Shown here piece after piece: positions 1 through 64,000 of a DNA stretch of 64,000 nucleotides. The notes below the pieces were generated by a model that was not told where the DNA came from, made no database searches, and saw only the letters and a program-made list of their open reading frames with translations. Position 1 is the first letter of the stretch. Each line of letters begins with the position of its first letter. The position numbers and the translations under genes were made by a program. The stretch comes from Harriotta raleighana. Its lineage: Eukaryota. The stretch lies in contig JBNZDD010013728.1 in the NCBI GenBank assembly GCA_050575255.1, forward strand, positions 3,131,694 to 3,195,693, in the 5' to 3' direction.

Positions 1-80
1 AGGATAGTAGGTTGGAGAGGTAGGAGGGAGCAAGGCCGTGAATGGCCTTGTAGGTAAGGATGAGGATCTTGAATTCTATC
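1..80 (-). mobile_element. L2 LINE fragment (L2b, ORF2 C-terminal region), cut by the window start
   Basis: GCAAGGCCGTGAATGGCCTTG...GATGAGGATCTTGAATT matches the L2b copies at 37561-37607 and 5070-5118. Confidence 0.7.
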
Positions 81-84
81 CCGC

Positions 85-192
85 TATGGTCACGTTCCAC
101 TTATTCCCCTCCTCTGTTTGGTCTCAAGTCCAGTCGCTGTGAAGTGCTTTGAGACTTTATCAGGGACTCTATATAAAAGCAAGTTGTTGTTG
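85..192 (+). mobile_element. L2a 3' end
   Basis: CTGTGAAGTGCTTTGAGAC...CTATATAAAAGCAAGTTGTTGTTG terminus with (GTT)n tail. Confidence 0.7.
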
Positions 193-347
193 TAAAATTC
201 CTGCTTACACTATAAAGTTAAGTCACGATTTGGCCCTCAATCTTCTGATCAAAAATGAGAGTGTCATTAACTAAGCCAAGCAAGCACTTGTTTCAGGTGA
301 GAATTTCTGTGAATGATCTTTGCCTTATCTTTGTAATGAAATGAATT

Positions 348-678
348 ACAACAACAGCAACAACTTGGATTTATATAATGCCAGACGGTGTTTCAGAGTG
401 CTTCACAATAACGGATCACGGAACCATGCAGGGTGAGGTGGAAAAAGGTGACCAAAAGCATGGTTGAAAGGAAAGATCTTTAGCCATGACCTGAAAATAG
501 GAAAATACGGGCGAGGCAAAGGGAGTGAGGAAGGCAGTTTCAAAGCCTCAGGGCGTAGTGGCTGAAGGCACGGGTGCCGATGGTGGAATGGAGGATTTGG
601 GGAACAAGGAGGAGGCCCGACCAAGGAGAGCGAAGGCAACGGGTACTGTGTGAGGAGAGGATGTGGGGGAGGACGGAT
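348..678 (-). mobile_element. L2a 5'-truncated copy
   Basis: (CAA)n tail at the left end. The body is near-collinear with 28046-28330 and 40028-40320 and encodes a decayed L2 ORF2 C-terminus (FPIFRSWLKIF). Confidence 0.85.
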
Positions 679-2574
679 TGTTGTTGAAATTAATTATATT
701 TATACCCAATTCTCAATGTTTATCATTCTTCTAATCAATTGTATATTGTTAAGCAATGGGTGTCGAATTATTTTTAGGACTATTTTACCATTGCAAAGGC
801 ATTATTCAAATACTGTAATTACATATAAAGTACCCTGGACACTAATAGGGCAATAATTCACATTTACAGTATAGACAATTCTCCAGATTTTTCATCTACG
901 GAAAGTGCTCCTTGATCCCTTCATACGACAGAGCTTAGAATGTCTCGTCTCAGCTCCACAGCCTACGAACAGAAGCATGAAATGCAATGCTGCACTGCTG
1001 GCAGCTGTCACTTGGGAAAATTGAGAAGACTTGCCCGGTTTATTGGTAGAGATTATAATAATCACAAAACAATGGCCTCGAGACATTCTTGGTAATTGAT
1101 ACTCCGTCGCATATTATGAGAACTAGCACAACACAGTGGAGGGCAGCAAGGATAGTTTCCAGCTAGACCTGGGATTTGTAGAGATTTGTAGAATTATTGA
1201 GAAAAATACTAATAAAGCCTGGTTAAAAAATGGGCCACAGAACAGTAGCTGTAAAAGGAAAGCAGCGGAAACAGGATGGTGGGACCAGAGAGATGTTGTC
1301 ACAGAGATGCAACAGCAGAGAGCAATGGAGTGAAGCAAATAACAAAACAAAAGAGGTGGATAATAAATGTCACCCACAGAAGTCTCCCTCCAGAACATAA
1401 TGTGTCAGAAACGTTTCCAGTCTTGCTTATGTCCTGCCAGGATGTAGCACACATTTGGAGATTGTCCGGTAGCATTTTAAACGTGCTCCAATGGAAATGC
1501 ATAGTACTGTACTCTTCCCCAACCAACTCTCAAAGCTCTGTGTCATTGTTCATTGAATGTTAAACCGGCAATTTCACTCAGAGGGGCCGACAAGGATATT
1601 GTTGGAGGTTACATCCTTTGGTCCCTGTTCAGGTGGGCCTTAAATCCCGCAGCAATATTCAAAAAGTTTGTCTACCAAATACACAATAACTGCCCTTAAT
1701 AGAAAAACTCTGTGGAGGGCTACGAGATATGTTGACATGATAGGCGCTACATCAAATGTAAGGACTTTTTTTGCTTTTAAATTTATATTACATCTGAATT
1801 AACCAATGCAACAGGTCAATTGCAATATAAATAGTAATAATAGCTTATGCCTATAAAAGATCTAAATCGCTGTGCATTTCATGCTGCACAGCAATCTAGG
1901 AAATGCTAAAACTGAACGCCACCACTATCTGTATTTAAGATTCCAGATACACTGGAGGAAGTGGTAAAACATTTTTCACAGCAAAGCAGACTTCACCCTT
2001 ACCTTTACATCAAAAAAACAGGATGCGGTGAAGATACCTGCGTGATAGGTTTATTTGTGAAAACGAACCGGTCTTTTAAAGCCTAGCTGACTTCCTGAAA
2101 TAAAGAAGCTGTTTAATATTGCCGAAAACTATGTCCTGAAACTAAGTTTGAATTGCTTAGTTTTGTAAGACTTTTGCCTCTAGGTCAAAGGATTGTGGCT
2201 TCAAGCCCCAACTTAGGCCTTGAGGTCTTAATCTAAGATCACACTCTTGTACAGAGGTTGGTATCCTGCAAATAGAGCTGACAAGAATGACTCAGAAACA
2301 CTTTGAGGGCAGGAAAGGGTGGGTTCACAACCATGAGAACATGGACATATACTAGCGAGATGAAACAATAAACAAAAATCTTTTTGAGACTTCATAGAAT
2401 CCAAGACTAAGGAATGAGGTGAATTTGTGGTAAATAGGAGGGATCAGGTTTAGACTGACCTGTTGCTTAGAACCTTGGAGGTGGAGTCAGCATAATGGTG
2501 TCACATCTATTTGCAAAAAAACCTCGCAGAGAAAAAGCTTTACAGGATTTACTGTATAGTTGTAGTGACTGGGT

Positions 2575-2800
2575 ATTCTGTATGCATAAGCAGCAGCCAA
2601 TTTGTCCACTCTTAAAACCCATAAAAAGAGCCATTGTAAAGATTGACTAGTTTCATTTGTTGGCCAGGATATTGAAAGAATCCCCCTTTTATTTTCAAAT
2701 AGTGCCATGGGATCTTTAACTTCCATCTAAGCAGACAGACAGGATATTGGGTTAATGACTCATCTGAAAAACGACACCTTCGACAATCCAACGCTTCCCA
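2575..2800 (-). mobile_element. Old DeuSINE (SacSINE1/AmnSINE1-like) fragment
   Basis: Deu-domain motifs AATAGTGCCATGGGATCTTTAAC, CTCATCTGAAAAACGACACCT and GCAGCCAATTTG on the minus strand. Confidence 0.8.
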
Positions 2801-3358
2801 TGTTGATCGATAATCAAAGCAAGAACTTCTGGCAAGGTGTCTGGTACCCCTTGCTTTTAAATTCAGCTTGAAAAGGCAGTCAAAGCCTGAATTGATCTGA
2901 ACCAAGCATAAAGGAACAAGGCAACATCCAAACGAACCCAGCTCAGATTCAAAAACACAAACATCACAGCTCTTTCCCAATCCCTGTTGTCGCAGCCTGT
3001 GAAGCATTCAACATCAGCTATCGCAGCCCAACAGTGTAGTGTTGATGAAGCAGCCATACATTATTCAATAGCTAATCCGGTTTTAAGAGATTTGTGACAA
3101 TGTGCAAGCTCAGCACGAAAGTTAAATGCATTTGTGTCATTTCAAATTGCTTTGGTTGTGGGTTTGACCCACACAGCCAGAGGCTTCAATTTGCGTAACG
3201 AGTGCTGTGGATATGCTTTGTGATGTTTTGATCTTGGGTTTTCAAGAAGGAAGGTGGGCTGACATTAAGGTTGAATAAAGCGCTTCTCAGGAGAGGGGAA
3301 GCATTAGTGGTTACTCACTACTACACAAAGTGACTCACAACATAAATACTATCTCTAC

Positions 3359-3464
3359 CAGGGAACCCCATGTGTATCACGCCAACGCGTGAGACCACAG
3401 CTCTGATCCAAGATCCTCGGAGCCAAGGTTTTGCACGTTGGTGTGACGTAGATAGCTTTCCCTG
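3359..3464. repeat. Degenerate palindrome, probable old MITE or hairpin element
   Basis: CAGGGAA...TCACGCCAACG...GACC pairs with GGTTTTGCACGTTGGTGTGA...TTCCCTG. Mismatches are mostly transitions. Inner GCTCTGA/TCGGAGC also pairs. Confidence 0.55.
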
Positions 3465-4299
3465 CATGCAAGTCAATGTGCGTTAAACGTGTGGGAGAAA
3501 GGCCATGATACAGTCACAGTTAAGCATTTCTCTCAATATTGTGCACTGGTATGCAAATACAAAGCTTGGCCTAAGTGGTCAGATTGAAAGGTCAATAATT
3601 TCAGGAAGCTGCAAAATTTTAAAAAGATGGAATGTGAAATCGAGAGTGGTGAGAAGAAGCATTTTGCTCTCCGCTGTTTTTCTTGCACTTTGACAAGTTT
3701 GGGAAAACCTCAATCAGCTCTTACCAACCCATATGCGAATATTGCAAAAATACGTTGCTACTGAGAGCGTTATGGTGCTAAAATATCAGAGTGTGGGCTC
3801 CAGAGCATTGTCTTGGTGATGAAAGACGGTAGTAACGTCTGTCACTTCAAGTGCAATGTTTAACACTTATAACTGGAAATTTCATTTAGTATCGCTTTCA
3901 CTAGTGCATTTACTACAGTCACATATAGTAGTTTGATCAAAGTTCTGTGAACATTTTGGGAGGCTTTAGTTTGCATTGTGTGAAATTGCTGAAGGGACCA
4001 TCACTTATTAATTTACTGTCCTTTTCAGGGATATTTATAACTGCAGAAAAGCAGTATATGCCCGAATGTGATTTGTGCCACTGAACTTTAACCAAATCAT
4101 TTCCAACGTTTCACTCCTTCTCATCTTCTTGAAGGCGCTGATTGGTGTCAGGAAACAGCTATGATTCTTGTCATCTATCACTCTGGCATGCTGAGGCCAA
4201 CTGGAACTGACTCTCTTAACAATTCAGCTGAGTTCAGCTAAAACAGAACAGGCTACAGCATATTGAGCATGGTATTTTCATGATAGGTATGAATTCTAT

Positions 4300-4490
4300 G
4301 TCCCTCGTTCCTTCTGCTCCATCATCAGCGGCTGTGTTTCCAGCTATTATGCCCCATAACTCTGGAACTCTCCATCTCAATCCCTTTTGCTTGTATCCTC
4401 CTTGCCTTCAGATCGCATTTGAAGATTTTTCTCTTCAACTGTGCCTATAGTCACCTCCTCTCTCTCCCAACTCGGTGTCAAACTCGTCAC
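4300..4490 (+). mobile_element. Decayed L2a fragment
   Basis: TCCATCATCAGCGGCTGTGTTTCCAGCTATTATGCCCC...CTCTGGAACTCTC is homologous to the other L2a copies. Confidence 0.65.
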
Positions 4491-4590
4491 TATTGAGCGC
4501 AAAACGGCAGAACCTGCACGTTGTTGGATTAGGAATGTGCCCTTGAGTCTTTTAACTGAGCATTTACAAATTGGAAGTTTTAACTGTTTA

Positions 4591-5392
4591 AACAAAACAA
4601 CAACAAAATTACATTTATAGAGTGCTTTTCACGTCGGAAGGACGTCCCAAGGCACTGAATTACATCTAGAGGATGATGAGGTGATTGGAGCAGAGGTAAC
4701 AACAACAAAATTACACTTGGAAAGTGCTTTTCACGTCAGGAGGATGTCCCAAGGAGCTGGACAGTCAATGTTTCAGACTCAATCTGGGTTCGGGGACAAG
4801 GAAGATGGAGGGAAAGATGGGGATTTGAGGTGACTGATGGGACCATCGAAGAAGAGGGTCTTGAAGCGGGATGTGAAAGAGGCTAGGGAGAGGACGAGGT
4901 GGAGGGATTGCGGGATGGAATTGCAGAGGTAAGGGGCAGAGTGGCTGAAGGCTCGCCCACCAATGCTGGGACAGGTGAGTCAGAGGACATGGAGCATGCC
5001 GGAGCCTGCTGAGCTGAGAGGACAGGCAGGTTGGCAGGGGGTTAGGAGCTCACACAGAGGTAGGATGGAGCGAGGCCATGGAGGGCATTGAATGTGAGGA
5101 CCAGGATCTTGAATTGAATCCTCTTGAGTGATGGGGAGCCAATGGAGTTGCGCGAGAATGTGGGAGATGGGATCAGAAAGCTTTGACAGTTGAGGGCATG
5201 GGCCAGAGTTCTGGATTATCTGCAGCCTATGGAGGGAGGAACTGGGAAGGCTGACAAGCAGGGCGTTGGCGTAGTCATGCCTGGATGTGATGAAGGCATG
5301 AATGAGGGTTTCACCACCCTGAGAGGTGAGGTAATGGAGGAGTCAGGCAATAGTGAGTGAATGCAGAACAGGTCATGGCTTGGATTTGGGGG
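4591..5392 (-). mobile_element. Two tandem L2b copies: a short 3' end (4591-4660) and a ~700 bp copy (4698-5392)
   Basis: Two ACAACAACAAAATTACA..TGCTTTTCACGTC termini. The body encodes a decayed ORF2 C-terminus (LIHAFITSRHDYANALL). Confidence 0.85.
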
Positions 5393-5919
5393 CGGAAGTG
5401 TGCCCTAGAAATGAGCCATTTAATTGAATTAACTCTCTTGCTCACTCCCCATGATTATCCTCTTTTGCGAACATCTACAAAAATGGGCAAAATATGCCTT
5501 TTATTTTCCAATACCAACACGTCACAAATTAACCACTTGAAATGCAAAAACACCCCCTCTTACACATGTGCCAAATTAGGGTTCATATCTCTTTTGCCTC
5601 TTCCCCCAATCTCCTGGTATCTTCTACCTTCTTTCCTGATCTCAAACGCATGCATCAGCTGTTGTTCCTAGAATTTCATCACTTGGGCCCTGCCCAATTT
5701 ACAACCAAATAGTCTGGAGAATCAATATTGAAAACCAGCATTTCAGCACAAACATCACATCACCACAGATCAATGATCCACATATACTGCACAATGCATT
5801 AGAAATCTAAAATATAGGTTTGCATTTCATTCAACTGTACCCCCAATAACTAGGACTACTACATTTCCCAAACTGTATTTATATTCACCAATCCCATGCA
5901 TTTCATTCAGTTCTGGTCA

Positions 5920-6250
5920 ACTTCATGTCTCCACCAACAGTGGAGTGGCCTTTTCGCCATTCTATCCTCACTCCCTGGAACTCTATTCACCTTTCCACCT
6001 TTCTATCACAAACACCTGTGATCTGCTCCCAGAATTTCATCACTTGGGGAAGTCCCTCCACTTCTCCTCCTACCGCCCACTTTTCAAGTAACCTTAAGAG
6101 TTACCTCTTTGACCACACTTTCCATCACTTTTTCCCCATCGCCCCATCCCTAACCTCCTTGATACTCCCTCCACCCAAGCTCCAATACCACCCAGAGTGA
6201 AGCATTTTGCTTCATGTCTACGTGATGTGAAATACCAATATAAATACATA
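5920..6250 (+). mobile_element. Decayed L2 3' fragment
   Basis: CCCTGGAACTC..., CTTAAGAGTTACCTCTTTGACCAC (LKSYLFDH) and GTGAAGCATTTTG...GTGAAATACCAATATAAATAC. Confidence 0.6.
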
Positions 6251-6263
6251 GAACATAGTATAT

Positions 6264-6473
6264 GAACACTCAGTTGGTCATGCAACACCTATGGAGAAAC
6301 GAAAAGTGAGTCAACGTTTTGGGTCCAGAATCCTTCGTCAGAACACAGTTCATGGACCCAAAATGTTGACTCACTTTTCCTTTCTCCATAGATGCTACCT
6401 GATCTGCTGAGTGTTCCCAGTGGTTTCTGTTTTTGTTTCCGATTTCCAGCATCTGCAGTATTTTGCGTTTTCG
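6264..6473. mobile_element. Penelope-type palindromic element, decayed hammerhead motifs
   Basis: Inverted arms GAACACTCAG...GAGTCAACGTTTTGGGTCCA / TGGACCCAAAATGTTGACTC...CTGAGTGTTC. Homologous to 22300-22523. Confidence 0.8.
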
Positions 6474-6902
6474 TACATTAGTGTATATTCTCTAACAACT
6501 GAACTCCTTTATAACAATAAAATACCACCACTCACATAATTTCCTTGATGGTGGGGCAGCTGTAACTAACAACTGAACAACTACAGGGTGACCAAAACAT
6601 TGTGTTACCATTTCTAATAAAGTAGATAACTATCTGTATAATATTTTCCATATAACAGACTTTTCATCTTGTGTTTATGTTAAGATGGACAAGCATTTCA
6701 AAGGCTCTTCACTGCAGAAATTCACAGGTTTGTAGCAATCTCACAACCATTTAAATCATGCAACAAATGCATTTTGTTTTTTTAAAGTATTTTGTGTAGA
6801 GCTTCCTCCTCGATCTGTGGCAATGAGCAATTACAACAACAACAAATTGCATTCGGGATGACATCCCAAGGTGCTGGACAGGTCAAAGGCTTGCACATTG
6901 TA

Positions 6903-7020
6903 AAGGACCTGGGTTCATTCTATGGTCTGTGCTGAGTTAGCCCATCTCTGCTTGGGTAGAGACAGCTGAACAATTGGTCATAGCAGCCCAAGTGGAATTC
7001 TATTAACTGGTAATCCTGCA
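6903..7020 (+). mobile_element. Old tRNA-headed SINE (unnamed here, 'family C') fragment
   Basis: B-box-like CCTGGGTTCATTCT followed by GGTCTGTGCTGAGTTAGC, shared with 47720-47760 (+) and 49655-49710 (-). Confidence 0.55.
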
Positions 7021-9523
7021 TCAAAGGCCTGAGGTTTTCCACGCTCTTAGACTTAAGGTTATTGTCCTTCATTTATTGAAGTCTATCTTAATTTGGAAGC
7101 AGGCTTGACACCGTTTTTTAGGGAAACTCCAAATCAGGACTGAATTGAAGAATTTGATAAGTTTCTGCTGACACTTAAATTCTAGGACTATGTTCTTAAG
7201 CCATGTGAAATTTCAGGTCTCTGGTACCGGTGCTACTGAAACAAAGTTTGTGTGTGGCCATTTAGTGCGGAGAGCATTGTATTATTAATAATGATAATCC
7301 TTCATTTGATATAGGGAATTATCACGTTGACTCATCTCAAAGTACTACACAAAATACATTGTAGCAAAAGTGTAGTGCCCTATATCAAGTCTGGGACTGG
7401 TGGTGGGGAGGAAGAGGTTATTTTGTTTGCGTTTCTAAATTCACCAATTTGTTGATTCAACCTAGATTGTCTGTCCCTGTGAGTACGTAAACAGCCTCTG
7501 CACATCTCAACGTGTTGAAATTCATGGTTTTGGCCCCATGACCTACCACCGACTCCATTTTAATCAACTACTATCAAATGTATTAAGTTTACATCACAAA
7601 ATATTATGAAATCCTAAAATGCATCAAGAAATAAGCAAGATCAGCTATCTTTATGAACTCATAAAATGTTAGGAATGGGCCCGTGCAATCTCACTTATAC
7701 CCCAGCAGACAAGTGTTATAACAAGAAAAGCTAAGTCTTATATGATTCAGCGCAATAACTTCACAGACATTCTTAACTGAGTAAAGTAAGCTCCCTGGCC
7801 AAGTACTATAAATGCTAATGTACACTACTCCTGGCAATGGTTAATCAGTCCACCCTAGAACTGGATACAGTGCTTTTCTGCATCACTCTGCATCATCCTG
7901 AAGTGCATCATCCATTTAACTGAAAGTCCCATCATTGCTCTGTCTGTACTGTGCTGATTAATGAAATGACACTGCAAAATCCTTTACCTCGTTGAAGGGC
8001 ATCTCCTTTTTGGTGAGCTCAGCGCCAATAACAATCATTTCCTTTTTGATCTTATATTATGTTACCCTTCCCACAAGTTTTGGAATCCTTATTACCACAG
8101 TATCATTTTGGAAGCTGTTTGTCAGTTTTTAAGCTGAAGTTCAGTTTTAATAAGTGCCCCGACTTCTACTGCTTAACATCCTTCTGAAAAAGGGAATGGA
8201 GGACACTGATCAAATCCACCCATGCACTCATCCTGAAACAGACTGACACCAAGGAGGAGAGGACATCAATAAACTAGAGACATGACAGACACAGTCAAAG
8301 AATTCCCAGGGATGAACGTCGAGGATTCACACATTCAGAGCAATCCTTACCCACCTTTGAAGCCCCCTGCCTATTGTCTCCACTATGTCTCTTTCACCTA
8401 TCCCCCACCCCAATACCTTCTCCCAACCGCCGGTAGCCGATTTGATTACACTAAAATGCAAGTATATTGGATTATTAACTGCTAATTTTCATTATTAGTA
8501 ACAATCAGTAAGGCAAGTCAAAGTTAAACTGTACAAACAATGAGAACTCATTCATACCCTTTATCTCACTCCAACTGCTTGCTTCATGTTTAATGTAAAA
8601 GTATTTTTTTCTGGAACAAAATTATGATGCAACGATGACTTTCACGTTCAGTTAGGACTCAGTAAATAGAATGACAACTTGCATTTACATAGACCCTTTC
8701 AACAACAACAACTTGCATTTATATAGCACCCTTCACACAGGGTAGCGGCCCAGAGCGCTTTCAAGCAGGATGGATCCACGGATCCGTATGTTATTTCACT
8801 TCTCTTTTGCAATGACAAAGCACCACAAGATGTACTGACTGGTAAGCAATATCAGCCCAATAGTAAAGCAGCTGGGAGTCCCGTCTCTCACCTAAAAGGT
8901 CACGAGTTGTGCGTCAAGTCAGCTTGTTTGCCATAAGCTAGTGAGTAACGCTGTCAGCTGTCAACAGTGGTTAGTGCAAAGCCTCATTTGGAAGCGAGGA
9001 ACTCCTGCATTCAAGAGGAATTAAAAACTTAAAAACATCCGGCTTCTTCTCTCCTTGGATTGCGACCCTCACACAAAGGTTGTGGACCAATGTTGATAGA
9101 GATCATCCCATTTTCTCAGTTAATTGTGTGTGAAAGAAGAAAGTCATTAATGCAGAGGAGCTTGGGCAATGGTGTATTTCAGGTTGGAGGAGGGTTTTAT
9201 CCACTCTGCTTGTCTCTCCTCTTCTGAAGATACTGACTTGTGATGGACACGGGTTGCTCTCCAGTACATCCCAAAAGTACCTGGTCTGCATAAATGGGCC
9301 AGATATTGAGCAACATAGGAATTGAATATGGGAGAAATCTGTGCTGAGACCAATCCTGTCATCACCCACACACCTTCCAACAGGAAGGCAATGGCAGTGA
9401 TGAGGAGCAGGTCTCGTTGTCTTTATCTTTCATAACTTGGTAACAATAACAACTTACATTTGGAGACGAAGAAGACATAAGGCGAAATTCTGCTGCATTA
9501 CTAACAAATAATGACGCACATGT

Positions 9524-9810
9524 ATAATAATCCTTGCATTTAATATAGCGCTTTTCACATCCTCTAGAGATTTCAAAGTGCTTCACTGCTAAGTGAATTG
9601 ACTGTATATATTTGTGCGTGAAAAGCAGCAGCCAATTGTGCACAAAAAGTCATGGATTCAAGTGACAAATTTTATTATTGTTTTTTTTCTTGTGGATTAT
9701 TACCAGGTGGTGGTGTAAAGAAGCTTGCCCAAGGATTCACTGTGCCGGGAATCTAACCCCGGTTTCTCGCCTGTGAGCCGAGTGTACTAACCACTGAGTT
9801 TCCAAACTCC
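9524..9810 (-). mobile_element. Young tRNA-derived SINE, full length
   Basis: (AAT)n tail, CCTTGCATTT..ATAGCGCTTTTCAC terminus, GCAGCCAATTGTGCAC core, tRNA-like head. Confidence 0.85.
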
Positions 9811-9944
9811 TGCACTTCATCTACACAAGTGAAATTTGCAAAGTTTAATTTCCAACACAATCTTTGTGAATTAACTCAAAGTGTACAGAATATCACTGTC
9901 ATCCGGCATAATAGCTAACATTGCAATTTCCCCCCATTGTAATA

Positions 9945-10200
9945 GGCTGTGTATTTGCAGCTAAATGCCACAGCCAATATGAACACATCTCAAGTCGCTG
10001 GAGTTGAATGAGCAATTTGTTTTTAATTTGTTGGGGTTCTTGGCCAGAATACCAGGAGGAGAAAAGCTCTCTTCTCTTTTTGGAATAATGTCACAGGATC
10101 TTTAACATCCAACTGAACAGCACAGATGGGACCTCGGTTTAACGTCTCATCTGAAGTAATGGCAACTCTGACAAAGCTTTGCTCCCTCTACTACTGCTTT
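9945..10200 (-). mobile_element. Old DeuSINE fragment
   Basis: GGATCTTTAACATCCA..ACAGATGGGACCTCGGTTTAACGTCTCATCTGAA Deu motif. Confidence 0.8.
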
Positions 10201-10221
10201 GGATTTTTCAAGTTATGAAGA

Positions 10222-10553
10222 AAATAATAACAATATTCCTTGCATTTGATTTAGCACTTTTCAAGTCTTCCAGACGTCTCAAAGCACTTCACAGTATATA
10301 CTGTACTGTAATTGACTATATTTGTGGGCAAAATATGGCAGCCAATTGCGCACAGCAGTGTCCCACAAACAGTCATGGATTGAAATGACCTATTTTTTAT
10401 AGGGTTGGTTTATAAAAAAAATTTTTTTTTTGTATTATTAATAGGCATGTGGAGTAAGGAAACTTGCCCAAGGTTTCACTCTGACCTGCCTGGATTCGAA
10501 ACACAGGTCTCACACTTGTAAGTGAGTGCTCTAACCACTGAGCTACAGGACTC
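10222..10553 (-). mobile_element. Young tRNA-derived SINE, full length
   Basis: Minus-strand head GAGTCCTGTAGCTCAGTGGTTAGAGCAC (A box) and GTTTCGAATCC (B box), truncated Deu core, (ATT)n tail. Confidence 0.9.
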
Positions 10554-11769
10554 TCTGTTCAGCACTTGGAGAATTAAAATAATAACTGGAGGTTGTTTGA
10601 TAAATCTGGAGACTACATGATGCTGCTCGTTCCATGTAAAATTCTAATACGTCACATTTAAAATTTAGATTCTGCAGCTAATCTTACAAAAGCATTTATT
10701 TTTATAACGGATAGGATCACAATTCATTGGAGTGTAACTCTTTGAAAAGCTTACAACTACGCTCTTCTCTCGCTGATTACAAATACACATCCTTCCTTCC
10801 TCTGCCCCAATAACAGATCAATGAGAGCTCATCTAAAAATTAATTAAAACCACTCAATCCAAGGTGTCACCCATTTATTAAATAAATTCTTACAGCGTAG
10901 AATCTTTATTGTTAATTTACGAAACACTTTCTTTTCATTTGTCAGTTCTTTTACAGTACCTCAAATCTGTCCCATTAAGGCTGGAGAAGAAATGATACTC
11001 CTTACTCTATGGTTTACACAAGCTCTTTTCAATTCGTTATCAGATGAATAGACCAATAATGCACATAAATGTCAGCAGATAGCATCAGCAGTTAGAGATA
11101 ATGGCTATCTCTTTAGTATTTCCAGGAAAGATAGTGACATGTACCAGCAGATAGAGGCTACATTAGAAGGGCCTTCTGTCCTACTGGCACCACAAATAGA
11201 ACTGGGCTCAGATCAGTACAACTGACTCATCAGTTCGCAGATCAGCCCCTTCACAGAGTACCAACCAATGTCATTGAGTTCACGATGCCTCGATTAAGGT
11301 CGTACATCCTTGAAGAGACACGACTCATGAATTTTTACTTTGCACAAGTTACTTTGGCGTAAAGGTAAGATCTGCTGCTAAATATTGTCCCTGGGTCTGC
11401 AGACACGACTGTGAAGCACACTCAGTCGAGGTTAATACAGCACATATGACTGCAGTGTATACTCCAGAGTCTGCCCTGTACTATTCCATTATTTTCACTC
11501 TACAGATTACTAGCTGTTTGCACAACGTTGCTGTGTGAAAACTGGCTGCCACTTTTGCCTTTAAATGCTACATGAGCAATAGCAATAAATCCTGTGAAGC
11601 AATTTGAGATATCCTTCTGATGTGAAAGGTGCTGCATTAATATTATTTCTACAAACTAACATCTCCGTGCAATGCATTTCTGAACTTTGTGAATGGTTTG
11701 AATATTTATAGCACCATGTAAAACGATAACAAGTTTTGAATTGCTTATTTAGCGAAAAGAAGGTCTCAA

Positions 11770-12055
11770 AGAATGTTACAACACAGAATTAGTCCATTTA
11801 GTCCATCAAGTCTGTTTCCCGTTTTTCTCTGTGTTGCGGTTTTTCTCTACCTAGTCTACCTGCTTGCCCTTTACTATCACTACTTTTCCAAGTACTTATC
11901 AAAGTGATGGACTCTGCTTTAACTGTAGTTTGTGGCATAAACTGCCAAACTCTTTTCACCCTCCGTGTGAATAAAATATTTCTAACTATGCCTTTAATTC
12001 TTTTTGTGAATATAATAAATTTGTGTCCTCTTGATACTGGCCATCCCAACAGATG
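11770..12055 (-). mobile_element. Decayed CR1 3' fragment
   Basis: Translation GHKF...VRNILFTRRVKRVWQFMPQTTVKAESI matches the CR1 ORF2 C-terminus (RNFFTQRVVRxWNxLP..VEA). Confidence 0.75.
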
Positions 12056-14049
12056 AAAGATATCAACAACAACAAAATTACATTTGTATAGCGCCTTTCA
12101 CGTCGGGAGGACATGAAAAGCGGTTGAATATCACGAGTTGCGAAAGCAAAATAAATACTTCACATTGTGAAATACAATAAAACTCCATTATAACTTGGTC
12201 ATTGGGGTCCAATCTCTCAAACTGCGAAATTTCCCATATTGCACACGAGCACTGTCTTTCGTACGGGTTGTCAAGTTACCTGGGCATCATTTCCCGCCTG
12301 CTAAGATATCCGCAAGTGTCACCCATGAAGTTCCTTCACAACTTTGACATCGGCAACATTTTCTGTACACAGTGTGAATGTGTCGTGTCCAGGAAGTGAC
12401 ATCATTGGGTACCTGTTGACTCAGAAGATGTATGGTTTGGTGATAGGTTTCTGAATGTGTCAGACACTCAGGGATGACTTGGAAGTCAGCCATTAGAGGC
12501 ATGCAGGAAGTTGACCTGTCTTTACACCAAAGGCAACTTGTATCTGCAGGGTACCACATTATAAGTGAGCCAGCTGGGGTGGTGAGGCGGAGGCAGGACT
12601 AATCTCCTCATAAGTTGCCATTGAAAGCACTGTTAGGTAAGCTTTCCTGCTACTTGTCTAACTGGACACCCCTCCTGTCGGGACTTTGGCTTGCAGAATT
12701 AACAGAGCTGATTGGGGAAAGTCCCTGCCCTCAGTGATTTGTCTGCCTTTCAAGCCTTGCCAATGAGCCAGGCTAGCTGTGCTGCCATTAGCAGTGTCTG
12801 GAGTACTGGCTCAGCAGCTGAACTACAGAGGGCGAGCTTGATTCTGACATTCAGTTTCCAAATGTGAGATCTTGGGGCCAGTTTAGCTCAAAGGAAACTC
12901 CCTTCACCTCCCTCCCAAGGGGAATAGTCAGATTTCACTAAGTGCACTGACCCACGGTGGGTGTAGATAAACAGGCACTAGATATTCAAAATGGCAAACT
13001 ATGGACGAGACAAGATTACAATTTGGGAAGCAGAGAAATACATGCGAAGAAAAAGAGTCACAAAAAATGTGGGGTGAAAATGATCACGGATATGTCTTGC
13101 AGTAGTGGTGGTTAGCTGTGGGTAACTTTTGGGTCATCAGAAAATAGCCAGCAGGACATCTGAACCTGCTTGGTAAATTCGCGACAAAGCAACACCTTCT
13201 TTCCAGTAGTTAGCGATCCATGATACTAATGTCACAACCATTAATAAAGAAAAATTCAAAAAGGAAAAATATATTTAGTCGGCCCACCACTATATTGAAT
13301 AAGTGAAAATTCAGACTTCATATGTTGAAACTATGCCATACACTGCATTTGTCACTCAGTCATTGTGGGAACTTCTTTTATTTTTATAATCATTAACTGA
13401 ACATCAAGTCACCTCGAGATGAGGAACATTATTCTTAGAATGTTATTCACCCAGCAAGAGGCAGATTAATCTGATGTACAATTCTGAAATAACATGACCA
13501 CTGTAGTTTCCTGTGATAGTGACAATCTCTCAATTATCAATGCAAAACCTCCCACACTGTGAGGCTCAATAAACTCCAAGCAAGCTGCTCAAATGAAGTT
13601 GCTCTAAACGTTCAAACTAAACCAGTACAGGAAATCTCTCGGTAAACAAAAAACGATAAAAATAACATTTTTGGTAAATAACTACTGATCACCTCAGGGT
13701 TCAAAGGCCAGACAGACTTGAGTCTTAAGCTTGTGTGACTATATTGTCCTTCAATCTAAGATTGCACTGAATTGTGAAAAATTATTTAGTTCAGTCTCAA
13801 TTTGAATCCTAGTTCCTTTTAAGGAACTGTGGAAATTCAGGCATGCAAATTAAGGCTGATTTAGATAATTTTCCATACAACTTTTGCGCATTTCTGCACA
13901 ATTTTAAAATGTTAAGACAAAATAGTCTCATAAGCTAAATGGGGTGGAATTTGGTAGTGCTAGCCTTGCTCTTGAAAGTCTCATCGCCCAAGACTGGTTC
14001 ATCACAGCTGTTCTCCTACAACAACAGATCAAATGCAGGGATTATTATT

Positions 14050-14395
14050 ATTACAATTTATATAGCATTGTTTTGTGTTGGGAGGATGTCTCTACAAGGT
14101 AACTGGGCACCCAAGGTTTTGCAAACCGTGAGGTATAGGTGACCAAAAGTGCAGCTTTAAGGCAGGGGAGGTGGTCGTATTCCGGGATGGATTTCCAGTG
14201 AACAGTTTGAAAGCTCAACCATGGTGGGTGAACTGGACATGGGGACATGAAGCAGATTGGTGTTAACTGAGCAGAGGGAGCAGCCAGGATAGTGGGGTCG
14301 CAAGAGGTCGCAGAGGTAGGGTAGGTTGAGATTGTGGAGGGATTTGAACATTAGGTCAAGGATCTTGATCCATTGGAGAATTCTACTGTACATAG
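14050..14395 (-). mobile_element. Decayed L2 3' fragment
   Basis: ORF KILDLMFKSLHNLNLPYLCDLL resembles L2 ORF2 KILxLxFKALHGLAPxYLSDLL. 3' terminus at 14050-14100. Confidence 0.8.
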
Positions 14396-15829
14396 CTCAG
14401 TGTGAAGTGGCATGGAGAATCTCACTTGGAAAATCTGCCAAAGGAGTCTGGTCATGATAAGAGATGAGCCATATTAACCAGGATAGGGTTAGAGTTGTGA
14501 TTGGAGAAAGCTTGATACTGACACAATGGAACATGTTCCATTGCCGGTATTCATCATTCACTTTGATGAACACAAAAGAAGAAAAATCACCAAAGATGAT
14601 ACGGTATTCACTTTTAAGGATACTGGAAAACCAGCAAGCAAGCCAACATGCTCTCAATAGAGCACAGTTATCACCCAGCAAAGAGCAATTCCCACAGAGC
14701 CCGTGATCCACTTGTAGATAAATGAATGCCTTAATTCACAAAAATCAATACAGCTCAGAATGTACAATTATAAAGTGAAACGAATGAGGTTCACAGTGTT
14801 CTTAGAGGTTTCTTTTTTAAAATGAATAGCTTAATAGCTTCCTTGTGTTTTCTCTTAAACATCCCTGTATACAGTATTTGGCAAAGATTGGAAATCTTTG
14901 ATAGTAATAAAGTTTCAATGATTTAATAGCCATGAATTACGTTACAGTGCTTTAGCATTTATAGTGTTTACTGAAGCAATAGCCAAAGCACAGTTTGTTT
15001 CTATGGCATCTCCAGGTCTGTTATTCAACACAAATATGCAGAACTAACAGCCAGAAAAAGATTAGATCAACTGAAGTCATATGAAAGGTAAAATTTATAA
15101 ATTTTAGCTCATGAATAATTCTTGTATTTGATACAGCATCTTATCATGTCGTTGAGACATTTCAAAGCGCTTCACAGAATATACTGTGAAGTGAATTGAC
15201 TGTAAATTTTGTAGGTGGGCAGTGGGGGTAAGGGGAAGAGGCAGTAACTGCATGGTCACAGAGGTGTTTGGAACATTCATCATCAGATTTAATCATACAT
15301 TGAGCTATTACACACATACTCGTGTCATTTGCCTCTTGCTGGTGCTGTTTAAGCTCTACTATTTGTCAGGTCATCAAGCCTGTGGGAAATTAAAATTCAA
15401 TCAAATTCACTGGATGTCACTGTCTAGACGGAAATATTGATTACATATTGCCTTGTGTCTGTGATTCATACAATCTGATTTTATCAGCAAGCGGATCTTA
15501 CAGCCATATGCCAAGACACGTACCTAGTCCTCAATAGCATTCTAGCTTAAAATACGTAGTGATGGATAGCAATAAGCAAGTTAGCATCAATTCCCCGCAG
15601 CTAAACGCTGCAAACATTCGCTGGAGATGAAGGGAAAAGGTCTTCGACATGAATAAGATAACTGCTGTTCAAAGTATTTGCCCTACAACAGAGCTTGTCT
15701 AAGGCAAATTCCATACTTATCCCAGCCAATTGACAACACACATTTTATGCCACTTTCTATACACTGAAACATGGTGTAGGCAGGTGGGTGTTTGCTATGT
15801 GTGGCCCACATCTAAGGCAGGTGACCCAT

Positions 15830-16470
15830 AGATTCAAAGAATTATATAACACAGAAGGAGGCCATTCACACAGCTGGTCAGACAGCATGTGGAGCTCCTG
15901 AAGCTCAGTGGTTCGAGCACTTGCCGTACAAGCGTGAGACCGGTGTTAAGTTTCCTTACTCCACACACCAAATAATAATCCCTCTAAAAAAAATTGGGAA
16001 TTTCAATCCACGACTGTTTATGGGACACTGCTGTGCACAATTGGCTGCCACTTTTCGCCCACAAATACAGTCAATTCACTTTACAATATATTCTGTGAAG
16101 CGCTTTGAAACATCTAGAAGACATGAAAAGTGCTAAATCAAAATGCAAGGATCATTGTTATTAATATATTATTCAGCCCATCGTATCTGTGCCACTTGTT
16201 TGAAAAGAGCAATCCAGTCCCCTACTCTCTCCCCAAAGCACTGCTATCTTGCCCTCCCCAAATAATTGTCTACTTTTCTTTTAAAAGTTGTTATCAAATC
16301 AGCTTCCTTTCAAGGCAATGCATTCCTGATTTGAACAATTCACTGTAAGAAAAAATTTCTCCACACCTCCCCACTGTTTTTTTAACAACTGTTTTAAATT
16401 GGTGTCTTCAGGTTGCAGACCCAACCACCAGCGGAAATGGTTTCTCTTTCTTCATCCCATCGAATCCGCT
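15830..16470 (-). mobile_element. CR1 3' fragment interrupted by a SINE
   Basis: ACACAGAAGGAGGCCATTCA (15849-15868) resumes as ATTCAGCCCATC at 16171, as in the intact CR1 tail at 45350-45376. Confidence 0.75.
15891..16165 (+). mobile_element. Young SINE inserted in a CR1 tail
   Basis: GGAGCTCCTGAAGCTCAGTGGTTCGAGCAC head, GGGACACTGCTGTGCACAATTGGCTGCC core, tail. Apparent TSD ATTCA (15864-15868 / 16171-16175). Confidence 0.9.
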
Positions 16471-17439
16471 CACAAATGAATTAATTGGCTTCCAAATTAA
16501 CAGTCAATTTATTTTCTAAATTTCCACAATCTTCAATTTTTTTTTAGACAATGCTCTTAAGTCAAAAACTATTAAGTATTTGAAGCCTCTTGTGGCTTGT
16601 TTGAAGAGCACAAGCTTGACTTCAGTTTTACTCTGGAGTTACTAATTATCCTTTTAAGAAACACAAAGCTTCTAAACAAATGCAACACAACCATGCATTT
16701 AAACAAGAGATGCAAGTCTGAACAATCCAACAAACTATTTGCCCCAGGTAGAGAACAAACAGGTTACTACATCCTAATTACATTACTCAGACAAACGAAC
16801 AGCTTCTCAAACCAAACAAGAACAGATATTACAACAAAGGAATCCTGTTGAAATTCCATTTCTGAGCAGCAAAAGTAATGCGTTCAATATTGAGATCAAA
16901 CGCTGTACAGTACACTCTGCTGAGGTCTGTTAGTTTCTTTCTTAACATCCCACACTCATTGGAATACTGTGGAGACCTGTAGCGTAGTTGTTAGAGCACT
17001 TATGTCGCAAGCAAAAAGGACCCAGGTTTGTTTCCCAAGTTAGGTGAAACTCTGGGCGGGGTTTATGGCACACACACACCTCAATTCCACCAATCTATCT
17101 CTGGGATTTTCAGGCGTAGGTGAGATGTATCTCAGCTTGGTTTGGTTACTCTTAAGCACAGTGATTGGTTTCCACATGTTCCAGACACCTGGCTGACCCA
17201 AAAAAAATTAACACCGAATTAAATTTTCATGTCAGGAGAATGTTCCAAAGCACTGGACAGTGCAAGATTTGAACCGAAGATTTCACTCTCGAATTTGGGT
17301 CAGGGATACTTTCAATGAAGCAATGTTCCATCTTGCAGCACTGGAATTCTCCTCAATAAGCACACTAACCAGCTGAAACCCCATAGCATGCCACTGAAAG
17401 CATTATCCACCATGTTTCCTACTGGTTATCCAGCCGGGA

Positions 17440-17820
17440 CCATTCTACCCACTAGGGCTTTAGCTTGCAGGGAGCTGAATGGAATGAGCCCCTGGACTTG
17501 ATTCCCAACAGGGTGAAATGTTGAGCATGTTTCCTTACCCTACATGCCTCTGTTTATCTAGCAGTAAGTAGAAACCCGGTTGCTTGAAGGCAATTGCTAG
17601 ATCGCTTTTCCGGGGTTAACAATTCCTTCAAAATAAATTTAAATAATTTGGATATTCAATGCACGGCTGCTTGTCGGACACTGGTGTGTGGACTTGGCTG
17701 CCACGTTTCAGCCACAAAATATGCAGTCAATTCATGTTACTGTATATTCTGTGAAGCTGTAGAGACGTTGTGAAAATGGGATTTATTGCTATATATTAAA
17801 TGCAAGGATTATTATTATTA
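17440..17820 (+). mobile_element. Older SINE variant with a longer central region and an (ATT)n tail
   Basis: Decayed head, TTTCCTTACCCTACATGCC (shared with the young SINE), extra TCTGTTTATCTAGCAGTAAGTAG block, Deu 3' core, ATGCAAGGATTATTATTATT. Confidence 0.6.
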
Positions 17821-18489
17821 GTCCTGCCGATGAGACAGCTTGGCTGTGCTGTCATCGGCAGTGCTCTGGTGTACTGTGGATCTGCTTAGCTAAGGAACTT
17901 GACTATTGGGTCCGCCATAGAGGACAACAAGGAATTAACAAGGACTTTGAACATCTTCTCAGTGTCATTAATAATCAACATTCCCAGCAGCTGACCAGCA
18001 CTTTAACTATGTCAACAAGAAGCACTAGCTACCGCGAACAGCACTGCACCTAAACTGAACCTGTTCAAATATATGCATGGTCCAATATACTTGACATAAG
18101 AATCTGAGTAATTTATGGCTAGGTTTTATTTGTTGTGACATTTTTATAAATTGCTGAGGAAACAATATTGTCAGACTAATTGAGGTTTCCAGACAAATCA
18201 TTCTTCCGTCCAGATGCACTTAGTTTTGAAAGCTCCTGACTTTCTAAAACCAGATGACAGAACCGAGTTAGGCTATTTAAATTGATTCAATCTAATCCTT
18301 GACTTGGCACAAAGCTGTGCAAAGTAACATTGAGTCAAGATTCTCTTTACCAAGGCTTCTGCGTGGTAGAAACAGCAGATTTTCTCCAGATCAGCACAAT
18401 GTAGTATATTGGTTCTTATTCAAATTTTCATAGATTAACACACTATTGACAACATTTCTCTTGCCCCTTCTCTTCTAAAAGTTTATCCC

Positions 18490-19150
18490 CTCCTCTCCTG
18501 AAGGTGCTGACTAACACTGGTTAACTATGGGGTTCCTTATCCTCAAATAAATGTGACCATTATTGCGTGAGACCAGGCAGTGTGTCAGCAGTAAATGTAA
18601 CTGTGGAAAGCATCACAGCTAAGACTGTTTCCTACCCTCACCTGCACATTTTCCTGTTTCCCATCCTCACCTACAAATTGTCCAGCTGGAATCACTAGAA
18701 ATGTGAATTTTGTGAATCAGAAAGAGGGAATTTTTGCCAGCCCTCATCAGTCATATCTTTTAGTATTCTTTGCTTTTGCTCTCCAAATTTCTAATTTTCC
18801 CTCATCTCCTGAATTAATTTTTCCTTTCATTATTTCAATATAGGAAACGGTTCTCAAATCTCAACCAAGAGACCGGTCTTCATTTGTCAACAAGCTTGAT
18901 CTCAATTTTCCTCAACCTGACATTTACACATTGCCATCACCTCCTGCACAGGGATCATAGTTCAGTGATCAGGGGTAGAAATCCTGGCTGATTTCATCCC
19001 CCACCCACCCCAAGCCTCCCCCCACCCCACACACAAACACATTCACCATGTCCTGAGGCTATTTCTAGCACTACAATTGATGCCTCAACTGTGATCAGCG
19101 CATACAGCTGAGATTATGAAAGGAATCCAGGACCCTCCTGGTTTCTAAGT
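18490..19150 (-). mobile_element. Decayed old SINE (family C) pieces
   Basis: CCTGAAGGTGCTGACT, AAATCCTGGCTGATTT and CTGTGATCAGC motifs recur at 4130, 30200 and 49660. Confidence 0.45.
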
Positions 19151-19859
19151 TCTGCTACTCCCTCAATACATTCTGCTAGTTGAGCAGGCAAACATAATCT
19201 TTCAATTAACTCTAGAGGAATACAAATTGCACATGACAAAGGTTCAGTTCCATACCTGCAAATGAATAATCCTTACAGTTTGGTATAGGGGATTTCATGT
19301 CAGTAGAATATTAACAACCACAACAAAATTACATTTTCAGCGCGACTTTCGTGTCAGGAGGGCATCCCATGGTGCTTCACAAGATATAATGTAAAATATA
19401 GTGACTGTGTGTTATTAGGACAATTGCCAGAATTGTAATTTCCATTTGTGTTTTTCAGAAGTGTTATTATAATTAACAGTGTGATCATTGGAGAGGTTCT
19501 CAATATTTATGACATGTCTGTTTGTAAACAACCATACGGTCCATTCACAAAGTGAATCTACTTCTAGAAAATGGATCATGTATATCCTCCAGAAGCATCC
19601 TTACCACACATTTCTCAGCTTGGTTGGGACTCTCATTGGTGTTGTGATCTTTGATCAGTGAAGTGACTGACAGCTACGTTTCAAATTGATGTGTGCTATC
19701 ACTAGAAGTGTTTTAACACTTTCAGCTGCACTATACGTGTATCACATCTACCTTAAACAGAAGATGCAACAACAACATGTATCACATAGGAAAACATCTC
19801 ATAGGAAATGTTCTATATTTCATCCATCACATAGGAAAATATCTCAAAACTTTTTGCTC

Positions 19860-20300
19860 AGTGACCGGGAAACCGAATAAAATGAACTTGCAGATTGAAA
19901 GATATAGAGGTAAGTGGAAGGTGACTGGAGATGCAACCAAAGATGTAGATTTTTGAAAGCAAAGAAGGGTGTGAGTTAAAGGGTACTTGAGGAAGAGAGT
20001 CCCAGAGAACAGAACCAAAGTGGCTGATTAACAGGGCCATCTTGATTACTATTATTCTCGTAATAATATTGTGAAATGTCACCCACCGATACTGGAGGCA
20101 GTGGAAGATGTGAAGTAGGGCTGATTTAGAGGGATTAAGCAGGGGAATTGGATGGCAGGAAATCACACGGGTAGGGTGGGGCAGGGGTTTACAGGTATTT
20201 GAAAGTTAGAACAACAATGTCCCAAGGCACTGAACAATAAAGGATTTCCACCTGAGAGGCGGGGTTGGAATCAAGAGGAATGGAGGGGAAAAGGGTGAGG
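19860..20300 (-). mobile_element. Decayed L2 fragments
   Basis: GAAGAGAGTCCCAGAGAAC, purine-rich L2 3' body, then ACAACAATGTCCCAAGGCACTGAACA (L2b end). Confidence 0.6.
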
Positions 20301-20304
20301 AACA

Positions 20305-21003
20305 AATGTGTCAGCCTGGCTCAATTAGTAGCACTCTCGCCTCAAAGTGAGAAGATTGTTGTTTCAAGCTGTAAATCAGGATTTTTAATTCACATTGTTG
20401 AGGCTGATGTTCCAATAACAACTTGCATTTATATAGAGCCCTCCACACTGGGTAGCATCTCAGTGGCGGAGCCTGACTCCGAGCCAGGGGGGTTGGGAGG
20501 AGATGGCCGTAAGCATGGTCAAAGAGAAAGGTTTTCAGGTGGGACTTGAAAAAGGGGGTGAGGCGGGTGGGTTGAGAACGTGTTCCAGAGTTCCGGGGCA
20601 CATTGGCTGAAAGCATGACCTCCGATGCTGGGGCAGCGGGTACAAGAGATAAGCTTGAGGCTGGTGGCACTTAAGTGGAGGCTTTGGGTGGTAGATTGGA
20701 GAGTGAGTAGGTCTGAGAGGTAGGTAGGTGCCAGAGAGTGAGCGGATTTGAACCCCAGGAGGATTGGCTATCTGGTTACAGTGTGTTGTAGAGGGGCTTT
20801 CTTTCAGATGAGATATTAAACCAAATCTCTCTGTTTAGGTGAATGACACCAGTCAAAAAGAGAATAATGGCGAATAATCCCAAAGATAAAAGTGATCATT
20901 CACTTCATGGCTGTTTGCTTAATATTCCAGTGTGAAAATCGGCTGCCTTGTTTGCAGTTCTAATTGAAAGGCACAATGTCAAATTCAAGCATTATAATTA
21001 TTA
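20305..21003 (+). mobile_element. DeuSINE with a nested L2a (minus strand, 20414-20762)
   Basis: Head TGGCTCAATTAGTAGCACTCTCGCCTC...AGGCTGATGTTCCA is interrupted by ACAACTTGCATTTATATAG (L2a tail). The Deu domain resumes at CTTTCAGATGAGATATTAAACC. Confidence 0.8.
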
Positions 21004-22364
21004 CTTCCATGGATCGTGAGCAATTCACATCATGGGCACGTTTTCTGCAGTTATCGGATACTTAGTCAACCCTGTTATTGTCACAGTGGGGAATCCTCAG
21101 AAAGACTTAATCCCTGGAACAATCTGTGTCTCTGCATGTCTCTGTATTTTCAGACTCCCAACAGATTGCTTAAATATAAAGGGATTTTGAGGTGTAATAC
21201 ACCAGACAGTGTATTCCGTTTTTTATCGGGTACATGGGATCTCTGTGGGTAGCCAATACACATCTTCAGTTGTCAACTATCCACTTTGATATGTTTAAAA
21301 CACTCAAAACTGTGTGTCCATTTTGAACTTTGAAGTTACAATCCTTTTTTAATCTCTCCCATAATAATATTCCTTCATTTGGTATAGTGATATTAGCACT
21401 TTGATAAGAGATATTCACAGGAGTTTACTGTTGTAACGGAGCTTTCCACAGTAACAACAAGAAATTGTGTTTATATAATGCCTTTCAAGTCGGGAGGACA
21501 TCACAAGGACATTGAAGGCTTAGCCTTAAAATCTGTGACAAGTTATCGTACTTTAGATTTTAGCAGACCCTATACTGTACTTATTGTCTACCAAATTTTG
21601 CAATGCACTCTCAATTATTAATCTTATCTTGATAATATTTCCACTGAAAAATAAAAATCCCCCCAAAATCCCCAGAACAATTGAGTCAGTTATGGAGAGA
21701 TATTCGATATTTTACAATAGGTTAATGCTGACAAAATAAATTAATTCTAGCTACTTTTAGCTCCAAACCAGACTTGTTATACCAATTTCAGCAATCTGTG
21801 AAACTCATTGTGATCTGGGGAAAACTTCACTTATGGCAAGACTTTGCATATCGACATCTCTGATTCAAGCCACATGATATAATCAGGGCATGCACAAGTG
21901 ACTTCATTATTTAATAGCAAGAAAGCATTTTGGTACCAATTTATCACTTAGAAGAATCTAAAAGCACTTTAAATTGTTTTTAAAGTAATAACTGTTGAAA
22001 TATTTAAAGTAGTAACTGTTGAGTGTAACTACTGTCATTTTGTATACAATCATTTTGATAGAGCAAGGCCTCACAAACAGTCATGATGTGAATGTCCAAT
22101 TTTATCTGAAAGGTTTTGACATTAGTCATTGATCTTACAGTTTTGACATTCATAGCCTGTCACAGTGGGAAGTCAGTAAATTGTGGGTTCCACCCCCACA
22201 TTAGGGCTTTTTGCTCATGATCTAGGCTGATGTTGTATCGCAGTGCTGGGAGTGCTGCATTGTCAATGATACTGTCTTTTGGATGGGACATTAAACCAAT
22301 CAAAACAAGTTGCTGGAGAAACTCAGCAGGTCAGGCAGCATCCATGGAGAAAGGAAGGTGAATC

Positions 22365-22393
22365 AACGTTTCGGGTCCAAGACCCTTCGTCAG
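22365..22393 (-). ncRNA. Minimal type I hammerhead ribozyme core (putative)
   Basis: Minus strand reads CTGACGA-A-GGGTC-TTG-GACCC-GAAA-CGTT. Confidence 0.6.
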
Positions 22394-22415
22394 AGCAACC
22401 CTTCGTCAGAACGTT

Positions 22416-22444
22416 CTGATGAAGGGTCGTGGACCCGAAACGTT
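22416..22444 (+). ncRNA. Minimal type I hammerhead ribozyme core (putative)
   Basis: CTGATGA-A-GGGTC-GTG-GACCC-GAAA-CGTT: catalytic boxes CUGANGA and GAAA flank a 5-bp stem II. Stem I is imperfect. Confidence 0.65.
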
Positions 22445-22788
22445 TACTTACTTTCCTTTTCTCCATGGATGCTGCCTGACCTGCTGAGTTTTCCCAGCAT
22501 CTGTAGTATTGTGTTTTGTTTTTCATTAAACCAAGCAAACTGACTCTACCTGTTTAGGTGAACGATAAAGATCCCATGACACTATCTGATGAGAGAAAGG
22601 GGATTCTCTCAGTACCCTGGCCAATAATCCTCCAGTACAATGAAATCTTTAACATCCACTTGAAAAGGCAGATGGGACCTTGATTTGTTATTTGAAGGAC
22701 AGCACCCTCAACAATGAAGCACATCCCTAGCTCTGTACTTAATAATAATAATCCTTGCATTTGATATTGTGCCTTATCACATCTTATC

Positions 22789-23783
22789 ACCGACCCATTT
22801 CCAGCCTCCCTTTTCTGTCAAAGGTCCTTGAAAGAGTCGTTGCCTCCCAGCTTCACTCTTTCCTTTCATCCCACTCCCTCCACGAGCCCCTCCAATCGGG
22901 CTTCCATGCTGCCCATAGCACGGAAACTGCTCTGGTCAACGTCACAAATTATATCCTGACCATTTGTGACCAGTGCTCCCTCTGCCACCTTATCCTCCTC
23001 AAACTATCTGCCACCTTCGATACCATGGACCATTCGATCCTCCTCCCCTGCATCTCCTACCAACTCAACCGTCAAGGTTCTGTCCTTGACTGGTTCAGGT
23101 CCTATCTTTCACACCGTCTCCACTTTGTGTCTGCCAACAGCTTTTCCTTCAGCTCTTGCACCATTGTGTGTGGCGTTCCTCAGGCCTCTGTCCTTGGTCC
23201 CCTGCTCTTCACCCACTACATGCTCCCCCTCGGTGACATCATCTGCAGATGCTGGGTAAATTTCCACATGTAAGTGCATGACACCCAACCCTATCTCTCT
23301 GCTTCACCCTCAACTCCAGAACTACCAGCGTCCTGACTGCCTGCCTGTCTGACATCAAGTCCTGGATGAGGGACAACTTTCTCCAGTTGAATGTCAGCAA
23401 GACTGAGGCCCTCCTGATTGGCTCGAGTCAGCACCTCCCCACCTCAGGTGCTGGCAGCATCAGCATTCAAGGCTGCACACTCCATCTCATGAAGTCAGTC
23501 AGGAAACTGGGTGGCTTGTTTGACCCTGAACTGTCCCCATACTGTGAAACTCCATCCAACAGTCCCTTCGCCTCGCTGCCTCCTTTGCCTCCTTCAAAGC
23601 TGGTCTCAAGACCCTTCTTTTCAATCGTGCTCTCTGCCGCTCTCCCACATCTCTGTCTCCCCTCCCCCCTACCCTGCCCCTCCGCTATGCTCGGGTCCCG
23701 ACCCCTGACTGTTCAGTTCCTTGAAACGTCTTTCCGACGTGAAAGGCACTCTCTAAATGTAATTTTTTTGTTGTTGTTGTTGC
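22789..23783 (+). mobile_element. L2b copy with decayed RT domain (pseudo-ORF2), internally deleted
   Basis: YHRPISSLPFLSKVLERVV, QSGFHAAHSTETAL, GVPQASVLGPLLF, broken YADD (HM*VHDTQ), NFLQLNVSKTEALLIG, (GTT)n tail. Confidence 0.92.
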
Positions 23784-23825
23784 TTTGAACATATGTTCCA
23801 CATATCCTGCTGGAATATCCTGTCA

Positions 23826-24840
23826 ATCAACAACAACAGCACTTGTGTAGCGTCTTTCACATTGAAGGGAAGTCCCAAGGCATTGGCAGCCAGTATTTCA
23901 GACCCAAGCTGGGGTCGGGATCAGAGAGATTGAAGGGAAAGAAGGGGAAGGATGGTGATCTATGGCACAGTCGAAGAGGAGGGTCTTGAGGCTGAACTTG
24001 GAAGCCAGGGAGGGAGCGAGGTGGATGATTTGCGAGATGGAATTCTAAAGGTTGGGGGCAGAGTGGCTGATGTCTCGCCCACCTATTGTGGGGTGGGTGG
24101 GTTGGGCACATGGCGCAGATCGGAATCACTGATTAGAAGCAGCAGATAGGTTGGTAGGGGGTTAGTAGGGTGAGTACCAGGATCTTGAATTTAATCCTCT
24201 GAATGATGGGAACCCAGTGGAGTCAGGCGAGGATGGGGTTGCGGAGCTTGCTGTGGGAGAGGACGTGGGCTGCAGAGTTCTGGATGATCTGCAACCTGCG
24301 GAGGGAGAATTTTGGAAGGCCGACATGCAGCGGCCTGATAGGTGATGTAGTAGTGGAGTTGGACAATGTTGCAGAGGTGAGGGAAGACAGAGTGGGTTAT
24401 GGCATGGATTTGGGGGAGAAAAGACAGTTGAGGATTGTACACCTAGGTTCCTGACTGACTTGCTGAGGGTGCAACTATAGAGGTTGATACTGCCAGTACC
24501 TGAGGTGTGAAGGTGCTGGTGCAAGCCAATCAGGAGGGCCTTGGTCTTGTTAACATTCAACTGTAGAAAGTTGGCTCTCATCAAGGACTTGATGTCTGAC
24601 AAGCAGCGAACTGAGGGGTGATGTGGTGGCAGAGTTGGTCAGGACAGTGTTGGTCGTGGAATTGAGGGTGGAGGCAGAAAGATAGAGTTGGGTGTTATCC
24701 GCATTCATATAGAAGTCAACCCCCATGGCTGATGACGCTGTCACCAAGAGGGAGCTTGGTGACATAAATGTTGAAAAGGAGAGGGCAAAGATCAGAGCTC
24801 AGGGGGACATCACACATGGCAGTGCGAGGGCTGGAGAAGA
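23826..24840 (-). mobile_element. L2b copy, tail-to-tail with 22789-23783
   Basis: FYMNADNTQLY (decayed YADDTQLY), NFLQLNVNKTKALLIG, (CAA)n tail. Confidence 0.9.
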
Positions 24841-24844
24841 AGAC

Positions 24845-25080
24845 ATTGGTTCGCACAGGATGAAGGTTGTCAAGTGCAATTTCAGGACAAACCTCAGGAA
24901 ATTGTTTCTTTACCCAGAGGTTAATTAATGAATGAAAGAGGTTACCAGTACTTTGGTTGAAGCTAGGATGCTGGACCCATTTAAAAAATAACTTGATGCT
25001 ATGATGGGAGGAAGGTAGGAAAGTTGTTTCTTGGATGCATAGGACCAGATGGGCTGAAGAACCTTCCTCATCTTAGTCTC
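24845..25080 (+). mobile_element. CR1 3' fragment
   Basis: HRMKVVKCNFRTNLRKLF, then TTTAAAAAATAACTTGATG and GGACCAGATGGGCTGAAGAACCTTCCTCATC CR1-type end. Confidence 0.7.
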
Positions 25081-25104
25081 TGTTGCATCCATAACTGCAA
25101 TATG

Positions 25105-25750
25105 ATTTTTTTTGGAAAATATATATTTATTTATAAATAAATTTGGTACAGAAACAGAAATCCCCAAACAAATACAAAATACAATCTTCTTTTCCATTTT
25201 TCCTTTCTCCCAATTCAAAAAACATTCCATTGTTAATGTTACATTTCTTCACTGCACACAGGTTGTGCACATGTTTTTTGGGGATGGCGCTCCCTTTAAT
25301 ACAGTTGGGAGTTGCCCCTTTGTGCACCTCATCCATGTATAAGCCCGCACTTGCCGCTTTCACAAGGCAGCCCGCTGTGCATTGTACATGTTTACCACAC
25401 ATACATTTTTGGGACACCCTTTGGTTACATATCGTATGTCCTTTTGTACCTTTATGTACCTTAACGCCTGGGTTAAGCCCAATCTGGCCTTTGCCAGGGG
25501 TGGAACCGAACTTCAGCTTGTTCCTCAGTATATAGTCCTGATCCTAGGATGCCCGGGCCTGAAGCAGGCCCTTACTCTCCCCTCGTTCTGCCAGAAGAAC
25601 ACCTGGTTTTGGAAATGCCAAAAGGCTGCCTTTACCGAATTTTTGATGCTACAGACACACTCAATGTGGGTTTTGCTGTGAGTGCTCGCTTTGATGCCCA
25701 AGATATGGTGACCTAATTCTGAATTTTAGTCCTTGGCTTTCTTCCTCGAT
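25105..25750 (-). mobile_element. Tx1-clade (L1 group) LINE 3' fragment
   Basis: Minus strand ends AATAAATATATATTTTCC-polyA. My translation ILGIKASTHSKTHIECVCSIKNSVKAAFWHFQNQVFF...(frameshift)QDYILRNKLKFG resembles fish/shark Tx1 ORF2 C-termini (THTETNIxCxWxIINxVKDALWxARN...VQDYVLRDxLKLG), recalled from memory. Confidence 0.7.
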
Positions 25751-25754
25751 AGGT

Positions 25755-25992
25755 GAGCCTTCAGCCATGTTGCCCCATCTATCCTACAATCCCTCTGCCT
25801 CGCCCCTCCCTAGCCTCTTTCAAGGCCCGCCTCAAGACCCTCCTTTTCAAATGTGCCATCAGTCATCCCCCGCTTCCTTCCACCCTCCTCGATCTTGACC
25901 AGTTAGGGTCTGAAGCACTAACTGTCCAGCTCTTTGGGACATCCTCCTGACAAGAAAGGCACTATACAAATGTAATTTGGTTGTTGTTGTTC
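25755..25992 (+). mobile_element. L2b 3' fragment
   Basis: SLASFKARLKTLLF, GGGACATCCTCCTGAC..GAAAGGCACTATACAAATGTAAT, (GTT)n. Confidence 0.85.
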
Positions 25993-26064
25993 GTGTAACA
26001 TGATCTGATCAGAGTCAGCATATCAGTATGGAGGTGCAGTTGAGGTATGTCTCTATAACACTGG

Positions 26065-26452
26065 CATCTGTAGCTATGGCTACAGTGGTTAGAGAACTCG
26101 TCAGTTAAAGCACTACAAACGAGAGAGCTGCGTTTCAATCCAGGCAAGTTTCCTTACTCAACAACAACAACTTTGATTTTTATAGCATCCCCCACCCCGG
26201 ACGACGTCTCAGAGCGCTTGATATTATATGCATATAGGATATAAAAACCCCGCACGCCTAATAATAAACCGTCCAAAAAACCCAATCATTTCAAACCACG
26301 ACTGTCTTGGGACACTGCTGTGCACAATTGGCTGCCGCGTTTCGCCCACAAATATACAGTCAACTCACTTTACAGTGTATTCTGTGATGCGCTTTGAGAC
26401 GTCGATAAGATGTGAAACGCGCTATATCAAATGTAAGGATTATTATTATTAT
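26065..26452 (+). mobile_element. Young SINE with a short nested L2a 3' end (minus, 26160-26220)
   Basis: SINE TTTCCTTACTC is split from C(G)CACGCCTAATAATAA by ACAACAACAACTTTGATTTTTATAGC..TCTCAGAGCGCTT. Confidence 0.85.
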
Positions 26453-26760
26453 AATGCTGCAACCAATTTGCACACAGCGATGTCACACAGCTGTGAAGTG
26501 AATAATCAATTTTATTTGAGGGATTATTTGCTGGGACACTGGGTGAAACTCCCTGTCTTTTAAATAGTGTCATGAGATCCTTAACATCCACCTAAACAGG
26601 CAGATGTCTTGGTTTAACGTCTCATCTGCTGATAGCACTTCTGACAATGCAGCACATCCCAGCACATGAGTTCAAATACTGAAGTGGGGCTTGAACTCAA
26701 AACTTTCTGACTCGGATGTGAGAGTGTTATGAACTGAGCCACAGCCAGAGTTGAGCTGGT
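26453..26760 (-). mobile_element. Old DeuSINE, near full length
   Basis: CCAATTTGCACACAGC, GAGATCCTTAACATCCACCTAAACAGGCAGA, GGTTTAACGTCTCATC, head GGGGCTTGAACTC..ACTGAGCCAC. Confidence 0.8.
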
Positions 26761-27447
26761 GTGAGCTACAGCTGGAATTAAATCTGAAGGGTTTTGGTGA
26801 CATTTCCATTTTCGTCCGTCTGGTTTCATTCTCATAATTAAATGAAGTTTGCTCTATAAATTGGCACTTCAGGGAGATTTGAATGATGTGAGTTTCACAC
26901 CACATTACCATTCATATAATTATTACACTGAGACCCCCCCCTCCCCACTCCTTTTGCTCTCCTTTGTGTTCAGTATTGCAACAAGAGGCATTGTCAACTC
27001 TTCCTTCCCCTGACCATCAAGAACATTTATTAGATCCTTAAGTGGATGGAAACAGGGTTTGATGGCATCGTTTCTTAATTCACTGAACATGAATAACACC
27101 ATTAAAAACAACATTATCTGCTCTAGAGAGCACAGTACATGTAGCCTCTAAATTAGTCATTCACCTCATGACTTCCTATGGAATCTTGCTGTGTGCAAAA
27201 TGATTGCTACATTTGCCTGCACTTGACAATAAAGCACTTTAAATCATATGCATTTGTAGCATTTGTGAGAGTGCTGCAGATATTTACATGTATGTTACCA
27301 ATGATGATTGGATAGAGCTATCAACAAAGATTGGACAAGTTGGAGCTATTCACTCCAGACTTGAGATGATTGGAAATACATAGTGACTACATATTACAGT
27401 AAATGCTGTGAAGCACTTCAAGGTGCCCTCATGCTGTGAAAGCCGCT

Positions 27448-28549
27448 ACAACAACAACAACAACAACAACAACAACTTTGATTTATATCCCAACTCCTCC
27501 CTTCACAGGCTGCAGATCATTCAGAATTCTGCAGCCCGTGTACTCTCCCACACTAGACTCAGCGACCACATCACTCCCACCCTCGCCCACCTCCACTGGC
27601 TCCCCATCTCCAGAGGATCAACTTCAAGATCCTCGTCCTCACCTTCAAGGCCATGAATGGCCTTGCCCCCGCCTATCTCTCTGACCTGCTGTCTCCCTAT
27701 CAGCCTGCCCGCACCCTTCGTTCAGCAAACTCAGGCCTGCTCTGTGTCCACCGCTCTAACCACCCAACCATCGGTGGCCGGGCTTTCAGCCTCTCTGCCC
27801 CCACACTTTGGAATTCCATCCCGCAGTCTCTCCACCTTGCTTCCTCCCTTCCCTCCTTCAAGGCCTTCCTCTTTGACCGCGCCTTCGGTTCCCCCCTACC
27901 CTAGCTCTTCCCACTGTCCTTCCCCCTCCCCCTACACCCAATCCCCCCCCGATGCTCGGGTCCTGACTTGATTGTTCAACGCTTTGGGATGTCCTCCCGA
28001 CGTGAAAGGCACTTTACAAGTGTAATTTTGTTGTTGTTGTTGTTGTACATAGCGCCCTCCATGCCAGACGGCGTCTCAGAGTGCTTCACAATAGTGGATC
28101 CTGGTTCCGAGCCAGGGGCAGGAGTAGAAAGATGACCAAAGGCACGGTCGAAGAGAAAGGTCTTCAGCTGGGACCTGAAGCTGGGAAAAGAGGGGGCAAG
28201 ACGAAGGGAATTCCAGAGCCTTGGGACTTAGTGGCTGAAGGCACGGCCGCCGAGGGTGGAGTGAAGTATTTGGGGGACATGGAGGAGGCCAGACTCGGTG
28301 GAGCGAAGACAATGGGTGCTGGTTTGAGGAGAGAGGAGGTCAGAGAGGTAGGGGTGTGCAGAGGAATGGAGGGATTTGAAGACAAGGGTGAGGATCTTGA
28401 AATCGATCCTCTCTGTGATAGGGAGCCAGTGAAATCTGGCAAGGACTGGGGTAATGGGGGAGCGAAGTTTGATGTGGGTGAGAAAGCAGGCGGGAGAGTT
28501 CTGAATCAGCAGGACTCTGTGGATTGTGGAGGAGGGGAGACCGGGAAGG
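27448..28549 (-). mobile_element. L2a copy split by L2b: tail at 27448-27487, body at 28046-28549
   Basis: (CAA)nCTTTGATTTATA joins TACATAGCGCCCTCC to rebuild the L2a terminus seen intact at 8701-8735 and 26161-26190. Confidence 0.85.
27488..28045 (+). mobile_element. L2b copy, well preserved
   Basis: LHRLQIIQNSAARVLSHT..ITPTLAHLHWLPI, GLAPAYLSDLL..GGRAFSLSAPTLWNSIP, (GTT)n tail. Confidence 0.92.
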
Positions 28550-29869
28550 TTTTTATATTATTCTGATTTGATAAGATGGATGTTGATAGACTGCATCCAC
28601 TTGCTGATGGGTTGCAAAATTAAATGACATAAATGTAAGATAGCTAGGGGTAGATCTAATATGGAGTTGAGGAGAAATGTCTTCACATTAAGGTGGTGAG
28701 AATGAAACTCACTGCTCGAAGCTGTGACTAAAGCAAAAAGCACCAATGTATTTAAGGGGTAACTTTATCCTTATACAAGGGAAAGGGGAATAGAAGGGTA
28801 TAGGTGAGGGGAATAGGAGGGTTAGGGCTCATGTGGAATATAAACATCAGTGCGGACAAATTGGACCAATTGGTTTGTTTCCCTGAGGCAACATTCCATT
28901 CAACATCGCAATAGGGAACCATTCAAATGGAAATTCTTTCTCTTTCCTTTGCGGCCTCCTCTGATCAACCTCACACAATCAGCTTCTGGAGTTCATCACA
29001 AAACATTCAGCCAAGTACCTCTGCAGCTGCTTATAAACCAGACCAGGTAGTACAACAACAGGCACCAGCAATAAAACCATCCAATAAAGTTGTCCTTTCT
29101 TCTTCTTCACCTTTTCCGCTTGTGCTATTGCACAACACAATAAACATTGTGACAGAGAGGATGTTTCGTCCTGAGGGTATCAATTTTTCTCCCACAGCAA
29201 AACCTCTGTGTGATTAGTAACTGAAAGAAATTGATGTTTTACCAGTGCAGATATTGTATCTGATTAAAATACAGATTACAATGGCAATTTCCAAACAGAT
29301 GGTTGAAAGTGTTTAGCTATGATTTTCTACTGCCTATGAGGCTTACTGAACCTGAAACTGTTTGATTTGCTTTTAAGAAAGAACAATTCTACATCACATG
29401 CAATTACTGTCAAGAAGAGTGACTGTATTCATAGGCAAATACAGAAACAAAACTTCACAATTAGCGAAGAAGTGACTGACCAATTTACCTAAAGGATTGT
29501 TGGCTAGGACATCAAGAGAAATTCCCTTTTCATTTAGTGTTATGAGATTACTGAAAGACTTTAAACAGGCAGACAGGAGGTCAATTTAACATTGCATTGT
29601 CCAACTATGCAGCATTTCTCTATTCCCCTCTCCGCCATCACACAAGCATGTCAGCTTCGGCTTTGGATTTGATTTATGATCCAAAGCTAAGACTCCTTAC
29701 CAACTGTGCCAAGCTAAAAATGTTATCAGTTGTATTTGGGCCATCCTCCTGACGTGAAAGGTGCTATACAAATGTAATTTTGTACTTGTGGCTGTCCTTC
29801 TCTCCTGAAGGTTGTGTTCATTTGTCCTTCTGTTGGCATCTAATTGCTCGGACATTGGGAGTTACTAAA

Positions 29870-30072
29870 ATAATAATAATTTGCTCACCTCAATCACGAC
29901 TGTATGTGCGACACTGCTGTGCACAATTGACTGTCCCGTTTCGCCAACAAAATATATAGTCAATTCACTTTACAGTAATATTCGGTAAAGTAATTTGAGA
30001 TGCCTTGAAGACGTAGTACAGGACCATATCAAAAGCAAGGATTACAATCATCCTTGTAATTATTATTATTAC
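29870..30072 (+). mobile_element. SINE 3' half
   Basis: GACACTGCTGTGCACAATTG core, GTCAATTCACTTTACAG, ATT tail. Confidence 0.75.
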
Positions 30073-30851
30073 TGATGTATGAACTTTGATAGGCTATTAG
30101 ACTACAGTAACGTTTATGCCATATCTGGTCATGTCCCCATTCGATCCACACACACGTGCTCTTCCAGCAGGGGTTCACTGGTCGGTGAATCAGCAGTAAA
30201 AATCCTGGCTGAGTTTTTCCTTCCTAAACACTGGATCCATTCACTCATCTGGATTTCCTACTCATACTATTATTCCTGTGCCTGTTTTCATTGTTTAGTA
30301 AATCTAACTGTAAACTTTTTTCTTTCTGCGCAGTATGAGATCATTGCATCTTTATGTGGTGTCCACAATAGAAAACTCTTTGCTTGGGTATCCACAATGT
30401 TTTTGGTCATGATGTACAAGTAAGCATCTTGCTGATTATGTCTTGTTGTCTACTCAGCACCACCAAATGTGTGGAGTCCCACTTTCAACCTGAGAAGTGA
30501 TATAAACGATGATTGGAAAATATTTATTTGCACATTCCAGACTAGGCAAACAGACAAAGTCAGATTAACAGAAGACAAAAACTAGCAGAAATAAAAAATA
30601 AAATGGAAATGAGTATCCTTACGTCTATGGTAACAGCAATCGATTATGAGTCCTGACCTCACTAGTGCAGCTCCTATCTTTATAAGGTGCTGTTTTGACC
30701 TTTCTGCCTAGACTTCATTACAAATCAAATCTGCGTGAATGAAAAACTCAATGAACAAATGTACGTTGAAGATTGACCAATTGTCCACTGAGATCAATAT
30801 TGCAATAACCCCCATAATCACTTACAAATGATCTCATCTCGAATGCCACCC

Positions 30852-30870
30852 AAAGGTCACAATGACCTTT
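30852..30870. promoter_or_regulatory. Perfect estrogen-response-element-type IR3 palindrome / inverted NBRE pair
   Basis: AAAGGTCA-CAA-TGACCTTT matches the consensus AGGTCAnnnTGACCT exactly. Function untested. Confidence 0.45.
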
Positions 30871-31541
30871 ACACATACAGTGTGACTGCTGACAGCAACT
30901 GTTCCAGTTCTGGTACCTGTCAGCCATGCTGTCCCTGATCAGTGTCAATTAGTCACCAATGAACTGACAAGAGGCACAACGCAGCAGACACCAGACAAAT
31001 AAAACTACAGCAGCCCAGTGATTCATTACAAGAAACGCAACAAACAAAAGCGAGAGTGACTCAGAAACATAATTTGGTTAAGGACAAAATCAGGATGCTC
31101 AATGCTGGAACAGATGATGTCCGCTCTCAATTCTAAAATAAAATGTGCTCAGCTCACACAGAACCATACACTATAGATAGTTTGAAGATCGGGCCTAGTT
31201 CCATGATAATTCTCTTTTAATGTTTAGATTCCTCTTTTATTTCCATTTTGTCTTCTTTCCCCTCTAATTTATAGGCTACTGGGGCCACACATGCACTTCT
31301 GAATGAGTCAGGTCCTGCTCCCAAACACTCTCCTATCTCCTCTCAAAGCCTGGCCTCTGTCAGCTGGCAGACAGCATAGTCCAAGCTGCTAGATAATGTC
31401 TGATTCTATTGTGCAGGATGCAGAGCCTCAATACTGCATTAGCATTATCACCAGGGTCTTTGGTCAGTGGCAGAACCAAAAACTGACAACTGTAAACGCA
31501 CACATTTGAGGTACCTGAGTTTCAATCACTGGTATCTCTTT

Positions 31542-31772
31542 GTTAAATACTCAATACCTCCCTGCTGAATACAACAACAAAATTACATTTGTATAGCAGT
31601 TTTCACGTTGAGAGAATGTCCCCAATACTCAATACTACCCCTTTAAATACTCAATACCTCCCCGTTAATACTCAATACCTCCCTGTTACATACTCAATAT
31701 CTCCCCGTTAAATACACAATACCTCCATGTTAAATACTCAGGAACGCCCTTTTAGATACTCAAGAACTCCCT
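31542..31772. repeat. Minisatellite, ~22-bp unit GTTAAATACTCAATACCTCCCY, about 8-9 copies, interrupted by an L2b 3' end (31571-31623)
   Basis: Units visible directly. AATAC flanks both sides of the L2 insert. Confidence 0.85.
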
Positions 31773-32115
31773 TTCCTGTTGGTTCACTCTCCAGATCTCT
31801 TAACAGTAGGATCTAGGGAAAATACGATTGGGCTCAATGTACTTGGGAAAGGGAAAAGTAATAATGGTATTGTATTATCTGCTTGTTCATTGATTGCTGG
31901 ATCACTTTCCTGCAGTAATAATTCCTAAAAAAGAACTGTTCACTCAACTTTGAGGATCACTGATCACCGATAATTAGCTACCAAGTTTTGCTCACAATAT
32001 ACACAATCAATCCAATTTACAATATATTCTGTGCCGTGATAAAGTATTATATTTAAGTTTTTTGGTTCTACTACCTCATGTGAGGGGTACTATATCAATG
32101 AAAATTGTTGTTATC

Positions 32116-32358
32116 AATAATAATAATTCTTGCATTTGATATAGTATATTTTGGGGGCGAAACACGGCAGCTAATTGTGCACAGCGGTGTCCCACAAACA
32201 GTCATGGATTGAAATGACCAATTTATTATTGTTTTTTTGAGGGATTCTTATCAGGCATGTGGAGGAAGGAAATTTGCTCAAGATTTCGCTCTGTCTGGAA
32301 TAGAACCCAGGTCTCTCTCTTGTAAGGTGAGTGCTCTAACCAGAGTTACAGGACTCCA
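32116..32358 (-). mobile_element. Young SINE with an internal deletion near the tail
   Basis: GATATAG joins directly to TATATTTTGGGGGCGAAAC, so the stem-loop region is missing. Head intact. Confidence 0.85.
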
Positions 32359-32534
32359 TAAATGTAAGTATTATTATTATCATCCCATTCCAGTGATTCT
32401 GGCTGAAAAGTGGGGACAAATACCTTGGTGAGATGTCTGCAGTCACCAGCTTGTTACCCACCACTAGCTGGTCTCACACATGAAGAACAAAGACTTGAAT
32501 ATCCCCAGACAACCATAGAGCTCAAACCTAGCAA

Positions 32535-33545
32535 AAGATAACAACACATATATAGCACCCTCCACATGGCTAGCATTTCAGAGCGCTTAACTAACTCCAA
32601 GCGGGGGGAGGAAAGAGGGGTGGGCGGTGACAGAAAGCACAGTCGAAAAAGGAGCTTTTCAGTCAGGACTTGGAAAAGGGGGAGAGTGGAAGCAATGCGA
32701 AGGGATTGAGGGAGAGGGTTCCAGAGTTTTGAGGCATAGTGGATGACCTCCAATGGTGAAGAGAACGGTGCAAGGGACAAGCAGGAGGCCTGTGTCGGTA
32801 GAGCAGAGGACCAGGTGGTGGATTGGGGAGTGAGGGGTTGGAGTGGTTGGGTGATGTCAGGGAATGAAGGGATTTAAAAATGAGTGTGAGAAAGCTTTCA
32901 ATTAATCTGTTCTGTGATGGAGTGACCGTGGAACCTGGCCAGAATTGGGAAGATGTGGGTACAGAGTTTGGTCTGGGTAAATATGGGGACAGCAGAGTTC
33001 TGAATGAGCTGGATTTTTTAAATAGTGGAGCTGGGGAGACCGGCGAGGAGTGCGTTTGAGTAATCCAGGTGGGATGTGACAAACACATGCTAAAGGGTTT
33101 GTGCTGCATTTCGGGTAAGTTAGATGGGCAATGTGGCAGAGATGAAGGAAAGTGGTCCTGGTCAGGGACCGAGTGCGGAAATGTAAGGACATCTGGGGGT
33201 CAAACCAGACACCCAGATTTGGGAGCTTTGGGAGACCAGATCTTCAGGAGTGAAAAAAATGGCTTTTGTCTTGTTCATGTTCAGCTGCAGGATATTTGCA
33301 TTCATCCAGGCCCTGATGTCTGCCGGATAAGCTGATTGAATATTGGTGGACCTGGAGTCGCAGCTGGAGGAGGCAAAGTGTGTGTCAAGTGCTTACATGT
33401 GGGAGTTTATTCCATGTCTGTGGATGACATTACTAAGAGGCAGCATGCAGATGAGGAACAGAAGGATGGAACCATAGGGTACCCCGCAAGACCGGGGGAG
33501 TCGGAGGGAGAAACCATTTGGCAAGATGAAATGGAGGGGGTTGGT
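32535..33545 (-). mobile_element. L2a ~1 kb decayed copy
   Basis: Decayed ORF2 (FLTLIFKSLHSL, ASKLWNPLPQSLR, LQLNMNKTKAIF), terminus ACAACACATATATAGCACCCTCCAC. Confidence 0.85.
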
Positions 33546-34411
33546 TAAGTACAACAACATCTTTCAGGAGAGGAAGGAAGCGAATTGTAGGCAAGAAAAG
33601 TAGTAGGAGCGCAAAACAATAAATGGGTTTTCAGATTTTGAACACGTTGGGGTGAATCTCCCCTGTATACCTGGAGTAATAACCTGATCCCCACCTACAC
33701 TGTTTATTTTTTTGCTCAGCCTGGTGTCTAACCACCATGTTGGGGAACACTGCATCATCAGTGATGCCATCTTTCAAATGAGGTATTGAACCAAAATCCT
33801 ATCCTCCTGGTTACCGGCATTACAAATCCTTTACACTATTGGAAAAAAAAGTCTTCCATATAATAATAATAGTCCGTACATTTGATATGGCATTTTGCAC
33901 ATCAGGCGGACACCTCAAAGCATTGCATGGGAATTACTATAAAGGGTTGTGACTGTGTATTTTATAGGCACTGCTTCAATCATTTATCTTATGCCTGGTT
34001 GCTGGACTGTGCTGTGTGGAAACTGACTCCTGTGTTTGCCTACAAACCAATTACTACAGTTGACAGTAATCACTTGTGAAGCACTTGAGATGTTTCAACA
34101 TTACAAGCACTATAAAAATGCAGGTTCTTTCCATCCGAGTCCAGTTAGGTTAAGGGGAGCAAACAGCTTCAGGTATTTATTACATCGTGCACAAGAAGTA
34201 AGAGTGACAGTGGGTTCTATCACATGACAATTGCCGACATGATTGATACATAAGTCACTACATAGCAAAATGTAATTTATATTAATGGCCTTTGTGTGAA
34301 AGAGCCAAATGTCAGGACTGTGTTGAGGCATGATGGTATTCATTGGCTATTACAGGATTCCTTAAAGTATTCCTTATGTTGAATAAGACAAAAGATGTGC
34401 TAAGGAATAAA

Positions 34412-34660
34412 TTACAACAACAACTTGTATTCTCTAGTGCCTCTCACACAGCATTCCAGAAGTTTCAGTGTTTCAGGGGTAATGGCTGAAAGTGCGATCA
34501 CCAATGGTCGAAGGACAGATTGAGTACTAAGCAGGTCAGTGAAGAAGGGAGGTGCCAGTTCATGAAGGGATTTGAAAACAGGTGCGAAAATCTTGAAACT
34601 GATCCGTTCGGCGATAGGGAGCAAGTGGAGTCTGACTAGAACTGATGTGGTGGGATTTAG
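34412..34660 (-). mobile_element. L2a fragment
   Basis: LPIAERISFKIFAPVFKSLHELAPPFFTDLL, (CAA)n tail. Confidence 0.8.
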
Positions 34661-35240
34661 TAATTTGTTGTTTTTGTTGCTTAACTGATGTAATTTTTGG
34701 ACTTGTTTCTTTGATGACTAACAGCAAGTGTTGTGTGATGACCATGACCAGATATCATTCTGAATAGTATGACTGTGGGTGTGTGTGTCTGGGATGGAGT
34801 CAGGGCATTGATGACTGCAGGTTTATCATTATGATTTATTTGAATAAATAAAGAAATCAGGAAGAATTCACACAATAAAAAGGCTGCCGTGGTCTACGGA
34901 ATTAAGTCTATCCCTTTCTTTCCCTCCTTTCACCTACCTTTGGGCAACTTCACACGGACATATATTTATATCTCTCCTGAATCCCCAAAATAGTAACTAA
35001 AAGTGTGTTAAGATTTGAAAAAAAGGAAAACACAACTCAGACAGTTTTAGGTCTCTTCATTTTCCTCACATTGAGTAATGAAAGCGCTATCAGCATCTTG
35101 CACATGCAGCAAAACAGCCATCGATCCTTTTAACCTTGCCTGTATTCTTGACACTGTGCAAAAAGCCTATCTGCCCTTCATAGAAGTAATGGTCCTTTTA
35201 GAGGGGGGGAATGATGATCACAATAAATAATAATAATTCT

Positions 35241-35555
35241 TAATAATAATCCTTGTATTTGATATAGCACTTTTCATGACTTCTAGACGTCTCAAAGCGC
35301 TTCACAGAATATCCTGTAAAGTGAATTGACTATATACAGTATTTGTGGACGAAATGCAGCAGCTAATTGTGCACAGCAGTGTCCCACAAACAATCGTAGA
35401 TTTAAAATGATCAACTTATTATTGTTTTTTTTCTTCAAGGGATTAATATTAGACGTGTGGAGTAAGGAAACTTGTCTAAAGTTTCGCCCTGCCTGGAGTC
35501 AAACCCAGGTGTCCCGCTTGGAGGCGAATGCTCTAACCAATGAGCTACAGGATTT
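35241..35555 (-). mobile_element. Young SINE, full length
   Basis: Tail, Deu 3' core and A/B-box head all present. Confidence 0.9.
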
Positions 35556-36540
35556 CAAATAAATAAATAAATTGTTCTTCATCATCACCACAAAAAGTAA
35601 AAATCAGATTGTCAATGCTTTTTGTTAACTGAAATATCAAGGTAAAGTGCAATCCCCAAGTATGCAGATCTGGGCATCCACACATTATCCAGAGGGGGAC
35701 TGACAATACATTAGAATAGACAGGAGAACACTTACTGTAGCATTCCTGATAGCCTTTGACAAAAAATAAAGAGCGGGAGGAAAGAGAGGAAATAAACTGA
35801 TTTAATGACTGGGAAATGAAAATCAGACCCTGGCAGATTTGCCCGTCCCCCACTTCTCTCACAGCAGACAGGTTCACTGATTTGCTTACCCAGGGAAATG
35901 CACAGAATCAGAACATGAATTATTCACCAAGGTCAGTATTAATGGCAAGATAAAGCTTTTTCAATATATATTATTCATGCAAAAAAGGCCTCTTAGTTAC
36001 AGATCAAGTCTTTCATGGCTGAATGCGAAACACGTGTACTTGTATGATAATACTGTGGGTTTAATCCAAGTCAGCAAATGCAATTTTCTTTCATTATAGG
36101 TTTTTTATACATGAAATTATTTTATATGTGAAAAAAGACAACTACCTTTTCACTTCAAGGAATGCTAGTAAATTCCATGATGTAGATCACACACAGACTC
36201 CTGCTTGATCCTTAAGGGAGGATGGCTCAGTGGATGTTCCATTTCCAGTTAACCATTAGTTTACCGGTAAACCAGTTTCCACAGCTCATCAGTGAACTGG
36301 GGAGGAGCGAGAAGCTGTAAAGTAAACTTTAAGACAATGCTGGGGAATTGCGGCAGCAGATAATAATAATAAAAATCGCAATTGCAGTCAAATATTTCTG
36401 ATTTTCCACAGATTTCAATGTTGATTATATGCTACTTTGCTACTCCAAAAGTAGATCCTATTCTCCTTTATTAAGAAATTCACCAGTTGATGTCAGGTAT
36501 TGGACTCGCAATCTAGAACATTAGGTCACTCATTGGGATA

Positions 36541-36882
36541 AATAATAATCCTTGCATTTGATATTGCGTTTTTTACATCTTATCAACTTCTCAAAGAGCT
36601 TCACAGAATATACTGCAAAGTGAATTAACTGCATATTTGTGGGTGAAATGTGGCAGCCAATTGCGCACAGCAGTGTCCCACAAACAGTTGTGCATTGAAA
36701 TGACCAATTTTTAAATTTTTTATTATTGTGTTTTTTGGGGGAGGGATTATTATTAGGCATGTGGAGTATGGAAACATTGCCCAAGGTTTCACCCTGACCT
36801 GCCTAGATTTGAACACAAGTCTCACGCTTGTAGTGTATTGCAGTGCTCTATAGTGCTGTAACCACTGAGCTACAGGAGCTCC
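36541..36882 (-). mobile_element. Young SINE, full length
   Basis: Head GGAGCTCCTGTAGCTCAGTGGTTA, core GCAGCCAATTGCGCACAGCAGTGTCCCACAAAC, AAT tail. Confidence 0.9.
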
Positions 36883-36981
36883 AATATGATGGTAGGTTCC
36901 CCAAGTGCTGAATTATGGCAGAAAGGCTTGAGAGGGGCCCTTGAAGATATTGATTGATAGATACAGAGGGCAATGTCCCAA

Positions 36982-37720
36982 TTAATAATAATAATCCTTG
37001 CATTTGATATAGTGCTTTTCACACCTTATCGATATCTCAAAGTGCTTCACAGAATATACTGTAAACTGAATTGAATCTATATATATATAGTCGGCGAAAC
37101 GCAGTAGCCAATTGCACACAGGAGTGTCCCACAAACAGTCATGGATTGAAATGACCAATTTATTATTATTTTTAGGGCTCATTATTACAATAACAACAAT
37201 AAAATTATATTTATAGTGCGCCTTTCACGTCGGGAGGACGTCCGAATGCTCTGAACAGTCAGGTCAGGACCTGAGCAAGGGAGAGGGGCAGGGTAGGGTG
37301 GAGGGCCGGGAGAGAGTTAGGAGGGGAGAGAGAGAGTTGGGGGTGTAGCAGAAGGCATGGTCAAAGAGGAGAGTCTTGAGACCGGCCTTGAAGGAGGTGA
37401 GGTAGGGAGCGAAGGGATGGAGTTCCAGAGTGTGGGGGCAGAGAGGTTGAAAGCCCAGGTAGGGCGGGTCGGGTGGGGGACATGGAGTAGGCTGGATCCC
37501 GCTGAACGTAGGGGGCAGGGAGGTTCATAGGGGAACAGCGTGTCTGAGAGGTGGGGTGGAGGCAAGGCCGTGAATGGCCTTGAAGATGAGGATAAGGTTC
37601 TTGAATTTGATTATTAGGCGTCTGGAAGAAGGCAATTTGCCCAAGGTTTCGCCCTGGCCAGGAATTGAACCCAGGTCTCTCTCTCACAGTCCCAAACGCA
37701 TTTCCACCTGCTGGATTCAC
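36982..37720 (-). mobile_element. Young SINE with a nested L2b (37188-37609)
   Basis: SINE is split at its internal ATTATTA, which appears on both sides (37181-37187, 37610-37616) as an apparent 7-bp TSD. Confidence 0.88.
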
Positions 37721-38949
37721 CCAATGAACCATCAGCATCATTCACGGTGCTGGTAGCTCATGTCTGATTTGTTAACAATAATAATTGGGAAAATGTCTCA
37801 AAGCAGTTCACTGTAATGTGGAGTTCCCACTGTGAAGTGGGAATTTTTTGGATAGACTTTGTTAAGATGGTAAGCAGCAGTCCTTGGAGCTAGCTTGTGT
37901 TCGAGTGACTTATTATTTTTCCCAAATGCTTGCGCTGTGGATAGTGCTGATTCAGAGGCGAATGCCCAGTGGATTTCATTTTACACACACCCCTCAAACC
38001 ACTCAACCAAAAGCATCCTAAAGCACGCAACTCATCGTCTGATGACCTTACTACTACTGTACCTACAGTTAGATTTCCCTCCCTAAATCTAACATTGACG
38101 AGAACCCTGCAAACAATCAAAGATTTACTGGTATGCTCTACCTTTGAATCATGTTCTCGTTTTGACTTTCGTGTGGAATTGCTTCAGTTGTTCCATTCAG
38201 ATTGACACATTAATCCCTCGGTGACAGTTTGCTGTTACAGCACTTGCAGGGCCATATATGTTACCAAATCAAAGTGCTTCCCCTAATGATCTACTTAGTA
38301 AGAGCATGAACTTGCAAGAGACGACAGGACTCACTCACTGGGTAACCGTACAAATCTACCTAAAGGCAACCGGTGCTTGCCTTTATGTCCATCTCGTTTT
38401 AAAATCGAAGGATTGTTGGANCTCGGTGCTTGCCTTTATGTCCATCTCGTTTTAAAATCGAAGGATTGTTGGAAAATTCTGAAATTCAGTCTTCATTAGG
38501 AAACTTTAAAAAAAAAAGTTGCATAAAACTGAATTTAGGACATTTCTGTGCAATCTTAAATTTCAAGACAAGGTGGATTTAACGGTTTAAGACTGGGTGG
38601 AACTTTGATCCTCAGGTGTAAACCATTCCTTACAACATGTGGGTCAGATCTTCAAAATGAACAATGAGAACATCTCATGGTTTTGGGGAACCAAACTGCA
38701 GCATTTCAGAATGAGATTCCTTATATCTGTCTAATGTGTGATATTTAACAGAAGGGATTCGTTCATTAATTATAACTTCCAGTTTGTGATAACGATGGCC
38801 TGCAAAATCCCTAACAGGTCAGCTAAGTGAGAGAAGATAGGGGAGTAAAACCCAATTTGAAATCGCGAAGCCAAATTTGCAAAGCACACAATATATCTGG
38901 TTTGCAGAATTTGCAAAATAACCTTCTTCCCAAATGCATAGCGTGTGGG

Positions 38950-39065
38950 TAATAATAATCCTTGCATTTTATATCGCTTTTCATGTCTTCTAGACGTCTC
39001 AAGGCGTTTCACAGAATGTACTGTAAAGTGAATTGACTGTATATTTGTGGGCTAGTATTTGTGGG
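38950..39065 (-). mobile_element. SINE 3' fragment
   Basis: AATAATAATCCTTGCATTTTATATCGCTTTTCATGTCTTCTAGACGTCTC. Confidence 0.8.
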
Positions 39066-39939
39066 TACTCCAATCCATGTGATCCAGTTCCTGAAGAGTT
39101 CCTGCAAGTGTCCATTTGCAATTTATTAGTTTTTAAGGAATCCCTTTCAGAAATGCTGCAATTTAGACCCCCAAATACATTTTGTTATGTAAAATATTTG
39201 TCGTTTGTGGGGCTGTAGATTACAAATACCAGCGCAGGCTTTGCTTCGGGAGTTTTATTTTGCAGAATTTCTCTTGAACAATTGGCAGCTTGTGTCAATC
39301 TACCTTAAAAAGAGCAAAAGCAATATTAAGTGTGCGCTGAGGGGAATGTCTCCACTTGTATCTGGCAGCAGCAGCGGCAGGTGCAGATTTCAAATAATAG
39401 GATATTACCTGCTCTGCACAACACATGAGAACACTCTAGGGTGTGAGGGAACACACACACACACAAAAGAAAAACACTGTTGAGGTTGTCAAGTCACCCC
39501 CATCTCCAGCTGACAACAAGCAGCAAGACATGAATCATCATGTATTCCCCAAAGACTAATACAAAAATTGTTTATAAGACACTGAATAACAAACTTCTGC
39601 GGGGGAGGCATGATGTACATTCCTGGAGATTAACCCCACAGGTAGACGACACAAGAGAATTTCGTAGCTGGTTGCTACTTCAGTGATGTGTATTCAGCAC
39701 TTGAAGAGCACTCAAGCTTTATTTTTTGCATGAGGTACAGTGTTTTTTACAGTAGAAAAATGCTTCATAGAATATACTGTGGAATGCAGTGACTGTTTAT
39801 TCTGTGGGCGAATGCGGTTGCCAAATTGCGGTTGCCAAATCCCACAAACAACTCGAATAATGACCAATTTTATTTGGGGGAGACGCTAAACCGAAGAGTG
39901 TCTAGTTGTTCATGGGGAATGAGGGAATGACCAATTTTA

Positions 39940-41492
39940 TTTGCCTTCCCTCACCTCCACAACATCGGTCGACTACCTCGGGCCATTCAGGCCGCTGAAA
40001 CTCTCATTTATGCCTTCATCACATCCACACAACAATAACAATAACTTGGATTCGAAACAACAACCAGATGGATTCTCAGAGCGCTTCACAATAACGGAGA
40101 CCAGGGCGGAGCCAGGGGGAGGGGGAAAAGACCAAAATCACAGTCGAAAAGATCTTTAGCCGTGACCTGAAAATAGGAAAAGAGGGGGCGAGGCGAAGGG
40201 AGTGAGGAAGGGAGTTCCAGAGCCTCCGGGCGTAGTGGCTGAAGGTACGGCCTCCGATGGTGGAACAGAGGGGACAAGGAGGAGGACAGACCCAGTAGAG
40301 CGAAGGCAACAGATGCTGTTATGAGGAGAGAGGAGATCAGAGAGTGCAGAGGTGCGCAGGGATTTGAAAACAAGAGTGAGGATCTTGAAAACAATCTGCT
40401 TCGAGACGGAGCCAGTGAAGTCTGGCAAGGACTGGAGAAATTGGCGACCAAAGTTTGGTTTGGGTGAGAATGCGGGCGCAGAAGTTTGGATAACCTAGAT
40501 TTTGTGAATCGTGGTGGAGAGGAAACCGGCGAGGAGGGCATTGGAATAGTCCAGCCGAAAGATGACAAAGGCATGGACCAGTGTTTCGGCGGTTTTTGTG
40601 GTGAGATATTAGTGGAGAAGGGCAATGCATTGGAGATGGAAGAAAGCGGTGCTGATGATGGACCGGATGTGGAGGAGGAAGGATAATTGGGGGTCGAAAC
40701 TGATGCCTACGTTGTGTATGGGTTCGGAGAGTTTTAGGGGTAGATCGGGTAGGTGGAGAAGGTGAGAGCCGTGGAATTGAAGACGTTGATGAGAGCCAAA
40801 CAGTATGGCTTCCGTCTTGTCAACGTTGAACTGAAGGAAATTCACGCTCATCAAGCTCTTGATGTTTGACAGGCAGGCTGACAGAACATAGGAAGACCGG
40901 GGGTTGCAAATCGAGTGGAAAAGTAGGTTTATGCTATTGGCCTGCTTGTCGGCCTTCCCAACGACCCCTACATAGATTGCAGATCATCCAGAACTCTGCA
41001 GCCCGTGTCCTCTTCAGGCCAAGCTCTGTGACTCCATCTCCCCTATTCTCACCTGATTCCATTGGCTCCCCATCATCCAGAGAACCTGGTCCTCGTCCTC
41101 AAAGCTCTTCATGGCCTTGCCCCACCCTACCTCTGACACCTCCTCACCTCCTACCGACCTGCTCCCTCCCTCCATTCAGCATACTCTAGCCTGCTCCACA
41201 TCCCCCAACCCACCCGCCCCACCATCGGTGGGTGAGTCTTCAGCCACTCCGCCCCTATCCTCTGCAATTCCATCCCACAATCCTTCTGCCTCACCCATTT
41301 ACTTGTCTCTTTCAGGTCCCATCTCAACACCCTCCTTTTCGACGGTCCCATCGGTCACCCCAAATCGCCCCCTTTCCCTACACCCTCCCCAATCCTGACC
41401 CCAGTTCGCACCTGAAACAATGACCTGCCCACTGCCTTGAAATGTTCTCCTGATATGAAAGGCACTTTTCAAATATAATTTTGTTGTTGTTG
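39940..41492 (+). mobile_element. L2b copy (39940-40027 + ~40930-41492) split by L2a
   Basis: AETLIYAFITS resumes after the insert as ..LLVGLP..LHRLQIIQNSAARVL. (GTT)n tail at 41481-41492. Confidence 0.85.
40028..40890 (-). mobile_element. L2a copy nested in L2b
   Basis: NFLQFNVDKTEAILFG, FKILTLVFKSL, GGRTFSHYARRLWNSLP, (CAA/TAA)n tail at 40028-40045. Confidence 0.9.
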
Positions 41493-41494
41493 CC

Positions 41495-41645
41495 CAAGAC
41501 ACCAGGACTCCTTTCTCTTCTCTTTTTGAATATTGTCATGGAATCTTTAGCGTCCACCCGAACAAGCAGACAGGCTTGTTCAGTATCTCATCTAAAGGAC
41601 AGCAGTTCCAAAATACAGCACAACCCCCAACCCTTCACTTGAGTG
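41495..41645 (-). mobile_element. Old DeuSINE fragment
   Basis: GACACCAGGA..TGTCATGGAATCTTTAGCGTCCACC..TCTCATCTAAAGGACAGCA. Confidence 0.7.
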
Positions 41646-43154
41646 TCCATGGTGCAAGTGGTAATGTTGCGCCAAGGTCCACGTTGTTTCGTCCACAAAA
41701 TCTACAGGCGATTCACTCTGTAGGACATTCTGTGAAACATCTCTATATTAAATGCAAGAATTATTTTTTATACAGTAATCGGTTATTGGGGCCCAAGCCA
41801 CTGGTGGTGAAACAACGTGTTATCTCATTTGCCATTTCAATATAACTCCATCATGCACATCAGGATGAGGGCCCCCAACGTACTGTCACAAGAGCCCTGG
41901 AGCCTTGTTACTCCAGTGTTGGGAGTTGTACTATCCTAGCATCAAATCTTGGGCCTTTGTGGGTTCTGTGGCTTACTTTTACATTGAGCTGCATAGCAAT
42001 ATTCCGCAAACAGCAATCAAGTGAATGACCAATTTTATTTGAGAGATTGTTTCAATGAGGATTTAATGTAACTTACGTTGAAAAAAGGCATTTTTACATC
42101 ATTTGCAAGGGTCGTCAACATGAACAGAATGATGCATAGTTGCTTGTCATTCCCATATGACATAAAAGATTTGCCGAAAATAGTTTTTCCTGAAAGCAGT
42201 GTCCAATTCACATCTTTTGTATCACAAAGTCACTTTTTCTGACAATCTGCTTCTTCTTCACATTCTGTGGATGAATGGTAAAGACTAAACACAGATAGAG
42301 TAACCTGTAAGAAGTATTTCTGCCCCAGAGATCAATGGGGGCACTTTTAATCTGAGTATGATGCATTGAAGTCATTTTCTAAACAAACTGAAAAATGATA
42401 GTGTTGTTACATTGACCAGGGATTAAATGTTTCATCATCGACTGGAGATCATAACCAGCTGGAATGGGACTAATGGGGCTTCTATTTCATTTTTTTGGTC
42501 AGTCGGGTGTGACACACACAGAAAATGATCACCATGCTTAAGACAGAGGTCCAATGTATACCACCTACGCATGGAAATTCCTGTCTGGAATGGAACATGC
42601 ACTCCCTCCTTGAAGCGTCACACCCTAACCTAATTTCAGATAGTATAAAACACAGACTGCCAAAAACCAAAGCATGGGGACTTCATATCATGTGTTGGAA
42701 TATTGCTGGAGATTTAAGTAGCTCAAACCAATTAAGGCTTAAATCAGTAGTAGGGTTTGTGTTCTGGAACGATGTGATTTGATGGGCTGAAGGGCCTTCA
42801 TTCAAACTATTCTGGTGATCTTGTGAAAGCACTTTTTGGCAAGATTTCATTCAATGATGTACAAATGTCAAGCAAGAGTGCAATGTCTACCTGTATAGAA
42901 CGCCACACAAATTGGCACATTGTTTAACCAGAAGTGTTCAGAGTCAACAGTAGTGCTATATTTCTAGCGTATTGACGGGATAAAGATTTGACTTCCTTCC
43001 TGCTTTGTTCCCCCACCTCCAACAATGTCCCATAACTACACTAATGCTGACAGAATGAAGATGGTCTATACAGAGTATCATAGAGCATATTCCTGGTTAT
43101 GTCAGCCCTTTCTCCACAACCTTGGGCATATAGTCCAGTCTTACAATCTGCTTC

Positions 43155-43660
43155 AGAGCTGGGGAATTGCTGCATGTGTTCGAATCCAGGCAGGTCAGGG
43201 CAAAATCTTTGGTAATAATCCCTCAAAAAAACACAATATTGTAATAAAATTGGTCATTTCAATCCAAGACTGTTTCTGGGACACTACTGTGCGTAATTGG
43301 CTACCGCGCTTTGCCCACAAATATACAGTCAATTCACCTTACAGTATAATCTGTGAAGCACTTTGAGATGTCCAGAAGACGTGAAAAGTGCTATATCAAT
43401 TGCAAGGATTATTATTATTATAAAAAGTGGCCATTCACTACATGCCTACTTGACAATCTGTGTGCCATGTTTACCTGCAAATACACAGTACAGTAATTAC
43501 ATTTTAGGCAATTACCTGTGAAGCTCTTTGAGATATAAACCTCAATAATAATAATAATCATCTTTATATTTGATGTAGCACTTTCACATTTTCTAGACAT
43601 CTCAAAGTGCTTCACAGAATATACTGCAAGGTGAATTTATTGTATATATGTGGGTGAAAC
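43155..43660. mobile_element. Tail-to-tail pair of young SINEs (+ 43155-43420, - 43544-43660)
   Basis: B box GTTCGAATCC, core and ATT tail on +; AAT tail and terminus on -. Confidence 0.85.
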
Positions 43661-44984
43661 TTCCCATGCTCGTAGGTGTCAGTAACTCAGAAGGAGGCGG
43701 TGAGCAAGAACTAGCCCAACATGATGAGGGAAAACACAGAGACTATTTCCTCCACATAATAAAAAAGGCACAGGCATAATATCAAAGTACTGACATATCT
43801 GATTAATCAGGGTTAAGTGGTGGTGACTGGACACGTCCTTTGCAGGTTTGTTAGAGGTATGTTTCCAGTACTACTTCGAACAGTGGAATGTCACACCTCC
43901 CACTGCCTTAAATCCTAATAGACGTGAAAGTACTGATCATCTCAGCCTCTACTCCCTGCTTTGAGGAGCCTCACACAAAGCAGAGTGGGGGGGGGGGGGG
44001 GGGGCGGGTNGGGGGGGGGGGGGGGGCGGATGCAAATAATATTCTCCATTCTCCTTTAGAAGCCTGGAATATTATTCACTGGATCAAATTAGATTTGATT
44101 TCCCAGAGGGAAGGTTCCTGGCTATGGTGAACTGTGGAAAGCAAATGAAGCAGTACTAGGATTAGCCACTGGATGGGTGCCTGTAAAAGGCGATATCAGC
44201 TAAGGTGATGCCAGTTATTTGAAATATGTGACGAGGTGCAGCGTCAACATCTGCTGCAGGGGGTCAGCTGAATAACTCTGCACTTCAAGGTCCTGTGTCG
44301 AACCTGACCGTCTCCATACAATCAGCACCATTCATGAAAGGAGAATCAAGTCTTAAATCCCAACCGTGCTAGTTAATTTTTCCTAGGACGGTTGCATAGC
44401 TATTGAAACGTGCTGTTGCTTCAGATTCAGACCTATTTATTTATTGTACTTTTGTGCTTCGGGCGTTCTGAACGTAACTGCTTGCATCAGTTAAGTGGGT
44501 TCGCGTTCTTACTCGGGCTTCATCAGGCAGACTGAGTTCTCACATTACATTTAATGAATCTCTGCATACTAAATCAGCCACACTTCCGCTCTCCCAGCCC
44601 TTTTTATTGTTAATTCTTTCCAGGCTGCTCTGCTTCAGGAGTTGACCTCAGTTACAAATTGCCTCATTAATGCCAGGCATGAAAAGCCAGTGGATGAGAA
44701 TGACTCAGGCACTCCAACTGAGTGCTCAGTTCACAGAAATAGCTGCCCTTGCTGGTCCCTGCAGTCGCTTCCTATCGATTTACAGTAGTCACCTGATGGA
44801 CCTGCTGGAGTGTGCGTCAAGGCATGATGCAACCTCCAGTAACCATTGCTCTGAATTCAAGTACCTATTTCTGTAAAGTGATCCGGCTGGAGGAACTTAT
44901 CTCGTAAAAGGCTTAAATTCTCCCTGGCATCACATTTCCTTATAGTCTTACAGCAAATGGTCAATTGTTGCTTGTTGCGTTAAA

Positions 44985-45141
44985 TGAGATTGATAGATTT
45001 CTTGTGGATAAAGGGATTAAGGGATATGGGGATAAGGCAGGTAAGTGGAGTTAAATTAGAAGATCAGCCATGATTTTATTGAATGGAGGGGTAGGCTCGG
45101 GGGCCGAATGGCCTACTGCTGCTCCTAATTCTTATGTTCTT
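44985..45141 (+). mobile_element. CR1 3' end (shark HER1-like tail)
   Basis: GAGATTGATAGATTTCTTG..AAGGGATATGGG..GATCAGCCATGA..GGCCGAATGGCCTACT..CTTATGTTCTTA. Confidence 0.85.
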
Positions 45142-45329
45142 AAATGCAGGAAAAACAATCATCATCTGCCTGAAGAAAAAACATCATGGTGGCGGAGTGT
45201 GGCCGATTGACATTATAGAGCTCAGGACATCAGTTTCAGCGTAAGTGTGTGGAATTCAAGCATGCCCACTGCTGAGGATGGAGTTACCAAGGGTTATAAG
45301 AGTCCCTGCCTGCACATCCTGATCAGTAG

Positions 45330-46302
45330 TCATAGAATCATAGGTTACGGCACAGAAGGAGGCCATTCGGCCCATCAAGTCTGGGCCGGCTCTTTGACAG
45401 AGCGATGTCACTTTCATTAACCCCAATCACCAGCTTTTTCCCCATAACCCTGCAAACCCGTCTTTCCCAGATACCTATCCAGTTCTCTCTTAAAAGCTGC
45501 TATCGAATCGGACCTCACTACCCTTTCAGGCAGATCATTTCAAATTCGAACAACTCTCTATGAGTGAAAAAATTTATTCTAACCTCCCCTCTGCTTCTTT
45601 TGGTAGATATCTTAAGACTGTGACCTCGGGTCACAGACACACCTACCAGCGGAAACAGCTTTTCCCTATCTAGCCTGTCGAAACCTTTCATGATCTTGAA
45701 GACCTCTATCAGGTCCCCGCGTAACCTTCTCTGCTCTAATGGGAAAAGTCCTAACTTCTCCAGCCTGTCCTCATAGCTAAGGTTCCCCATTCCTGGAATC
45801 ATTCTCGTGAATCTCCTCTGCACCCTTTCCAGTGCCTTAATGTCCTTCCTGTAGTAAGGTGCCCAGAACTGGACGCAGTACTCCAGCTGAGGCCTAACCA
45901 GTGTTTTGTATAAATTAAGCATAACTTCCCTACTCTTAAACTCTATGCCCCTACTAATAAAGCTCAGTACACCAAATGCCTTTTTTACTGCCTTATCTAC
46001 CTGCCCTGCTACCTTTAATGATTCACTTACTTGAACACCCAGATCTCTCTGTACGTTCACCCCCCTTAAGATTGAGCTACCAAGTCTATATTGCCTCCTA
46101 TCATTTTTCCTACCTAAGTGTATGACCTCACACTTATCCACATTGAAATCCATCTGCCACATGTCAGCCCATTCCACCATTCTGTGTATGTCTGCTTGCA
46201 GTTGGTTACAGTCCTCCTCACTATTTACTACCCTACCTAACTTTGTATCATCTGCAAACTTGGAAATAGTGCTCTCTATGCCCAAGTCCAGATCATTTAT
46301 AC
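45330..46302 (-). mobile_element. Young CR1 LINE, 5'-truncated, with a long open ORF2 C-terminal part
   Basis: INDLDLGIESTISKFADDTKLG (RT FADD), WQMDFNVDKCEVIHLG, LYKTLVRPQLEYCVQFWAP, RRLRGDLIEVFKIMKG. A frameshift near FFTHR. Tail CATAGAATCATAG. Confidence 0.95.
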
Positions 46303-46489
46303 TAGAAAAGCCTGTTCTAACTTGACATCCATGCAAACATGCAGCTTCCTCTCGTATTACTAGTTACCAATCACGTGGAGGAATCTTGGCCAATTTTCCA
46401 CTCTCCAGCCTATAGTTCCAAGGTTAGTTATGATAGCCCCACTGTCACCTCAACCCACTGATCAAACCAGGGACATTCTGATCAATAAA

Positions 46490-46850
46490 ATAATACTTGC
46501 ACTTGATATATCACTATGATGTTGAAACATTTCACAGCTAATTGCTGTCAAGTGAAATGACTAGATATTTCATAGGCAATTGTGGCAGCTGATTTGTACA
46601 TAGCAATGATGAATGTTGGCTAGGATACCAGGAGAATCCCTTCTCTTTCGAATAGTACCATGGGATCTTTAACATCCACCTAAACAGGCAACTGTGACCT
46701 GAGTTTAACATGTTATCCATAGGATGATATCAAGAATGCAGTCCTGAATTCAATATGATCTTAAATTGTGAGCCGAAAGTTGTGACTTAGGGCTTGAACC
46801 CACAACCTACTGACCAAGATAAGAGTGCTCTCAAATGAGCTGAACTAACA
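46490..46850 (-). mobile_element. Old DeuSINE, near full length
   Basis: AATAGTACCATGGGATCTTTAACATCCACCTAAACAGGC and head GGGCTTGAACCCACAACC..AGAGTGCT. Confidence 0.8.
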
Positions 46851-46979
46851 CCTTAATATGGTAAAATAACTCACACCATAGTCATAAGAGCATTTACTCA
46901 TTGAGCCATCAGTAGAGCTTGTGTTCACAATTTTTGCTCTCATTTCCTGAGATTTGCTTGTGCGTCACAGACGAAACCT

Positions 46980-47490
46980 TTGTCAGAGGTGCTGTCTTCG
47001 GGTGAGACGTTAAACTAAGGTCCCGTCTGCCTGTTGATGGGACTATTTGAAAATAGAGTACGGAATTTCTCCAGGTGTCCTAGCCAACAATTCCCCCAAA
47101 TAAAATTGGTCACTCTGTGGCTGCTTGTGAGAATTTGCTTTGCACAACTGACTGCCACGTTTCTCCCATAAATATACATAGTGATTCCACCTTCCAGTAC
47201 ATCTGGCGAAGCACTTTCAGATATCTCAACAATGAGAATGCAACGACAATAACAAAATTACATTAGTACAGCAGCTACATTAGGACATCCCAATGTGAAA
47301 GCTCCCAACAGTCAGTGGTCAGGACCCGAGCATGGGGAAGGGGGAGGAGCTGAAGGCAGGCCAAAAAGGAGAGCTTTGAGATGGGCCTTGAAAGAGGAAG
47401 CAAGGCGAAAGGATTGTGGTATGGAGTTCCAGAGCGTGGGGTCAGAGAGACTGAAAGGCACTAAATCAAATGCAAGGATTATTATTATAT
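46980..47490 (+). mobile_element. DeuSINE with L2b (minus, 47241-47458) inserted in its terminal motif
   Basis: GAGGTGCTGTCTTCGGGTGAGACGTTAAAC Deu motif. The terminus is split as ..GAGAATGCA / CTAAATCAAATGCAAGGATTATTATT. Confidence 0.8.
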
Positions 47491-47699
47491 GAAACCAGTT
47501 TGATTATTCCAAATAATATTAGTCCCATCAGCCTTATATTGATCTTCATTTCTGTGGCTGTGCTTTGACCCAGTGTGACAATCTGGACTCAGTATCCAAA
47601 TCTGTGTGGGTAGATTAAGTGCAGCTGTCCCAGTAAGGAAGAGATCCTTGATTCGTTTACACAATAATGTAAAACTCTCCAATGACTGGGTTTGGAAAA

Positions 47700-47940
47700 G
47701 CACTGAGCCACGTGGACCCAGAAGGTCCCAGAATTGATCCCCGGTCTGTGCTGAGTGACGTGTTCTTAGCCGAGGCAATAATAGAGCTTCTGGGCTTGGA
47801 AGAGAAAAGGCAATAGAGATTACCATCCTCAATTGCTATCTAGTGTTGCAAAATTCCACTGAATGGAAGTTGGATGAGAACAGAACTGGGCTTGGATCTT
47901 GTTTCTACTTCTCCCAAGCTGCTGGCTCACTGTCTGGGTT
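47700..47940 (+). mobile_element. Old SINE (family C)
   Basis: CACTGAGCCAC..AGAAGGTCCCAGAATTGATCCCCGGTCTGTGCTGAGT head. Confidence 0.55.
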
Positions 47941-47944
47941 CACA

Positions 47945-48090
47945 TCATAGAATCAGACAATATACAGCACAGAAGGAGGCTCTTCAGCCCATCACTTGGC
48001 TCCAGCCCGGCTTGTTAAAAAATGCTATCCAAATCAATCTGTCGCCCCTGTGCTCTCCCCATAGCCCTGCAAACTTGTCCTCTCCAAATA
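47945..48090 (-). mobile_element. CR1 3' end
   Basis: CATAGAATC..ACAGCACAGAAGGAGGC..CAGCCCATC..CCCCATAGCCCTGCAAAC matches 45331-45460. Confidence 0.8.
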
Positions 48091-48286
48091 ATTTAGTAAA
48101 AGAGAGCCAAATTGCATGAGCCCAGCTCAGTGGAACTGTACCCCAAATTTCATTTAACTATCTGCTTTCACGCAGGTGAGCAGCTCAGATCACTCCTCAG
48201 CAAGAGTCCAGGTCTACAGGAGGGAAGGGACGACCATTGGAGGGGCACAAACTGCTCCCAAGTTTGCAAACAGATGAGCAGGTGAG

Positions 48287-48382
48287 CATCTTAAAGTACA
48301 CGGTGTGTCTGAAACATACGATTTGTTCGTATGTTTCATACAACAAATCGTATGTTTCAGACACACCGTGTACTTTAAGATG
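48287..48382. repeat. Perfect inverted repeat, 41-bp arms with a 14-nt spacer
   Basis: 48287-48327 is the exact reverse complement of 48342-48382. Confidence 0.97.
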
Positions 48383-49009
48383 GATCTTTAAAAAATAAAA
48401 TTCTTCATTATACAATCCCATGGCATTGATCAGCTCAGCAGGTGTTCGGAAATCGACACGCTGCAGGTAAGGGATGAATTTGTTCTGCACATCTCTTTCC
48501 AATTTGTATGGCAGGCGTCTGTGTGACTGAATCACACAGGTTTTACGTCTGAGTTTCTGCCAGCGCTGATTTGGTGCTCACAGTACGGGTAGTCTGCAGG
48601 CCTAACACTGAGGTTTGATTTCTAGTTAAAAAACACTTCTCTTTGTCTCTACTAAATCAAGAAAAACAATTACCAGCCAGCCCATCTTCTCAAACTACAT
48701 AATTAAGGAACACTGGATAACTGTGCTTGAGAAGTGAGGACAGAGAGGCCAACCAGAGGGTCATGAGCTTCAATTGGTCGCTCTCCTTCTAGAGAAAAAC
48801 GGAGGGCGAGAGTCTTATTAACACTTGTGCACAGTTTCAGCTCCTAATTTGACACCTCCTTTGTTTCTCTGCCAATTTTAAGACCTGTTTTTCCCACTCC
48901 TGCTGCTGTGAAATTGAGGACTGAGGCAGGGATAACCTCCACTGGTCTCAGCAGCCTGACCGTTTCTGATCAGAGTGAGCCCACACTGAGTGTGTCAAGA
49001 ATAAATAGT

Positions 49010-49143
49010 ATAATAATCCTTGGATTTGATATAGCGCCTTTTCACTTCTTCTAGATGTCTTAAAGCACTTCACAGAATATACAGTAAAGTGAATTGACTG
49101 TATACTTGTGGGTGAATCGTGGCAGCCAATTGCGCACAGCAGT
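49010..49143 (-). mobile_element. SINE 3' fragment
   Basis: ATAATAATCCTTGGATTTGATATAGCGCC..GCAGCCAATTGCGCACAGCAG. Confidence 0.85.
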
Positions 49144-49239
49144 ATAAAAGCTTCATCAAAACACTGTGTGCCTCCATCCTAGTAACCCCTACCCCACATT
49201 CTTACCTGTGCTTGAGAGAGGTTCAGAGTTGGAGAGACG

Positions 49240-49430
49240 TATACAGCTAGTGAGACACACACAGACAGTTGGAGATGTTTAAACAAGAGACATACATACA
49301 CAGTTGCAGAGAGAAACAGACACACACACATAGTGAAGAGAGAGAGAGAAGTACACAGTTATATATTGAACAGAAACGTACAAATACACACTGTTAGAGA
49401 ATGAGGGAGAATTACACACAAACACAGTGA
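49240..49430. repeat. Degenerate compound (CA)n/(GA)n low-complexity repeat
   Basis: Recurrent ACACAGTT..GAGAGA..ACA units. Confidence 0.6.
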
Positions 49431-50831
49431 CCCAGTATCTGCATTGTTTGTGTCTCAATCAATGCAGGTACACTATCAGGCTTTCCACTGTAAATGACAA
49501 AAGAAGATCAAGAGTCGAGCCTGACCATGTTCTTAAACAACACCCCAGATAGTACATTTACTCTACAGCAGGTGTTTTACTGGATCAGCAAGAGAAACTT
49601 CAACTGATTTTTCTTCTTTGTTGTCCAAGAAACCTGCAGCCAGCTGAGCTGCTGTCCTGGCTGAGATCAGCTAACTCAGCAAAGACTCGCAATAGAACCT
49701 GCGACCATCATGTTCACAATCAACATACAATCCATTCTGTCAAGCAATTTACTCAATCCACTCCATGTCCTGGAGAAGAGTTCCACACAAGGCACTTCCG
49801 AACTTTAAAGTCACTAAACACCATAATGTTCTCCACAGACAACTTGTTATTCTTTTCCTATTGATCCCTTCACTTGCTGCATCCCTCCCTCGCCCCCCAC
49901 TCCCAACACCCACACACATCACCCTCAACCACAGAAATAGGGTCTGATTTCAGACCATACCTATCTTTCTATCCTCAGACAGATTCGCATTTGTAACAGA
50001 CCCCCAGATGAAAGGTTTATTATGTATGTCACCACAAACTGCAAGAATGAAACCCTGCACCAGCTTAGTTTACCCCATCCTTGCTAGTTTCCACCGACGC
50101 CCACTCCCCAGTGGATTGACGTCAAGGTTCTCATCCTGGCTTCTATCCTACTCCATTTTGCACAAACTCCCCCAGCCCTATTCTCTTGCCAGTACTTTCA
50201 CTCCGCCAGCTCTGATCTCCTGAATGCCTCTTACTCTTCTATTCAGCCAAACATTCAGCCAGTTGATAAGGCGTGAAATAAAATAGGTTATTGTTATTAT
50301 CCACCAGTGTCTGAAACTCTCTTCCAAATTCCTTCACTTTGCTTCCTCTCTCCGTGTCTTCAGTCACTATCTTCAACCTTTTGCCCCACTTCTTCTCCAA
50401 CTCATCGATATAAAATGTTTTGAGATGTTGGCCAACATGAAAGGCCCAGCATAAAGTGCAAGTTTTTGTTACAAGATTGATCAATCTCAGCCAAGACTCA
50501 ACAAAACTCTTTCATATACCCAACTGAAAGTGCTTCAAGTATCTGACTGCTGCCTGACATTGTGTGACATGTTACCTACACTTGTGAGATCACCCCGAGA
50601 AGGATTCACCAGCCGTTACCCAGGAATTTTGAACTCACTCATTCCTCTTTAACACCGAATACTAAACAATCAATCGTTGTTCGAGCGAAAAGAAAGTTTG
50701 TCTGAACGGATATTGTACCAACTGCACTATCTTTATTTCTATTTTCTCTCATTTATGTTCTCATCAGCCATTCATCATGGGGCTGTCAAAGTAAATAGGA
50801 CACACACCATTAAAGCCATGGCCTCCTGGAG

Positions 50832-50847
50832 ACAGTAGAGGGCGCTG
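50832..50847 (+). promoter_or_regulatory. Candidate CTCF site
   Basis: ACAGTAGAGGGCGCTG, one mismatch to the core CCASYAGRKGGCRS, in unique sequence. Confidence 0.4.
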
Positions 50848-52091
50848 AGGTTCAGTTCAAGGTGCCCCTAATGGCTAATATAAGGGCGACTCCCCACCTT
50901 GAAAAACACCAGAACAGTTTTACTTTTATTGTTTTACTTTATTTATTTTATCTTTTACAAATCGGCGATGCTTGTCGACAAGAATTCATGTGAGCTCTCC
51001 AATCCTATGTTGGAAGCAATTCACTGATATTAAAATAACTCAGGCTATTCAACACCTTTTAATTATTTTACATTATATTTGTTCTTGTATTTAATCCTTT
51101 TTCTCAAGAGTTTCTGTCCAGTGCTAGCGCAGTGCGTTCAGACTTTATTCCAAGATGCAGGTTCTGCTCAGGATATTGGGTCACAATCATATCCTAACCT
51201 TTGATGCTTCTCTGGAACCAAGCCAACCTCATTGCAGGAAGTTTTAACTGTTCAGGATGCTTGCCAAATTTGTGACTCTCCATGCTGTCCACTGTGCCTG
51301 GCAAAAGGCGAAACATTGAAACAGCAGAGAATATTTAGGAGAGCGATCTGATCCCCCCATAAATAACAAGCAGCATTTACTGCAGCATCATTCACACCCC
51401 AAAACATCTCAAAGCACTTGACAAACATACCAAATGCATTCTCTTGTTGACCAGCTAGTACAGAACTGATGAGAGACATTGGAAGTTCTGTGGAATGACT
51501 GAAATATGATAAGAAAGCAATGCAGGCAGGAAAAGGGGTTTGAAAGGAGGGAAATCCATTGAAACACAGAGACAGAGACAATGTTAGTTTTAAATTGGCA
51601 CCACTGATTGAAACTTCAATATATCATACCACAGAGCAATAGGATGCCGGGTTAACTTACAATGTGCCACAGACTGCATGCAATGTATTATTAGCATGCA
51701 CCTCCCTAACCATCATTGTCCATCGTCTTGGAACATCCTCCTAACGTGAAAGGCACTATACAAATGTAATGTTTTTGTTGAAGGTTTGGGTGAAGACAAG
51801 ATGAACTTCAGCTAGGGTGTTTTTTCCCCATTAAGCTGTCAAGGCTGGAATAAATAATGACTTATTGGGCAAAGTATCAGAGGGTAATTGGCTCCACTTG
51901 CTCCCAGCACAAAGTTAAAGGAATCAAATCCCAGACTTCTAGAAAAAGATATATCCAACCCAGTTGTACACAAATTCAACACAGATACTTGGATAATGGG
52001 GGTATTAAGAGCATGGTGAAAGGACATGGCAATAGGATTAAAAGATATGCTAAATTCTGATATACTGACAGAGCTGACTCAATGGGCTGAA

Positions 52092-52485
52092 TAGTAACAA
52101 TAATCTTTGCATTTGACAAGTGCCTTTTCACGTCTTGTAGACGCAAGCACTTTGTAGCGAATCAAAGCGCTTCACAGAACATACAGTACTATAAAGTGAA
52201 TTGACTGTATATTTGTGCGCGAAACTCAGCAGCCAATTGAGCTCAGCAGTGTCCCACAAACAATCGTGTAGATTAAGGAAACCTAGCTAAGGATTCGCCC
52301 TGACCTGCCAGGACTCGANGATTGAAATGACCCATTTATCATTGGGTTTTTTCCCCTTGAGTGATTATTATCAGGCGTGTAGATTAAGGAAACCTAGCTA
52401 AGGATTCGCCCTGACCTGCCAGGACTCGAACCCAGGTCTCTCGCTTGTAAGGGGAATGTGCTAACCACTGAGCTACAGCACTCCA
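52092..52485 (-). mobile_element. Young SINE, full length, with a probable misassembly at N52319
   Basis: Tail, core and head ACTCGAACCCAGGTCTCTCGCTTGTAAGG..AACCACTGAGCTACAG. 54-bp internal duplication. Confidence 0.85.
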
Positions 52486-53249
52486 CGTAGGTGTGAGGGG
52501 CAGGGAGGAGGGGGGGAAAGAGTGTAGATAAAATTGCACCCTGACACTGGCCCATGTGGAAATTAAAGCTATCAGGATACTGAGAGGAATTAAGACTGCG
52601 AGCCACTTCCTGAACGACCGCTTTCTGTTCTCCTATGTTCCTAACAAAGTTCAGATCTTGCTGAACAGAACCTGGATTATGGATCAATCAACAATTGAAA
52701 AACAAGTTGAGAAGAGGGCATGAGAGACAGAGTGATCGGTACACAGTGCGTTTCCCAAGAATAAATAACAGCAGAGAACACTTAATTGAAAATATTCCAA
52801 TNATGTAAATAACACTTAATTGAAAATATTCCAATATTCAAATTCCTTGGAGGATTCAAATTTTGAAGAGGTACTAGAACATAAAGAGTTGCAATAAATT
52901 ACCTTTGGGTAACCACTGCTTAATTGCCAATGGATATAAAAATTACAGAAATCTTTTAAATGTGTCACCAATCAATCAATCTCAATGGGAAGAAACTCTT
53001 TCAGTTTGAGAAGTACAGTACTACACAAACAGAGCTGTTATTTGAGGGATGTAGGTACATTCCAAATAGTTGCGGATCTGAAACGTGCTGTTATGGGCAT
53101 GAGAGTTACATACTTCCACGCAAGGAGGATGGAAGTTGTTAACTCTCTGCTAATTTTGCTCTGAAACAGCAACTCTCAAGAGCAGCCCAGCAATGATTCT
53201 CCCAAAAGTTTGCACTTATACAAACAGTTACATATGTTTAAAATTCTGA

Positions 53250-53752
53250 TGGGCGCTATGTAAGCGCAGGTTGTTGTTGTTGTTGTTGTTGGGACACTGC
53301 TGAGCACAATTGGCTGCTGAGTTTTGTACAGAAATATACAATCAATTCACTTTACAGTATCAGTATATTTGAGCCATCTAGAAGATGTGAAAAGCACTAT
53401 ATCAAACGTAAGGATTATTATGTGGTGAAGGCTGACACTCTGATATAGTGCTGAGGGTTCGCTGGATTGTTGCGAGGTGCTGTTGTTCTGCCCTGTCTGC
53501 CTATCTCAGTGGGTGAAGATTCCATGACACTATTCGAAAAGGGAAGGGAGTTTCTCGGGCCAACAATCTCCCAAATAAAATTAGTCACTCACCCGACTGT
53601 TTGTGGGACATTGCTGTGCACAAATTGGCTGCTGCATTTGCCCACAAGATACACATATTCACATCATTTCATAGCATATTCTGTGAAGTGCTTTGAGACG
53701 TCTTGACGACGTGGTGAGCCATTATTTCCAATGAGAGGATTATTATTATTTT
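53250..53752 (+). mobile_element. Cluster: L2a tail (53250-53290), SINE 3' half (53291-53421), DeuSINE (53425-53752)
   Basis: GGGCGCTATGTAAG..(GTT)n abuts GGGACACTGCTGAGCACAATTGG. Then AGGCTGACACTC..AAGATTCCATGACACTATTCGAA..GCTGTGCACAAATTGGCTGC. Confidence 0.8.
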
Positions 53753-56306
53753 TAAAAGGGTGCTTGAAGCAGAATCTGTAAAGCTTTTAGAAGGGAACTT
53801 GTCAAATACTTGAAAAAAGGGGAAAGGAAAGAGGAGTAGGCGTGTACATATATCTGTTTCAGAAAGAGAGCAAAGGTACAAAGGCTCTTTCTGTGCAATA
53901 ACTTCTATGATTACACAATTCTTTGAATGGTTAAAAATGCTGTCCTGTGGGCAATGAAAAAAATGTAGAGTAATTTTGAGGTGACCAACAGCATAGTCAA
54001 AAGAAATGGGATTTTATTATCTTTTTGAAAGGAGGGAGAGGTGTTGTAAGATGAAATGATAATGGGAGAGCATCAGAGGACAGAAGACAGCAAATTGCAC
54101 TTCCTTTCCCTTAAAGAAATACCTGACCTTGCAGTCAGGAAACCCATGAAATGGGCAGTCATGGAACTATAACAGTAATTCTCTAATGCTCTGTATCTGT
54201 AGAAGAGCGGCAACTGATAAAAGGGCACGTACTGTAACTTAAAGACGGGCAGATTCAGTGTACGGTTACAATGAAACTAAACAGGGACTGTCCTGAAACA
54301 ATCTGCTGACATGAGAATTGTCTACTGCAGCAAAGATGGTGATCTGGAGTATGATAAAATAATTCACACGCTGTGCATTTCAAAGTAAGACTTCAGATCA
54401 ATGAAACATTTGACATACATCAGCATCATGGTAGATGTCTACTTTATATCTTCATTATTGAACACTTGTTCGCCTACAAATACACAATCACTACACTTAA
54501 CAGAAATTCTTGTGAATCGCTTTGAGAGGTCTCGATGATGTGATAAATTACTACATCAAATGCAAGGTTTATTATAGTATTTTTGGGAATGCACAGGGAA
54601 GCATTTTTACAGCAGAAAACATATTTGTGAATTGAAAAGCACTGAAAGACCTCTGATCTCTAATATACTGTAGTAAGGAAACTTGATATTTTATATGCAT
54701 AACTTCTCCACGGTTCTGATTTCTCAAAGTTGGCTGAAATAGGTTTGCCAAGCTGAACCCAAGTAAGAATTTCTCAGCTCTCTCTTAATTTGCAAGTCTT
54801 TTCACATTCAATCAGCTTTTTCCACACACTGTTCTAAAGTCGCTTAAGGGTAAGAAAAACCTATCATCTCTTCAGTTAACAGAAATGTACCTTTTTGATA
54901 TCTTCCCTCTGCCTGTGCCCTTCCCCATTGTTCACTATTTACTCCTTAAATACCTTCCGAGAATGTCACAGTTTCTCTCATTTCAACAGAGCTCTCAATT
55001 ACTTCACCATCTCATATTTCACATACCAGAAATCCATCTCCTGACACTAGCTCCCATGTTATATCCTCCCACCAGCATTCCTCTCCTCATTGATTTGTGA
55101 TATTGAGTACATCTCCCACTTTGTATTCCACTGACACATTCACACCAGTGAAGACTATGGGCAAATCTGCTCAATGGTTTAAGAGGATTAATGCTCTTAA
55201 AATAATATTACAAGTTTTCAATTTATTCTCTAGCTTGGTAAAGGTTAAGCAGAGTGCATTGCCTTTTCAGTGTTAGAATACTGGTTGAAGGATGAGTTCT
55301 TAGGAGATCCCCAGTTATTTCTGACCCGATACCAACACATTCTTGTACTTCTCTAAACTTCATCTAACTTGATGAAATAATTAAGATCAAAACACAAGTA
55401 CAAGTTTTTGAATGCTCAGAGCTGAACAGTTGCTCCTATGGTCATATAATATTTACAGCACTGGTTTAAGGTTAATTGGACATATATTCTGTTTGGATGA
55501 AACCCTTGTCAAATATGCTATTATAAATTACATTATTCAACCCACAGACTTTAATGCAGTATCTATCGCAACATAATTAACAATATTACAAATTATTCTC
55601 ACATTTACCAAGCAAGCTGTTTGCTAAAGAACTAGCTGAGCAGAAAATAAAGTTCTCTGGTGATGATTCTGAAATGCAAATGCATTTTGCCAAGAATTTA
55701 GATTTAATAAAGAAAATGTAGCACTGCCATATTTATGCTACAATTGCCCAGTTAAAGAAGCCATTTTAAAAAAAAGTATCTATTTTAACTCACATAGTAT
55801 GTATGAAATATTAAAATTCATAGGACTATTAAGCAAATGGTGTGAGACAGCTGATTTCAGCTTTGAAGCCAGAATTTGCAATAGAAAATCAATGTTTACT
55901 CACTTCTGAGTAACACCAGAGTAATCAATGAAACACTAATGTGAAATCAAAGGACAAAATCCCATAGTAATTCCAGCATTAGTCTTTTGTCTGAAAGCTG
56001 TTAGCAGCCTGACAGACAATGTGTGCTTCAGAAGTCTAAAACAAGCATGGTATAAATGACAGGTTTTGTTTAAAACACAGCAAAATTCTGGGGGATGTAT
56101 TAATTGTTCTCAAGGACAAAAAATATATTAATACGTGGGGATGGGAAGAAATTGGAACTGAAAAATTGATTGCAAAATAGAATAAATGACATTAGGATCA
56201 GTAATCAGGATAAGCAAGATAGGACTACTGTATATACGAAGGAGAAGGGAATAGAGGGTTAATGGGACAGGGGATTAGGAGAGGTGGACACACAAGAATA
56301 GTATAA

Positions 56307-57080
56307 GCAACAACAACAAAATTATACTTTTATAGCGCCTTTCACTTCAGGCGGATGTCCCAAGGCGTTGGACAGTCAATGTTTCAGACCTGAGCTAGGG
56401 TCAGGAACAGAGAGGGTGGAGGGAAAGGAGAGGATTTGGGGATACCAATGGGACTGAGAGGATCTTGAGGTGGAACTTGAAGGAGGCAATGAAGTAGCAT
56501 GGAGAAGGGATTGTGGGATGGAGTTCCAAAGGGTGGGGGTGGAGAGGCTGAAAACCTGGCCGCCGATGGTAGGGCGGGTGGGATGGTAGACAAGGAGCAG
56601 GCTAGAGCCTGCTGAACAGACAGCGGACAGGTTGATAGGGAGTCAGCAGGTCAGAGAGGTAGGAGGGGGCAAGGCTGTGGAAGGCCTTGGATGACCTCTA
56701 CTTTGATGGGGTGCCAGTGGAGATGGGTTATGGTGGAGGTGATTGGATCACGAATGGAGAGGTCACGAGCTGCAGAGTTTTGGTTGATTTGCAGCTTGTG
56801 GAGGGAAGAGTGGGGAGGGTGACAAGGAGGCAATTGGCGTAGTTGAGCCTTGAGGTGATAAATGCATGTATGAGGGTATTGGCGGCCTGAGGGGTGAGGC
56901 AGTGGTGGAGTCCGGCAATGTTGCGGAGGTGAGGGATTAGTGAGGTGGAGTGTGCATCCATGGCTGCTGATGCTGCCAGTTCCTGTGGTGTGGAGGTGCT
57001 GGTGTAAGCCAACCAGCGGGGCCTCGATCTTGCTGACTTCAGATGCAGAAATGTGTCTCTCATCCAGGACCAGACGTTGC
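56307..57080 (-). mobile_element. L2b copy
   Basis: HLRNIAGLHHCLTPQAANTLIHAFITSRLNYANCLL, LHKLQINQNSAAR, (CAA)n tail. Confidence 0.9.
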
Positions 57081-57944
57081 TTAATCAACGATTGGAGCAG
57101 ATTGTAGGAAGGGTATTTGAGGCCAGGATACAAATACTCCAGCCATTTTTCAAAAAAGTTTGATGGGGTAAGGCCGGGTTTGGGTTCTGTAAAATGAGAT
57201 TAGATGGTTCAAAGGCTCTTTATCCTTACGAACCTGTGATCTTGTGAAATGTAATACTTTCCTTGATGATAGCATTTCTGGGTTGGACTGATTCACTGCA
57301 ACTCTCAGCGTCTTTCCATTTCTTTATGATTCATTTGAAAAACAACTGACATCTGTCAGTAATCCAGCGTTCAGTAAAACATTATGCAGCTCGTCGCAAG
57401 ACACAAGCTGCCTAGAGTGTCGTCAGTCACCCCATAATACATGTTGGACGGAGAAAGAATAGCCTTAACTGAGTGATAAAGAAGCAAGTGGAGTTTCTTT
57501 GCAAACCAAAAACATGGCATTGGAACTGGGACATGAGAAAACAAGTGGAATTCATCATTTAGTATATTTGACATTGTTCTTCTTTAACAACTGAACAACA
57601 AATATAGACGTTGCAGCCGTTACCCACATCCTTTGCAAACATCAACACATTCTTGAAAGTTAACCTTTGCCCTAGACCCATTGCACCAATGCATTTAAAC
57701 ACCTGTGGTTGTCTGGTTGACTACAGACAGAGCACGAGAATACTGACAGTTTGCTTTTTAAAATTGTGGAGTCCAAATCTTAATAAAGCCAAGATACCCA
57801 CATATCCTGTTGCACAAACCACTGTTCCCATACTAGTTTTGGTTAATTCTGCCGAGTACATTTATAGTATTCTGCCCTTAAAATTCAGAGCTTCCAGGTA
57901 ATTATGTATGTTAGAAAATGCGTTTGCATCTTGCATTAGAGACA

Positions 57945-58405
57945 ACCCTGCCCCCACCCCACCTCACATCCTTGGGTCCCCTGACTGTTCAGCACCTTGG
58001 GACGTCCTCCTGACTTGAAAGACACTCTACAAATGTAATTTTGTTGTTGTTGTTTGTAATAGATTACAATAATGTGCGCACAAATTCCACCTTTCACGAA
58101 GGATAATAATTCTTGCATTCAATATAGCGTTTTCATATCTTCTAGAAGTCTCAAAGCGCTTCACAGAATATACTGTGAAGTGAATTGATTTTATATTTGT
58201 GAGTGAAAAGCGGCAGCCAAATGCGCACAGCAGTGTCCCACGAACAATCGTGGATGAAACTACCAATTTATTATTGTTTGTTTATCGGGATTATTATCAT
58301 GAGTATGGATTAAGAAAAATTTCCCAAGGTTTTGCCCTGCCTGGAATTGAACCCAGGTCTCTCGCTTGCAAGGCGTGTGCTCTAACCACTGAGCTACAGA
58401 ACTCT
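57945..58405. mobile_element. L2b 3' end (+, 57945-58055) and full-length young SINE (-, 58102-58405)
   Basis: GGACGTCCTCCTGAC..(GTT)n. SINE head TGTAGCTCAGTGGTTAGAGCAC..GGGTTCAATTCC. Confidence 0.88.
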
Positions 58406-60750
58406 ACAGGCTAATACCCCAAGTTGAAGCACTTAAAGTGCTTCAGAGAGACACAGTGTAGATCAAGGAAAGTAGAAGGGAGGTGATTAGTCCTGAACAG
58501 GCAGAAGTGGCCTCAGTTTCATCCAAAAGATAGCACCTCCAACAATGCAGCAGCATAGCAATTTAAGACTATATGAGTTCTAAGTTCCTCAGAGTGGACA
58601 TATTGAACAAACTCCAAAAAATGTAGTTGATGGTACATGATCTTGAATTCCCAACAAGCAGCTTGAACCCCCCACCTCTCACTCAAAAATGAGAATGTTA
58701 CCAACTGAGCCAGGCGAACACCTAAACTTACGGTGATCAAAAACCTAAATGTGGTCTGATCCTTATGTGCTTTGGTTGATCCTCTAATTGGCTTTCTTTC
58801 AACTCAGAATTTCTGTTGTTCCCTTTCAGTGCTAAACACTTAAAACTCTCTAAACCCAAGACTATTCAAGATTTGAATACTGTCCCTACACATTGGAAAT
58901 TCCGCTAACACAGTGGTAGCCAACTTTTTTCATCCTCCAAACAAATAAGATTATTCTTGATTGAATATTTATTGATTTATAAATATCGCTACTCAGTAGC
59001 TGTTGGAACCAAATATTGATTTAACACCTTGACTAGTGTGAATGTTCAACAGGCCACTTTTGGCAGTAGTGGGTAGAGCTTGCCAAAGGGGGAAGTTGAA
59101 AGCCATCTCAGAATGTTATTTGACTTGTCGCACAGCAGGTCTAAACGGTGAGTGTCTACATTGAACAAGACAAAACAAGCTACTGTATATTTCTAATGCG
59201 TTGACTTTAAATACCCAGAAGTCAGCCTTGACCCTCAACCAAAGTTTATCCATTCCAAGTTTTCTATTGTTTCTCCACTACTTATCACTGTTTCAATTGA
59301 TTCTCTAAACTGTGAGAGGAGCAGTTTTAAGGACTAACAAGAGAGGGAGGCGGTGCGAGAAAAACAAAGGAGAAAGGGGTGGAGGACAGGAGACGATAGG
59401 TTAAAGAGCTGTTAATGATGCTAAACAAAGGAGGACAGCAGAGGCAGACCAGTGAGAGAAATGGTGTGTCTGGGATTCAGATGATATGCTACTGGTCACA
59501 GAAGAAGGGAGAGATATGCTGATATGGGAGATGTAACCTGTTCTTATGTTCTGAAGTGGTATGCTTTACTTTCTGCTGCTTCTTGACTGCTAAATTCCAT
59601 ACTCATTGCAATGTCTAAAATAATTGTATTTGGTCTAGTGTCCTATCCCAACAAAAAGTCTCAGCTTCACAGACAGATAAAGGGTTCATAGCACAATACT
59701 GCTTGCTCCTGATGGATGATGATGTTTGGTCTCGATCAGTGTGGGGCACAAGATGACTGCTTTGGGAAATAATATATTGGAGCAATCTCCATGGGAGAGG
59801 GGACTGAGACACATATTGGTACCAAAACTGCCCAGATCTAGAGGGGGCTGTGATCCCAAAGGAACATGCTCCACTTACCAGCACTAAAACATTCTCCTTG
59901 ACATTTCTGTCAGTGCACAGAGTTCAAATCATAGTGTTAGTATTTAAGTTTTGCACCCATGAATTTCATTCAGAGTGCTCTACAGTTATTTAAAAACAGG
60001 TTACTTGGCTAAAACGTCAATTGAAGCTGTGTGAATCAACGATATGCTAGGGTTAAATTATGTAATGATGCTGTGTGTTTAACCCTTTAACCCAGTCAGG
60101 TTTTCAAAGTATTGGGCACTTTACAAGAGTAAAGAACGGCAACTCACATGACTTGGAAGTGTTAAGGCATCCACTATTGTCAAGAAAAAATGATTGCCAT
60201 GAATATTTGGCTTATTTGCAAATATGAATCTCCATTAAATACAATATGACGTCTCGAATGCAAATCTTCTTTGTCAAAATACCCCCCACACCCCCACCCC
60301 ACACACACAAAGCAATTAGCCAAATACTGTTTTATCAGTATAGTGCCCTTTTAACAGTGTGAGGTTCACACACTGAGATAAACTGTTACCAAGGCCAGGC
60401 GTCTCTATTGCTTTGAAGTTGTGTACTTTGATTAATCATTACAGTGGAACACAATTTTGCTAAATGCTTTCAAGTACTTTGCCATTTTGTACCGCCCCAC
60501 TGATGCACGGTTGGCTCACAACAGCAGTTTACTATTGAATGATCCAGGAATTTTGACGCTTTGTAAAGTTGAACTAATTCTGGCAATAAGGACTGGAGCA
60601 TTATGAGTTAGGCTTTTCAGTAAGTTGCTGTAAGTGTGCACAATAGAGCACTGAAAGGGACTTGCATCAAGTTCAGAGACTAACTTTAAGTGGTCCCAGA
60701 GCAACATTCAAGCCACACGGTAGAAAACTACCACTTCACATCTGCAAATA

Positions 60751-61098
60751 TAATACAACCTTGTTTATCCATGACCCGATCAACCGGATTGCTCGACCCC
60801 CTCCCGGGGCAATTCCCCATTCCAGGAATCACGAGTTTGCTCACTTTACGCATGCGTGCAATGTGTGGGCATGCGCACTTATTAAAATGCCTTTTTACCG
60901 ATACCGAGTGTGCTGGAATGCTTTATTGGTAAATATCCATACAATATTCTGTTACTATTTAGTGCATTATTAACATGGTATGTTTTAAAATAAGTTAATT
61001 TTTTATGTTGGGTTTTTGCAATTTGTCCCCCGTTTATCCGGCACAGTCAATTAGTCGACCCCCATCCCCGAGCGTACTGGATAAACAAAATTTTACTG
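60751..61098. mobile_element. Tc1/mariner (Tigger/pogo-like) MITE
   Basis: TA|TAATACAACCTTGTTTATCC ... GGATAAACAAAATTTTACTG|TA: ~20-bp imperfect TIRs starting CAGT, TA TSD, internal repeat GTTTATCCGG at ~61032. Confidence 0.75.
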
Positions 61099-61139
61099 TA
61101 TCACAATGAGCACCAAAAGGAAACCTTTGGCCCTTGTTC

Positions 61140-61355
61140 CCAGAAAAGGGAGCCATTCTCCCTTCAATTCATTTAGATATTTAAGGTCCCATGCCTTGAT
61201 TTGAAATGAGAAGGGGGATTCTCCTGGTATCCTCACCAAGAATAGCCCCATTTAAAATTGTCCATTCACTCCATGGCTGTTATGCACTGTTATGCACTGT
61301 TATGCACAACCTATCTGTCATGTTCGCTCCAAAAATACATAGTCACTACAGTATA
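61140..61355 (+). mobile_element. Old DeuSINE fragment with a 10-bp x3 tandem (CTGTTATGCA, 61277-61306)
   Basis: AAGGTCCCATGCCTTGATTTGAA..GGGGATTCTCCTGGTATCCT. Confidence 0.65.
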
Positions 61356-62429
61356 AGTTCAAGTAACTTAACGTAACTGATAAAGAGAGTTTTAAATCGG
61401 ACAAGAGAAATTAAAAAAATTAATGAAAGTTACCATAACACACATTTCACTCCGAGGCACCTGCAATCTGGCTTTATTTATGCCTTCACATTTGATTCGC
61501 CATACAATCAGAGGTAAAATCATTGAATTATGCTCACAGCACCAAACCACCAGAATTCACTTGGATACCTGGCAGTCAATGGGAATTCTTCAGTGCCCTA
61601 AAGAAATATACACATTCAGGTTTATTCTCCAGATACCAGTAATGAGCCACTAAGAGCAACTTGCTAAGTACTAAAGCTAGCCAGGAACAAGCAGAAAACT
61701 AAGCCTTCTAATCTATTCAGTAACTTATTTAGTATATACTATTGTTTATCATGTGAATAAAATTGTTTGAAGAGAAATAGGTTAGTTTGCTGCTTTTAAA
61801 AGATATAGAACAACAAAGCCTGAGCATATCCCTGCCACACACTAACATAGTTTATTTAACCTGGCCTTGCTACTGTCTGAACTTACTTATCACCTGGCTC
61901 CTGATTTGCTCCATCCAGACCTGGATCTCATCCTTGTCCCCTTAACAGCTCTTAAATTTATCGTCCACTGACCCTTTATTTCAAAGCCCACAATCTAAAG
62001 TTTACCAATTTCTCGGACATTAACTCTGCCTGCTCCTTACTCTAAAGCTTCTCTGGAATGCAAAACCACGGTAATGTCATTCACTGGTGTTTAGGAACAG
62101 ACTGAGCTCTCCAGGTTCAGTATGTACTGCCGTTCTGCCTAATGCCAAGGGGCATATCGAGGCGTCCTTCACACATGTTGATTTCACATTTCTGTCGTGG
62201 CTCGCAGCTAACTAACAGCATGCTATGAATAGAAAAGTAGAATAATTAGTTTTTTTAAAAAAAAGCATGCTTGATAATCATTTTAATTTGCTTTAAGAAT
62301 ATTTACACCCGAGAAACTCATGTTTTATCTCCACGAAGAGGGCTTAACCTTAAATGACAGGACCATCCTCTGCAGTAGAAAGCACTTATGGTTATTGTTT
62401 CGAGTCCTTGCTGTAATACCTATAGACGC

Positions 62430-62995
62430 ACTCTATAGGTAAACTCACTGGGTAACAAGAGAGCGAATAACTCAGCATCCTCATTGGAAGAGTTGAAAAG
62501 AGCGGATTGATTTTTCAGGCAGAAAGATATTGGAACGAGGAATGCTGTGCCACAAGTTACTACTGAACCTAGGACTATAACAGCACTTAAAGGGGAAATT
62601 GGATAAGTATTTCAAGCGAAACAACACCTACAGGTAAGAAGAAGGAGCAGGCAATTATGATTAAGGTTTAGCTCCTGGGGAGGAGATGGTATCTTCATGG
62701 CTGTGAACCTCTATTAGATGAGACATTATATTGATGCCCTTTCCTTGTGTCTGGTAGGAACCTTATAGATGCCACGAATTACACTATTAGAAAAAAGAAA
62801 GGAATTTCTCCTGGTGTTTGGCGAACATTCCTGCAGGTTTGGTTCACCTTGTGGCTTTTTAAAAAACAGTTCCTCGTCGATGACAGATAACTGTCTTAGT
62901 TACCATTCAAAAGTGGTTGCTAGACTTAAAAATCATTACTTGTGAAACACATTGAGAGCATGGACATAATAAAGCAGCATAAAAATGCAAGGTGA
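62430..62995 (+). mobile_element. Decayed CR1 3' fragment followed by a DeuSINE fragment
   Basis: GGAATGCTGTGCCACAAG..TTAAAGGGGAAATTGGATAAGTATTT (CR1), then AGATGAGACATTA..TCTCCTGGTG..ATAAAAATGCAAG (Deu). Confidence 0.6.
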
Positions 62996-64000
62996 GGAAA
63001 AGGGAGAACATCAAGTAGGTTCAAGCGTTCAATATTTCTGTAAATCCCAATTGTGGAACGAACATCCTCGATATTAATGTTGAATCCTACAAACGAGACA
63101 CTTGAGTAACTCTAGTGTTGACCCAGATATAATAACCAGAGATTAAGTGTCATTTGAGCTTGCCATTCAGTTGACAGTCCTTGGCTCACCTGCCAGTAGA
63201 AACACTGAATGCAAATGAAATATCATAGTTATGAAGAAGAGAAGGATCTAGGAGGAACTGAATGAGTGTGCAGGATAGCAGAGGGTAACAGAGATTGAAG
63301 CGTAAAAAACAAAATAAAATAGTCTTTGAACAAATGCAGTCTTTATTTCACTTGCACCACACCATTACACTACAAGATATTGAGAACGAATACCCAGGTA
63401 AAATTCCCCTCAGAAACCTTTCAGACGGACAGTATTGGGTGTACAATTATTGGTGTATATGCTAAAATATTCTAAAAGTTAAAATGCAAGCTGATAAAAT
63501 AGTGTATTATGATGGTGTGGTTGCCTTTCTTCCAAACAACTCTTGGATAGAGTCCCAGTGCTACCTATGATTCAAGTGCACCTGTTGCAGTTTGGGCTGT
63601 CAGTTCTTTGTTGGAGCAGAGGTGGCACAGAGTAGTCGATTCAAATATCCTGTTGTTGTAACTGAAAGAGGCTGCTTGGTCACTGAGTGGCTCCTGCAGA
63701 GGAATGAAAGGAAACAACTGCAGATAAAACACACAAATTAAAAAGAATTCCCTGTTAATGGATGACAGATCTTATCTTTTCCCTCTGACTTTATTACTCT
63801 GCGTACTTGACCTCCATGTCTAGTATGCTTTTAAATTCAGTGAACATTCACAGAGATAAAAAAAAAGCCCCAATAACCCACAAATGGATATCTTGCATTG
63901 ATTTAACATTTGGAGATTTCACTTGCACTTGGGAGTGACTGGTATCTACATAGGATTGTGTTGATGATGCAATAATCATTTGGAAAGACTGCACCCAGTT

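Follow-up and report, generated by a model that had tools for sequence, protein, structure and literature searches.

We note that the 224-bp palindromic insert in the window (the whole stretch of 64,000 nucleotides that was analysed) is almost certainly an inverted-end product of a Penelope element. The best explanation of the whole is probably a pair of short copies of the element's hammerhead-bearing 3' end, likely laid down in one landing at which both ends of the target acted as primers (Table 1). The locus itself is one presumably dead copy among thousands, and its value rests on the end statistics of the family, whose counts separate the models for Penelope inverted repeats and one-sided tails.

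Table 1. Features of the insert and its surroundings; arm positions count from 0 at hammerhead C3 and refer to a majority line that served as the common scale
Feature	Coordinates	Strand	Remarks
Older dispersed repeat split by the insert	22170..22640	+	~80% to relatives; bounds approximate
Left target-site duplication	22289..22299	+	11 bp, CATTAAACCAA; present once only in uninterrupted host-repeat copies
Short arm	22302..22394	-	pLTR end from -1 to about +95; tail absent
Minimal type I hammerhead core	22365..22393	-	stem II of 5 bp; cut predicted to follow 22365; poor stem I in this copy
Junction filler	22395..22412	.	18 nt: 3 added bases plus a repeat of -3..+11, the initial 15 nt of the arm
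Long arm	22413..22523	+	spans -3 to +134 of the pLTR end, tail included; 29 bp deleted between two CCAGCA repeats
Minimal type I hammerhead core	22416..22444	+	cut predicted to follow 22444; mutation in the first pair of stem I
Right target-site duplication	22524..22534	+	11 bp, CATTAAACCAA
Second head-to-head copy of the same family	6267..6471	.	older, more decayed; own uneven junction, arms from -3 and +11

The preliminary description, made from the letters of this DNA, had seen a 224-bp insert within an 11-bp target-site duplication, and both copies of CATTAAACCAA were located. The near-perfect palindrome that it described stands in so far as the arms are 87-93% complementary and the 224 bp between the duplications fold into a single hairpin (-156.1 kcal/mol, z -20.6, equalled by 0 of 200 shuffles), but the arms are unequal, one reaching about +95 and the other +134 with its 29-bp internal deletion. 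Similarly, the 13-bp duplication at the centre (ACCCTTCGTCAGA, starting at 22382 and 22398) is present but private to this copy. A genome search, at a threshold set by the analyst, found that relatives of the right flank run into the left flank with a single target site in 9 of 19 other copies of the host repeat; among the sampled family loci themselves no empty host site was found. By its likeness the interrupted repeat may be a SINE/Deu (DeuSINE) element. Just downstream, at 22752-23788 and 24162-24638, lie decayed LINE-type RT pieces that by look are unrelated to the insert; the ORF fragments at 22752-23788 have what look like L2/CR1-type RT motifs and do not look like Penelope.

Each arm holds one core of the form CUGA(U/C)GA-A-GGGUC-NUG-GACCC-GAAA-CGUU, on the plus strand from 22416 and on the minus strand from 22393, as had been proposed, and the core, bulged A and stem II on both arms support its identity as a minimal hammerhead. 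The type I features (core boxes, stem II, bulged A and palindromic stem III) recur in at least 2,295 genome matches to a relaxed form, against 4 for the reversed control. Rfam gave no hammerhead match on the insert at E up to 10, the best matches being miRNA precursors below threshold; palindromes of this sort can readily be mistaken for MITEs or microRNA hairpins. Stem II showed no covariation within this one family, whose decay looks neutral, nor any compensatory change in other data sets; differences numbered 5/302 in the core, 63/1535 elsewhere and 24/335 in stem II, figures that are biased by the alignment edge. Stem I is imperfect on both arms relative to the family form, and the folding of the insert into one hairpin supports the suggestion that the cores are masked. 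With both stems I damaged and both cores predicted to be hidden, this copy is probably inert, since a read-through transcript would fold into the core-hiding hairpin.

The Penelope origin that had been suggested is borne out by the linkage of the arm to an RT + GIY-YIG ORF: the same arm ends copies that carry both. Going upstream of the arm, these long copies present a 3' UTR of ~270 nt, the GIY-YIG endonuclease, a CX4CxxC linker (CHRRRCNTC), a thumb and RT, so the hammerhead lies in a pLTR near the 3' end, ~270 nt past the ORF stop. The RT piece has 10 homologous proteins (E 3e-71 to 3e-47), PF00078 being found in 9 of them and PF01541 in 2, along with PF26215. An RVT_1 match in the long copies is weak (E 0.016); the Pfam GIY-YIG matches of the endonuclease piece (E 2.4e-4 and 1.3e-3) fall short of the curated cut-off, and the same piece matches the endonuclease end of homologue P0005 at E 3e-34. 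The endonuclease motif VVY..C..C..YIG (VVYCIRCSRCGLLYIG) has two Cys between GIY and YIG and two later His, as in the CCHH motif. RT followed by a C-terminal GIY-YIG is thus found in single long elements and is absent from this locus; all copies seen are broken, and no intact or full-length copy was found, the longest arm being ~1.9 kb. According to PMC8557442, a CX2-5CxxC linker ahead of the endonuclease marks the Neptune/Nematis clade, and the parent element is Neptune-like as judged from this linker motif; the homologues of the RT piece bear no clade names. Of 13 long loci, 6 have head-to-head arms that combine a long with a short 3' end, and with arms of up to 1.9 kb these place the insert at the small end of a size series. 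The inverted pLTR with an optional tail of 30-40 nt, a feature of EN+ Penelope elements, was found as well.

Three observations on single copies and frames may be added. One kilobase-scale head-to-head pair (L148:598-4257) has RT and endonuclease on one arm, with internal repeats at N breaks. An apparent full-length tandem (L179, G000:C13511:755200-765100) was set aside as probably an assembly artefact: 2.6 kb are present twice, at 99.7% identity, on either side of an N gap. From +48 the family has an open frame, MLPDLLSFPS, that continues through the tail; as other PLEs do, the family may have the N-terminus of its ORF within the pLTR, and no copy reaching the ORF was found.

The family is large. 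A hammerhead 29-mer had at least 674 exact genome matches and a 31-mer downstream of it at least 2,196, with 0 for either reversed control; these counts are lower bounds, and are also slightly inflated because several single-N joins repeat sequence. Two samples were drawn. The first 100 listed places of the 31-mer gave sample A (100 arms in 88 insertions), and the first 90 of the 674 listed hammerhead places gave sample B, with 88 left after removal of one duplicate and one contig edge; both consist of first listed places, small contigs first, and are not random. An inverted partner was found in 37 of the 88 insertions of sample A, the other 51 being solo arms. The family therefore takes the forms of solo arms and head-to-head pairs, from ~100 bp up to several kb, in thousands of copies.

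The evidence on how the pairs arose lies in the ends of the arms. Arm 3' ends are bimodal, falling at two T-rich sites, ~+98 and ~+134, that are 36 nt apart and enclose the PLE tail. Solo arms comprised 50 with the long end, 47 with the short end and 14 with a decayed one. Of 63 pairs, 9 were dropped for a decayed end, and 49 of the remaining 54 join one long to one short arm (p 4e-10 versus one half). Within the 49 the more truncated arm was the long one in 27, the short one in 13 and neither in 9 ties, and a start at +55 or later was seen in 10 long arms versus 1 short arm, a contrast that is inflated because a very short short arm escapes detection more readily than a tail-only long one. 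In five pairs the long arm is tail-only, and its start, at +89..+100, meets that of the partner, which is the classic twin-priming shape. In PAc of the anole the tail is similarly bounded by two RT start sites (PMC11167929). On this pattern of ends we lean towards twin priming. Against it, the short arm is the more truncated one in those 13 pairs, and in most pairs the overlap amounts to tens to hundreds of bases, whereas the breakpoints of L1 twin priming are placed within 1-10 bp (PMC11702581), so that displacement or the use of two RNAs must be added to the scheme.

Alternatively, the same element might have acquired its second arm by self-priming or fold-back, on a cDNA hairpin or an antisense template, the latter being what PMC3846280 proposes for inverted pLTRs. 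The arm does offer the means: a mini-palindrome at its 5' edge, TCAG-TT-CTGA, together with the palindromic stem III, could let a cDNA end snap back, some junctions lie at such motifs, and many fillers re-copy the arm's start. The concordance of the arms is also as expected from fold-back. Subfamily letters outside CpG were common to both arms in 40/43 at two sites (shuffled 0.66 and 0.53; 58 pairs), concordance being absent at 2 of 9 sites (one a CpG, one at the arm's edge); concordant arms come from one source or have been converted, and gene conversion could account for them. Fold-back, however, gives no reason for an arm to end at the +~98 site of the solo arms, nor for the pairing of long with short in 49/54, and tail-only inversions that barely overlap their partner cannot derive from copying of the first cDNA. 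We consider it unlikely.

The 5' ends are no less uneven. Per base, their frequency at 0..-9 was 0.107 in sample A and 0.111 in sample B, versus 0.011 at +41..+7 and 0.004-0.010 further upstream, i.e., arms stop at the hammerhead 5' edge ~10x faster than elsewhere. The ends are spread over -1..-5, matches to the element fade between -3 and -6, and fewer than half of the short arms (30 of 63) keep the A at -4. In contigs of other data sets, loose ends fall at -5..-3 and at +132; these contigs are silent on starts, strand and expression level. No peak of 5' ends was present at the predicted cut site, +29 (6 of 100 ends at +26..+32), for which reason cleavage-product RNA was rejected as the template.

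We favour, with slightly less assurance than for twin priming, a reading of the hammerhead 5' edge as the start of a capped RNA, on the strength of motifs and end letters. A TATA-like TTAAAA stands 28-30 nt ahead of the A at -4 in AGTT in 41 of 56 long copies, 11 being without it, and that A sits within CCAGTT, which looks initiator-like. At the base before AGTT (-5), where the element has C, copies have G 170 times versus A/T 141 times, while the control one base further gave G 25 versus A/T 311; ~26% G would be expected by base composition. In full-length L1 an extra G marks a cap that was copied (PMC11702581). A T lies ahead of the extra G in 25 of 30 copies (L252-L281), against a background of ~37%, so that a cap alone is insufficient as an explanation; the T may stem from an A added after cap-C, from CpG decay or from microhomology. 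The extra G itself may arise by microhomology with the partner arm (L269), and in 2 of ~10 resolvable solo cases it lies inside the target duplication. Copies with the G belong to several subfamily haplotypes, by which a single short master behind them was rejected. The promoter of Drosophila Penelope, described in PMC2377424 as TATA-less and internal, also speaks against the capped-start reading.

A further possibility is that the pile-up marks a 3' splice site, with a branch-like CTAAY near -42 and CAG|TT, and that the short arms are copies of spliced RNA. The CTAAY and CAG motifs are indeed present in long copies, the short arms have letters at -3..-5 like those at the end of an exon (G 45, A 30, C 28 of 63), and the intron of Drosophila Penelope ends at helix I (PMC4209133). 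Against this, among 84 solo short arms the target duplication stood no more than 40 nt from the hammerhead in 34, at a distance of 41-400 nt in 3, and was not found in 47 (mismatched control 4/252); the 47 count against the main reading as well. Nor was a common upstream exon found among the solo arms, and the contigs of other data sets are without a splice-type joint ending at this AG. The G excess at -5 also misfits the consensus of an exon end. Splicing is, in our view, unlikely, and slightly less plausible than fold-back.

Under twin priming from a capped RNA, events would most likely run as follows. The pLTR promoter (TTAAAA at -28 to -30, CCAGTT) would yield a capped RNA beginning at or near the A of AGTT, with which stem I opens, and the two T-rich 3' ends (+~98 and +~134) would be RT start sites like the two measured in the anole. 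The element's protein would cut both target strands in a stagger of 10-17 bp, and one target end would prime at each internal site, with copying directed toward the likely capped 5' end of the RNA. The +134 primer would either stop at the second site, leaving a tail-only inversion, or continue by displacement or on a second RNA, and the two cDNA ends would then be joined head to head with private fillers. The 18-nt filler seen here would likely reflect re-engagement of the template after run-off: a second run over the first 15 nt that ends at -3 again fits repeated run-off at a physical end. The ribozyme would be a passenger at this step, with templates uncut, as in PAc. The palindromes were likely built anew at each landing, as the exact ends of sister copies suggest. 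We can more tentatively envisage a programmed version, for which we would put the chances at slightly short of even, in which an enzyme dimer uses two fixed sites on a capped RNA starting exactly at stem I and the cap is kept as the extra G. If this were true, the start site and both priming sites would be recorded in the genome by the thousands of short palindromes, contrary to the published model of antisense self-priming.

A discrete "ribozyme-MITE" family copied as whole palindromes, one of two options left by the preliminary description, is very improbable: many palindromes are similar in size (~190-250 bp) and each has a target duplication, but the 22 closest to the insert differ from one another in centre and filler (22/22) and their clear target duplications range over 9-17 bp, which together rule out a MITE copied as one unit, and ends vary, solo arms outnumber pairs, sizes reach kilobases and copies with RT + GIY-YIG have this arm as their 3' end, in place of fixed termini, a fixed duplication length and a uniform interior. 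The other option, an inverted-pLTR product of Penelope insertion, holds.

Much of this is shared with known systems. In accounts of EN+ Penelope insertions, namely Adineta Pen2a_Av (PMC3846280), those of PMC8557442 and Drosophila Penelope (PMC2377424), we find head-to-head pLTRs, a one-sided tail of 30-40 nt, a duplication of ~9-17 bp, palindromic junctions and TATA-/Inr-like pLTR motifs; here, by contrast, there are two pLTR heads without an ORF, in thousands of copies, with 5' ends piled at one edge. PMC8557442 loosely credits the endonuclease for the inverted repeats and tails. The minimal hammerheads of metazoan PLEs (PMC4209133) agree in the type I core, in the additional base ahead of stem II, in G10.1-C11.1 and in palindromic 15.2-16.2, and likewise occur for the most part singly or as opposed pairs, with 100-700 bp between the partners there; the predicted ribozyme here differs in a stem II of just 5 bp and in pairs as close as ~20 bp. 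PAc of Anolis (PMC11167929) also has two internal RT start sites bounding a tail, both target strands cut and extended, and uncut RNA as template with the ribozyme cut unnecessary, as is proposed here, but belongs to the Poseidon clade and has an ORF starting in stem II, and its published model as consulted does not include inversions. L1 twin priming (PMC11702581) has in common the inversion with an intact target duplication and the extra G at full-length 5' ends; its second priming site is variable and its arms barely overlap, whereas in this family the site is fixed and the arms mostly overlap. Non-LTR retrozymes (bioRxiv 10.64898/2026.07.22.740005) are similarly ORF-less, hammerhead-bearing and pLTR-derived, but are described as head-to-tail tandems; this insert is head-to-head without a tandem array, and sampled loci were solo arms or inverted pairs save for a few local duplications.

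The literature thus already has opposed hammerheads, and inverted pLTRs of which one side alone carries a tail. The long+short pairing, the pile-up at the 5' edge, the spacing of the TATA-like box and the extra G are apparently new within the papers searched. In the searchable literature, which excludes subscription journals, Repbase/Dfam entries and supplements, we found no twin priming or cap signature applied to Penelope and no report of palindromic minis of this kind in sharks or chimaeras.

Finally, seven loci (L012, L014, L076, L114, L128, L132 and L179:7325) are independent insertions into a similar target, TTCACTTTACAGTATA, inside another common repeat; such a shared target is possibly a hotspot.
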